Source: Nanopusillaceae archaeon
GTDB taxonomy: Archaea > Nanobdellota > Nanobdellia > Nanobdellales > Nanobdellaceae
DNA length: 32,000 nucleotides
NCBI GenBank assembly: GCA_049974095.1
Contig: JBMFJD010000004.1
Location: forward strand, 30,001 to 62,000
Direction: 5' to 3'
This document shows, piece by piece, positions 1-32,000 of the stretch (positions within the stretch are counted from its first letter, which is position 1; every line of letters begins with the position of its first letter). The notes under the pieces are model-generated. The model had not been told where the DNA came from. It did no database searches and worked only from the letters and a program-made list of their open reading frames with translations. A program made the position numbers and the translations under genes.

Positions 1-95
1 ATTGTTATTACAATAGTACAAATATTATTTGCAATTTGGATGAATCAGAATATATTTACCCATTAAGTTAAAAATTTTTTTATTAAAAATTTTTT

Positions 96-1367
96 ATGAA
101 ATATGTAAAAGTTAAAACAAAAGATAACAAAATATTTGAAGGAATTTTAGTTAACGAAACACAAGAATTTATTATAATAAAATTAAAGAATGGATATAAT
201 ATTGGTATAAAAAATGAAGATATTGAAAATATTGAAAGAAAAGAAATTGAAGAAGAGAAAAAACAAAGGGATATAAACGTACCTAAAAGGGAAAATAAAA
301 TATCTGTAATAGCCACTGGAGGAACAATTTTATCTAGAATTGATTATAGAACTGGAGGAGTACATATGCTAACAAAACCTGAAGAATTGATAGATCTCGT
401 ACCAGATTTGTTGGATTATGTTGAAATAAAAAAATTAGAAAGACCATTTTCAATTGCTTCAGAAGATATGATACCTGATAATTGGATAGAAATTGGAAAA
501 ATTGCTATAAATTTATTAAAAGATGATATTAAAGGAATTACAATATTACATGGAACAGATACTATGCATTATACATCTGCAGCTTTATCATTTATTATAA
601 GAAATCTAAATAAACCAATAAGTTTAACTGGATCTCAAAGATCTTCAGATAGACCATCTTCAGATGCTTTTTTAAATTTATTATCTTCAGCAATTTATGA
701 TAATTCAGATATTGCTGAAGTAGCAATTGTAATGCATGAATCTCCTTCAGATAATTTTTCTTATGCACATAGAGGAACAAAAGTTAGAAAAATGCATACT
801 GAAAGAAGAGATGCTTTTCAATCAATAAATGATTTACCTTTAGCAAAAATATATCCATTAGAAAGAAAAATAGAAATAATGAATAAAAATTATAGAAAAA
901 GAAATAATGAAGAACCATATCTTGACTATAAATTAAATAAAAAAGTTGCTTTAGTAAAAGCATATCCAGGTTCTGATCCAGATATTTTAAAATATTATAT
1001 AGATAAAGGATATAAAGGAATTATAATTGAAGGGACTGGATTTGGACATGTTCCAACAACACCTGCAGATATTAAATATTCTTGGATTGAAAATATAAAA
1101 TATGGAAGAGAAAAAGATGTTATATTTGTTATGACACCTCAAACAATATTTGGAAGAGTAAATCCTTTTGTATATAGCAATGCAAGATTATTATATAATT
1201 TAGGAGTAATATATGCAGAAGATATGACTCCAGAAACAGCATATGTAAAGTTAATGTATGTTCTAGGACATACAGAAAATTATGAAGAAGTTAGAAAAAT
1301 GTTTTTAACAAATATTGCTGGAGAAATAAATAGAAAAAGCTTATATGAATTTTTTAATGAACAATAG
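96..1367 (+). CDS. gatD: Glutamyl-tRNA(Gln) amidotransferase subunit D (asparaginase-like GatD)
   Basis: 423-aa ORF. The GatD-type N-terminal domain is followed by the type-I asparaginase signatures ISVIATGGTI and HGTDTM. GatD is the archaea-specific partner of the non-discriminating GluRS, which is also in this window. Confidence 0.88.
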   Translation: MKYVKVKTKDNKIFEGILVNETQEFIIIKLKNGYNIGIKNEDIENIERKEIEEEKKQRDINVPKRENKISVIATGGTILSRIDYRTGGVHMLTKPEELIDLVPDLLDYVEIKKLERPFSIASEDMIPDNWIEIGKIAINLLKDDIKGITILHGTDTMHYTSAALSFIIRNLNKPISLTGSQRSSDRPSSDAFLNLLSSAIYDNSDIAEVAIVMHESPSDNFSYAHRGTKVRKMHTERRDAFQSINDLPLAKIYPLERKIEIMNKNYRKRNNEEPYLDYKLNKKVALVKAYPGSDPDILKYYIDKGYKGIIIEGTGFGHVPTTPADIKYSWIENIKYGREKDVIFVMTPQTIFGRVNPFVYSNARLLYNLGVIYAEDMTPETAYVKLMYVLGHTENYEEVRKMFLTNIAGEINRKSLYEFFNEQ

Positions 1368-1683
1368 ATCCTTCTTTTATATCTTTATCTACAGTTATTA
1401 ATGATAAATTTCCATTTCCATCTTCTGCAGCTAAAAGCATTCCCTGAGATTCTATTTCTCTAAATATTTTTGGTTGTAAATTATATACAATAACTATTTT
1501 TTTATTCAATAAATCTTCCTTTTTATACCATTGTTTTATTCCAGATACAATTTGTCTTATTTCTCCTCCAACATCTACTTTCAAAATATATAATTTATCA
1601 GCATTCGGATGATCTTGTACATCTATTACTTTTCCTATCTTTAATTCTATTCTTTTAAATTCATCAATTGTTACATATTCCAT
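1354..1683 (-). CDS. Stand-alone tRNA-binding OB-fold protein (Trbp111/CsaA/EMAP-II-like)
   Basis: 109 aa. IELKIGKVIDVQDHPNADKLYILKVDVGGE..RQIVSG matches the MetRS C-terminal/Trbp111 domain pattern. It converges on gatD with a 14-nt overlap. Confidence 0.8.
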   Translation of the reverse strand: MEYVTIDEFKRIELKIGKVIDVQDHPNADKLYILKVDVGGEIRQIVSGIKQWYKKEDLLNKKIVIVYNLQPKIFREIESQGMLLAAEDGNGNLSLITVDKDIKEGSIVH

Positions 1684-1712
1684 TTAAAATTATTTCTAGA
1701 AATTATTTATAA

Positions 1713-2654
1713 ATGGATAAAGTCAAAGATATTAAAGTAAATAAGGAAACAAAATTGAAAGATTTAATAGAAGAATTTAAATATACGGGAGGATTTCAAG
1801 CACAGGAGTTATATAGAGCATATGAAATATTGAAAGAAATGCTAAACGATAATAATACAATAAAAGTATTAAGTTTTCCTGCAGATATAATTGCTACAGG
1901 AATTAGAGGATTAATAAAGGATATAATAAAAAATAAATTGTTTGATATAATTATTACAACAACAGGTACATTAGATCATGACATTGCAAAACTAGTAAAA
2001 GATTACTATTTAGGATATTTTGATTCTAATGATGTTAAATTAAGAGAAGAAGGAATTCTAAGATTAGGAAATATATATATTCCCGAAGAAAATTATGGAT
2101 TAGCAATAGAAAACACTTTAAGGCCAATATTAGATGAAATATTTAAAGAATTAAAAGAAAAAAATAGAAAAACAATTGGAACATATGAATTGATATGGGA
2201 AATTGGAAAAAGATTAGAAAAATATGAAAGAAAAGAAGAAAGCATAATTTATTGGTCTTATAAAAATAACATACCAATAATAGTACCTGGAATAACTGAT
2301 GGAGCTGTTGGAACACAGATTTTAATGAAAGAATATGAATATCCTGATATACAGGTATCTGTATGGGAAGATGAAAAATTTTTAGCATCAAAATTCTTTG
2401 GAGAGAAAAAAGTTGGAGCATTAATATTGGGAGGAGGTATATCTAAACATCATACAATATGGTGGGCACAATTTTCTGGAGGATTAGAATATGCTATATA
2501 TATTACTTCAGCAACAGAATTAGATGGTAGTTTGTCTGGTGCAAAAACAAAAGAAGCAATAACATGGAAAAAAATAAAGAAAAGCGCAAAACATGTAAAT
2601 GTATGGGGTGATATAACAATAATTTTACCATTACTAATTTTTGATTTTCTATGA
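1713..2654 (+). CDS. dys: Deoxyhypusine synthase
   Basis: 313 aa. The GGFQAQEL start region, TTTGTLDHD and ILGGGISKHH motifs are characteristic of the DHS family, which modifies aIF5A. Confidence 0.87.
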   Translation: MDKVKDIKVNKETKLKDLIEEFKYTGGFQAQELYRAYEILKEMLNDNNTIKVLSFPADIIATGIRGLIKDIIKNKLFDIIITTTGTLDHDIAKLVKDYYLGYFDSNDVKLREEGILRLGNIYIPEENYGLAIENTLRPILDEIFKELKEKNRKTIGTYELIWEIGKRLEKYERKEESIIYWSYKNNIPIIVPGITDGAVGTQILMKEYEYPDIQVSVWEDEKFLASKFFGEKKVGALILGGGISKHHTIWWAQFSGGLEYAIYITSATELDGSLSGAKTKEAITWKKIKKSAKHVNVWGDITIILPLLIFDFL

Positions 2655-2716
2655 TTTAAAATTTTTCTATAATTAATTTTATATGGAAGAAATAAAATAT
2701 TTTAATTATATGAGAT

Positions 2717-3217
2717 TTGCAAAAAATGTTAGTAGAAAATATATTTAATAAAGAAGAATTTTTAAATGGATTAAATAATACAATAGAATTTTGTAGAAAA
2801 AATAATATTCCAATAATATTTACAAAAATAACACCATTTCCAAATGGATTTGAACCAAAAGTTTATACAAAAATGAGATGGAAAGAAGAAATTAAACCAG
2901 AAATGCTGGAATTATATATAAAACCGGATGAAAAAGATATAATAATAAATAAAAATACTTGGAGTTTATTTGTAGGAACAAATGTTGAATTATTATTAAG
3001 AAACTCTGGAAGGAATGTAATATTATTTACAGGTATTGCAACAGAAATTGGGGTAGAAACATCAGCAAGACACACATATGCATTAGGATTTACTCCAATA
3101 ATAATTGAAGATGCTGTATCTTCTTACGATAAAGAAGGACATATTAGATCATTAGAAAATATGAGAAAATTTTTCCTAGTAATAAAATCCAATGAATTAG
3201 AAAAATATATAATCTGA
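2717..3217 (+). CDS. Isochorismatase/nicotinamidase-fold protein, apparently catalytically degenerate
   Basis: 166 aa. [28 protein letters not shown] and INKNTWSLF align by eye to the cysteine-hydrolase family core. The longest ORF starts at TTG 2717; the first ATG is at 2726. Confidence 0.6.
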
Positions 3218-3264
3218 TTACCCTCTTTTCATCATTTTTCAGTCGACATCGATATCTTCATAAT
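3211..3264 (-). ncRNA. C/D box sRNA candidate (2'-O-methylation guide)
   Basis: Minus-strand read: ATGAAGA(C)-TATCGATGTCGA(12 nt)-CTGA(D')-AAA-ATGATGA(C')-AAAGAGGGTAAT(12 nt)-CAGA(D). The 12-nt guide spacing is the canonical archaeal architecture. The candidate is antisense to the stop codon and 3' flank of the 2717..3217 CDS. Confidence 0.5.
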
Positions 3265-3355
3265 ACTATTTTTATTAAAATTAAAAATAAATATATATTT
3301 GTCGCACCTTCCAATCAATGAGGAATACCGAGTATGAGGCTGGTGATACTGTGGT

Positions 3356-3622
3356 TTATATTATTCTTCTCTCTTTTTGTTCTAAAGACGAATATTCTTG
3401 AGCAAGTTTAATTAACTCTTCAGATAATTTTATTATTCCTTTATCAAATTGAATCTCTTTTCTTATTTCTTCATTTATTTTAGTAGCATTCCTTTCTTTA
3501 TTTTCTTTTCTTGCTAATTTCTTTTCTTCTTTTACTAATTTTGATATTTCCTTTACTATCTTTTCCATATCTTCAATTACTTGCAATTTTGTTCTTCCTA
3601 CTCTCTGTAATCTATTTACCAT
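3356..3622 (-). CDS. Hypothetical small K/E-rich coiled-coil protein
   Basis: 88-aa ORF with heptad-like charged composition. I recognise no family. Confidence 0.45.
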   Translation of the reverse strand: MVNRLQRVGRTKLQVIEDMEKIVKEISKLVKEEKKLARKENKERNATKINEEIRKEIQFDKGIIKLSEELIKLAQEYSSLEQKERRII

Positions 3623-3653
3623 AACATTATGAAAATTTTTAGAATATATAAAT

Positions 3654-4385
3654 CTATAACCAAAATCCCTTTATTTTTCCTTTTTGCCAATCATATAAAA
3701 TAATTCTAGAAATCTTTTTTATCCATTCTTTATCTTTAATGTTATACTTTTCTCTTAATTTTATAAACAAATCTTTTATATTCTCTATTTTTATATTATA
3801 TGCTTCTTCAAATGGTCCTTTACCAATATGTTTATATAAATAAAATACTGCTTTTTTGGGAAATTCTATTTTTTCAACCCTTATTGCTCCTAATATTGCT
3901 AATAAGTATTTATCTTTAGAAACTATAATACCTGGAGAATCTATTAAGTAAAACCTTCTAGATAATTTTACAATTTGCAATCCTTTTGTAAATCCAGGAA
4001 TTGGTGAAGTTTTAGCTCTCTTTTTTCCAACTAATAAATTTATTATTGATGATTTTCCAGTATTCGGATATCCAAACAATCCAATATATACCTTTTCTTT
4101 ATCTTTTGCCATATCTTTTATTACTTTTCTTAATCTTCTACTTCCTTTTCTAGTTTTAGAAGATATATAAACTGTAGGATATTCCTTATTAAATTCATCC
4201 ATTACTATTTCTATAAAATCTTCAGAAACTAGATCAGATTTATTTAAAACTAATATTAGCTTCTTATTTTTATTTACAATATAATTTTCAATAGAATTTA
4301 TTCTACATAATTTTGGAAATCTGGAATCAAGGATTTCAAGAAGGATATCAGATTTATCTATAAGATTTTTTATTTTATTATCCAT
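3654..4385 (-). CDS. Circularly permuted GTPase (YlqF/RbgA/Nog2-like ribosome biogenesis GTPase)
   Basis: 243 aa. The motifs appear in permuted order: G4 LNKSDL comes before G1 GYPNTGKSS and G3 DSPG. Confidence 0.8.
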   Translation of the reverse strand: MDNKIKNLIDKSDILLEILDSRFPKLCRINSIENYIVNKNKKLILVLNKSDLVSEDFIEIVMDEFNKEYPTVYISSKTRKGSRRLRKVIKDMAKDKEKVYIGLFGYPNTGKSSIINLLVGKKRAKTSPIPGFTKGLQIVKLSRRFYLIDSPGIIVSKDKYLLAILGAIRVEKIEFPKKAVFYLYKHIGKGPFEEAYNIKIENIKDLFIKLREKYNIKDKEWIKKISRIILYDWQKGKIKGFWL

Positions 4386-4472
4386 AGTATAATATTTAAT
4401 TAAACTAAAAATAAATTTTCTAATATTAAAAACTATTAGAAGATTTATAAACTAATAAAATAATATAATAAT

Positions 4473-4670
4473 ATGGCAGCAAGAAGAGGAAAAACATTAA
4501 AAGAAGTTTTATTAGAATTATTAAGCACTCCAATGACAATAGATGAATTAGTAAAAGCAGTTAAATCTAAAAGACCAAGGACAAGAGTAAGAGTTGTAAA
4601 GGCATTAGTATCAAGACTAGTAAAAGAAGGATCATTAAAAAGATCAGGAGATAGAATACAAAAAGCCTAG
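4473..4670 (+). CDS. Small basic winged-helix-like protein, function unknown
   Basis: 65 aa, rich in R/K/A/V (MAARRGKTLKEVLLELL..MTIDELVKAV...LVKEGSLKR), with an HTH-like pattern. The family is not identified. Confidence 0.45.
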   Translation: MAARRGKTLKEVLLELLSTPMTIDELVKAVKSKRPRTRVRVVKALVSRLVKEGSLKRSGDRIQKA

Positions 4671-4671
4671 A

Positions 4672-4725
4672 AGATCAGCTTTTTATTTTTCTTCATTTTA
4701 TCTGAAGAACCGATGTTCATCATTT
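4672..4725 (-). ncRNA. C/D box sRNA candidate
   Basis: Minus-strand read: ATGATGA(C, 4723-4717)-ACATCGGTTCTT(12 nt)-CAGA(D')-TAAA-ATGAAGA(C')-AAAATAAAAAG(11 nt)-CTGA(D, 4678-4675). A TTTTATAAAA element lies about 25 nt upstream on the same strand. It is antisense to the 3' flank of the 4473..4670 CDS. Confidence 0.55.
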
Positions 4726-4881
4726 ATTATTCAAAGATCATTTCTTTTATAAAATAATATCTATTAAAAATTTTATATAATATATGTTTATTTCAATATA
4801 TTAGATCTAAAATAAAAATGAACATTTCCAAATAATTCTCTGAATAATTTTTATTATATTTATGAGAATAATAAAATATTC

Positions 4882-4889
4882 TTTAAAAT
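4882..4889 (+). promoter_or_regulatory. TATA-like box upstream of tRNA-Ala
   Basis: TTTAAAAT is centred about 25-26 nt upstream of tRNA position +1 (4911). The AT-rich background limits specificity. Confidence 0.3.
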
Positions 4890-4910
4890 TCTTCTACAAT
4901 TCAAATTATA

Positions 4911-4982
4911 GGGCCCGTAGTCTAGTGGCAGGATGTCGGCCTGGCTAGCCGGAGATCCCGGGTTCGAATCCCGGCGGGTCCA
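4911..4982 (+). tRNA. tRNA-Ala (anticodon GGC)
   Basis: Hand-folded cloverleaf: acceptor GGGCCCG/CGGGTCC with the G3:U70 alanine identity pair, anticodon loop CTGGCTA, T-arm CCGGG-TTCGAAT-CCCGG, discriminator A. No encoded CCA and no intron. It forms a GC-rich island in AT-rich DNA. Confidence 0.93.
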
Positions 4983-4987
4983 TTTTT
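4983..4987 (+). terminator. Oligo-T tract directly after tRNA-Ala
   Basis: TTTTT immediately follows the discriminator base, which is the usual archaeal termination signal. Confidence 0.35.
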
Positions 4988-5012
4988 AAATAAACAAATA
5001 TCCTTAGTACTT

Positions 5013-5432
5013 ATGGAATCTTGGTATATATATGCAATATTAGATTCCTTATTTGCAGCATTTGCAGCAATATTTGCAAAAATTGGTTTAGAAAATGTTA
5101 ACTCATTAACTGCTGCAGCAATTAGATCTATATTTATGATGGTTTTTATATTAATAATTGCTTTATCTCTTGAAAAATCATCATTTTTTACTTCTTTTTC
5201 TTCAAAAAATATTATATTTATTATATTAAGTGCAATTGCTGGTGCATTATCTTGGATATTCTACTTCTTAGCCCTTCAAAAAGGAGATGTTGTTCCTGTA
5301 GCAGTAATAGATAGATCCAGTATTCTATTTGTTATAATTCTATCTATATTATTATTAAATGAAAACCTATCTACAAAAACAATTATTGCATCTATATTTA
5401 TAGTTATAGGTATATATTTGCTATCGATTTAA
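5013..5432 (+). CDS. Single-domain EamA/DMT-superfamily membrane protein (half-size transporter)
   Basis: 139 aa with 4-5 hydrophobic helices. The N-terminus YAILDSLFAAFAAIFAKIGL is typical of the EamA domain. Only one EamA repeat is present. Confidence 0.6.
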   Translation: MESWYIYAILDSLFAAFAAIFAKIGLENVNSLTAAAIRSIFMMVFILIIALSLEKSSFFTSFSSKNIIFIILSAIAGALSWIFYFLALQKGDVVPVAVIDRSSILFVIILSILLLNENLSTKTIIASIFIVIGIYLLSI

Positions 5433-5466
5433 ATTTTTATATCTAAAATTTAGATATTATCTTATA

Positions 5467-5537
5467 GCACCCGTCGTCTAGTGGCAGGATGCGGGCCTTC
5501 CAAGCCCGCGGCCCGGGTTCGAATCCCGGCGGGTGCA
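5467..5537 (+). tRNA. tRNA-Gly (anticodon UCC)
   Basis: Acceptor GCACCCG/CGGGTGC, anticodon stem CGGGC/GCCCG, loop CTTCCAA, 4-nt variable loop, and a T-arm identical to that of tRNA-Ala. No CCA and no intron. It is followed by TTTT. Confidence 0.92.
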
Positions 5538-5573
5538 TTTTAACTTATTAATTTCAAAGATTTTCTAAAAAAT

Positions 5574-6875
5574 ATGGATATTATTGTTGGGAGATCTTTA
5601 GATGATTTGGAAAAATATGGTTTTCTAGGAACAATTTATATTGGAAAAGAATATATAAAAATGGAAAATACATTATCACTAGCAAATAAAATTTATTTAG
5701 ATGTTAATTTACCTCATTTAATATTAATTGCCGGAAAAAGAGGACAAGGAAAAAGTTATACCTTAGCATCATTATTCGAAAGTTTATCTTTATTAGAAAA
5801 AGATTTATTAGAAAACTTTTCTGGATTAATATTTGATACAATGGGTATATTTTGGACTATGAAATTTCCAAACTATAGAGATGCAGAATTATTAGAAAAA
5901 TGGGATTTAAAACCACAATCTGTTCATAATGCTAGGATTTTAGTACCTAAAGGATTATTAGACGAATATAGAAAAATAGATATGCCAATAGATGACGTTT
6001 TTGAATTAAATCCAGCAGATTTATCTGGGATAGAATGGGCATTAGCATTTAACTTAGATCCTTCTTCATCAATTGCATTATATATACAAAGAATAATAAA
6101 GAAAATGAAAGAAAACTCTAATGGATATTCTATACAAGATATAATAAATTATACAGAAAAACTAAATATTGATAGTAAAATAAAAAATGCAATAATAACA
6201 TATTTTGATAATGCAGATAGTTGGGGGTTATTTTCTGAAAAGTCAGAAACAATAAAAAATTTAGTAAAACCTGGATATATAAATATTTTAGATATATCTT
6301 TATATACTGCAATAACTGGTGGATGGTCTATAAAAAATTTAGTAATAGGGTTGGTTGCTAAAAAAATATTTTACCAAAGATTAATATATAGAAAAGTAGA
6401 AGAATTAGAAGAAATATATATATCAAAAGAATTAGGAACAAGAAAATTTCCATTAATTTGGATGGCAATTGATGAGGCACATGAAGCAATACCAAATGAT
6501 TCTATTACTCCAGCAACAGAACCTTTAATACAAATAATAAGAGAAGGAAGACAGCCAGGAATTACTTTAGTATTAGCAACACAACAACCTGGAAAAATGC
6601 ATACCGATGTTATAACACAAAGTGATATCGTAATTTCTCATAGACTAACTGCAGAGAATGATTTAAAATCATTAAATGAAATAATGAAAAACTTTACAGC
6701 ACAAGATATTGATATTTATATGAATGATAATCTACCAAAAAGAAAAGGTGCTGCGTTGATTTTAGATGATAAATCTGAAAGAATATATCCTGTACAAATA
6801 AAACCAAGATTTTCTTGGCATGGAGGAGAGGATCCTACATTAATTAGAAAAAGATTATGGTTAGAATACAAGTAA
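5574..6875 (+). CDS. HerA/FtsK-superfamily P-loop ATPase (DUF87-like)
   Basis: 433 aa. Walker A is AGKRGQGKSYT (nt ~5733-5756), Walker B is LIWMAIDEAHE (nt ~6461-6485), and the REGRQPGITLVLATQQP...ISHRL block is typical of HerA/VirB4/FtsK pumping ATPases. The segment before the P-loop is only about 50 aa. Confidence 0.78.
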   Translation: MDIIVGRSLDDLEKYGFLGTIYIGKEYIKMENTLSLANKIYLDVNLPHLILIAGKRGQGKSYTLASLFESLSLLEKDLLENFSGLIFDTMGIFWTMKFPNYRDAELLEKWDLKPQSVHNARILVPKGLLDEYRKIDMPIDDVFELNPADLSGIEWALAFNLDPSSSIALYIQRIIKKMKENSNGYSIQDIINYTEKLNIDSKIKNAIITYFDNADSWGLFSEKSETIKNLVKPGYINILDISLYTAITGGWSIKNLVIGLVAKKIFYQRLIYRKVEELEEIYISKELGTRKFPLIWMAIDEAHEAIPNDSITPATEPLIQIIREGRQPGITLVLATQQPGKMHTDVITQSDIVISHRLTAENDLKSLNEIMKNFTAQDIDIYMNDNLPKRKGAALILDDKSERIYPVQIKPRFSWHGGEDPTLIRKRLWLEYK

Positions 6876-8968
6876 AAGAAATAGAAGGAGTAATTGCAAT
6901 AGTAATATTTATTTCATTTTTAACTTTTTATTTATCAGTTTATAGAAGCTATATTTTTAATAAAGTAGATAATTATAATCAAATAAACTATTATAATTCG
7001 TATATAAAAAATATTTTAAATAATATTGAAGATAGATATTATTTACTTTCATTTAATGTTACAATACCTATCTCTATGTACTATCAATGCTTACAAAGTT
7101 CTTCAATTTATAATAATTTAATAAATGATAATGCATATAATGATTTTTGTTCGAATTTTCCAATATCTTATCCATTAAATATTTCATTCTTAACTTCTTA
7201 TTCTGGAGTATTAAATAATACAAATAATACTTATCTTGATCCAAATGTTGGTTTATTCTTTTATTTAAATATAGCTAATCTAAATTTATATAATCAGCCA
7301 CAATATGCTTTAGTAAATATTTCAAATCCTTCTGGTCAAAATCTAAATAATTATCCAGTATTTGTTACTTCTCCAGATATTTTTTATTGGTTACAAGAAG
7401 GATATAATTTAAATGTAACAGATTTAAATGGAAATCAATATTATTTTTGTTATTTAAATTCTCAATTTAACTGTAGTAATATAAATAATAATGCTTATGG
7501 GATCTGGATTGATTTAAATATTTCTAAAAACCGTTATATAATATTAAATATTTCTCCAATATCAAATAATAATCCATATTCAGTAGATGGATCTCAAATA
7601 TTCCCATTTTACGATCATTTTACATACCAAAATTATCAACAATTTAGTCAAAACTGGTATAATAATACTCCAATAAGCATTACTCCTTTGAATCCTGGAG
7701 ATCAAATTTCTTCTAGCTCTTTTAAAATTTATTCTAAAAAAACAATAAATAAAGGATATTATTTAATATTATTCAATATACAAAATATTAATTCTCTGAG
7801 TTCTGGTAATATAAATATTGGAGATAGTTGTAAAATAAGTCTTCAATCAAATAACAAACCATATTTCTATTATTGTAATGTTAATGATAATAATGTAGAT
7901 ATATCAATATCTGCTAATGGACGAACATATGCTTATTATTTAATTTTAATTCCATATAATATTATACCACGAATAAATATTATCTATCAACCAAATATTA
8001 CTCAAACATTTAATTTTATTATCGGCCCAAATTTAACATATGATTTTTCTCAATACAACGATTTAATAAAAGGTATAAATAGTATCGCAAATAATTACGT
8101 AAAATATAAAGAATCTTCTTCTTCCTATGGTTATATAATTTCATCTACTAATTATTTTAATCATTTATTCTATTATTTATATACTTCTCAATATGAACCT
8201 TCTAATTTAGGTTCTAGATATATATATAATGAATCTTTATCTTTAATTTACTTATATTCTACTCAGAATTTATCTATTAAAAAAATATTATTTTCTAACA
8301 CATCTTGGTTCATATTGAATACTCAAAAATATTATAATTCTTCCAATATGATATATTGGAATACTTCTCAAAATAACTATGGATTTACTTATAATATTAT
8401 TAATTTTTATAATCTTCTTTTATCCTATGACAATTCTTTGCTAAACAATTATTTATATTATCCATACGAAAATGGAATAATACTTTCCAATTCTAATAAT
8501 TTTGCTCTTTTATTTACAAATTATTATCCATTAGTTAATATAACATTAAATATAACAGTTAGCAATTCTATGATCTACTCTAATACTAATTATTATTATC
8601 TATTAAATTTAACTTTATTGAATAACTATCCCTATCAAGATTATTATCTATATTTTTATGATAATCCAAATCTAGATAAAGAAACTGCAAAATATTTAGC
8701 ATTCTCTACACAAATTCCAATAATGAAAATAAATTATATAGAACCAATAAATATAATAAATATAAATAATCTATTACAAGAATCTCAAAATTATCCAGAT
8801 ATTTATTTTTATTTCGAAAATGAAAATATTACAATATATAATGGAATAATATATCAAGGAAATGTTGCAAATAATTATCAATATTCACAAGAATATAGTA
8901 TTTATGTATTAAATACAACAAATGTAAATGATCTATATAAAGATAATTTAATAATATATATAAAATGA
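6857..8968 (+). CDS. Large N-terminally anchored, Asn/Tyr-rich predicted surface glycoprotein
   Basis: An uninterrupted 703-codon ORF in AT-rich DNA. It has one N-terminal hydrophobic helix (GVIAIVIFISFLTFYL) and roughly two dozen N-x-S/T sequons by eye. Its start overlaps the ATPase stop by 19 nt. Confidence 0.75.
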   Translation: MVRIQVKEIEGVIAIVIFISFLTFYLSVYRSYIFNKVDNYNQINYYNSYIKNILNNIEDRYYLLSFNVTIPISMYYQCLQSSSIYNNLINDNAYNDFCSNFPISYPLNISFLTSYSGVLNNTNNTYLDPNVGLFFYLNIANLNLYNQPQYALVNISNPSGQNLNNYPVFVTSPDIFYWLQEGYNLNVTDLNGNQYYFCYLNSQFNCSNINNNAYGIWIDLNISKNRYIILNISPISNNNPYSVDGSQIFPFYDHFTYQNYQQFSQNWYNNTPISITPLNPGDQISSSSFKIYSKKTINKGYYLILFNIQNINSLSSGNINIGDSCKISLQSNNKPYFYYCNVNDNNVDISISANGRTYAYYLILIPYNIIPRINIIYQPNITQTFNFIIGPNLTYDFSQYNDLIKGINSIANNYVKYKESSSSYGYIISSTNYFNHLFYYLYTSQYEPSNLGSRYIYNESLSLIYLYSTQNLSIKKILFSNTSWFILNTQKYYNSSNMIYWNTSQNNYGFTYNIINFYNLLLSYDNSLLNNYLYYPYENGIILSNSNNFALLFTNYYPLVNITLNITVSNSMIYSNTNYYYLLNLTLLNNYPYQDYYLYFYDNPNLDKETAKYLAFSTQIPIMKINYIEPINIININNLLQESQNYPDIYFYFENENITIYNGIIYQGNVANNYQYSQEYSIYVLNTTNVNDLYKDNLIIYIK

Positions 8969-9285
8969 GAAGTTGGATAATCCTAGTTGAACTTGCATTT
9001 TCAATAATCCTATTAACAGTATTTTTCTTATATATTTATTATTTTAGATCTCAAAATATTATTATTGAAAATTTTGATCCAAATAATTTAAGATACCTAA
9101 ATGTATCATGTAATAATAATCTATATACGTATGAAATAATAAATTTAACAAATAATAATATAACAATATGCTATTTTGGAAGGCAAGCAAATTATACATA
9201 TATAGAAAATTTAAAACCAATATTTGAATATTTATATTCTGGCCAAAACAATTTTAACCCTTATATTTTAATAGTATTATCATGA
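8965..9285 (+). CDS. Small pilin-like membrane/secreted protein
   Basis: 106 aa. Its start lies in an ATGA overlap with the upstream stop. MRS-WIILVELAFSIILL gives a 3-aa charged leader followed by a hydrophobic helix. Sequons and 2 Cys are present. Confidence 0.6.
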   Translation: MRSWIILVELAFSIILLTVFFLYIYYFRSQNIIIENFDPNNLRYLNVSCNNNLYTYEIINLTNNNITICYFGRQANYTYIENLKPIFEYLYSGQNNFNPYILIVLS

Positions 9286-9722
9286 AATCTCAATATATTT
9301 TATTAGCAACAATTTTAATAATTATTTTCATATCTTTTTTAACCTATTATAATTTAAAACCAATAAATAATATTAATGCAAATTTAATTGGAGAAAATTT
9401 CAAAAATGAAATAATATATACATATAAATACTTTGGATACAAATATGTTGGAAATTATACATTTTATTTTGAGAATTATACAAATAATATTGGATATAAT
9501 TTTTCTTTTATTTGTATTTCATCATATAATTTATCAATACCACAATGCAATGGAAATAATATAAATTGTTGTTATTATTTTTCTGGATATTTCTATGTAA
9601 ATTCTTCAATATTAATTTTCTGCAATGAGAACTTTATGATATATAATCCTCCAAATTGGATTTGCTTTTGTTATCAATTGAATAATTCTAATGAATACTA
9701 TTCAAATTTCTTTTGTATTTAA
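9282..9722 (+). CDS. Small pilin-like, cysteine-rich secreted protein
   Basis: 146 aa with an ATGA overlap start. MKS-QYILLATILIIIFISFL forms the leader plus helix. The C-terminal half has 9 Cys and several sequons. Confidence 0.6.
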   Translation: MKSQYILLATILIIIFISFLTYYNLKPINNINANLIGENFKNEIIYTYKYFGYKYVGNYTFYFENYTNNIGYNFSFICISSYNLSIPQCNGNNINCCYYFSGYFYVNSSILIFCNENFMIYNPPNWICFCYQLNNSNEYYSNFFCI

Positions 9723-10189
9723 CATTTATATACAAAAAAACCAGATGTTGTTTTATTTAAAATCAGACAAATATCATTTCCATAAAATGTATAATTATTT
9801 GATATTATATTAAAGGGTATTGTATTCATTGTAAAATTATATAAGAAATTATTTGAAGGTAATTGAGTAATATTTAAATTTATATATGATGGAACACTCA
9901 AAGAATAATTTATTGGAGAAATATATAAACTTTCTATTGTTCCATTAAATATATAAACTGTTAAACCATTCGGAATATTTTGTTGGAATTTATATGTACA
10001 TGAATAACATGATCCTATCATATCTATTTGATAATTTAAATCTGTTAATAGATTAACAGTATATTTTAAATTTATTTGTGCTTGTTGATTCAAAATTGTT
10101 AAATGAACATAATATAATACAATAGATAAAACAGATATGGCAAAAGATGTATATATTAAAAATTCAACCCATAAACTTATTCCTTTCAT
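9719..10189 (-). CDS. Small pilin-like secreted protein with class III-like signal
   Basis: 156 aa. MKG-ISLWVEFLIYTSFAISVL resembles an archaeal prepilin/archaellin signal. The mature part is rich in N-x-S/T. Its start overlaps the rps19e stop (ATGA), and its stop overlaps the stop of the 9282..9722 ORF (TTAA). Confidence 0.62.
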   Translation of the reverse strand: MKGISLWVEFLIYTSFAISVLSIVLYYVHLTILNQQAQINLKYTVNLLTDLNYQIDMIGSCYSCTYKFQQNIPNGLTVYIFNGTIESLYISPINYSLSVPSYINLNITQLPSNNFLYNFTMNTIPFNIISNNYTFYGNDICLILNKTTSGFFVYKC

Positions 10190-10704
10190 GTAACATTTTT
10201 AACATAATCAACTAAATTTTTATTTTCTTTACTTAATTCTTTATATATTTCATTTGCCAATTTATCCATTATACTTTTTCCATTATTTGTTACAACTCTC
10301 CCTCTCTTCTGTCCATCCATTATTTTCATAACAAATCCCGCTTGTTCCAATTGTTGCAAAATTAATCTGATAATTTTTCCATATCCTCTAACAAATTTTC
10401 CAGGTTCCATACCTCTTTTTCTCAATCCCCCATATTTTTTTCTTAATCTAGATATTCCAACAGGCCCTTTTAAATATACTTGTCTCAAAATTGAAGCTGC
10501 TCTATAATACCACCATCCAGGTCCTCCATTATAATCTACATCTGGAGGAAAATCCGGATTTCTTTCTCTATCTGGTCCTGTTCTAATAAAAAAAGCCCAT
10601 GTTGGTGGTTTAATTATTTCTTTATAATTTTCAAATAAATGTTTTGCTAATCTTTCAACATATATTTGTCCAGGTATTTCTCTTACCGAAACCATAATAT
10701 GCAA
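10186..10704 (-). CDS. rps19e: 30S ribosomal protein S19e (eS19)
   Basis: The WAFFIRTG...GWWYYRAASILRQVYL..PVGISRLRKKYGG core is diagnostic. The true start may be the MVSVREIPG Met at 10695. Confidence 0.9.
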   Translation of the reverse strand: MHIMVSVREIPGQIYVERLAKHLFENYKEIIKPPTWAFFIRTGPDRERNPDFPPDVDYNGGPGWWYYRAASILRQVYLKGPVGISRLRKKYGGLRKRGMEPGKFVRGYGKIIRLILQQLEQAGFVMKIMDGQKRGRVVTNNGKSIMDKLANEIYKELSKENKNLVDYVKNVT

Positions 10705-10738
10705 TATTTATAAAACATTTTTAAAATATATGTAATTT

Positions 10739-10954
10739 ATGAACCATACTAAAATTGTTAGTTCTGCTGGAAGATTTGGTGCAAGATATGGTAAAGGTAT
10801 TAGAGAAGATTTAGTTGAAATTGAGAAAAAATATAAAAATAAAAGATTAAAATGTCCTTACTGTAATTATATTTCTGTAAAGAGGATCGCATATGGAATA
10901 TGGTATTGTGAACATTGCGGCAAAAAATTTACTGGAAAAGCTTATAGTATATAA
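10739..10954 (+). CDS. rpl37ae: 50S ribosomal protein L37Ae (eL43)
   Basis: 71 aa. SAGRFGARYG followed by a CPYC...CEHC zinc ribbon. Confidence 0.9.
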   Translation: MNHTKIVSSAGRFGARYGKGIREDLVEIEKKYKNKRLKCPYCNYISVKRIAYGIWYCEHCGKKFTGKAYSI

Positions 10955-11094
10955 TGACAAAATATCTTTGTATAAATTGTAAAAGAATTATAGATCATGA
11001 AACAGCATTAAAGAAAGTTAAGTGTCCATATTGTGGATCAAAGATTTTAGTAAAATTAAGACCTGAAACAGTTAAGAAAATAAAAGCAATATGA
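10954..11094 (+). CDS. rpoP: DNA-directed RNA polymerase subunit P (Rpo12/RpoP)
   Basis: Not in the ORF track. I translated a 46-aa ORF: MTKYLCINCKRIIDHETALKKVKCPYCGSKILVKLRPETVKKIKAI. It has a CxxC..CxxC ribbon, the C-terminal ..VKLRP...IKAI typical of RpoP, a TAATG overlap with rpl37ae, and the conserved L37ae-RpoP gene order. Confidence 0.75.
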   Translation: MTKYLCINCKRIIDHETALKKVKCPYCGSKILVKLRPETVKKIKAI

Positions 11095-11291
11095 AGGTAA
11101 TAGTTGAAGGATTAGATAAAGATTTTATAGAATCAATAAAATTTTTAGAAAAAGATGAAAAAATAAAAATTGAAGGAAATAGTATTATTATTGAAAAGGA
11201 TGAAGAGTCAAAATTAAGGGCACAAGTAAATTTATTATTTAGATTAATAAAAATAAATGATAATCTTATCAGACTCCTGTCCAATTTGTAA
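11091..11291 (+). CDS. pcc1: KEOPS complex subunit Pcc1-like protein
   Basis: 66 aa. The C-terminal LRAQVNLLFRLIKINDNL resembles the Pcc1 LRAxxNSxLRxI helix, and the position after L37ae-RpoP is the usual archaeal neighbourhood. I prefer it over the antisense ORF 11072..11350. Confidence 0.5.
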   Translation: MKVIVEGLDKDFIESIKFLEKDEKIKIEGNSIIIEKDEESKLRAQVNLLFRLIKINDNLIRLLSNL

Positions 11292-11745
11292 TTCAAAAAA
11301 TATTGAAGTAAAAAATATTGAATATGATTTTCCAAAAATAGGAAAGGCAATACTGTATGTATTTAAATGTAATGATTGTGGATATAAAACATCAGAAATA
11401 ATTCCATTAGAAGAAAGACAACCAGTTAGTTTTAGTATAAAAGTAGATAGTAAAGAAAAATTTGGAAAATTAATATTAAAATCTCCTTATGCAAAATTAA
11501 TATTAAAAGAAATAGATTTAGAAATATTACCTGGAATAGAATCTAAATTTGAAATAAAGGCCGTAGATGACTTATTAATGAATATAAAAGATAAATTGGA
11601 TGACATAAAAGTATTATATATTAATGAACCAGAGAAATATAATAAAATTGTTGAAAAAATAAACTATTTAAATGATGTATTAAACAATAAAAAAGAGATA
11701 ACAATTATTATTGAAGATGAAAAAGGTTATTCAATGACTTATTGA
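11257..11745 (+). CDS. ZPR1-type zinc-finger protein
   Basis: 162 aa. CPICNS...CNDCGYK zinc ribbon followed by the ZPR1 beta-rich module (PVSFSIKV...LILKSPYAKL..EIDLEI.PG). Confidence 0.7.
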   Translation: MIILSDSCPICNSKNIEVKNIEYDFPKIGKAILYVFKCNDCGYKTSEIIPLEERQPVSFSIKVDSKEKFGKLILKSPYAKLILKEIDLEILPGIESKFEIKAVDDLLMNIKDKLDDIKVLYINEPEKYNKIVEKINYLNDVLNNKKEITIIIEDEKGYSMTY

Positions 11746-12173
11746 CCTTCTTTCTTTTCTTCTTCCTTTATTTCTTCAACTGCTGACATTTGATGACCTC
11801 TCCAAACTTTTACATATGGTGGTGTTGCAATAACCCAATCTTTATTTACCGCAACAATATCTCCTCCTATTGCATCTACAACAGATTTTAATCTAGAAAC
11901 AACTCTCTTTATTTCAACAATATCTTTACTTGCATTTAAATTACTTAAATCTACAAATACTATATAACTTCTCTCTCTTAAAGAATCGACAACTGCTTTT
12001 ACTTCTGAAGGATCTTTTAATCTAAATACTCTTACATAAATCTTTACTTCCTCAGCTTTCTGCGTTGGAATAACTTCTACATATTGATCAGTATCCTCTT
12101 TCTTTTTACCTTTAAATATCCCTTTAAAGGATATAGCCATATATCTATATATTGTATTGGTATTTTTATACAT
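11739..12173 (-). CDS. sepF: Cell division protein SepF-like (DUF552)
   Basis: YVRVFRLKDPSEVKAVVDSLRERSYIVFVDLSNL...AIGGDIVAV matches the SepF core. The probable start is MAISFKG at 12140. Confidence 0.65.
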   Translation of the reverse strand: MYKNTNTIYRYMAISFKGIFKGKKKEDTDQYVEVIPTQKAEEVKIYVRVFRLKDPSEVKAVVDSLRERSYIVFVDLSNLNASKDIVEIKRVVSRLKSVVDAIGGDIVAVNKDWVIATPPYVKVWRGHQMSAVEEIKEEEKKEGQ

Positions 12174-12215
12174 TTAGTTAATATTTTTGTTTATATTATT
12201 GATTATCAATAAAAA

Positions 12216-12572
12216 TTATTTAGATTGTAAATCTGATTTCTTCAATAGATCTTCTAATTCTTTTGCGAGAGAAGAAAGCTTTTCTCTATATAAATCGGAT
12301 TGTTTTTTTAAACTTTCAGATTTTATTCTAAATACTTCTTTCTCTTCATTTAATCTATCTATTAATTCTTTTTTATCTTTTTCTATCAATACATTACCTA
12401 CTAATAAATATACTTTCTGTCCTTCCTTTAAATTATCCAATTCTTTTAAAGCATTATCTACTTCATCTAAATCTTGTAGAATTTTTGATCTTTGAGCCTC
12501 TATTAATAAATATGCTTGTCTTAATTTTTCATATTCTTCATATTTTTTCTCAATTTCTTCTTCACTAACCAT
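12216..12572 (-). CDS. pfdB: Prefoldin beta subunit
   Basis: 118 aa. Two coiled-coil arms flank the beta-hairpin YLLVGNVLIEKDK, which is the typical GimC beta layout. Confidence 0.8.
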   Translation of the reverse strand: MVSEEEIEKKYEEYEKLRQAYLLIEAQRSKILQDLDEVDNALKELDNLKEGQKVYLLVGNVLIEKDKKELIDRLNEEKEVFRIKSESLKKQSDLYREKLSSLAKELEDLLKKSDLQSK

Positions 12573-12601
12573 CTTAATAATTTTATATATATCTTTTTAA
12601 A

Positions 12602-14314
12602 TTATTTATGCATAAATATTAGATAATTATTTTCTCTCTTAAAGAAACCATATCTTATTCCATGCAATATTTCTCCATCTTTTGTTAATTCAAATACATA
12701 TTTTTCACATGATCCATTTATTTTTCCATCTTTTTCCCATATCATAACATCCATTTTATATTCTTCAGGTACCCATTGAATTATTTTTGCATTCAAATTT
12801 TTTGCATCTTCATAACTATCAGATAAATATTCCGCAATTGCATAATCTTCCTTTATATCAATTATAGATATATTAAAACCTTCCATTAATCTAATATATT
12901 TATTATTTAAATCTGATTTTTCAACATATATTATATTAGAATTTATTTTAAATTCTCTATATCCTAAATCTACTTCTGGATGATTTTCAATTTTTATTTC
13001 TTTTGGTAACTTTAAATCTTTAATTATTACTTTTACAGGATTCCTTAGAATAAAGAATCTTTTTGCTTTTTTATCATATATTTCTCTATTATATGTATAT
13101 ATTTTATCCCAATTAACTTGAACATCTACAGGATTTGGACCTATTTCTATAATATATTTCCTTATTGCTTCTCTATCAATCCCTCTCCTTCTTAATCCTC
13201 TTAATGTTGGTAAAAATGGATCATCCCATCCAGATATTTTTCCTTCTTTTATCAATTTTCTTATCTCAGACTTATGTAATGGCATATCTTTTACTAATAA
13301 TGCTCCATAATTTATTACTATAGGAAATTCCCATCCAAAATAATCATAAATATATTTTTGTTTAAATGCATTTACCTCATGTTCTTTCATCCTTAAAACA
13401 TGAGTAACTCTCATTAAATGATCATCAATAGATACAGAAAAATTATAAGTTGGCCATATCCAATATTTTTCAACATAATTTTCTCCATATTTATTCAATA
13501 AATATGGATGAGGATTTCTTTTAGGATTTACTATTCTAAATGCAATCCAATCTCTTATTGATGGATTTGGATGATTTAAATCTGTCTTTATTCTAATTAC
13601 TGCCCTACCTTCATCATATTCTCCATTTAGCATCTTTTCAAATTGTTCTAAATTCCATCCAGGATCTTTATCCCTATATTCTGTAGGTATTCCTTCATTT
13701 CTATATTTTGATATTAACTCTGGAGGAGATAAATCTACATATGCAAGTTCTTTCTCTAATAATTCTTTAATATATTTATAATATATATCTAATCTTTCTG
13801 ATTGAATATAAAATTCATCAACTTTATCGTTTATTAACCATTCAACATCTTCTTTTATTGCATCATATACATTTGGATCTGGTTTTTTAACCTTTGGATC
13901 TGTATCTTCAATTCTTAATATAAATTTACCTTTATACATTTTTGCATATTCATAATTTAAAATAATTGCCCTTGCATGACCTATATGTAAATATCCTGAA
14001 GGATTTGGAGCAAATCTTGTTACAACTTTTCCATCAATAGCATTTTTTAATGAAGGTAATCCAATTTTTTCTTCTTTTTTCTTTTCCTCTAATAATTCTG
14101 GATATTCATTTTTCAATCTTTCATATGCTTCTTCTTTTGTTATTTTATTTATTTTATCAACTATTTCCTTTACCTTAGGTATAATCTCCTTTATATTTTT
14201 CTTTATCTCCGGATATTCGTATACTATTTTTGATATAACAGAATTTAATTCTATATTTCCATATTTATATTTATTATATAGAGACCATTTTTCTGCTAAT
14301 TTTTCAATATCCAT
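12602..14314 (-). CDS. gltX: Glutamyl-tRNA synthetase (archaeal type)
   Basis: 570 aa. VVTRFAPNPSGYLHIGHARA is the class I HIGH motif, followed by ILRIEDTDP. Length and domain order match archaeal GluRS. Confidence 0.9.
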   Translation of the reverse strand: MDIEKLAEKWSLYNKYKYGNIELNSVISKIVYEYPEIKKNIKEIIPKVKEIVDKINKITKEEAYERLKNEYPELLEEKKKEEKIGLPSLKNAIDGKVVTRFAPNPSGYLHIGHARAIILNYEYAKMYKGKFILRIEDTDPKVKKPDPNVYDAIKEDVEWLINDKVDEFYIQSERLDIYYKYIKELLEKELAYVDLSPPELISKYRNEGIPTEYRDKDPGWNLEQFEKMLNGEYDEGRAVIRIKTDLNHPNPSIRDWIAFRIVNPKRNPHPYLLNKYGENYVEKYWIWPTYNFSVSIDDHLMRVTHVLRMKEHEVNAFKQKYIYDYFGWEFPIVINYGALLVKDMPLHKSEIRKLIKEGKISGWDDPFLPTLRGLRRRGIDREAIRKYIIEIGPNPVDVQVNWDKIYTYNREIYDKKAKRFFILRNPVKVIIKDLKLPKEIKIENHPEVDLGYREFKINSNIIYVEKSDLNNKYIRLMEGFNISIIDIKEDYAIAEYLSDSYEDAKNLNAKIIQWVPEEYKMDVMIWEKDGKINGSCEKYVFELTKDGEILHGIRYGFFKRENNYLIFMHK

Positions 14315-14316
14315 TT

Positions 14317-14520
14317 TTAGAATACTTTAATTGCCCATTTGCCTTCTTTTATATTCAATTTTTTACTAAATTCTGATTTTTCTTTATTTACAACTATAAT
14401 AAATCCTGAAAAGTCGTCTGCTAGATCTGTAGATCCACAATATGGACATTTATCTACATCTTTATCAATTATTGCTTTACAATTTCTACAAACTTTTCTC
14501 TTTGGTTTTCTATATACCAT
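14317..14520 (-). CDS. spt4: Transcription elongation factor Spt4 (RpoE'')
   Basis: 67 aa. CRNC...CPYCGS zinc ribbon, placed immediately downstream of rpoE' as in most archaea. Confidence 0.8.
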   Translation of the reverse strand: MVYRKPKRKVCRNCKAIIDKDVDKCPYCGSTDLADDFSGFIIVVNKEKSEFSKKLNIKEGKWAIKVF

Positions 14521-15065
14521 TATTTCTTACTCTTTGTTTTTTGTTCTAGCCATTCTAATTTTCCCAATCCTGGTTGCTTCATTGTTAATGCAACTCTTAA
14601 GCTTGAAATTCCTTTATAGCTTACAGTTATTATTCTTGTAATTACCATATCATTTACCTTTAATATTCTTCTACTATTTTTTCCAATTAATGCTTCTTTT
14701 CCAGATACTGAAACATCATCATCCATTACTTGAGAAATATGTACTAATCCATCTATTGGTCCTATATTAATAAATGCTCCAAAATCTGCAATAGATGATA
14801 CAATACCATATGTGATTTCTGATATCAATGGAATATATGATATAACTGTAAATTTTACTTTATAATAAACTCCTCCATCTTCAAAAATCATAATTCCATC
14901 TGATATTTCATCTACTGATTTTATTGTAACAATTATGCCATAATCTTTGCTACTTGTCCCTATATATGTATTAACTAAAGTCTTCTCTATCATATCTTTA
15001 ACATCCCCCTTTAATTCTGTTGGAGGTATCCTAACAACATCTGTTAATTGTATTTCGTAAAACAT
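14520..15065 (-). CDS. rpoE: DNA-directed RNA polymerase subunit E' (Rpo7), S1 domain
   Basis: 181 aa. The N-terminal MFYEIQLTDVVRIPP is the Rpo7 signature, and the C-terminal region contains an S1 fold (GAFINIGPIDGLVHISQV). Confidence 0.87.
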   Translation of the reverse strand: MFYEIQLTDVVRIPPTELKGDVKDMIEKTLVNTYIGTSSKDYGIIVTIKSVDEISDGIMIFEDGGVYYKVKFTVISYIPLISEITYGIVSSIADFGAFINIGPIDGLVHISQVMDDDVSVSGKEALIGKNSRRILKVNDMVITRIITVSYKGISSLRVALTMKQPGLGKLEWLEQKTKSKK

Positions 15066-15133
15066 TAATAGAATGATTTTATAAATTTTTATAAATTTTC
15101 TTAACTTTTATTTTTTTATTAAAATATTTTTAC

Positions 15134-16522
15134 ATGGGTGTTATAAGAGAAAAATTATTAGAATTCTATAAGAAAAATAATGAAATTTTAGAAGATATAG
15201 TTAAAATTTCACAAAATAGAGAAGTTGGATATTTATTAACAAATGGTTCCTTTGGTCATAGACCATCAAAAATTGAAACAAAAGATGATATAATTGAATA
15301 TATAAAAAAAGGAGCATTATCTTTTCATATTTCAATTGAAAGATGGATAGATTTAAATGTTCTTGAAGAAAATACATCAAAAAAAGAATTAAGTGAATAC
15401 AGATTGGGATGGGACTTTATTATTGATATAGATTCTAAATCTTTAGATTTATCTAAAATTACTGCAAGATTAATTGTAGATTATTTAAAAGAAAAAAATA
15501 TTAAACCTGTATATATAAAATATTCTGGAGGAAAAGGATTGCATATTGCAATACCATGGGAAATATTCCCTGAAACAGTAAATATTGAGAAAAAAGAAGA
15601 AATTGTTGAGGAAGAGACAAGAAAATTGTTCCCAGATTTAGCAAGAATATTAGCATTATATATTGCTGAAGAAATTAGAGAAAAATTAAAAAAATTAATT
15701 TTATTAAAATTTAATGAAGAAGAATTGAAAAATTTTGGAATAAATAATATAGAAAAATTTGATCCATATGAAATTGTAGAAATAGATACTATTTTAATTT
15801 CTTCTAGACATCTAATAAGATGCTTATATTCAATAAATGAAAAAACTGGTAACTTATCTGTACCTATAAAAGAAAATTATATAGAAAAATTAAAACCTGA
15901 AGATGCAAGTTTAGATAATTATTCATATGAAGGGATACCATATTTAACTGAAGATCTTGAAAAAAGAGAATCTAAAGAGTTTAAAGATCTAATTTACTCT
16001 TCATTTTTATGGAAAATAAATAATGAATTAAAAAGTAAACAAATACAACATTTAGCAGAAAAATATAAAAATCAGGAAGGAATTGAAGAAGCTGAAAAAG
16101 ATATTGAAGAAATAAAAAAGAAAAAAATAGAAATAGATGAATCTTTATTCCCACCCTGTATTAAAAATATATTAAGTGAAAATATAGAAGATGGAAGAAA
16201 AAGAGCTGTATTTATTTTAATTAACTTTTTAGCAAATATAGGATGGGATTGGGATAAAATAGAAAAATATGTTAAGGAATGGAATGATAAATTAAATGAA
16301 CCATTAAGGGATAGATATATCGAATACCAATTAGAATGGCACAAAAAATTATATAAAGAAAATAAAAGATATTTAACACCAAATTGTAATAATGAAATAT
16401 ATTATAAAGATATTGGAATATGTCAACCTGATGAAATATGTTCTTTAATTAAAAATCCATTATCTTATCCAATTAAAAAGATTAAAAATATAAAATCTTC
16501 TCAGGATTCTCAAAATAGTTAA
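15134..16522 (+). CDS. priS: DNA primase, fused PriS catalytic domain plus PriL-like Fe-S C-terminal domain
   Basis: 462 aa. AEP motifs DFIIDIDS, SGGKGLHIAIP and SSRHLIR are present. The C-terminal part carries LFPPCIKNIL...GRKRAVFILINFL plus three further Cys (PNC, GIC, EIC), as in the PriL 4Fe-4S domain. Confidence 0.75.
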   Translation: MGVIREKLLEFYKKNNEILEDIVKISQNREVGYLLTNGSFGHRPSKIETKDDIIEYIKKGALSFHISIERWIDLNVLEENTSKKELSEYRLGWDFIIDIDSKSLDLSKITARLIVDYLKEKNIKPVYIKYSGGKGLHIAIPWEIFPETVNIEKKEEIVEEETRKLFPDLARILALYIAEEIREKLKKLILLKFNEEELKNFGINNIEKFDPYEIVEIDTILISSRHLIRCLYSINEKTGNLSVPIKENYIEKLKPEDASLDNYSYEGIPYLTEDLEKRESKEFKDLIYSSFLWKINNELKSKQIQHLAEKYKNQEGIEEAEKDIEEIKKKKIEIDESLFPPCIKNILSENIEDGRKRAVFILINFLANIGWDWDKIEKYVKEWNDKLNEPLRDRYIEYQLEWHKKLYKENKRYLTPNCNNEIYYKDIGICQPDEICSLIKNPLSYPIKKIKNIKSSQDSQNS

Positions 16523-16868
16523 TATAAAATTTTAATTTTTCAATATTTTTTCTTAAATTTTCTACTTCTCTTACTTTAAAATATTTAAAGAATTTTCTTC
16601 TATCTCTATCATTAATAATTATTCCTTCGGATTCTAATAAATTTTTCAAATATTTATACAAAGAATTTCCCTTATTATCATTATCTGTTAATATTATTGC
16701 CTCTTTAAAATATAAAGACAAATTTTCCAATTTCTTAATTTCATATATTGTATATATATTATTTAATCCTAATTCTTTTAAAACATCTTTATCTCTTTTC
16801 CCTTCAACTATAATAAAAGTATCTTTTTTATTCTTAATATATAATAAAAAACCAATACTACCTTTCAT
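16482..16868 (-). CDS. Small Toprim-domain protein (UPF0292/RNase M5-like)
   Basis: 128 aa. It has the Toprim Glu (IIVEGKRDK) and DxD (ILTDNDNKG). It converges on the primase gene with a 41-nt overlap. Confidence 0.65.
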   Translation of the reverse strand: MKGSIGFLLYIKNKKDTFIIVEGKRDKDVLKELGLNNIYTIYEIKKLENLSLYFKEAIILTDNDNKGNSLYKYLKNLLESEGIIINDRDRRKFFKYFKVREVENLRKNIEKLKFYINYFENPEKILYF

Positions 16869-16933
16869 AACATATCTTTATTATTATTCTTTTATAAGAT
16901 TAATTTTTATTTTTACTAGTAGTATATTTTAAT

Positions 16934-17419
16934 ATGCCTCCAAAGGAGAGAATTGTTGATGGTAAAACATTCTCGTATACAGGGTTAATTGACTTTGGAA
17001 AATTTTACAAATCTGCAAAAGAATTTTGGGATACAAAAGGATTTGATTTTCTTGAAAATAAACATGAAGAAAAAGTAAAAGATGATGGATCTAGATCTAT
17101 TAATTTAGAATGGCATACTGAAAAGAAAGTAACTGATTATGTTACATATAGCTATGATATATCCATTACTGCAGATAGTTTAAAGATATTAGACAATTTA
17201 AGACAATATATAGAAAACCTTGTAATAAAAATAAATGGAGATCTAATAACTGATTATCAAAAATATTTCGGGAATAAACCATTTAATATATTTCTTAGAG
17301 GATTATTTGAAAAATATTTATATGATAGCGAATTAAAGGATCATAAGAAGAATGTTGGAAAAATTGCTGATGATTTTCTAAATTTGGCAAAAGATTTTAC
17401 AGCAGCATTTAAATTATGA
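16934..17419 (+). CDS. Hypothetical protein (paralog A of tandem pair)
   Basis: 161-aa ORF. I recognise no family. It shares a pattern with the next ORF. Confidence 0.55.
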   Translation: MPPKERIVDGKTFSYTGLIDFGKFYKSAKEFWDTKGFDFLENKHEEKVKDDGSRSINLEWHTEKKVTDYVTYSYDISITADSLKILDNLRQYIENLVIKINGDLITDYQKYFGNKPFNIFLRGLFEKYLYDSELKDHKKNVGKIADDFLNLAKDFTAAFKL

Positions 17420-17958
17420 ACTGGGAACAAATATATCAAACAAGAGTAAGATCAAAAATAAAGTTTATACCACAAGATTTTTATGAAAAATTTAAGAAAT
17501 TTTTAGAAGGAGAAGAATGGGAAGGAATATTCAAAAAAGATAGATATGAAAAATATTATTATCATAAATTAACACCAGATGGTTTATTATTTATTGAAGC
17601 ACAATGGGAAATGTATAAAAACTATTGGAAAGAAGAACCAAAAATTGATTGGAAATTAGAAATTACAATACTTGTTAATGGTTATAATATAAATACACTA
17701 GTTGGAGATTTAGATATAAGTATAAAAAGCTCACATAATGTAGAAGACTTTAGAGAACCAAATACAAGTAAATCAAAAGGTACAGAAAAAATATTATTAT
17801 CCTTTGGATTTAAAAAAATAATGAAAGGATTAGTATCAAATTTAGAAAGAGTTAGAGGAAAAAAGAAATTAATAGATATGTCTGGAAGAGATTTATATAA
17901 TGAATCTGAAAAAATAAAAGATTGGATTATTGATTATTTTAAATTATATAAATATTAA
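17416..17958 (+). CDS. Hypothetical protein (paralog B of tandem pair)
   Basis: 180-aa ORF that starts in an ATGA overlap with the previous ORF. It appears distantly similar to that ORF by eye. Confidence 0.55.
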   Translation: MNWEQIYQTRVRSKIKFIPQDFYEKFKKFLEGEEWEGIFKKDRYEKYYYHKLTPDGLLFIEAQWEMYKNYWKEEPKIDWKLEITILVNGYNINTLVGDLDISIKSSHNVEDFREPNTSKSKGTEKILLSFGFKKIMKGLVSNLERVRGKKKLIDMSGRDLYNESEKIKDWIIDYFKLYKY

Positions 17959-18332
17959 ATATTAAAAATTTCTATATTTAATTCCTTCGCCTTATTTATT
18001 ATTTGTTCTCTTTTTCTTTTTCCAACAGTAGATGCAATAATTGCTGCTTCCTTCTCCTTATCAATTTTTTCTAATTCTTCAACATTATGAACAATTACTG
18101 GTCTTTTTCCATTTGGTAATAATCCTTTAATTTCCTTTGGGGATCCATATCCAACCTCTACCATTCTTGGCCTTCCTTTTAATTTTTTCCTCATTTTATT
18201 GTGTATTCCTTTTGGTCTTCTCCATGATTCCATACTATTTCTTTGAGATATAGATCTCCACCAATATGGTCTCCAATAATCCGGTTTTTTCCTCTTAATT
18301 TTCTTTCTTAATTTTAATAATTTTTCTCTCAT
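17955..18332 (-). CDS. rpl32e: 50S ribosomal protein L32e (eL32)
   Basis: SWRRPKGIHNKMRKKLKGRP..VEVGYGSPK is the diagnostic core. Confidence 0.9.
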   Translation of the reverse strand: MREKLLKLRKKIKRKKPDYWRPYWWRSISQRNSMESWRRPKGIHNKMRKKLKGRPRMVEVGYGSPKEIKGLLPNGKRPVIVHNVEELEKIDKEKEAAIIASTVGKRKREQIINKAKELNIEIFNI

Positions 18333-18862
18333 GGTTTTTCAACAATATATATTCCATCCTGGAATTTTCTTAAATCCTTTTCTTTTATTTTTGCTGAATT
18401 TTCTATTAATCCTGCAAGATTTCCTAATACTTCTATATCATATCCCTCTAATATTATTTCGTTCTCATTTACTGTTACTTTTACTCCCTTTGGTATTTCA
18501 ATTTCTTTTGGTGCTCTACCACCCATAAAATTTTCAATTATTAATTTATTTTCCTGTACTTTTAATTTTATTGGAAAATGGATATATACAGCTCTTAACT
18601 TATATTTGTATCCATTTATTACACCATTTATATCATTTTTTATATGAGAAATCATTGTATAGAAATCTCTTAATAATCTTTTTGATGGAAAATATACTTT
18701 AACAACTATTTTATTATCCTTTTTTTCTACAATTATATTTCTATTATTTATTTTTCTTTCTTTTTCTCCTATAGGTCCCTTAATCTTTATTATATTATTT
18801 TCTATCTCTATATTTACATTATTTGGAACATCTATTTCTTCAACAATGACTGGAGGTCTCAT
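18329..18862 (-). CDS. rpl6: 50S ribosomal protein L6 (uL6)
   Basis: 177 aa with a two-repeat L6 fold (IKIKGPIGE..., VTVNENEIILEGYD), upstream of rpl32e as in archaeal spc operons. Confidence 0.88.
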   Translation of the reverse strand: MRPPVIVEEIDVPNNVNIEIENNIIKIKGPIGEKERKINNRNIIVEKKDNKIVVKVYFPSKRLLRDFYTMISHIKNDINGVINGYKYKLRAVYIHFPIKLKVQENKLIIENFMGGRAPKEIEIPKGVKVTVNENEIILEGYDIEVLGNLAGLIENSAKIKEKDLRKFQDGIYIVEKP

Positions 18863-18892
18863 CTTATCTTAATATATAAATAAAGTTAAAAA

Positions 18893-19423
18893 TTATTCTT
18901 TTACAACATTAACCCCAAAATTATTCCTTAAATATTCTATTACCTCTTCCTTTGTAGTCCTATGTCTCTTTGGTATTTTTGCTCCTTTTATTCTTCTCTT
19001 CATCACTCTATATCCAGGTCTCTTTACCGTTACTATTACATCCATTCCATATATTCCAATTTCTGGATCATACTTTAATCCTGGTATCCAAACATATTCT
19101 TTTATTCCAAAACCAAAGTTTCCATATTCATCAAATTGAGATTCTTTTAAAGTATTATTTACAGCTTTTAATAACCATTTTAAAGCATCTTCAGCTTCTT
19201 TTCTCCTTAATGTTAATTTTACTCCAATTTCCAATCCAGGTCTTATTCCCCATGCTTGTACCCTTTTCTTTGCCCTTGTTCTTACAGGTTTTCTATTTGG
19301 AAACATCTTTTTTAATAATTTTTCTGCTTTTTCTAATGGTTCTCCAGGTTTTCCTACCCCAATATTTATTGTTAATTTATCTATTAAAATCCTTCTCATA
19401 GGATTATCTTTATTCTTGCTCAT
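18893..19423 (-). CDS. rpl5: 50S ribosomal protein L5 (uL5)
   Basis: NPMRRILIDKLTINIGVG and FGFGIKEY..PG motifs. Confidence 0.9.
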   Translation of the reverse strand: MSKNKDNPMRRILIDKLTINIGVGKPGEPLEKAEKLLKKMFPNRKPVRTRAKKRVQAWGIRPGLEIGVKLTLRRKEAEDALKWLLKAVNNTLKESQFDEYGNFGFGIKEYVWIPGLKYDPEIGIYGMDVIVTVKRPGYRVMKRRIKGAKIPKRHRTTKEEVIEYLRNNFGVNVVKE

Positions 19424-20151
19424 TTTACTGTAATTAATGGTTTATCTTCGCCTATTACAATTGCATAGTCCCATACTGTCTCTTCTATCTTATTATTTTC
19501 TATATTTGTATATTCTATAAATCTCGTATGACCAAATGATTTCTTTAATATTTTTAATGAATTTAACTTTCCAATTGTTCCAGATTTTGCTCCATAGAAA
19601 ATATAAACAAGATTTCCTTCCTTCATCTTTATTATTTTTTCTATCTTGTTTTCTTTTGTATTAAATAAAATACTATCACCTGTTTTTACATCTTTATCAT
19701 CAATAATAAAATTCCTTCCATCAATACCTGTAACTTGTATTTTTCCTCCTTCAACTAGCATCTTCCTATTAATCCTTATTATTTTAAAATCCTTTTCATT
19801 TTCAGGTATTTCAATTAATTTCAATTTCAAATTATTAGATATTACAACTCTATAGCTTTTATTTAAATCTGGAATAGAAATAACATCAAAAATTCCTACA
19901 GAATATCCTAGATCATTTATCTTTTTATTATTAACCAATACTTTTCCATTTTGTAATATATATTTTGCTTCTTTTTGTGTTTTTACAATATTTAAATAAT
20001 CTCTTAACCATAACAAAATTGGCATTGAATATTCATATTTATAACCATTAGTACTTAGCCTCTTTATCCAATAATATTTTTTTCTACTTATTGGCCATGT
20101 TCTTGGTATAGCAATATTTCTTAAATGTCTTTTATTTGAAACATGAGCCAT
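19420..20151 (-). CDS. rps4e: 30S ribosomal protein S4e (eS4)
   Basis: 243 aa. The N-terminus KRHLRNIAIPRTWPISRKK is followed by S4 and KOW-like modules. Confidence 0.9.
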   Translation of the reverse strand: MAHVSNKRHLRNIAIPRTWPISRKKYYWIKRLSTNGYKYEYSMPILLWLRDYLNIVKTQKEAKYILQNGKVLVNNKKINDLGYSVGIFDVISIPDLNKSYRVVISNNLKLKLIEIPENEKDFKIIRINRKMLVEGGKIQVTGIDGRNFIIDDKDVKTGDSILFNTKENKIEKIIKMKEGNLVYIFYGAKSGTIGKLNSLKILKKSFGHTRFIEYTNIENNKIEETVWDYAIVIGEDKPLITVK

Positions 20152-20189
20152 TTTTTATTAAATTTTAGAAATTATTTTAAAATTTATTT

Positions 20190-20732
20190 TTATTTAAATT
20201 TTTTATTTATTTCCATCACTTTAGCCAATTCTTCATCCTTTACTGAGAAATTATTTATTAATTCATTTATTTTATCTTCAGGAATATTTTTACTCTTCAT
20301 TTTTCTTTTAATCATTTCTATTCTTTTCTTATCCTTTAAGTTTAATCTTAATATTACTAATTTTGAATGATGAATTGGTCTATAAACTTCTTTTCCTTTT
20401 TTATTTGTAAATTTTACATTATCTACATATACTTTATATCTTTTCCTATCAATATAAACAACAAATCCTTCTACATTTCTATATTTTCCCCTTAAAACTT
20501 TAACATAATCTCCAACTCTTAGGGGCAAAGAATTTATATTTATTATCTTTTTGATATCTTTTGATAACATAGACGAAATAATTTTTCCTCTAATATGTAA
20601 AGGAGCATTAATTATATATTTTCTTTGCTTCTTTGGCTTCTTAGAGCTTTTCCAAGAAGAACTCCAATTATCATAATTTATATTTTTGATTTCTAATACC
20701 ATTTTATACAATAATACTTGCAATTTTTCCAA
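20190..20732 (-). CDS. rpl24: 50S ribosomal protein L24 (uL24) with terminal extensions
   Basis: SKKPKKQRKYIINAPLH and the KOW motif VGDYVKVLRGKYRNVEG. The likely start is MVLEIKN at 20702, just after the rpl14 stop. The C-terminal extension is about 35 aa compared with typical archaeal L24. Confidence 0.85.
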   Translation of the reverse strand: MEKLQVLLYKMVLEIKNINYDNWSSSWKSSKKPKKQRKYIINAPLHIRGKIISSMLSKDIKKIININSLPLRVGDYVKVLRGKYRNVEGFVVYIDRKRYKVYVDNVKFTNKKGKEVYRPIHHSKLVILRLNLKDKKRIEMIKRKMKSKNIPEDKINELINNFSVKDEELAKVMEINKKFK

Positions 20733-21108
20733 TTTCTGGCCATCTTTCTACAACCTCTCTTGCTACAGGTCCTCTAATTACGGTACCTGCTGATAATCCA
20801 GTTTTTTCATCTTTTATTATTATACATGCATTATCTTCAAACTTTATTCTTGTTCCATCTTTTCTTTTATATTCTTTTCTTTGTCTTATTATTACTGCCT
20901 TCATTACTTTTCCTACTAATGATAAATCTCCATCAATAATTGAAACATAAACCACATCTGCGATTCCTGCTCTAGCATATCTTCTCTTTATACCTTTATA
21001 TCTTAAAACTGAAATTACTTTTGCTAATTTTGCTTTTGAATTATCAGCAACTTTTAATATTGTTCCAACCGTGATCCCTTTTGTAACCTTTGCATTTATT
21101 GCCTTCAT
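20704..21108 (-). CDS. rpl14: 50S ribosomal protein L14 (uL14)
   Basis: 134 aa. The LKVADNSKAK...IIRQRKEY.R.DG..I.F.DNA pattern is present. Confidence 0.9.
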   Translation of the reverse strand: MKAINAKVTKGITVGTILKVADNSKAKLAKVISVLRYKGIKRRYARAGIADVVYVSIIDGDLSLVGKVMKAVIIRQRKEYKRKDGTRIKFEDNACIIIKDEKTGLSAGTVIRGPVAREVVERWPEIGKIASIIV

Positions 21109-21440
21109 ATTTTGTTAATTATAACAAACTTGATTGTTTTTGATAAGGGCCTTGTTTCTCCAATTAATACTTTGTCTCCAACATTAATATTTAAGCACTT
21201 TGGTACATGCGCTTTTATTTTTGATATTCTAATTTCATATCTTTCATATTTTGGTATATAATAATATTTTGCAAATTTAACTAATGCAATTCCATGTTTT
21301 ATTCTTATTACTTCTCCTTTAAATATAAATCCCCTTATCCTAACTTCTCCATGCCATGGGCATTTTTTATCATTACATGTATTTTCTGGAGGATTTACTC
21401 CTTCTATTCCAATATCTTTAACATGAACCTTCTGTGCCAT
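21105..21440 (-). CDS. rps17: 30S ribosomal protein S17 (uS17)
   Basis: 111 aa. CNDKKCPWHGEVRIRG and GDKVLIGETRPLSKT motifs. Confidence 0.9.
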   Translation of the reverse strand: MAQKVHVKDIGIEGVNPPENTCNDKKCPWHGEVRIRGFIFKGEVIRIKHGIALVKFAKYYYIPKYERYEIRISKIKAHVPKCLNINVGDKVLIGETRPLSKTIKFVIINKI

Positions 21441-21452
21441 GTTTCTTATAAG

Positions 21453-21460
21453 TTATAAAT
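21453..21460 (+). promoter_or_regulatory. TATA-like box upstream of the C/D sRNA / DUF488 transcript
   Basis: TTATAAAT is centred about 26 nt upstream of the C box at 21482. The AT-rich background limits specificity. Confidence 0.3.
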
Positions 21461-21481
21461 AATTTTAAAAATAATGTTTGT

Positions 21482-21531
21482 ATGATGAAGGATCAACGAT
21501 CTGAGGAGATGATGAATGATGGGCAAACTGA
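21482..21531 (+). ncRNA. C/D box sRNA (canonical boxes, two 12-nt guides)
   Basis: ATGATGA(21482-21488)-AGGATCAACGAT(12)-CTGA(21501-21504)-GGAG-ATGATGA(21509-21515)-ATGATGGGCAAA(12)-CTGA(21528-21531). All four boxes match consensus, with the ideal archaeal C-12-D'-spacer-C'-12-D geometry. Confidence 0.75.
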
Positions 21532-22039
21532 GATATATACGCTAGGTCATTCTAATAGAAATATAGAGGAATTCTTGGAGATATTAAAAAAGAAAGATAT
21601 AGATATTGTTATAGATGTAAGATTAATACCTGGATCAAATAAATATCCACAATATAACAAAGAAAATTTAGAAAAATACTTAAATAATAATAATATTGAA
21701 TATTTACATTTAAAGGAGCTTGGAGGATTTAGAAAACCTTTAAAAGATTCTAAAAATATATGGTGGAGAAATAAAAGTTTTAGAGGATTTGCAGATTATA
21801 TACAAAGGACAGAATTTAAAGATGTAATAAAAAAATTGATAGAAATTGCAAAAAATAAGAAAGTAGTAATAATTTGCTCTGAGAAAAATCCTTATAGATG
21901 CCATAGAAGAATAATATCTGACTATTTATCATTAATATATAATGTTAAAGTAATACATATAATTGATAAAAATAGAGAAGAAGAACATAAAGTTACTAAA
22001 TCTACAAAAATAATCAATAATGATATTATTTATCAATAA
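21482..22039 (+). CDS. DUF488 family protein
   Basis: EIYTLGHSNR...IDVR..P.S...P.....L and ...CSEKNPYRCHRRIISDYL are DUF488 hallmarks. The family usually starts just before the IYTxGHS strand, so the real start is probably the ATG at 21509 or 21512, inside the sRNA C' box. Confidence 0.7.
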   Translation: MMKDQRSEEMMNDGQTEIYTLGHSNRNIEEFLEILKKKDIDIVIDVRLIPGSNKYPQYNKENLEKYLNNNNIEYLHLKELGGFRKPLKDSKNIWWRNKSFRGFADYIQRTEFKDVIKKLIEIAKNKKVVIICSEKNPYRCHRRIISDYLSLIYNVKVIHIIDKNREEEHKVTKSTKIINNDIIYQ

Positions 22040-22040
22040 T

Positions 22041-22469
22041 TTAGTGGGCGGCTTCCGTGCTTTCCCGGCCTTCGCCAGTACTCACACAGACGTGGGCCGG
22101 CTTAACTTCCGTGTTCGAAATGGGTACGGGTGTTTCCCGGCCACTTTGGCCGCCCTTGATTTTATCATTTCCATGAACCTTTTTTAAATCTTTTCTTATA
22201 TTGAATCTCTTAACATATCCACAATATAAACATTTATATATAATTCTTCCTCTTCTTATCCTTATTTGTAATGTTTTACCGACAATCCATGGAGTATAAC
22301 ATCTTTTACAAAATTTATTTCTTAAATTTTTTGGCAATCTAATTCTAGCTTTATTTTTTATTTTCCATAAAATATAAATATATCTTCTAGATAATTCTAA
22401 ATTATCAATATTTTCTATTGCTTTCTTATATAAATATTCTATTCTCTTTATTGCTGTTTTTTTATACAT
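22041..22469 (-). CDS. rnp4: RNase P protein component 4 (Rpp21/Rpr2-like zinc ribbon); ORF extends through the 5S rRNA gene
   Basis: Residues 1-93 fit the Rpp21 pattern (SRRYIYIL...IRLPKNLRNKFCKRCYTPWIVGKT..IRIRRGRIIYKCLYCGYVKRF). There is no stop codon before the 5S gene, so residues ~105-142 are encoded by 5S rDNA. Confidence 0.7.
   Translation of the reverse strand: MYKKTAIKRIEYLYKKAIENIDNLELSRRYIYILWKIKNKARIRLPKNLRNKFCKRCYTPWIVGKTLQIRIRRGRIIYKCLYCGYVKRFNIRKDLKKVHGNDKIKGGQSGRETPVPISNTEVKPAHVCVSTGEGRESTEAAH
22043..22156 (-). rRNA. rrf: 5S ribosomal RNA
   Basis: The minus strand reads AGGGCGGCCAAAGTGGCCGGGAAACACCCGTACCCATTTCGAACACGGAAGTTAAGCCGGCCCACG...GGAAGCCGCCCACT. It contains the conserved CCCGnACCCATTTCGAACnCGGAAGTTAAGCC core, and the terminal helix GGGCGGC/GCCGCCC closes. 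About 114 nt, GC-rich, with no 16S or 23S nearby. Confidence 0.92.
22180..22188 (-). promoter_or_regulatory. TATA-like box for 5S rRNA embedded in the Rpp21 coding sequence
   Basis: The minus strand reads TTTAAAAAA (encoding ..DLKK..), centred about 28 nt upstream of the 5S 5' end. Confidence 0.3.
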
Positions 22470-22812
22470 ATATTTTTACTTCCTTTTCTTCATTTTTATC
22501 AATATTTTTTACATATAATAAAATATAATCATCTTGACTTGCATTTACTTTTGGTATTAAAACTTCTATATTTTGTTTTCTATATTTATCAATTGAAATA
22601 ACAATTGGAGAAATTAAATTATAATATAATCTAAATTTTAAGGCAATATATTGATCTTTAAAATATATATACTTCGTTCCTATTTCAAATTTCCTTATAT
22701 ATGGAGAATGATTCTTAATTGTTAATATAACTTTCTTTGAGTATTTCAAATTATCAACATCTGTAGATATATTTACTTCTACATCCCATCTATCTTCCAA
22801 TTCTTCCATCAT
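22462..22812 (-). CDS. Hypothetical protein (beta-rich, no recognised family)
   Basis: 116-aa ORF that overlaps pth2 (ATGA) upstream and rnp4 (8 nt) downstream, so it is probably co-translated with them. Confidence 0.5.
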   Translation of the reverse strand: MMEELEDRWDVEVNISTDVDNLKYSKKVILTIKNHSPYIRKFEIGTKYIYFKDQYIALKFRLYYNLISPIVISIDKYRKQNIEVLIPKVNASQDDYILLYVKNIDKNEEKEVKIYV

Positions 22813-23162
22813 AATAATTTTAATGTTCCTGTTATTTTATCAATCTTATCTTCATAATCTGGGCCTATACCTATGCATGTTATAGTACCTGGTTCTAATT
22901 GAGTTAAACCAGCATCCTTTATTAATACAGTATTTAATCCTTCATTTTTTGCTTTATTATATATATCCATTAATTTTTCTAAATTTTCTACATAAACAAC
23001 AACCTTCTTGGCTCCTTCTTCTCTCCATTTTTCTACAATTTCTTTATTTTTATTTAATTGCTCTAATACACACTCAACTGCAGCATGGGCTACTTGAACA
23101 CACAACTTTCCTTTTCCAATATCTAAATCTTTTCTAACTACAACTACTAATTTATAAACCAT
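22809..23162 (-). CDS. pth: Peptidyl-tRNA hydrolase, archaeal type (Pth2)
   Basis: 117 aa. KLVVVVRKDLDIGKGKLCVQVAHAAV and LIKDAGLTQLEPGT..C.GIGP are PTH2 signatures. Confidence 0.9.
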   Translation of the reverse strand: MVYKLVVVVRKDLDIGKGKLCVQVAHAAVECVLEQLNKNKEIVEKWREEGAKKVVVYVENLEKLMDIYNKAKNEGLNTVLIKDAGLTQLEPGTITCIGIGPDYEDKIDKITGTLKLL

Positions 23163-23514
23163 CTAATCCTTTTAATTTTTCTAATAAAAACTTTAATTTA
23201 TAATTATCTAGTTTTTCATTTATTATTTCTTCATCTAATTTTTTATATAAGTCATCTAATTTTTTATTTATTTCATTTAGAACAGAATATATATTCTTTA
23301 TTTCATTTTCTAAATTATTATATTTATTTTCAATCATATTTATTCTTTCGTCTCTTTTTTTATCTAATTCTTGAATATTTAAAATTTCACTTTTCATTTT
23401 ATTTGTTTCCTCTTTTACATCATCTACATATTTCTTTAAATTTTCTAATATCTCTTCATATTTATCAAAGTCCAATAACCTATTAATAATTTTATCATAA
23501 CCTAAATCATCCAT
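23152..23514 (-). CDS. Hypothetical coiled-coil protein
   Basis: 120 aa, K/E/N/L-rich with heptad character. It overlaps the pth2 start by 11 nt. Confidence 0.5.
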   Translation of the reverse strand: MDDLGYDKIINRLLDFDKYEEILENLKKYVDDVKEETNKMKSEILNIQELDKKRDERINMIENKYNNLENEIKNIYSVLNEINKKLDDLYKKLDEEIINEKLDNYKLKFLLEKLKGLDGL

Positions 23515-23549
23515 AAAAATACTTTTTATTTAGATATTAATAAATATGT

Positions 23550-24071
23550 ATGATAGCAAGATTGCATCAGACACTAAGTTTATTGTTATCATATTTATTA
23601 TTTTATTATATATTTTCTTTTGATAAAATATCTTCAATAATTATTGCAATATTTGTAGGCATTATTTCAACAATACCGGATTTTGATTATAAAATATTTA
23701 AGTGGAGTAATAAACAATATTTGTTTTTAAATAAAACAAAATTAAAATATCCTCTATTTCCATATTATTTATTTATATTATTTCTAATAAAAATATTTAA
23801 ACATAGAGGAATTACACATTCCATATTTCCAATAATTTTATTTTTTCTTCTAGGTTTTTTTACAATAAGACTTTTTTATTTATTTTCTCTAGCATTTTTA
23901 TTGCATATTATTGAAGATTCTTTAACAGTATCAGGTATTCAACCATTTTATCCATTATTAAATTTCAAATTTGTAATACCTATATTAAATAATAAAAAAC
24001 ATAGGAAATTACAGATATTTTTATCATATCTAACAATATTTATTTTTCTTTACTTTATTATTTTTTTATGA
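23550..24071 (+). CDS. Membrane-bound metal-dependent hydrolase, YdjM/DUF457-like
   Basis: 173 aa, polytopic. RGITHSI and LLHIIEDSLTVSGIQPFYP match the DUF457 His/Asp motifs. Confidence 0.6.
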   Translation: MIARLHQTLSLLLSYLLFYYIFSFDKISSIIIAIFVGIISTIPDFDYKIFKWSNKQYLFLNKTKLKYPLFPYYLFILFLIKIFKHRGITHSIFPIILFFLLGFFTIRLFYLFSLAFLLHIIEDSLTVSGIQPFYPLLNFKFVIPILNNKKHRKLQIFLSYLTIFIFLYFIIFL

Positions 24072-24598
24072 GAATATTTATTGCAATTGATTTACCAGAA
24101 AAAATAAAGGATGAAATATTTAATTTAGGGAAAAAAGTAAGAGGAATAAATGGAAAATATGTTGAAAGAGAAAATTTACATATAACATTAAAATTTATTG
24201 GAGATATACAACCAGATTTTGTAGAAAGGATAAAAGAAGTATTAAAAAATGTAAAATATAATAAATTTTATATTAGAATTGAAAAATTTGGTATGTTTAA
24301 TGAAAGAGTATTATGGTTAGGAATATCAAAGGGATTTGAAGATATAATTAATTTACATAACTTAATAGATAATGAATTGGTAAAATTAAAGATAGAAAGA
24401 GATTATGACTTCCATCCACATATTACTTTATACAGAATAAAAGGAATAAATAATAGAAAAGATCTTGAGGAATCATTAAAATATTTAGAAAAATATAGAT
24501 CTGAAGATATCATTGTTGATAAATTTTATATAAAACAAAGCATACTAAGACCACAAGGTCCTTTATATTTAAATGTAGAAGAATATAAACTATTATAA
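24068..24598 (+). CDS. thpR: RNA 2',3'-cyclic phosphodiesterase (2H phosphoesterase, ThpR/LigT)
   Basis: 176 aa. MRIFIAIDLP start and two HxTx motifs (LHITLKF, HPHITLYR). Confidence 0.85.
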   Translation: MRIFIAIDLPEKIKDEIFNLGKKVRGINGKYVERENLHITLKFIGDIQPDFVERIKEVLKNVKYNKFYIRIEKFGMFNERVLWLGISKGFEDIINLHNLIDNELVKLKIERDYDFHPHITLYRIKGINNRKDLEESLKYLEKYRSEDIIVDKFYIKQSILRPQGPLYLNVEEYKLL

Positions 24599-24623
24599 AG
24601 GTTATTGTAAAATATCATTAAAT

Positions 24624-24821
24624 ATGGCTAGTCAATTATTACCTGAATTAAAAGCAAGAAAATTCGATAGGATATTTATATGTAGAAAATGTGGAGCAAG
24701 AATTAGAGCAGATCCTGATAAAGTGAGAGCTGGATTAGTTAAATGTAGAAAATGCGGATCTAGAGCATTAAGACCAAAGAAATCAGAAATTGTATTGGTT
24801 GCTGGAAAAACTACTAAATGA
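24624..24821 (+). CDS. rpl40e: 50S ribosomal protein L40e (eL40)
   Basis: 65 aa. ICRKCGARIRA...CRKCGSRALRPKK zinc ribbon. Confidence 0.82.
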   Translation: MASQLLPELKARKFDRIFICRKCGARIRADPDKVRAGLVKCRKCGSRALRPKKSEIVLVAGKTTK

Positions 24822-25921
24822 ACTATCAGATAAATTTACCAACCTCATCAATATTAGAAATTATTTTAATTTTTTTAGTTTTAAATATAATTTTTATTAT
24901 ATTGAAAAAAATATATAAAGAAAATACTGATTATAAATTTATATACGGAATTTTCAGAACAAAAAAATATACAGAAATAATGGAAAAATTTTCTAATAGT
25001 TTTTATTCAAAATTTTTATCATTTTCTTCATTATTATTATCCCCAATAATTATTTTATCTTCATTATTTTTTCTTTTTTTAGGAATATTCACATATACCC
25101 CAACATATGTACCTTTAATTCCTGGAGCATCTTATGGACCTATATCAATTCCTATAGTTCAATCAATTATCGCAATATTTATTGCTGCATTTATTCATGA
25201 GTTTTCTCATGGTGTTTTAGTATTTAAAAATAAATTAAATTTAAAATCATGGGGTTTCTTTTATCTAGGTCCTTTAATAGGTGCATTTGTAGAACCTGAT
25301 GATAAGGAAATAGAGAAAATAAGTAAAAAAGAACAATTAAAAATTTATGGAGCAGGTTCTACTATAAATATTATTGCTGGAATACTCTTCTTAGGATTAT
25401 TTTTATTGTTTTCTCAATTAATTATCTCTTTTAATTTAGCAAAACCATATGTAAAAATAATAGGAACAATGCCAAATACCTATGTATATAATGTTATTCC
25501 AAATAATACTATATTATATACTATTAATAATTATTCAATTAGTTATGTAACACAAATTGGAGAAATTACTAAAAATATGAAACCTGGAGAATATGTTTAT
25601 TTATATACAAGTTCTGGAGATTATAATATTAAATTATCTGAAATTGATAATAAAACATTTATTGGAATTATTGTAGAACAAGAATATAGTTTTTCAAATC
25701 CATCTATTCCATTTACTTCATCATTATTATTTTGGCTATTTGTAATAGATATTGGTTTAGGAATTGGTAATATGTTACCAATATATCCTTTAGACGGAGG
25801 AAGAGCACTAAAATCTTTATTAGAAATGTATATTGATGAAAATAAAGTTAAAAAAATAATAAGTATTATATCTATACTAGTTATTTTATTAATAATATAT
25901 AATATTTCATTTATTCTTTAA
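24818..25921 (+). CDS. Site-2 protease family (M50) membrane metalloprotease
   Basis: 367 aa, polytopic. HEFSHG (HExxH) and NMLPIYPLDGG (NxxPxxxLDG) are present, with an inserted PDZ-like segment. Confidence 0.82.
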   Translation: MNYQINLPTSSILEIILIFLVLNIIFIILKKIYKENTDYKFIYGIFRTKKYTEIMEKFSNSFYSKFLSFSSLLLSPIIILSSLFFLFLGIFTYTPTYVPLIPGASYGPISIPIVQSIIAIFIAAFIHEFSHGVLVFKNKLNLKSWGFFYLGPLIGAFVEPDDKEIEKISKKEQLKIYGAGSTINIIAGILFLGLFLLFSQLIISFNLAKPYVKIIGTMPNTYVYNVIPNNTILYTINNYSISYVTQIGEITKNMKPGEYVYLYTSSGDYNIKLSEIDNKTFIGIIVEQEYSFSNPSIPFTSSLLFWLFVIDIGLGIGNMLPIYPLDGGRALKSLLEMYIDENKVKKIISIISILVILLIIYNISFIL

Positions 25922-26502
25922 TCACATCTTGTAGATTTTCTAATAAACAATTTATCAGTTAATAAATTATATATATCCCCTACATAATCTACTTTTCTTC
26001 TAATATCATAATTCTTAAATTCCATATATAACATATATTGATATATTTCAAATATAATTTCTCTAGCTTTTTCAGCAAATTCTATATTATTTTTTAACAT
26101 TTCTTCAATAGATTTTCTATATAATTCTCCAACAAAATCCATTAATCCCATAACATAAGGATATTCCTCTACTTCAATTTCATAATTCTTTATTATTTTA
26201 TTTTCAGTTATAAAATAATAAAATATCATTGCTTCTGCATATTCTTGTAAATTTACCTGTATATTATTATATAATGTTTTTTCTTCATTTACTATTTTTT
26301 CTAATTCTTCTTTTATTTTTTTCATTTCATTTATATAATTTTTAGCTGATTCTAAATCTCCTCTAATAGTAGAATATATTACTGATTTTGATAATCTATT
26401 TAATTTTATACCTAACTGTATTACTTTATCTCTTTTTTCTTCATATTGATTAAATTTATCTTTTAATTTATCAATATATTCTTTTTCTATCATCATTTTC
26501 AA
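25918..26502 (-). CDS. Translin-family protein (COG2178-like)
   Basis: 194 aa, all-helical. The pattern RD.VI.L.....R.SK..I......DL..A and ..EA...Y......Y..GL.D..GEL.R is typical of archaeal translin-like proteins. Confidence 0.55.
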   Translation of the reverse strand: MKMMIEKEYIDKLKDKFNQYEEKRDKVIQLGIKLNRLSKSVIYSTIRGDLESAKNYINEMKKIKEELEKIVNEEKTLYNNIQVNLQEYAEAMIFYYFITENKIIKNYEIEVEEYPYVMGLMDFVGELYRKSIEEMLKNNIEFAEKAREIIFEIYQYMLYMEFKNYDIRRKVDYVGDIYNLLTDKLFIRKSTRCD

Positions 26503-26541
26503 TCTATATTAAATAATCTTAAAAAGATAAATTATAAATGA

Positions 26542-27666
26542 TTAGAAATTAGAAAATAAATGTTTTATATACATAGTAGCAAAAGAACCTTTATTTAAAA
26601 TAAATGAAATTTCAATAATATCATTATTTATTTTATAATCCAATTCTTTTACTTCAGATAATAAATTTCTATTAGTAGATAATAAAGATAATGATGGCTT
26701 ATCCTTAAATTCCAATTCTTCAATATTTATATTTTCTTCTCCCAATATTTCTTTATATATTTCTTTATCTTTTATGTCATATCCTATCAATGGAAATATT
26801 TTATTTTTTAATTTGTCTATCTCTTCTTTATCTTTTATAATATAAAATTTTCCAATTTTTGTTTCAATATAATATTTATCTCCATAATTTTTTTCTATAT
26901 ATCTTGAAACTAATTTGTTCCATAGATATGATTGATATGAATGAACAAACATCTTTAATATTCTTTTAGGTATATATCTTAATGCTCTTCTGTAATTTAT
27001 TTCTTTTGATAAATATGTTAATAATGATCTCTCAATATCTAAGAAACTTGGATATAATTTTAATGCCTCTTTAAAATTTCCCCAATTTTCTAATAAATAT
27101 TTTCTAGCCTTAATTGATAATTCATTTTTTTCATTATTATAATCCGTTAAAAATATCTTTATTGCATTTTCAAAATCTCTTTTAATTATATATTTCCCAA
27201 TTATATGATTGTTATATCTATTTCCAAACCTTTGTTCATCAAAATAATTAAAATAATATTTATCAAATATTTTAATATTTTTTTCAAATAATTCTCTTTC
27301 TTTTTCATTTACTTCTCTTATTATTATTCTAAAATAATTATATTCTATATCAGAAATCCTTAATGGTTCATCATAAGATCCTACATATTTTAAATAAACA
27401 TTTCCAAAATTATATTCTTCTTTAAATTCGTTTAAATTTCTTATTGCTATATATTGCTCAGATATAGTATTTTTATCTTTTTCTCCAGCAAAATATATTT
27501 TCCTTTTTGATATATGTAATTTTCTTGCAATAATTTTTATTGCTTTTATTGTACTAATATTTTTCTTTCTCATTAAAAAGTATCTGAATGTTTCTCCCTC
27601 TTTCTTTTTATCCAAATCTATTATCTCTTTAACATAAAAATCCTCAGGTTTACTTTTTATTTTCAT
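26542..27666 (-). CDS. truD: tRNA pseudouridine synthase TruD/Pus7 family
   Basis: 374 aa. PEDFYVKEI, the catalytic FAGEKDKNTISEQY (GxKD) and FDEQRFG motifs are present. Confidence 0.85.
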   Translation of the reverse strand: MKIKSKPEDFYVKEIIDLDKKKEGETFRYFLMRKKNISTIKAIKIIARKLHISKRKIYFAGEKDKNTISEQYIAIRNLNEFKEEYNFGNVYLKYVGSYDEPLRISDIEYNYFRIIIREVNEKERELFEKNIKIFDKYYFNYFDEQRFGNRYNNHIIGKYIIKRDFENAIKIFLTDYNNEKNELSIKARKYLLENWGNFKEALKLYPSFLDIERSLLTYLSKEINYRRALRYIPKRILKMFVHSYQSYLWNKLVSRYIEKNYGDKYYIETKIGKFYIIKDKEEIDKLKNKIFPLIGYDIKDKEIYKEILGEENINIEELEFKDKPSLSLLSTNRNLLSEVKELDYKINNDIIEISFILNKGSFATMYIKHLFSNF

Positions 27667-27674
27667 CTTAATTT

Positions 27675-28817
27675 TTATATTTTAAATTCCCACTCCCACA
27701 TTTCTTTTGCTAATTTTCCATCATACATGAACTTCTCAATTTTAATGTTTTTTCTTCTTTCCTGTATCTCCTTTAAGAACTCCCATATTTTTTTAACAGT
27801 ATAATCTTTTAATTCTCCAGTAGTTAACTCTCCACTAATATATTTTTCTCTTATTTCTAATAATTTTTTATCGTCTTCTTCAAATAATACATATAACCAG
27901 AAATATGATACATCAATATCTGGATTTCCTCCATATTTTCTATGTTCTTCTAATGTTGCTCTTCCACCAGAAAATGCATATTTAAATATTTTATTTCTTA
28001 TTGTTTCATAATCATCATCAATAAATATTGCAGATTTTGGATCTGAAGCACTCATTTTTGTATATGGTCCCTGTAATCCCCAAACAAATTTAGATAATAT
28101 TGTTGCTGCTTTTTTATATCCAAATTTTGGAGCAATATCTCTTTGTAATCTAAAGTATGGATCCTGATCTATTCCACATGGAATTAATGGTATATTTTTC
28201 TCAAAAAATGTCGGAACAATTTGTAATGAAATATAGAATGGTAAACCAATAGTAGCACTATCATTGAATCCAAATACAGACTTTGCAGTATTTAAATTTA
28301 TTTCTCTTGCAATATATATTGCTGCTTTATATAAATGTTGAATATATTCAGAATCTATAAATATAAATGTTTTATCTGGATCATATCCAATTGAAGCAAT
28401 TGTTTTTGCATCTTCCAATGCATATTGATATGCTTCTTCATAATTATCTACTTTTTTCTCCCAATATTTTTCTTCATCTGGTATTTGTATATATACATTT
28501 ACATCGAATTTCTCTTGTAGCCATTTTGTTAAAATAAATGGAATTAAATGCCCTATATGCATTTTACTTTTTGAAGGTGCTCTTCCAGTATATAAGAAAA
28601 ACCTTTTACCATTTTCATATTCTCTTAAAACAATATCAAAATCTCTATGAGCATAAAAGAATTTTCTTCTTAATAATAGATGAGTATATCCAGCAATTTC
28701 TTCTACTTTATTTAATATATAATCATCAATTTCTTTTACTCCAAATAATTCTATTAATCTTTTATAATCTTCTTCTGATTTTATATTTACATCGTACATA
28801 TTAATTATATCATTCAT
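27675..28817 (-). CDS. trpS: Tryptophanyl-tRNA synthetase (archaeal/eukaryotic type)
   Basis: 380 aa. LYTGRAPSKSKMHIGHLIPF (HIGH), IQIPDEEKY and KMSAS motifs are present. Confidence 0.85.
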   Translation of the reverse strand: MNDIINMYDVNIKSEEDYKRLIELFGVKEIDDYILNKVEEIAGYTHLLLRRKFFYAHRDFDIVLREYENGKRFFLYTGRAPSKSKMHIGHLIPFILTKWLQEKFDVNVYIQIPDEEKYWEKKVDNYEEAYQYALEDAKTIASIGYDPDKTFIFIDSEYIQHLYKAAIYIAREINLNTAKSVFGFNDSATIGLPFYISLQIVPTFFEKNIPLIPCGIDQDPYFRLQRDIAPKFGYKKAATILSKFVWGLQGPYTKMSASDPKSAIFIDDDYETIRNKIFKYAFSGGRATLEEHRKYGGNPDIDVSYFWLYVLFEEDDKKLLEIREKYISGELTTGELKDYTVKKIWEFLKEIQERRKNIKIEKFMYDGKLAKEMWEWEFKI

Positions 28818-28889
28818 CCATAATAATTATTTATCAATAATTTAAAACTTAATATTATGTTTTAACTTTGAAAAACAAAAATATTATAT

Positions 28890-28973
28890 GCCGCGGTGCC
28901 CGAGTGGACCAAGGGGTCTGGCTCGAGACCAGATCCCCGAAAGGGGACGTGGGTTCAAATCCCACCCGCGGCG
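28890..28973 (+). tRNA. tRNA-Ser (anticodon CGA)
   Basis: Acceptor GCCGCGG/CCGCGGC, anticodon stem TCTGG/CCAGA, loop CTCGAGA, long variable arm TCCCCGAAAGGGGAC (class II), T-arm GTGGG-TTCAAAT-CCCAC, discriminator G. No CCA. Confidence 0.92.
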
Positions 28974-29534
28974 TTAAATAATGCTTTTTTGTATTTCTTC
29001 TTCAATATTTTTTAAATTCTCTCCTAATTCATATATTGAATCTCTTCCTTTTACAGTTATTAAATTTCTATCAACAAAATAATTATGATTTGTTATTAAT
29101 TTTACTCCAGAATTTTCGAAATATTTTAGATATTCTGGAAATTCGTCATAATTATATACAATTGATCTTCCAACCAAAAGACCAGATTTTAAAAATGCAA
29201 TTTGTGCTAATGAAGATAATATTACTGTTCTATATGAATTTAAAAATCTTGTAAATATAGATTGTATTTCTACATCCATAAATTCTTTGTATCCTCTATC
29301 TGCAATAAAAATTATTCTATCAAAATGATTTTCTTTCATTAAAAATATTTCATGTGTATCAAAATCTGGTAATACTTTGCTTTTATATCTTCCAATACTA
29401 ATTTCTCTTTTTGGAATTGCAACATAATTTCTTCCATCTAATATATCAAAAAAATTAAATAAATCATCATCATCAAATCCTCTTCTTGGTAATACTATTA
29501 AATTCATTTTCATAAAATATAATAAATACTTCAA
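28974..29534 (-). CDS. DJ-1/PfpI-fold (class I glutamine amidotransferase-like) protein, divergent
   Basis: 186 aa. By-eye fit to the family: LIVLPRRGFDDDDL..., FDRIIFIADRG, VILSSLAQIAFLKSGLLVGRSIV, FVDRNLITVKG. The probable start is MNLIVLP. Its stop codon abuts the tRNA-Ser 3' end. Confidence 0.4.
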   Translation of the reverse strand: MKYLLYFMKMNLIVLPRRGFDDDDLFNFFDILDGRNYVAIPKREISIGRYKSKVLPDFDTHEIFLMKENHFDRIIFIADRGYKEFMDVEIQSIFTRFLNSYRTVILSSLAQIAFLKSGLLVGRSIVYNYDEFPEYLKYFENSGVKLITNHNYFVDRNLITVKGRDSIYELGENLKNIEEEIQKSII

Positions 29535-29576
29535 TATTATTAAAATTTTTAATTTCCAAAATATCTTATCAAAGAT

Positions 29577-31253
29577 ATGTCAGATATTAAATTAGAAGAT
29601 TTAAGAAATGAAAAAATTGAGGATAATAAACATAAATTATTGGAAATAAAACTAATATTTGATAATCCAAATATAAGATTTGAACAGATATATTTCTGGT
29701 TATTAGATTTTATAAGGGATAGCTTAAAAATGAATATAAGTAAATTATCCGATGAATTTACATCTTCTGTAGGTTCTTTATTTTTTGGAGAAATGAGTCA
29801 AAGAGCAACTGCAGTATTAAATACTGCCAGATCATTGGGAGAATTATTTAATACATTGACAAGATCAATTATATCAATTTTAAGTGAATATAAACAGATA
29901 CAAACAAGGATTTTTCTATATGAAAAAATATTATCAAATGATAAAGATGAAGCATATAGTGCATATTTAACATTAAAAGATATATGGATAAATAATGTAG
30001 ATACAAATAGAGGTGCTGCAAGCTTAGCAAATATATCTAGGGGAAGATTAGGATTTGCAACTGCAATAGATTTATTTTATATTTCTGATCTAAAAAATGA
30101 ACTTGAAAAATTAAAAAATAAAGGAATTATTGGAGAATCTCTATTTAATAAAATATTTAACGAACAATATAATATACCAAGAGATTTAAATGAAATAAAA
30201 AATAAAGGAATAATAAATGAACAAATATATAATGTTGTAAATATTAGATTACAAGAATTTTATAACTGGTTAGAAATAAATAAGAAATATCTATATGATA
30301 GAAATAATTTATTAAAAGCATATTTAAGGCATCAATTGAGCTCTTTATTATATTATGTTGAATTTGCAAAACCATATTTCAAATTTGCAAGAAAATTATT
30401 ACAAAATCCTGAACAACCTATAGATGTTGTAAATGCATTAGAAACTGCAATTATTAACTTAACATTATTTTCTACTGGAAAAGAAACTAATGTAAAAGAG
30501 TATAATGAAAAAGAAGAAAAAGAAGGAGAAAAAACATATTTACCATTATATGAAATTGATATAACTGCAAGAGCATTACCAACATTAACTGGAAGAGTTG
30601 AAGGTACAAGAATGTATTCATTCATTGGAAGAGCTGATATATATTTAAGAGCATATATTGTAGAAAAAAGTGAATATGAAAATATATTAGTAAATCAGGA
30701 AGCAGAGGATTTGTTATATATTACAGGATTAACTGATGAATATTTAAAAGATATGTCTGATATAATTTTGGAGATGTTTTTATATGATATAATAAAAAAT
30801 GACGAAAAATTATTAAAATTAGTTGCAAATAGGTCAAATGCAAAACCTGATGAAATAAAAAACAATCCTTATAAAATAAAATGGACTAAAGAATTAATTG
30901 AAGAATTGGAAAAGAATGAAAGAATAAAAAAAGCAATGGGAAGTATAAGATGGATAAAAAAATATTTAGAATCTGAAAAAAAGGAAGAAAAAAATGAGGA
31001 GAAAAAAGAAGAAAAAGAAGGAGAATCCGGAATTCAATTAATATTTCCAAGTTTATCCAATATATTTATGAAAATATTTGAATTCATTACAACTTTTGGT
31101 AAAGACTTAAATGAAATTGGAAAGAATATAAAAAAGAAAAATATAGAAAATGAAAAGAAATATATTATGGATGATTTAAAGGATAAAACAATAGATACTG
31201 CCTGGAAAATTTATATGACATTTAAGAAAACATTTGGTATGTTAAATTATTAA
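29577..31253 (+). CDS. Large hypothetical, mostly alpha-helical protein with K/E-rich linkers
   Basis: An uninterrupted 558-codon ORF in AT-rich DNA. It has no signal peptide, TM segment or nucleotide-binding motif that I can see, and I recognise no family. Confidence 0.7.
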   Translation: MSDIKLEDLRNEKIEDNKHKLLEIKLIFDNPNIRFEQIYFWLLDFIRDSLKMNISKLSDEFTSSVGSLFFGEMSQRATAVLNTARSLGELFNTLTRSIISILSEYKQIQTRIFLYEKILSNDKDEAYSAYLTLKDIWINNVDTNRGAASLANISRGRLGFATAIDLFYISDLKNELEKLKNKGIIGESLFNKIFNEQYNIPRDLNEIKNKGIINEQIYNVVNIRLQEFYNWLEINKKYLYDRNNLLKAYLRHQLSSLLYYVEFAKPYFKFARKLLQNPEQPIDVVNALETAIINLTLFSTGKETNVKEYNEKEEKEGEKTYLPLYEIDITARALPTLTGRVEGTRMYSFIGRADIYLRAYIVEKSEYENILVNQEAEDLLYITGLTDEYLKDMSDIILEMFLYDIIKNDEKLLKLVANRSNAKPDEIKNNPYKIKWTKELIEELEKNERIKKAMGSIRWIKKYLESEKKEEKNEEKKEEKEGESGIQLIFPSLSNIFMKIFEFITTFGKDLNEIGKNIKKKNIENEKKYIMDDLKDKTIDTAWKIYMTFKKTFGMLNY

Positions 31254-31276
31254 ATTACGAAATTTCATAAATAATT

Positions 31277-32000
31277 ATGGATAATGATAAAAAGAAATAT
31301 CCAAATGAATTATTTAACAGACCTATAGGAAGTAGTACAAATCCTGCTATAGCAAATCAGTTACAAGCATTTTTTGAAAAAGTTAGAGCAGGATATCCTG
31401 CTGTAGAAATTCAAACATTTTCATTTTATTCAAGAGAAGGACAAGCAGGATGGGCAGATATACCAAAAATTATTTTTGAAGAAATTGCAAGATCTGCAAA
31501 AATAAATAATGTCCAGTTATCTATACATGCTCCAGAACAGGATTTTCAAATAGCAGGTACTCCAGATAGAGAACTAAATATAAGTAAAGATTATAAAAAA
31601 GATAGTGCATATAAGATATCTTCAGTATTAGAAGCTGCAGAAACTATGTCAAAAATATATGGCCAACCAATAAAGGTAAATATGCATGCTGGGGATACTA
31701 CTTTAACAATTTGGGATAAAGATTTTGAAGAAAAAGTAAAAGAAAAATTGATATATGATTATAATTATAGAAAAGAATTTATAGAAAAATTATATAGAAT
31801 GGGATTTATTACTGAAGAGCAATATAATATTTTAACTAAAAATAATATTGATAGAGAAACATTAGAAAAAAATATTCCATCCTGGGCTTTTGCAAAATCT
31901 GAAGGAATATATTATAGAATAAATGGTGATGATATATTTAGTAAATTTGCTTCTCCATTTACAAGAGGAGTCGAAAGAGCAATTGGAGAAGTTGAAAGAG
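31277..32000 (+). CDS. Partial CDS (3' end outside window), possibly a xylose-isomerase-like TIM-barrel protein
   Basis: Not in the ORF track because it runs off the window. It starts at ATG 31277 and stays open for 241 codons (MDNDKKKYPNELFNRPIG...). VEIQTF..., LSIHAPEQD and VNMHAGD resemble the metal-binding strands of the AP-endonuclease-2/sugar isomerase TIM-barrel family. Confidence 0.45.
   Translation, partial: MDNDKKKYPNELFNRPIGSSTNPAIANQLQAFFEKVRAGYPAVEIQTFSFYSREGQAGWADIPKIIFEEIARSAKINNVQLSIHAPEQDFQIAGTPDRELNISKDYKKDSAYKISSVLEAAETMSKIYGQPIKVNMHAGDTTLTIWDKDFEEKVKEKLIYDYNYRKEFIEKLYRMGFITEEQYNILTKNNIDRETLEKNIPSWAFAKSEGIYYRINGDDIFSKFASPFTRGVERAIGEVER

Follow-up and report, generated by a model that had tools for sequence, protein, structure and literature searches.

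Candidate type IV pilin-like surface glycoproteins next to a HerA-like ATPase in a Nanopusillaceae archaeon

Introduction

When the gene for a HerA-like ATPase overlaps genes for pilin-like surface proteins, do the ATPase and its neighbours form a single envelope machine, as a preliminary description of this locus from a Nanopusillaceae archaeon proposed, or do they belong to separate systems? Type IV pilus (T4P) motors have been reported in nanoarchaea, but their pilins have never been identified (PMC4858521, PMC6142677). Jarett et al. (2018) described Yellowstone (YNP) Nanoarchaeota with two T4P systems and an archaellum, and with four FlaJ/TadC homologues (PMC6142677), and Nanobdella has two filament types and encodes many Ig/lectin-like surface proteins with an N- or C-terminal transmembrane (TM) segment (bioRxiv 10.1101/2023.10.27.564410). 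Here, we analyse the locus within a 32,000-nucleotide stretch of contig JBMFJD010000004.1 (the window).

Results

The ATPase gene (5574-6875, plus strand; 433 residues, soluble) is followed on the same strand by genes for p703 (6857-8968; 703 residues), an N-terminally anchored, sequon-rich protein that is a candidate modular pilin or tip adhesin, for the pilin-like p106 (8965-9285; 106 residues, N-terminus MRS followed by WIILVELAFSIILL), and for the Cys-rich pilin-like p146 (9282-9722; 146 residues, MKS followed by QYILLATILIII). A further pilin-like protein, p156 (9719-10189, minus strand; 156 residues, MKG followed by ISLWVEFLIYTSF), converges on them; upstream of it, on the same strand and outside the system, lies the gene for ribosomal protein S19e (10186-10704; Pfam Ribosomal_S19e, 6e-41). 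We refer to the four surface-protein genes (6857-10189) as the block. The ATPase 3' end overlaps the start of p703 by 19 nt, the p703/p106 and p106/p146 junctions are ATGA stop/start overlaps, and the convergent stop codons of p146 and p156 overlap within TTAA at 9719-9722; in all of this, as in the reading-frame coordinates, the preliminary description was accurate. It had missed how commonplace such overlaps are: neighbours overlap in 15 of the 30 same-strand gene pairs of this genome, by 4 nt in 10 of them (the genome-wide norm), and stop/start overlaps are uninformative here. The p156 ATG likewise overlaps the S19e stop codon (ATGA), placing p156 in the S19e transcription direction, outside the ATPase operon.

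Relatives have kept all five reading frames (e.g., Nanobdella aerobiophila, 55-81% amino-acid identity), which are therefore real genes. The block has the base composition of its flanks and lies within conserved chromosomal synteny with housekeeping genes. As originally noted, the window contains no pilus motor (T2SSE, T2SSF) or A24 prepilin peptidase. Apart from an EamA half-transporter, YdjM and an M50 peptidase, it encodes no polytopic protein.

Each of the four surface proteins has exactly one hydrophobic segment, an N-terminal helix of ~20 residues directly preceded by a leader of 3-11 residues (3 in three of the four) that mostly ends in [KRE][GAS], so that the pilin-like N-termini first noticed are borne out. 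In p106 and p156, a Glu inside this helix is conserved. The ectodomains are charge-poor (K+R+D+E 6-10%, versus ~30% in other window proteins) and sequon-rich, and so heavily glycosylatable: the block has 3.42 sequons per 100 residues, versus 0.50 in the other 43 window proteins, and the 38 observed exceed the 24.6 +/- 4.2 of composition-preserving shuffles (p ~0.002), in line with the richness claimed earlier. None of the four matches the Pilin_N, Class_IIIsignal or Arch_flagellin HMMs. Some orthologues have N, T or D at position -1, which is thus not strictly G/A/S, and the A24 peptidase has been reported missing in two nanoarchaea (PMC4858521); together, these two points make classical leader processing doubtful.

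The largest protein, p703, has a class III signal-like leader (MVRIQVKEIEG, followed by VIAIVIF) and 22 sequons. In an AF2 model, regions 150-377 and 630-703 reach pLDDT 73-91, and their structural matches are CBM6/29/4/22 and the receptor-binding domains of toxins; for part of p703, the prediction thus shows a carbohydrate-binding-like beta-sandwich fold. Only 54 homologues were found, all in Nanopusillaceae; p703 is also homologous to proteins of 541 residues (locus L086, sister clade; tblastn 1.8e-12) and 539 residues (L010; 2e-15), both encoded directly after the ATPase.

Among the small proteins, orthologues of p106 (a single N-terminal TM) occur in 5 genomes, and a 92-residue protein, MLQVLEAAIAIMLLL, takes its position in L086; p106 has no match in Pfam, NCBIfam, PADLOC or PHROGs. 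For p146 (a single N-terminal TM, 8 Cys), a non-circular HMM search gave as best non-self matches the 92- and 130-residue proteins of L086 and a p106 orthologue, all marginal (E 0.016-0.06). Twelve family representatives of p156 share the motif M[KR][GSA]xSxWxE[FY]L[IM]Y, and the N-terminus resembles that of a minor-pilin-like protein (MYGNKG, followed by ISFTLE) from the bona fide T4P locus L097. Structure prediction, suggested earlier as a check on all four partners, was less informative here than for p703: the p156 model (helix 6-49, then strands) has a pLDDT of only 44.8 and no structural match.

The ATPase matches Pfam DUF87 (E = 6e-10) and HerA_C (8.6e-5), and its profile matches HerA in the PDB (5.5e-16), FtsK marginally and VirB4 not at all, so that HerA is what remains of the HerA/VirB4/FtsK placement first given. 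NCBIfam HerA equivalog models score it at 29-43 bits, against cut-offs of 800-970. The motifs singled out in the preliminary description (GKRGQGKS, AIDEAHE, REGRQPG..LATQQP) are present and invariant across 15 family members, as are the Walker A/B, Arg-finger and WHGG motifs. There is no TM segment, and with only ~45 residues before Walker A there is no full HAS-barrel. The family has 4458 homologues and 584 GTDB loci and is present in >580 Nanoarchaeota species (43-50% identity). A search of 2.9 million viral contigs found no relative; weak matches are to the EssC/EccC family and, for the core, to Zot and terminase/FtsK PHROGs. By sequence, the ATPase is a pan-Nanoarchaeota member of the HerA branch of the FtsK-HerA superfamily, in an uncharacterised HerA-like clade without the HAS-barrel.

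Does the ATPase keep company with the surface proteins elsewhere? The adjacency to the large protein, including a 4-19-nt overlap, is kept in 9/9 genomes that have the large protein, three of them from the sister clade with different flanks, and could reflect real coupling. It is, however, confined to one family-level clade (Nanopusillaceae plus the sister clade), so the conservation of gene order asked about earlier holds within that clade and is absent beyond it. Outside, the neighbours in ~76 loci are unrelated, the downstream gene being, e.g., Trm5/TYW2, and the ATPase occurs in 0/35 T2SSE loci examined. The gene immediately upstream in other Nanoarchaeota encodes a SurA/PrsA-like PPIase in ~17 loci, a DsbA-like protein in 9-11 and M48/HtpX in 8-16; DNA-replication genes (RFC-like, DnaG, FEN1, SSB-like OB, PolB) are equally recurrent neighbours. 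Membrane proteins occupy position -1 in 42% of loci versus about 25-30%, a mild enrichment among loci that are not phylogenetically independent, and no conserved membrane partner emerges across the family loci. With 584 GTDB loci, and an unrelated downstream gene outside the clade, the ATPase occurs independently of the block; we take the adjacency as specific to this lineage, and it does not amount to evidence for a single machine.

In L086, where the ATPase is 66% identical to that of the window, the gene order is M48, ATPase, 541, 92 and 130 residues, and then directly T2SSF, T2SSF, T2SSE; the homologous block thus adjoins a canonical T4P motor, which also speaks against a single machine built on the ATPase. 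In the L010/L127 genome, motor and ATPase-led block are on different contigs, so that the block/motor adjacency is seen in one genome only. In both L086 and L127, the motor is followed a few kb further on by S19e (T2SSE-...-MgtC-Rpr2-S19e); together with the block-p156-S19e order in the window, this suggests from gene order an ancestral arrangement of block, T4P motor and S19e. At the canonical T4P locus L097, where T2SSE shares 48% identity with its L086 counterpart, a 1022-residue N-anchored NosD/beta-helix/CBM96 protein is encoded together with four small N-TM proteins and Pilin_N pilins.

Discussion

On balance, we think it probable that 6857-10189 encodes four type IV pilin-like surface glycoproteins (minor pilins plus an adhesin) of an ordinary pilus/adhesin set, with the ATPase separate. 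As judged from homologue distribution, the set is specific to Nanopusillaceae and the sister clade. The short basic leader and hydrophobic helix would insert the proteins into the membrane as prepilin-like subunits, perhaps with leader processing; a putative motor of the PilB/PilC type (T2SSE/T2SSF), with its genes at another place in the genome, would extract them and assemble them through their N-terminal helices, presumably into a filament, yielding a priming/tip complex or short fibre that would display the glycan-binding module of p703 for host contact. The ATPase would act apart, as a pan-Nanoarchaeota HerA-like hexameric translocase without the HAS-barrel.

A rival reading, rather unlikely in our view, keeps the four proteins out of any filament and the ATPase unrelated to them: they would be surface glycoproteins (adhesins or associated with the S-layer), either signal-anchored at the N-terminus or exported by Sec and processed by signal peptidase. 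The missing pilin HMM matches, the varying -1 residue, the absence of an A24 peptidase from the window and its reported absence from two nanoarchaea (PMC4858521), the poor p156 model and the wealth of TM-anchored Ig/lectin-like proteins in Nanobdella (bioRxiv 10.1101/2023.10.27.564410) would all fit, but the helix Glu and the preceding [KR][GSA] of most family members are features of prepilins rather than Sec signal peptides, T2SSF/T2SSE adjoin the homologous block in L086, and L097 has the same architecture of one large and several small N-TM proteins. Less likely still is that the ATPase drives, from the cytoplasm, a new system for envelope assembly or secretion, by analogy with the FtsK-like EssC of type VII secretion, and that in Nanopusillaceae it would serve the co-transcribed pilin-like set. 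The overlap kept in 9/9 genomes despite differing sister-clade flanks, the frequent upstream extracytoplasmic folding and quality-control factors and the weak EssC/EccC matches point that way; against it, the ATPase has neither a TM segment nor a conserved membrane partner, occurs in >580 species without the block, has DNA-replication genes as equally recurrent neighbours and DNA-acting HerA proteins as best structural relatives, while the membrane enrichment at -1 is mild and the gene overlaps carry no information.

Two further readings have very little in their favour. Ced/Ted-like DNA import likewise pairs a HerA/VirB4-superfamily ATPase with small, pilus-forming membrane proteins, and HerA-like genes are often found in Ted loci (PMC9905601). 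CedA/TedA, however, is a polytopic channel (6-7 TM), and CedA1/CedA2 have two TM helices each (PMC9905601), whereas the block, as the preliminary description pointed out, has no polytopic protein, its small proteins have one TM and an ectodomain of 80-130 residues, and the ATPase profile matches HerA, not VirB4; the reading is contradicted by every defining feature tested. A morphogenesis module of an integrated virus or mobile element (an inovirus-like Zot/pI ATPase with coat and adhesin proteins) would be suggested by the weak PHROG matches and by the layout of one large and several small single-TM proteins, but the ATPase is a phylum core gene without viral relatives, and the distribution, synteny and flank-like base composition effectively refute it.

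The ATPase shares the DUF87/HerA_C core with HerA of the HerA-NurA and anti-phage HerA systems, its best PDB profile matches, but is ~130-150 residues shorter, the N-terminal HAS-barrel region being absent; NurA and Sir2, as noted before, and Mre11, Rad50 or another HerA partner are found neither in the window nor in annotated relatives' loci. The pilus/adhesin set most resembles archaeal T4P loci such as L097 (Makarova, Koonin & Albers, 2016, PMC4858521), in which a number of small proteins, each with a short basic leader and a hydrophobic N-terminal helix, likewise accompany one large N-anchored protein with carbohydrate-binding-type beta domains, all of them sequon-rich, a likeness that extends to L086 with its adjoining T2SSF/T2SSE. 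Unlike these loci, the window lacks a motor, a KaiC-like protein and a recognisable major pilin, its set runs in the same direction as a HerA-like ATPase gene and overlaps it, and 3-residue leaders (in three of four), a loose -1 residue and absent pilin HMM matches set the proteins apart. In bacteria, minor-pilin or pseudopilin tip complexes and modular pilins are exemplified by GspH-I-J-K, FimU-PilVWX and S. sanguinis PilB/PilC (PMC8179133). There, too, four pilin-like subunits include one far larger subunit with an adhesion module, which by analogy alone, rather than by sequence or demonstrated structural homology, suggests a priming/tip complex for the set described here. The four proteins may be cognate pilins of the kind so far missing in nanoarchaea, with motors encoded elsewhere; if so, nanoarchaeal pilus motors without identified pilins may gain their partners at this locus.

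Gene Anatomy of the Locus

The preliminary description, which proposed a HerA-powered envelope machine at this locus, proved exact in its ORF coordinates for a HerA/DUF87-type ATPase (5574-6875, + strand, 433 aa) and for four partner surface proteins, here named by length: p703 (6857-8968, +, 703 aa), which is N-anchored and sequon-rich, and p106 (8965-9285, +, 106 aa), p146 (9282-9722, +, 146 aa), and p156 (9719-10189, −, 156 aa), each with a pilin-like N-terminus, the last converging on the block. The claimed overlaps are all present as well: 19 nt between the ATPase and p703 genes, two ATGA junctions, and overlapping convergent stop codons. Because overlaps are the rule in this genome (15 of the 30 same-strand neighbor pairs in the window overlap, 10 of the 30 by exactly 4 nt), gene overlap carries no functional information there. 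A further point absent from that description, besides this commonness of overlaps, is that the p156 ATG (at 10189) overlaps the stop codon of the ribosomal protein gene S19e (10186-10704, −) as ATGA. With its start inside the S19e stop, p156 belongs to the S19e transcription unit and not to that of the ATPase; judging by this arrangement, which is kept in Nanobdella, YN1, NZ13-N, and RSNS12, a surface-protein gene apparently shares a transcript with a gene for a ribosomal protein (window 9719-10704, −).

The window has a G+C content of ∼24%, and a protein from a "Nanopusillaceae archaeon" MAG matches the ATPase at 100% identity. Upstream of the ATPase, tRNA-Ala(GGC) (4911-4982) and tRNA-Gly(TCC) (5467-5537) flank a half-size EamA (DMT) transporter (139 aa, 5013-5432), an insert absent from the same position in Nanobdella. 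Four window ORFs lack a Pfam match at E ≤ 0.01 (558 aa, 29577-31253, +; 161 aa, 16934-17419, +; 180 aa, 17416-17958, +; 179 aa, 28974-29513, −); all are charge-rich and predicted to be cytoplasmic.

A Widespread HerA-like ATPase

The ATPase matches Pfam DUF87 (E = 6e-10, 40 bits, cut-off 23.2), with a weak match to HerA_C, and has an FtsK-HerA-type P-loop core with Walker A and B motifs and an arginine finger. When a 15-sequence family profile was run against the PDB, HerA chains scored best (5.5e-16 to 4e-10), FtsK was marginal, and VirB4 gave no match. The NCBIfam HerA equivalog models score only 29-43 bits, short of their cut-offs of 800-970, and no transmembrane (TM) segment is found. Walker A begins at residue 54, and in the HMMER alignment residues 33-84 correspond to HerA residues 126-178; ∼90 N-terminal residues are therefore missing, and the HAS-barrel, the HerA feature of ∼100 aa ahead of the ATPase core, is missing or vestigial. 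Invariant in the family are Walker A, Walker B, the REGRQPG arginine-finger region, ATQQPG, and the C-terminal WHGG.

This family is very large and well conserved, with 4,458 matches and at least 584 confirmed loci (one genome per GTDB species; 43-50% identity), labeled mostly Woesearchaeota, Pacearchaeota, or Nanoarchaeota. The HerA partners NurA, Mre11, and Rad50 are encoded neither in the window nor in the loci of 12 annotated relatives. In PADLOC, the ATPase matches mad8 (9e-20) and HerA models; an anti-phage HerA or MADS system was rejected, as there is neither an effector partner (Sir2, DUF4297, etc.) nor a full MADS set, the four partners have no PADLOC match, and the ATPase gene is core and syntenic in the phylum. 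In our preferred reading, the ATPase is an independent, uncharacterized HerA-like translocase, and we flag the clade as one that lacks the HAS-barrel and is very widespread in Nanoarchaeota (>580 species); our literature search found no paper describing it. One locus (L035) carries a second, divergent DUF87 paralog (445 aa, 5992-7329) in tandem, directly after the first.

Conservation of the ATPase-Block Adjacency

Within Nanopusillaceae, the string of ATPase, large protein, p106, p146, (p156), and S19e is syntenic in Nanobdella aerobiophila, strain YN1, NZ13-N, and Nanopusillus RSNS12. In a sister clade with 64-67% identical ATPases, an overlapping N-anchored large protein, homologous to p703 (tblastn E = 1.8e-12 and 2e-15), still follows the ATPase in the loci L086, L010, and L089. 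Outside these two groups, the gene downstream of the ATPase is unrelated in all of ∼76 loci, and a lineage at 58% identity has a radical-SAM gene there; the ATPase must therefore have a function independent of the surface proteins. Of the proposal that the ATPase and the surface proteins form one machine, the gene anatomy and the HerA-type core stand. The adjacency, whose absence from relatives the description itself named among its grounds for refutation, is not conserved beyond the family level and is not evidence of one machine.

Recurrent neighbors outside the clade include information-processing genes (Trm5/TYW2, RFC-like AAA+, DnaG, FEN1, SSB-like OB-fold) and, immediately upstream and divergent, envelope biogenesis genes (SurA/PrsA-like PPIase, DsbA-like thioredoxin, M48/HtpX peptidase), the latter being envelope protein folding and quality-control factors. 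One or another of these three occupies that upstream position in many Woese- and Pacearchaeota-type genomes (loci L012-L085), the PPIase having an N-terminal TM segment; the M48 gene of L086 and L010 runs in the same direction as the ATPase and overlaps it. A conserved protein of ∼100 aa (MPFSKSFPK..YP.WEEVFL.EEEE..), without a Pfam match, is encoded ∼0.1-0.5 kb downstream of the ATPase and in the same orientation at 16 loci (L015, L017, L032, L042, L059, L068, L078, etc.), and may partner the ATPase in lineages carrying both. Archaellin-family (ArlF/ArlG-like) genes lie 1-2.5 kb from the ATPase in L009 (6678-7136, −) and L010 (11588-12469, +), with Arch_flagellin E values of 9.5e-5 and 9.6e-9.

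The Four Surface Proteins

The description of the partners as sequon-rich proteins with a single N-terminal helix is borne out. Only these four among the window proteins have a single N-terminal hydrophobic segment; charged residues make up 6-10% of them as against ∼30% of other window proteins, and Asn makes up 12-18%. Sequons number 3.42 per 100 aa in the block versus 0.50 in the other 43 proteins, and the 38 observed exceed the 24.6 ± 4.2 of composition-preserving shuffles (p ∼ 0.002). None of the four finds a match in Pfam, NCBIfam, PADLOC, or PHROGs, and Pilin_N (PF07790), Class_IIIsignal (PF04021), and Arch_flagellin (PF01917) give no match to them at E ≤ 1; bona fide pilins of L097, a canonical type IV pilus (T4P) control locus, likewise score under the Pfam cut-offs. 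A strict FlaFind-like regex for class III signals failed even on the control pilins and was dropped as a test. The 54 p703 homologs are all from Nanopusillaceae, and an exhaustive profile search yields 12 representatives of the p156 family, all of ∼150 aa and none annotatable.

All four proteins show a short positive leader, a small residue (G/A/S) at position −1, and then a hydrophobic helix of ∼20 residues, the site being loosely conserved. In p703 the leader reads ..KEIEG/VIAIVIF (slash after position −1); its orthologs have K-E-[IVL]-E-[GA] directly ahead of the helix, the −1 residue being G in five of eight, A in two, and S in one, and the sister-clade versions begin MKG/TSLSWV, MRS/IALSWV, and MKRA/ISHIEW. 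The p156 family starts M-[KR]-[GSA]-x-S-x-W-x-E-[FY]-L-[IM]-Y, with G/S/A at −1 in 9 of 10 representatives, and the p156 N-terminus closely resembles that of a small protein of the L097 locus (MYGNKG/ISFTLEAII). For p106 (MRS/WIILVELAFS) and p146 (MKS/QYILLAT), the −1 residue is mostly S, with N, T, or G as exceptions; a conserved Glu in the helix is common to p106 and p156.

The AF2 model of p156 (6-sequence MSA; mean pLDDT 44.8) has a helix at residues 6-49 (44 residues) followed by five strands, and with this low-confidence model Foldseek finds no usable fold match in the PDB (best E = 0.17). That of p703 is confident only at residues ∼150-377 and 630-703; these regions match CBM6, 29, 4, and 22, as well as CBM-like domains through which binary toxins and Vip3A bind receptors (E = 5e-5 to 2e-3; target-normalized TM-score up to 0.57), and the modeled fold suggests that p703 carries a glycan-binding adhesin module.

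A Possible Link to Type IV Pilus Motors

The L086 locus (GCA_054017035.1) encodes, in this order, M48, the ATPase, proteins of 541, 92, and 130 aa, and then directly a T4P motor composed of two T2SSF platform proteins (284 and 496 aa) and a T2SSE motor ATPase (509 aa), followed by MgtC, Rpr2, a 195-aa protein, and S19e; this is the one genome in which we see the motor directly beside a homologous block. The 92-aa and 130-aa proteins stand where p106 and p146 do in the window and match them in N-terminal motif (MLQVLEAAIAIMLLL and MKSQLMIIATAAII). A p146 profile, in a non-circular HMM search of 3,356 ORFs, has as its best non-self matches these two proteins and a p106 ortholog, at marginal E values (0.016-0.06); an HMM of p106 only does not recover the 92-aa protein, so that position and N-terminal motif are the sole basis for homology between these two.

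In the genome that contains L010, a near-identical T2SSE with T2SSF, MgtC, Rpr2, and S19e is found on L127, a contig separate from the pair of ATPase and 539-aa protein. Given that the block is linked to S19e in L086 and Nanopusillaceae and the motor to S19e in L086 and L127, the most parsimonious reading of the gene orders is an ancestral order of block, T4P motor, and S19e, from which the motor would have moved away or been lost at this position in Nanopusillaceae; neither T2SSE nor T2SSF is present within the window. L127 (genome GCA_964573185.1) also contains inteins (Intein_splicing, LAGLIDADG) at 4047-7811 and 16289-19042, hosted by a Cdc48 homolog and a second T2SSE-family ATPase.

Relatives of this T2SSE mark 35 metagenomic T2SSE loci; T2SSF was detected beside T2SSE in most and a DUF87 ATPase in none (0/35). 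One of them, L097, has the same design, with a 1,022-aa N-anchored NosD/beta-helix/CBM96 protein, four small N-TM proteins, and three Pilin_N-type pilins. A general association between the ATPase and T4P was rejected, as T2SSE or the prepilin peptidase A24 lies within ∼5 kb in ∼6-7 of ∼90 loci, which by a rough estimate is about chance.

Weighing the Explanations

We lean, by a little, toward reading 6857-10189 as a lineage-specific type-IV-pilin-like set, in which PilB/PilC-type motors, presumably encoded elsewhere, would assemble three small subunits resembling minor pilins together with one large, lectin-like modular subunit, probably for use in host contact. That the four proteins are plain signal-anchored surface glycoproteins is possible but rather unlikely. 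Leaders of just three residues and the occurrence of N, T, or D at −1 in some orthologs weaken a strict class III assignment, and the loose site fits the absence of the A24 peptidase reported for two nanoarchaeal genomes (PMC4858521); the window has none either. A Ced/Ted-like system is very improbable. Ced/Ted combines its ATPase with a polytopic CedA/TedA channel of 6-7 TM segments, whereas every protein of the block has a single one; its VirB2-like pilin (CedA1/TedC) has two hydrophobic helices, whereas the small proteins here have one TM segment and an ectodomain of 80-130 aa; and its ATPase is VirB4-like (PMC9905601), unlike the present one in the profile search. The upstream EamA half-transporter is no stand-in for CedA, being separated by a tRNA gene and not conserved in Nanobdella. 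A scan of viral contigs for relatives of the ATPase was empty, and a viral module deserves next to no credence.

That the ATPase is truly coupled to the export of surface proteins is unlikely but keeps some weight, because the overlap between the ATPase and large-protein genes is retained in 9 of 9 genomes with the large protein, despite changed flanks, and because the ATPase elsewhere often lies beside SurA-, DsbA-, and HtpX-like genes; however, membrane proteins are just mildly enriched at gene position −1, and not independently of phylogeny, and DNA-replication neighbors are equally frequent. In a broader and quite doubtful version, the pan-Nanoarchaeota ATPase would be not a DNA enzyme but the cytoplasmic motor of an unrecognized archaeal surface-protein export or assembly system, by analogy a HerA-type counterpart of the FtsK-like EssC of type VII secretion. 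Such a role would fit three observations: in Nanopusillaceae, translational coupling of the ATPase to pilin-like adhesins is conserved; elsewhere, SurA/PrsA-, DsbA-, and HtpX-like genes recur beside it; and two nanoarchaea reportedly lack a prepilin peptidase.

Candidate Nanoarchaeal Pilins

Surveys have found T4P motors in nanoarchaea, with cognate pilins not identified (PMC4858521, PMC6142677); YNP Nanoarchaeota have two T4P systems and an archaellum, four FlaJ/TadC homologs, and fast-evolving hypothetical surface proteins (PMC6142677), and for Nanobdella, ArlBHIJ and two types of filament are described in a study that does not discuss the block orthologs (bioRxiv 10.1101/2023.10.27.564410). 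These are apparently MJ1_0637-0640, of which MJ1_0640 (the p156 ortholog) is assigned by name and the rest from gene order; the ATPase gene would be MJ1_0636. Some Nanopusillaceae are in cultivation as obligate ectosymbionts (Nanopusillus-Acidilobus, Nanobdella-Metallosphaera). The lectin/CBM-like 703-aa protein, the three small pilin-like proteins, and the Nanobdella orthologs are concrete pilin candidates directly testable in existing co-cultures. On an AT-rich metagenomic contig (L100; 26% G+C), a 96-aa protein (8677-8967) has the pilin-like N-terminus MRG/QLLLEQMLYIILYIF, with a T2SSE gene (9009-10586) immediately downstream.

Follow-up and report, generated by a model that had tools for sequence, protein, structure and literature searches.

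In the genome of this Nanopusillaceae archaeon, a box C/D guide RNA gene of 50 nt overlaps the start of a DUF488 gene, and it is very probable that the resulting sRNA of about 50 nt guides methylation of 16S rRNA residue U8 and that DUF488, fused to the sRNA gene, is expressed from a read-through mRNA. The sRNA would assemble with L7Ae, Nop5, and fibrillarin, and its D' guide would pair with nt 6-15 of the nascent 16S rRNA and direct the 2'-O-methylation of U8. This part of the 16S rRNA makes up the loop of helix 1 and subsequently the 5' strand of the central pseudoknot, so that the RNP would have to act at an early stage and then dissociate. As an archaeal C/D sRNA with a guide common to sR14-like RNAs, the locus is of an ordinary kind; for the genome, it means one RNA gene missing from the annotation and one predicted site of rRNA modification. 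It also corrects the reading of DUF488, whose promoter and start codon would be taken from the RNA gene, so that this 0.76-Mb symbiont offers a clear case of gene overprinting. This capture and the wide conservation of a guide directed to the central pseudoknot are the features worth recording. Coordinates refer to the window, i.e., the whole 32,000-nt stretch of DNA analyzed (Table 1).

Table 1. Features of the sRNA-DUF488 locus in window coordinates.
Feature	Position	Strand	Remarks
rps17	21105-21440	-	First gene of divergent ribosomal-protein operon; marks conserved sRNA position
Probable archaeal promoter (tentative)	21453-21475	+	TTATAAATA (21453-21461), then TTTTAAAAATAAT (21463-21475)
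Box C, AUGAUGA (DNA ATGATGA)	21482-21488	+	Also first two in-frame AUGs of the long ORF
D' guide, 12 nt, DNA AGGATCAACGAT, RNA AGGAUCAACGAU	21489-21500	+	Antisense to 16S nt 6-15
Box D', CUGA (DNA CTGA)	21501-21504	+	From sequence and alignment
D'-C' linker GGAG, 4 nt	21505-21508	+	From sequence and alignment
Box C', AUGAUGA (DNA ATGATGA)	21509-21515	+	Its two AUGs are the nearest in-frame starts 5' of the DUF488 core
D guide, 12 nt, DNA ATGATGGGCAAA, RNA AUGAUGGGCAAA	21516-21527	+	
Box D, CUGA (DNA CTGA)	21528-21531	+	From sequence and alignment
DUF488 CDS	21509-22039	+	Start at 21509 or 21512 (box C') or at 21482 (box C); stop ends at 22039
5S rRNA gene	22043-22157	-	Convergent with DUF488

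The sRNA gene and its conservation in the order

A preliminary description of this DNA had claimed an exact archaeal C/D architecture at 21478-21535, and all of its elements, including the boxes, the 12-nt guides, and the GGAG linker, were recovered inside that interval in a unit of 50 nt (21482-21531, + strand), in which AUGAUGA and CUGA are the terminal boxes C and D and the D' and C' boxes lie between them. A strict composite pattern (RTGATGA, 10-14 nt, CTGA, 2-12 nt, RTGATGA, 10-14 nt, CTGA) gave five matches in the 764-kb genome compared to none in 20 shuffled genomes; the assembly has 25% G+C and its rRNA genes are G+C-rich. The other strict matches together with a half-motif scan of the genome yielded approximately 14 further sRNA loci with guides matching rRNA or tRNA over 9-11 contiguous bases (the positive control), and the organism therefore clearly uses C/D guides. 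The genome encodes fibrillarin (PF01269, 288 bits), Nop5 (PF01798, 198 bits), whose gene adjoins the fibrillarin gene on contig C1, and L7Ae (PF01248, 100 bits). The sRNA at 21482-21531 was not detected by Rfam at gathering thresholds. In a search of sequencing runs, the interval 20800-23200 was matched by a hot-spring DNA metagenome, probably the source sample, and by no RNA run among those listed; RNA-seq data are available for N. aerobiophila (DRA011278). The analysis supported the reading of this stretch as a real archaeal box C/D guide RNA, as predicted from its sequence. Among other loci, a C/D-like sRNA outside the window (G000 contig C2, ~20655-20725, - strand) displayed UAAUGA, a guide to 16S nt 897, and CUGA ... 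CUGA, and stopped 3 nt before tRNA-Arg(GCG); it looks like an sRNA-tRNA dicistron and was likened to the previously described sRNA8-tRNA-Val of N. equitans.

A pattern search identified the C box and D' guide in 13 of the 21 genomes of the order, comprising 11 of the 13 genomes of the same genus (this one included), one from a second genus, and one from a second family. The boxes and the D' guide core GGAUCAACGA (DNA GGATCAACGA) were invariant in these 13 genomes, except that box C, constant at positions 2-7, has A or G at position 1. Variation in the alignment was found in the linker (GGAG, TAAA, TATA, ATA, and ATG) and at both ends of the guide, i.e., its first base (A/T/C) and the one adjoining box D', and an invariant core with varying guide ends is the pattern expected if guide positions 3-11 pair with a target. 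The 16S genes of these relatives are merely 85-93% identical to that of this genome, making the conservation of the sRNA meaningful. The 16S 5' end was invariant in all 15 SSU genes recovered from the order and consequently no covariation is visible within it.

The sRNA is an independent conserved gene, mostly with no DUF488 behind it (11 of the 13 sRNA-bearing genomes), a feature overlooked in the preliminary description. No ORF follows the sRNA in nine of the 11 sRNA-bearing genus members; in those nine, an A+T-rich spacer containing a T5 run 15 nt downstream comes after box D, and the frame opened by box C meets stops. The relative G011 carries the 5S gene directly 3' of the sRNA with no DUF488 between them. 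In the relative G001 (L003:1501-1600), the homologous sRNA precedes a second C/D-like unit, UGAUGA GCAUCGGAUCUGCGG, and the two look like a tandem pair.

Promoter, start codon, and the DUF488 overlap

The sRNA probably has its own promoter and is divergent from rps17 across the genus. In this genome the putative promoter lies within the 41-nt spacer between rps17 and the sRNA, and a TATA-like block, ATTATAAATA..TTTAAAAATA, was found upstream of the sRNA in all 11 genus members, at a distance to the C box that differs by 6 nt between subclades; beyond the block, the reverse-strand start codon CAT of rps17 was conserved in the genus alignment. The exact assignment in 75% A+T DNA is tentative because the A+T-rich context leaves the promoter ambiguous, and the upstream regions of other sRNA and tRNA genes in this genome were also too A+T-rich to fix a TATA distance. 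The TTATAAATA element starts 29 nt before the C box and in N. equitans box A lies ~26-27 nt upstream of the transcription start (PMC3491384). If the N. equitans spacing holds, transcription would start at or 1-2 nt before 21482.

The long ORF (21482-22039, 185 aa) begins at the first base of box C and encodes a DUF488 protein (Pfam PF04343, 112 bits vs. a cut-off of 22). The checked ORF agreed with the preliminary description in that the sRNA coincides with its first 17 codons and that the conserved N-terminus IYTLGHS, an instance of the [IVL][YW]T[IL]GHS strand, starts just 3' of box D (residues 18-24). A PDB sequence search for DUF488 gave no match. DUF488 was present in three of the 21 genomes of the order, i.e., this genome, Nanobdella aerobiophila, and G011. 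The N. aerobiophila orthologue (68% identity) lies in the same place and is likewise fused to the sRNA, whereas the G011 paralogue (47% identity; N-terminus MKIYTIGHS) is free-standing at an unrelated locus with its own upstream region. Most relatives have a linker of 3 nt, whereas the 4-nt linker here preserves the reading frame from the C box into DUF488.

Both fused copies have in-frame AUGs solely in box C' (two) and box C (two; GUG-AUG in N. aerobiophila). IYT is preceded by a GAG or GAA codon, and no start codon occurs between box C' and IYT. These copies have no space for a separate promoter and no T-run behind box D, such that co-transcription from the sRNA promoter is the parsimonious reading. 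With neither a start codon nor a promoter of its own, DUF488 would have to be translated from read-through of the sRNA transcript, and this accessory gene appears to borrow both signals from the sRNA gene. The sRNP and the mRNA would then be alternative fates of one transcript, since a transcript whose 5' end is assembled into the sRNP and trimmed to 50 nt would be lost or blocked as an mRNA. L7Ae bound to k-turns in mRNA leaders has reportedly been proposed as a means of translational control in archaea.

The AUGs of box C', advanced in the preliminary description as the real start, are plausible but unproven in that role. Of the 111 DUF488 homologues that show the N-terminal motif, 84 carry at most nine residues before it, compared to 7-8 residues with a box C' start and 17 with a box C start; the G011 paralogue has a similarly short MKIYTIGHS, and the NCBI annotation of the N. 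aerobiophila orthologue (175 aa) starts at the second box C' AUG. The predicted transcription start near the C box and a 16S rRNA without CCUCC weigh against it. On balance, box C' is slightly favored as supplying the translation start. DUF488 could instead be leaderless and start at the box C AUG (21482) to give 185 aa, a reading of appreciable but minority probability. A leaderless start at 21482 is made possible by the predicted transcription start at or 1-2 nt before this position and by the 16S 3' end, GGAUCUAGUUUA, which lacks CCUCC and renders the choice of an internal AUG by a Shine-Dalgarno sequence unlikely; in addition, the frame is open from box C in both fused species. However, a 17-residue extension exceeds that of most DUF488 proteins, NCBI starts the orthologue at box C', and the open frame and its phase would arise from a single shared event with an estimated chance of about 1 in 6. 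A start outside both boxes is improbable. The GGAG linker was rejected as a Shine-Dalgarno sequence as it abuts the AUGs (spacings of 0 and 3 nt) and the 16S rRNA is without CCUCC.

The 16S 3' end (L001:2975-3010; G000 contig C1, ~35071-35106) reads GGAUCUAGUUUA and not GGAUCACCUCC, and the bases that follow, AUCUCCACUGC, form a processing stem with GCAGUGGAGAU of the 5' leader. Mature 16S rRNA thus seems to be without an anti-Shine-Dalgarno sequence, which suggests leaderless or Shine-Dalgarno-independent initiation genome-wide. An Rpp21-like ORF on the minus strand (22041-22469) spans the entire 5S rRNA gene.

The D' guide and the 5' end of 16S rRNA

A guide of an archaeal C/D sRNA is expected to form at least 9 bp with a stable RNA and to be Watson-Crick paired at N+5. 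The single 16S gene of this genome begins ATTCCCGTTGATCCTGCGG, so that the nanoarchaeal CCCG variant named in the preliminary description is correct for this organism. Alignment of the guides to the rRNAs and tRNAs bore out the earlier claim of a D' guide complementary to the start of the 16S rRNA, giving 10 contiguous Watson-Crick pairs with nt 6-15 (CGUUGAUCCU) and an A:U pair at N+5. Ten contiguous pairs have a probability of 0.006-0.015 by chance (random, shuffled, or genomic 12-mers vs. 7.7 kb of rRNA and tRNA). The guide bases next to box D' (A and U) face 16S C5 and C4 and are unpaired. In this register the N+5 rule selects the first U of GUUGAUCC, the residue named previously, which is 16S U8 in Rfam-model numbering. 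It corresponds to E. coli U13 if standard E. coli numbering is applied to the aligned columns that Dennis et al. (2015) give in Additional file 4. The D' guide is therefore predicted, from complementarity, to direct 2'-O-methylation of U8.

The genome collection (185,579 species) was scanned with the pattern TGANGA-N-GGATCAACS-NN-CTGA, which matched at least 120 stretches. The 80 loci among the matches listed comprised approximately 74 archaeal and six bacterial loci, the latter by estimate about the number that chance predicts. The same guide in the same register was present in at least 70 other archaeal genomes, from thermophiles, including Candidatus Nanopusillus and Nanobdella aerobiophila loci that carry the same RNA. 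Among the matches listed, it abuts box D or D' in Thermococcus, Desulfurococcales, Sulfolobales, Bathyarchaeia, Nitrososphaeria, Methanomethylicia, Nezhaarchaeales, and one Njordarchaeota genome, among others; whether it serves as the D' or the D guide depends on the lineage. As the same guide recurs across lineages, these matches indicate that it is a member of a widespread family and not a lineage invention, and its presence in many thermophilic archaeal lineages had been overlooked in the preliminary description. Canonical archaea combine 16S CCGGUUGAUCC with the guide GGAUCAACC (GGATCAACC) among the matches listed; nanoarchaeal 16S CCCGUUGAUCC is accompanied by GGAUCAACG (GGATCAACG), found among the matches listed only at Nanopusillus/Nanobdella loci. 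The switch from G:C to C:G, with C for G in the 16S rRNA and G for C in the guide, is compensatory. A guide over the 5' strand of the 16S central pseudoknot is thus widespread in thermophilic archaea and covaries with the nanoarchaeal 16S variant. The partner guides are lineage-specific; several fit other segments of the 16S 5' domain (CACCGCUAUAGC at nt 28-38, CUAAGCCAUGCC at nt 45-57, and UUUAUUGGGCCU / AGGCCUAAAG at ~nt 558-574).

The closest known RNAs are Thermococcus/Pyrococcus sR14 (RF01145) and Ignicoccus hospitalis IHOsR155, in which a 12-nt guide, GGAUCAACC(GG), abuts box D' or D and is complementary to 16S CCGGUUGAUCC in the same register with N+5 on the same U. In RNA-seq-verified IHOsR155, GGGATCAACCGG directly precedes CTGA and the RNA ends GGGAUCAACCGG CUGA (Dennis et al., 2015, PMC4644070, Additional file 1); this end is complementary to the I. 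hospitalis 16S 5' end, and the label I155 is absent from the 16S target alignment of that paper. A homologous sR14-like sRNA of Thermococcus kodakarensis has the guide AGGAUCAACCGG. The window RNA differs from sR14 in its partner guide and in having G where theirs has C, fitting the nanoarchaeal 16S rRNA, and it scored 21.3 bits against the sR14 model (gathering threshold 38) compared to 43-52 bits, above the threshold, for Thermococcus loci with the same guide. As the guide in the Rfam sR14 consensus (cGGAUCuA-CGg) differs from that of Thermococcus, the Pyrococcus target is not certain.

A total of 26 C/D sRNAs have been verified by RNA-seq in N. equitans (Randau, 2012, PMC3491384) and the window RNA resembles them in its ~50-nt length, C/D'/C'/D boxes, 12-nt guides, and lack of a terminal stem. 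Some N. equitans sRNAs are transcribed from a promoter of their own, with the box C purine as the first nucleotide, and several overlap protein genes (PMC3491384), but these overlaps are not described as supplying a start codon as in the DUF488 fusion. In contrast to the window RNA, none of the 26 has a GAUCAACG guide, and the pattern of box C and D' guide was not found in the N. equitans-like genome G002. N. equitans sRNA5 targets 16S nt 28, the site matched by the D guide of the homologue in the relative G005 (nt 28-38).

Methylation of U8 is the preferred role, and a second one, with or without methylation, was weighed in which the RNP is chiefly a folding chaperone keeping the helix-1 loop single-stranded on nascent pre-16S rRNA as U3 does, its D guide perhaps also touching the decoding-site strand 1401-1408. 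U3 is likewise a box C/D-class RNP that pairs with the SSU rRNA 5' end across the pseudoknot strand (PMC8339473). The duplex here covers the equivalents of E. coli nt 11-20, including pseudoknot nt 17-19 (alignment numbering and standard 16S structure), the guide is kept across many archaeal lineages, partner guides elsewhere often fit the 16S 5' domain (nt 28-38, 45-57, and 558-574), and chaperone roles have been proposed for double-guide sRNAs (Dennis et al., 2015, PMC4644070). However, the guide has the layout usual for methylation, including Watson-Crick pairing at N+5, the fit of the D guide to 1401-1409 is no better than chance would give a single guide, and neither U3-like nor processing or chaperone-only snoRNPs were known in archaea according to a 2021 review (PMC8339473), leaving a chaperone role unlikely. 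In U3, moreover, pairing involves boxes A and A' of a 5' extension as well as the 5' ETS, boxes B and C are present, and methylation does not take place, none of which applies here; no Rfam U3 match was obtained at E ≤10 and no guide match in the 300-nt 16S leader. Failing every structural feature of U3 and scoring below threshold for every Rfam family, the RNA was filed as an archaeal C/D sRNA. That the RNP mainly holds the pseudoknot 5' strand unpaired in early 30S assembly, as a U3 counterpart and possible precursor, is a still bolder and distinctly unlikely proposal; its scope would be the guide kept from Nanopusillaceae to Thermococcales, Thermoproteota, and an Asgard genome, and in this genus it may act jointly with the decoding-site strand 1401-1408. 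No paper linking archaeal C/D sRNAs to the central pseudoknot was found in a literature search and, as no archaeal U3-like snoRNP is known, the guide family is a concrete candidate to test in Thermococcus or Sulfolobales.

A different target for the D' guide, 23S nt 94-105 (ACCGUUGAUCUC), offers eight Watson-Crick pairs and one G:U and also pairs guide position 1, but it is very improbable: the match is shorter than that to 16S, the variants at guide position 1 (U, A, C) break the 23S pair, and the pan-archaeal guide and its C-to-G switch follow the 16S 5' end and not this site. Lastly, the motif lies wholly within an open reading frame and could be a coincidence in a DUF488 N-terminal extension with no sRNA made, which is hardly credible given that the same 50 nt are kept in 11 genomes without the ORF and with in-frame stops, that the composite motif was absent from the shuffled genomes, and that the RNP genes are present.

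Candidate targets of the D guide

The preliminary description had also derived a target for the second guide, for which no strong match was found on aligning the guide to the rRNAs and tRNAs. No target as good as those of the other sRNAs here was identified in 16S, 23S, tRNA, 5S, RNase P RNA, or the pre-rRNA flanks; the tRNAs and 5S, and the RNase P RNA and 300-nt pre-rRNA flanks, gave no D-guide match. A search of the whole assembly displayed no perfect complement of 10 nt or longer other than the antisense of the gene itself, a whole-genome scan allowing mismatches was uninformative in 75% A+T DNA, and SRP RNA was not found with RF01857.

All 11 genus members share the D guide core UGAUGGGC (DNA TGATGGGC) without change; in the three positions adjoining box D, AAA is replaced by TGG in N. 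aerobiophila, and G011 has an extra A. The best candidate, 16S nt 1367-1375 (GCCCGUCAA), gives seven Watson-Crick pairs and one G:U in this genome and eight plus one in most relatives. Several equally good sites exist at chance level, and GCCCGUCAA alone was both invariant and top-ranked in every genome. At 16S GCCCGUCA, N+5 would fall on the equivalent of E. coli C1402, which carries a 2'-O-methyl group in both bacteria and eukaryotes. Human SNORD43 and snR70 are the guides for 18S Cm1703 and Cm1639, respectively, at the equivalent position. Like SNORD43, the D guide core could pair with GCCCGUCA and place N+5 on this residue; it differs in that pairing is limited to 7-8 Watson-Crick pairs and one G:U starting from guide position 4, and the C'-to-D half scored a sub-threshold 16 bits against the Rfam SNORD43 model (E 0.2-0.5, threshold 45). 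The C1402 equivalent is consequently a candidate target, possible though rather doubtful, with a strength at chance level for a single guide.

Four other sites were rejected. The 23S site at ~nt 2047 (CUAGCCCGUCAC) changes to GCCCGCCA or GUCCGCCA in relatives with the guide unchanged; that at ~nt 1290 (GCCCAUCAG) is in a variable hairpin absent here and in G006, G007, and G011; 23S ~nt 1156, homologous to the D target of N. equitans sRNA18, has an internal mismatch at N+5; and at 16S ~nt 240 the N+5 pair would be a G:U in this genome.

The neighboring 16S nt 1372-1381 are the target of a different sRNA encoded here (contig C2, ~69,600) and likewise of N. equitans sRNA13. The G020 MAG contained two different full-length 16S genes (L016 vs. 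L031), one of which has a differing 1400-region (CACUGCCCGUCACGCC) and probably derives from a host or contaminant contig. From the 76% complete G004 genome no sRNA was recovered; its 16S decoding-site strand reads GCCCAUCAUGCC vs. the near-universal GCCCGUCA (L022:1942-1986) and would be perfectly complementary to the D guide core of the present sRNA, AUGAUGGGC.

Follow-up and report, generated by a model that had tools for sequence, protein, structure and literature searches.

A 5S rRNA gene inside the extended reading frame of the RNase P protein Rpp21 in a nanoarchaeon, a probable by-product of genome compaction

In the 32-kb stretch of Nanopusillaceae DNA analysed here (the window), the reading frame of the RNase P protein Rpp21 continues without a stop codon through an entire 5S rRNA gene on the same strand. 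The same stop-less state recurs in several related lineages. The Rpp21 domain exhibits purifying selection in these lineages, and the sequence comparisons reveal no selection at the protein level on the C-terminal tail that the overlap adds. We consider this arrangement to be a by-product of genome compaction rather than a designed fusion, with a probability of about 0.7; our confidence is lower for the fate of the transcript.

Anatomy of the extended reading frame and its neighbours

The positions of the features are given in Table 1. The original prediction held that the Rpp21 frame spans the whole 5S gene in the same orientation and that residues 105-142 are specified by 5S DNA, and the ORF list and the Rfam match agree on this. 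Its 3' end of the 5S gene (22043) also stands, while the 5' end, given as 22156, is at 22157 in the Rfam match. The tail (residues 94-142, 49 residues) is made of 11 promoter/spacer codons and 38 5S codons, and the sequence specifies the tail tryptic peptides VHGNDK, GGQSGR, ETPVPISNTEVKPAHVCVSTGEGR and ESTEAAH. The element TTTAAAAAA occupies positions -31 to -23 relative to the first 5S nucleotide and is read in the Rpp21 frame as (GA)T-TTA-AAA-AA(G). Most relatives end Rpp21 at the TAA inside this element (22186-22184 in the window, where it is out of frame).

Table 1. Features of the Rpp21-5S locus (window coordinates)
Feature	Position	Strand	Basis or remark
Complete ORF: Rpp21 domain, promoter/spacer codons and 5S codons	22041..22469	(-)	142 codons + stop; ATG at 22469 (ORF list)
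Rpp21 (RNase P protein component 4) domain, residues 1-93	22191..22469	(-)	Pfam, AlphaFold2, Foldseek, dN/dS
Extra nucleotide site	22189..22190	(-)	junction alignments and junction written in codons
TTTAAAAAA, putative TATA/box A-like element of the 5S promoter	22180..22188	(-)	conserved position
Variable spacer between box and 5S, 22 nt, stop-free in the Rpp21 frame	22158..22179	(-)	sequences
5S rRNA gene, full length, wholly within the ORF (codons 105-142)	22043..22157	(-)	Rfam RF00001
TAA stop of the extended ORF, first in frame (22043-22041)	22041..22043	(-)	T shared with the final position of the 5S model; convergent DUF488 stop 1 nt away
First T5 run 3' of 5S, candidate archaeal terminator for the 5S and Rpp21 transcripts	22006..22010	(-)	sequence
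Upstream genes: 120-aa coiled-coil protein, PTH2, 116-aa beta-sandwich protein	22462..23514	(-)	overlap one another by 4-11 nt
Convergent DUF488 gene	21482..22039	(+)	its 3' end lies 3 nt from that of 5S

Residues 1-93 of the ORF are a genuine Rpp21. The Pfam family Rpr2/Rpp21 (PF04032) matches residues 9-84 over its whole profile (positions 1-90 of 90) with an E-value of 7e-16 and 58.7 bits, against a gathering cut-off of 29.3 bits. The domain has the architecture of two N-terminal helices followed by a zinc ribbon, and the four cysteines of the CxxC...CxxC motif (C54, C57, C80 and C83) are invariant in an alignment of 10 sequences; the four-cysteine zinc ribbon motif of Rpp21 has been described previously (PMC4919917). 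An AlphaFold2 model exhibits pLDDT values above 90 over residues 1-93. The best Foldseek matches of this model in the PDB are Rpp21 of Pyrococcus horikoshii (2ZAE, 1X0T) and the Rpp21 chain G of Methanocaldococcus jannaschii RNase P (6K0A, 6K0B), at an rmsd of 1.2-2.4 A over 93-99 columns; for 2ZAE_B, the E-value is 5e-8, the rmsd 1.2 A and the target-normalised TM-score 0.85. A further match is 2KI7_B. The archaeal Rpp21/Rnp4 proteins (P. horikoshii Ph1601p, 1X0T and 2ZAE; M. jannaschii 6K0A chain G) thus share the fold of residues 1-93, whereas the 49-residue C-terminal extension of the window ORF has no counterpart in any homologue. The NCBIfam equivalog PRK03954 matches residues 3-97 with 61.9 bits, below its curated cut-off of 162, which indicates a divergent short nanoarchaeal form and is no argument against family membership.

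The 5S gene is equally clear. The Rfam model 5S_rRNA (RF00001) matches 22157..22043(-) over model positions 1-120, not truncated, with 75.9 bits against a cut-off of 38, and the orthologous 5S genes of relatives score 66-81 bits. The G+C content is about 60% in the 5S gene and 23.6% in the window. Rpp21 acts together with Rpp29 on the RNase P RNA, and these other parts of RNase P were sought in the 32-kb window: no RNase P RNA was found, even at E-values up to 1, and no Rpp29. The 116-aa gene overlapping the Rpp21 start was considered as a divergent Rpp29 and rejected, having no Pfam or NCBIfam match at E-values up to 10. An Sm-like Rpp29 was likewise ruled out for its product, the AlphaFold2 model of which (pLDDT 89) is a beta-sandwich with generic Ig-like matches only.

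The locus is densely packed on both sides. The Rpp21 start overlaps the upstream gene by 8 nt, and relatives keep the gene order of the upstream cluster and Rpp21. The upstream genes and Rpp21 probably form a single operon, and the Rpp21 message would therefore have no room to end before 5S. The first T5 run lies 33-37 nt beyond the 5S 3' end, within the coding region of the convergent DUF488 gene. A scan for bacterial-type promoters and terminators, a type of scan that is uninformative for an archaeon, returned one "terminator" match, which is the 5S helix sequence on the opposite strand. The DUF488 gene is frameshifted by a 1-nt deletion in two other assemblies of the window species (L052 and L053). 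Its start in the window is overlapped by a C/D sRNA (21482-21531), a second overlap of stable RNA and coding sequence, 500 nt away.

The Rpp21 stop codon and the putative 5S promoter box in relatives

All of the nine database homologues are 92-106 aa long and end, in the alignment, at residues 93-99 of the window ORF. Those of Nanobdella aerobiophila and strain YN1 already carry the NCBI name "ribonuclease P protein component 4". Scans of a one-genome-per-species set and of metagenome contigs yielded 44 loci, all from Nanopusillaceae, Nanobdella, Nanoclepta or similar organisms. A 5S gene lies downstream of Rpp21 on the same strand in about 43 fetched loci, and the Rpp21 stop precedes it by 8-34 nt (mostly 25) in about 40. 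Two Nanoclepta-like loci (L021 and L023) have the 5S gene adjoining Rpp21 in inverted orientation. The same order of PTH2, the 116-aa protein, Rpp21 and 5S on one strand is seen in Nanopusillus acidilobi (CP010514), "Nanobsidianus stetteri" Nst1 (APJZ01000002), YN1 (AP031373) and Nanobdella aerobiophila (AP019769). Like the window, these four loci carry the TTTAAAAAA box, which lies 30-31 nt upstream of 5S and shares bases with the end of Rpp21. In contrast to the window and three further loci (L054, L056 and L008), which read through, their Rpp21 frame closes 8-34 nt before 5S, either at the TAA of the box, as in YN1 and N. acidilobi, or within the spacer, as in N. aerobiophila.

In the junction alignment, a conserved box, RTTTAAAAAAYATT, starts 30-31 nt upstream of 5S, and the spacer behind it varies. 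TTTAAAA begins at -30/-31 across 32 distinct junctions, and the tRNA genes of the window exhibit a TTTAAA-like box at the same distance. In Nanoarchaeum equitans, the box A TTTAAA has been mapped about 26-27 nt upstream of transcription starts, and nanoarchaeal terminators are T-stretches (PMC3491384). Given its conserved position, the geometry of the tRNA genes and the N. equitans box A, we take the conserved box for the promoter of 5S; transcription would begin at the mature 5' end or no more than about 5 nt from it. A TTTAWA-type box about 26-30 nt before the transcript start, at a fixed position across relatives, is what is expected of an archaeal TATA/box A element. The TATA-like box that the original prediction had placed inside the coding sequence thus keeps its distance to 5S across more than 40 related loci, and the first of its two options, an internal 5S promoter together with a longer Rpp21 message, would fit this conserved box.

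The box supplies the Rpp21 stop in most relatives, through its TAA (AGA AAG GTT TAA). The window junction reads AGA AAA GAT TTA AAA AAG, against AGA AAA ATT/GTT TAA in YN1 (L001) and L004. One extra base is present between AGAAAA and TTTAAAA in the window species (three assemblies), L054, L056 and L008, and the stop is out of frame because of this single extra base just 5' of the box. The distance from box to 5S remains unchanged (31 nt) in the stop-less lineages. Among these, L008 is the MAG KM4331-16 and comes from the genome scan; L054 (JGI 3300039096) and L056 (GCA_002506595.1) were found through homologues of a neighbouring gene. Their nucleotide identities to the window are 91% for L054, 83% for L056 and 77% for L008, and those of L001 and L004, which have a normal stop, are 84-87%. 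In N. aerobiophila and in L022/L050, the frame passes the box and closes within the spacer. Where the frame ends is evidently labile within this family.

The junction of the window is confirmed by two other assemblies. L052 (Logan, SRR25937769), found by exact look-up of the 142-aa protein, is 99.6% identical to the window, and L053 (JGI 3300041912, a 48-kb contig), reached via the neighbouring 116-aa protein, is 99.55% identical. The Rpp21-5S junction is the same at every base in all three, with SNPs and one indel elsewhere, and the extra base of the window lies outside a homopolymer (AAAAGATTT), all of which makes an assembly error very unlikely. Comparison of orthologous loci had been set beforehand as a test that could refute the overlap, and its outcome is divided: most relatives have a normal stop, and four lineages are stop-less, with three assemblies in agreement and no assembly error.

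A neighbour-joining tree of 10 genes speaks against one common origin of the stop-less state for the window and L008: the window pairs with L001, which has a normal stop, in 300 of 300 bootstraps, and L008 falls outside. The window and L054 are joined with 100% support, and L056 tends toward L001 and L004 (83%, one gene). From these trees, the stop-less state appears to have changed at least twice, either by an early origin and a reversion (A6 to A5) in the branch of L001 and L004, or by up to three origins; the short contigs are compatible with both histories. No stop-less lineage, among at least three that have diverged, has regained a stop in the spacer. The arrangement is evidently tolerated by the cell in several lineages.

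Chance and selection in the 5S-encoded tail

Chance is sufficient for the open frame, and no special explanation is needed. A random 22-nt spacer of this AT-rich composition is stop-free with a probability of about 0.42, whether calculated from composition or by shuffling, and just 2 of the 66 possible single substitutions in the window spacer would create a stop. Of the three sense frames of 5S, a single one is open. The same frame is open in relatives, except for a TAG at the first 5S codon in Nanopusillus-type sequences. With a fixed distance from box to 5S, any +1 shift at the box leads into this open frame.

The domain and the tail differ sharply in their pattern of change. Among the stop-less lineages, the dN/dS of the Rpp21 domain is 0.05-0.16, indicating strong purifying selection and therefore a functional Rpp21. 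Changes in the tail are mostly nonsynonymous, and the split between synonymous and nonsynonymous changes differs from that of the domain in all six stop-less pairs (Fisher p 0.002-0.03). Between the window and L008, pN and pS of the spacer are 0.35 and 0.43, with a domain pS of 0.41, so that the spacer takes up substitutions at about the neutral rate. Codon usage points in the same direction: measured against 31 window ORFs, 15 of the 38 5S-encoded codons occur at one per thousand or less, compared with 1 of the 93 domain codons, and CGG, present twice in the tail, does not occur in these ORFs at all. The tail is hydrophilic and predicted to be disordered (AlphaFold2 pLDDT below 50 for residues 96-142), which is weak evidence as the alignment holds no homologues over the tail. 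A phmmer search of the 38 5S-encoded residues against 1.84 billion representatives returned only spurious ORFs across tandem 5S arrays (P0011 and P0012, in the same 5S frame) and repetitive proteins. Judged from these sequence comparisons, the tail lacks the signature of a selected extension. The idea that it is a meaningful part of the protein, implied by the original prediction, does not hold against its nonsynonymous changes, rare codons and predicted disorder.

Two observations qualify the neutral picture. The spacers of L056 and L008 differ at only 4 of 33 positions although the synonymous sites of the domain are near saturation; this similarity could reflect a constraint at the DNA level or recombination. 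Weak selection for the open frame could likewise account for the lack of regained spacer stops, and the numbers are compatible with neutrality.

Compaction and the alternative explanations

The reading that we favour starts from Rpp21 as what appears to be the last gene of a packed operon in Nanopusillaceae and relatives, with a single-standing 5S gene next to it on the same strand. The putative promoter box of the 5S gene would overlap the last Rpp21 codons, its TAA doubling as the Rpp21 stop in most lineages. An extra nucleotide 5' of the box would then shift this TAA out of frame, and the next 22 nt would by chance hold no in-frame stop. The constant spacing between box and 5S would put the ribosome into the sole open frame of the G+C-rich 5S sequence, and the ORF would close only at the TAA adjoining the 3' end of 5S. 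Most of the 5S RNA may start at this promoter, as a primary transcript already close to its mature form. The Rpp21 message probably continues through 5S to the T-run at 22010-22006, as it would in all relatives; it is expected to carry the 5S sequence because no terminator precedes 5S in any relative. Ribosomes passing the rare codons and the structure would add the 49-residue tail, probably disordered and functionally neutral.

The message may instead end without a stop codon. The transcript would be cut at the 5S boundaries, or upstream transcription would be blocked at the busy 5S promoter, and stalled ribosomes would be rescued by aPelota/ABCE1. This would yield products of roughly 100-104 residues and probably a lower output of Rpp21. 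Several facts speak for such a non-stop message: there is neither a stop before 5S nor a T-run between the domain and 5S, an abundant stable RNA must come from the same DNA, and C/D box sRNAs are processed out of mRNAs in N. equitans (PMC3491384). However, a conserved putative promoter box at the correct distance would make excision unnecessary for 5S, no processing signals were identified, and the strong purifying selection on the domain implies that the output must be adequate. We regard this explanation as unlikely.

A smaller probability still goes to the proposal that the nesting is itself functional, either because the position of 5S within a translated message is selected or because the tail has a function. 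The 5S gene would then have been kept inside a translated RNase P protein gene through several nanoarchaeal speciations, and the entry of ribosomes into 5S, the excision of 5S (leaving a non-stop message) or its folding would set the amount of Rpp21. Folding of 5S, 5S-binding ribosomal proteins or stalling at rare codons might couple the level of the RNase P subunit to 5S and ribosome production. If true, the nested 5S would link the supply of RNase P to ribosome biogenesis. The four stop-less lineages, at about 77-91% nucleotide identity and with no spacer stop regained, are consistent with this proposal, as is the adjacency of Rpp21 and 5S across Nanopusillaceae and Nanobdella, extending even to Nanoclepta (5S inverted). 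Against it, a normal stop serves L001 and L004, the closest relatives, as well as about 40 further loci; the tail exhibits mostly nonsynonymous change, very rare codons including CGG and predicted disorder; and the chance expectation of about 0.42 needs no selection. Taken together, we find a functional nesting very improbable.

Recoding is more doubtful again. A -1 frameshift at the A-rich box would end translation within a few codons (...KK-GSWK-stop) and give a protein without the 5S-encoded tail. A dnaX-type slippery heptamer, A-AAA-AAG (within TT-A-AAA-AAG), does lie in frame at 22185-22179, and both alternative frames hit a stop within a few codons. However, the heptamer is present in only two of the four stop-less lineages, the window (A-AAA-AAG) and L056 (A-AAA-AAT), and missing in L054 (A-AAA-AGG) and L008 (A-AAA-GAT), so that it is not conserved. 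The nearest stable structure, 5S helix I, begins about 22 nt downstream, too far for a classical frameshift stimulator, and the A-run is explained by the role of the promoter box. Finally, a one-base sequencing or assembly error that made the stop loss only apparent is rejected as very unlikely: the frame does hang on a single base, and the extra base of L008 falls in an A6 homopolymer at an assembly coverage of 3.8x, but three assemblies of the window species from different data sets (L052 and L053 besides the window) agree on the junction, and L054 and L056 are independently stop-less with different flanking sequence.

Returning to compaction, the nesting of 5S in the Rpp21 frame is a curiosity of this process and a variant of the gene overlap known from compact archaeal genomes. 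The overlaps of C/D box sRNAs with mRNAs in N. equitans (Randau 2012, PMC3491384) likewise combine a stable RNA with coding DNA on the same strand of a minimal archaeal genome. Those are guide RNAs of about 50 nt at gene borders, whereas in the window a whole rRNA gene, apparently with its own promoter, lies inside the frame. Open frames on rRNA are also known from spurious protein calls (Tripp et al. 2011, PMC3203614). Unlike these, the frame of the window continues a real, conserved and selected gene that would deliver ribosomes to the rRNA sequence. Our literature searches turned up neither an Rpp21-5S overlap nor a stop codon inside a TATA box.

When a frameshifting indel near the 3' end of a gene removes its stop codon, the protein gains a C-terminal extension or the mRNA becomes non-stop, and downstream sequence decides where the frame next closes. 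The window differs from this general case in that its downstream sequence is an essential, constrained RNA gene and the lost stop is part of a putative promoter element; the tail is therefore unable to evolve freely. Peptides embedded in mitochondrial rRNA, such as humanin and MOTS-c, are known, and at the window locus there is no evidence of a functional rRNA-encoded peptide. The compaction is extreme: a stop codon doubles as part of the putative TATA box of the next gene, and a one-base indel toggles between a normal gene and a frame spanning an rRNA. The stop-less lineages provide a natural test of archaeal ribosomes driven into highly structured, rare-codon rRNA, and of the handling of non-stop messages if the message is cut at the 5S boundaries.

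The presence of Rpp21 does not alter what is known of the distribution of RNase P. The original prediction took a nanoarchaeal Rpp21 as news for the extent of RNase P loss. However, the RNase P RNA together with p21, p29 and p30 was reported for the nanoarchaeon Nst1 and contrasted with N. equitans in 2013 (Podar et al. 2013, PMC3655853), nanoarchaeal RNase P has since been discussed by Samanta et al. 2016 (PMC4919917), and NCBI names the protein in Nanobdella aerobiophila and YN1. RNase P has accordingly been established since 2013 for Nanoarchaeota other than N. equitans. The stop-less genomes can nevertheless be mis-scored as lacking Rpp21, in a phylum known for the loss of RNase P: no gene is called at the Rpp21 position in L053 and L054 (JGI) or in L056 (NCBI), presumably owing to the overlap of the ORF with the rRNA.

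C/D box sRNA at the start of the DUF488 gene

The first 50 nt of the DUF488 reading frame have the layout of a canonical C/D box sRNA (Table), in which ATGATGA is followed by 12 nt, CTGA, 4 nt, a second ATGATGA, 12 nt and a second CTGA. Several archaeal C/D families of Rfam match this segment below threshold; the match to sR2, for instance, scores 36.1 bits (E-value = 1e-4), whereas the family's cut-off is 42. The C/D boxes were found in about 28 related loci, directly upstream of rpS17 and divergent from it, and the first guide, GGATCAACGAT, is unchanged or nearly so in most of them. Genomes devoid of DUF488 are among those carrying the boxes and the conserved guide. The ATGs of the C/C' boxes provide the start of the DUF488 ORF, so that its first ~17 codons are sRNA sequence. 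This is the second overlap of an ORF with a stable RNA inside 1 kb, the first being that of Rpp21 with the 5S rRNA.

DUF488 itself looks like a gene undergoing loss. It is absent from the relatives L001 (YN1), L004 and L008, and in two other assemblies of the window species (L052 and L053) a 1-nt deletion (aaaggtttt to aaa-gtttt) accompanies fragmented gene calls, of 86 aa in L052 and of 67 and 86 aa in L053.

Coordinates of the features discussed
Feature	Locus	Position	Strand	Remark
DUF488	window	21482-22039	+	intact, 185 aa
C/D box sRNA, canonical	window	21482-21531	+	box layout and sub-threshold Rfam matches
116-aa protein	window	22462-22812	-	between PTH2 and Rpp21
Promoter geometry of three tRNA genes	window	4881-4910, 5437-5466, 28860-28889	+
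5S gene adjoining Rpp21	L021	2777-2891	-	Nanoclepta-like
5S gene adjoining Rpp21	L023	2789-2903	-	Nanoclepta-like
Stop-less Rpp21	L053	1851-2274		no public gene call
Stop-less Rpp21	L054	951-1462		no public gene call
Stop-less Rpp21	L056	503-1012		no public gene call

The Rpp21-5S neighbourhood

In the Nanoclepta-like genomes the 5S gene adjoins Rpp21 on the opposite strand, with no gap between the 5S 3' end and the Rpp21 stop codon in L021. This adjacency despite inversion indicates that the neighbourhood predates its orientation. The 33-nt spacers before 5S of L056 and L008, the latter being the group's most distant genome, differ at 4 positions; the synonymous sites of their Rpp21 genes are near saturation (16.5/21). 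Constraint at the DNA level or recombination of the Rpp21-5S segment may possibly account for this likeness. The JGI and NCBI gene calls lack the stop-less Rpp21 at three loci, presumably because of its overlap with the 5S rRNA. Prodigal-style calling (Logan) returned the 142-aa product in L052.

The adjacent 116-aa protein is known only from Nanoarchaeota, always in the same place and overlapping both neighbours. A search for a family match found none, and its confident AlphaFold2 model (pLDDT 89), a beta-sandwich with one helix, has only generic Ig-like structural neighbours. Its identification as Rpp29 is thereby ruled out.

tRNA promoter geometry

The three tRNA genes carry TTTAAA/TTTATA/TTTTAA-like boxes beginning 30-31 nt ahead of the mature 5' end, the same geometry as that of 5S. 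Judged from box position, the predicted tRNA leaders would be merely 0-5 nt long. Such short leaders are thus implied in a lineage retaining RNase P proteins, unlike N. equitans, which does not keep them (PMC3491384).
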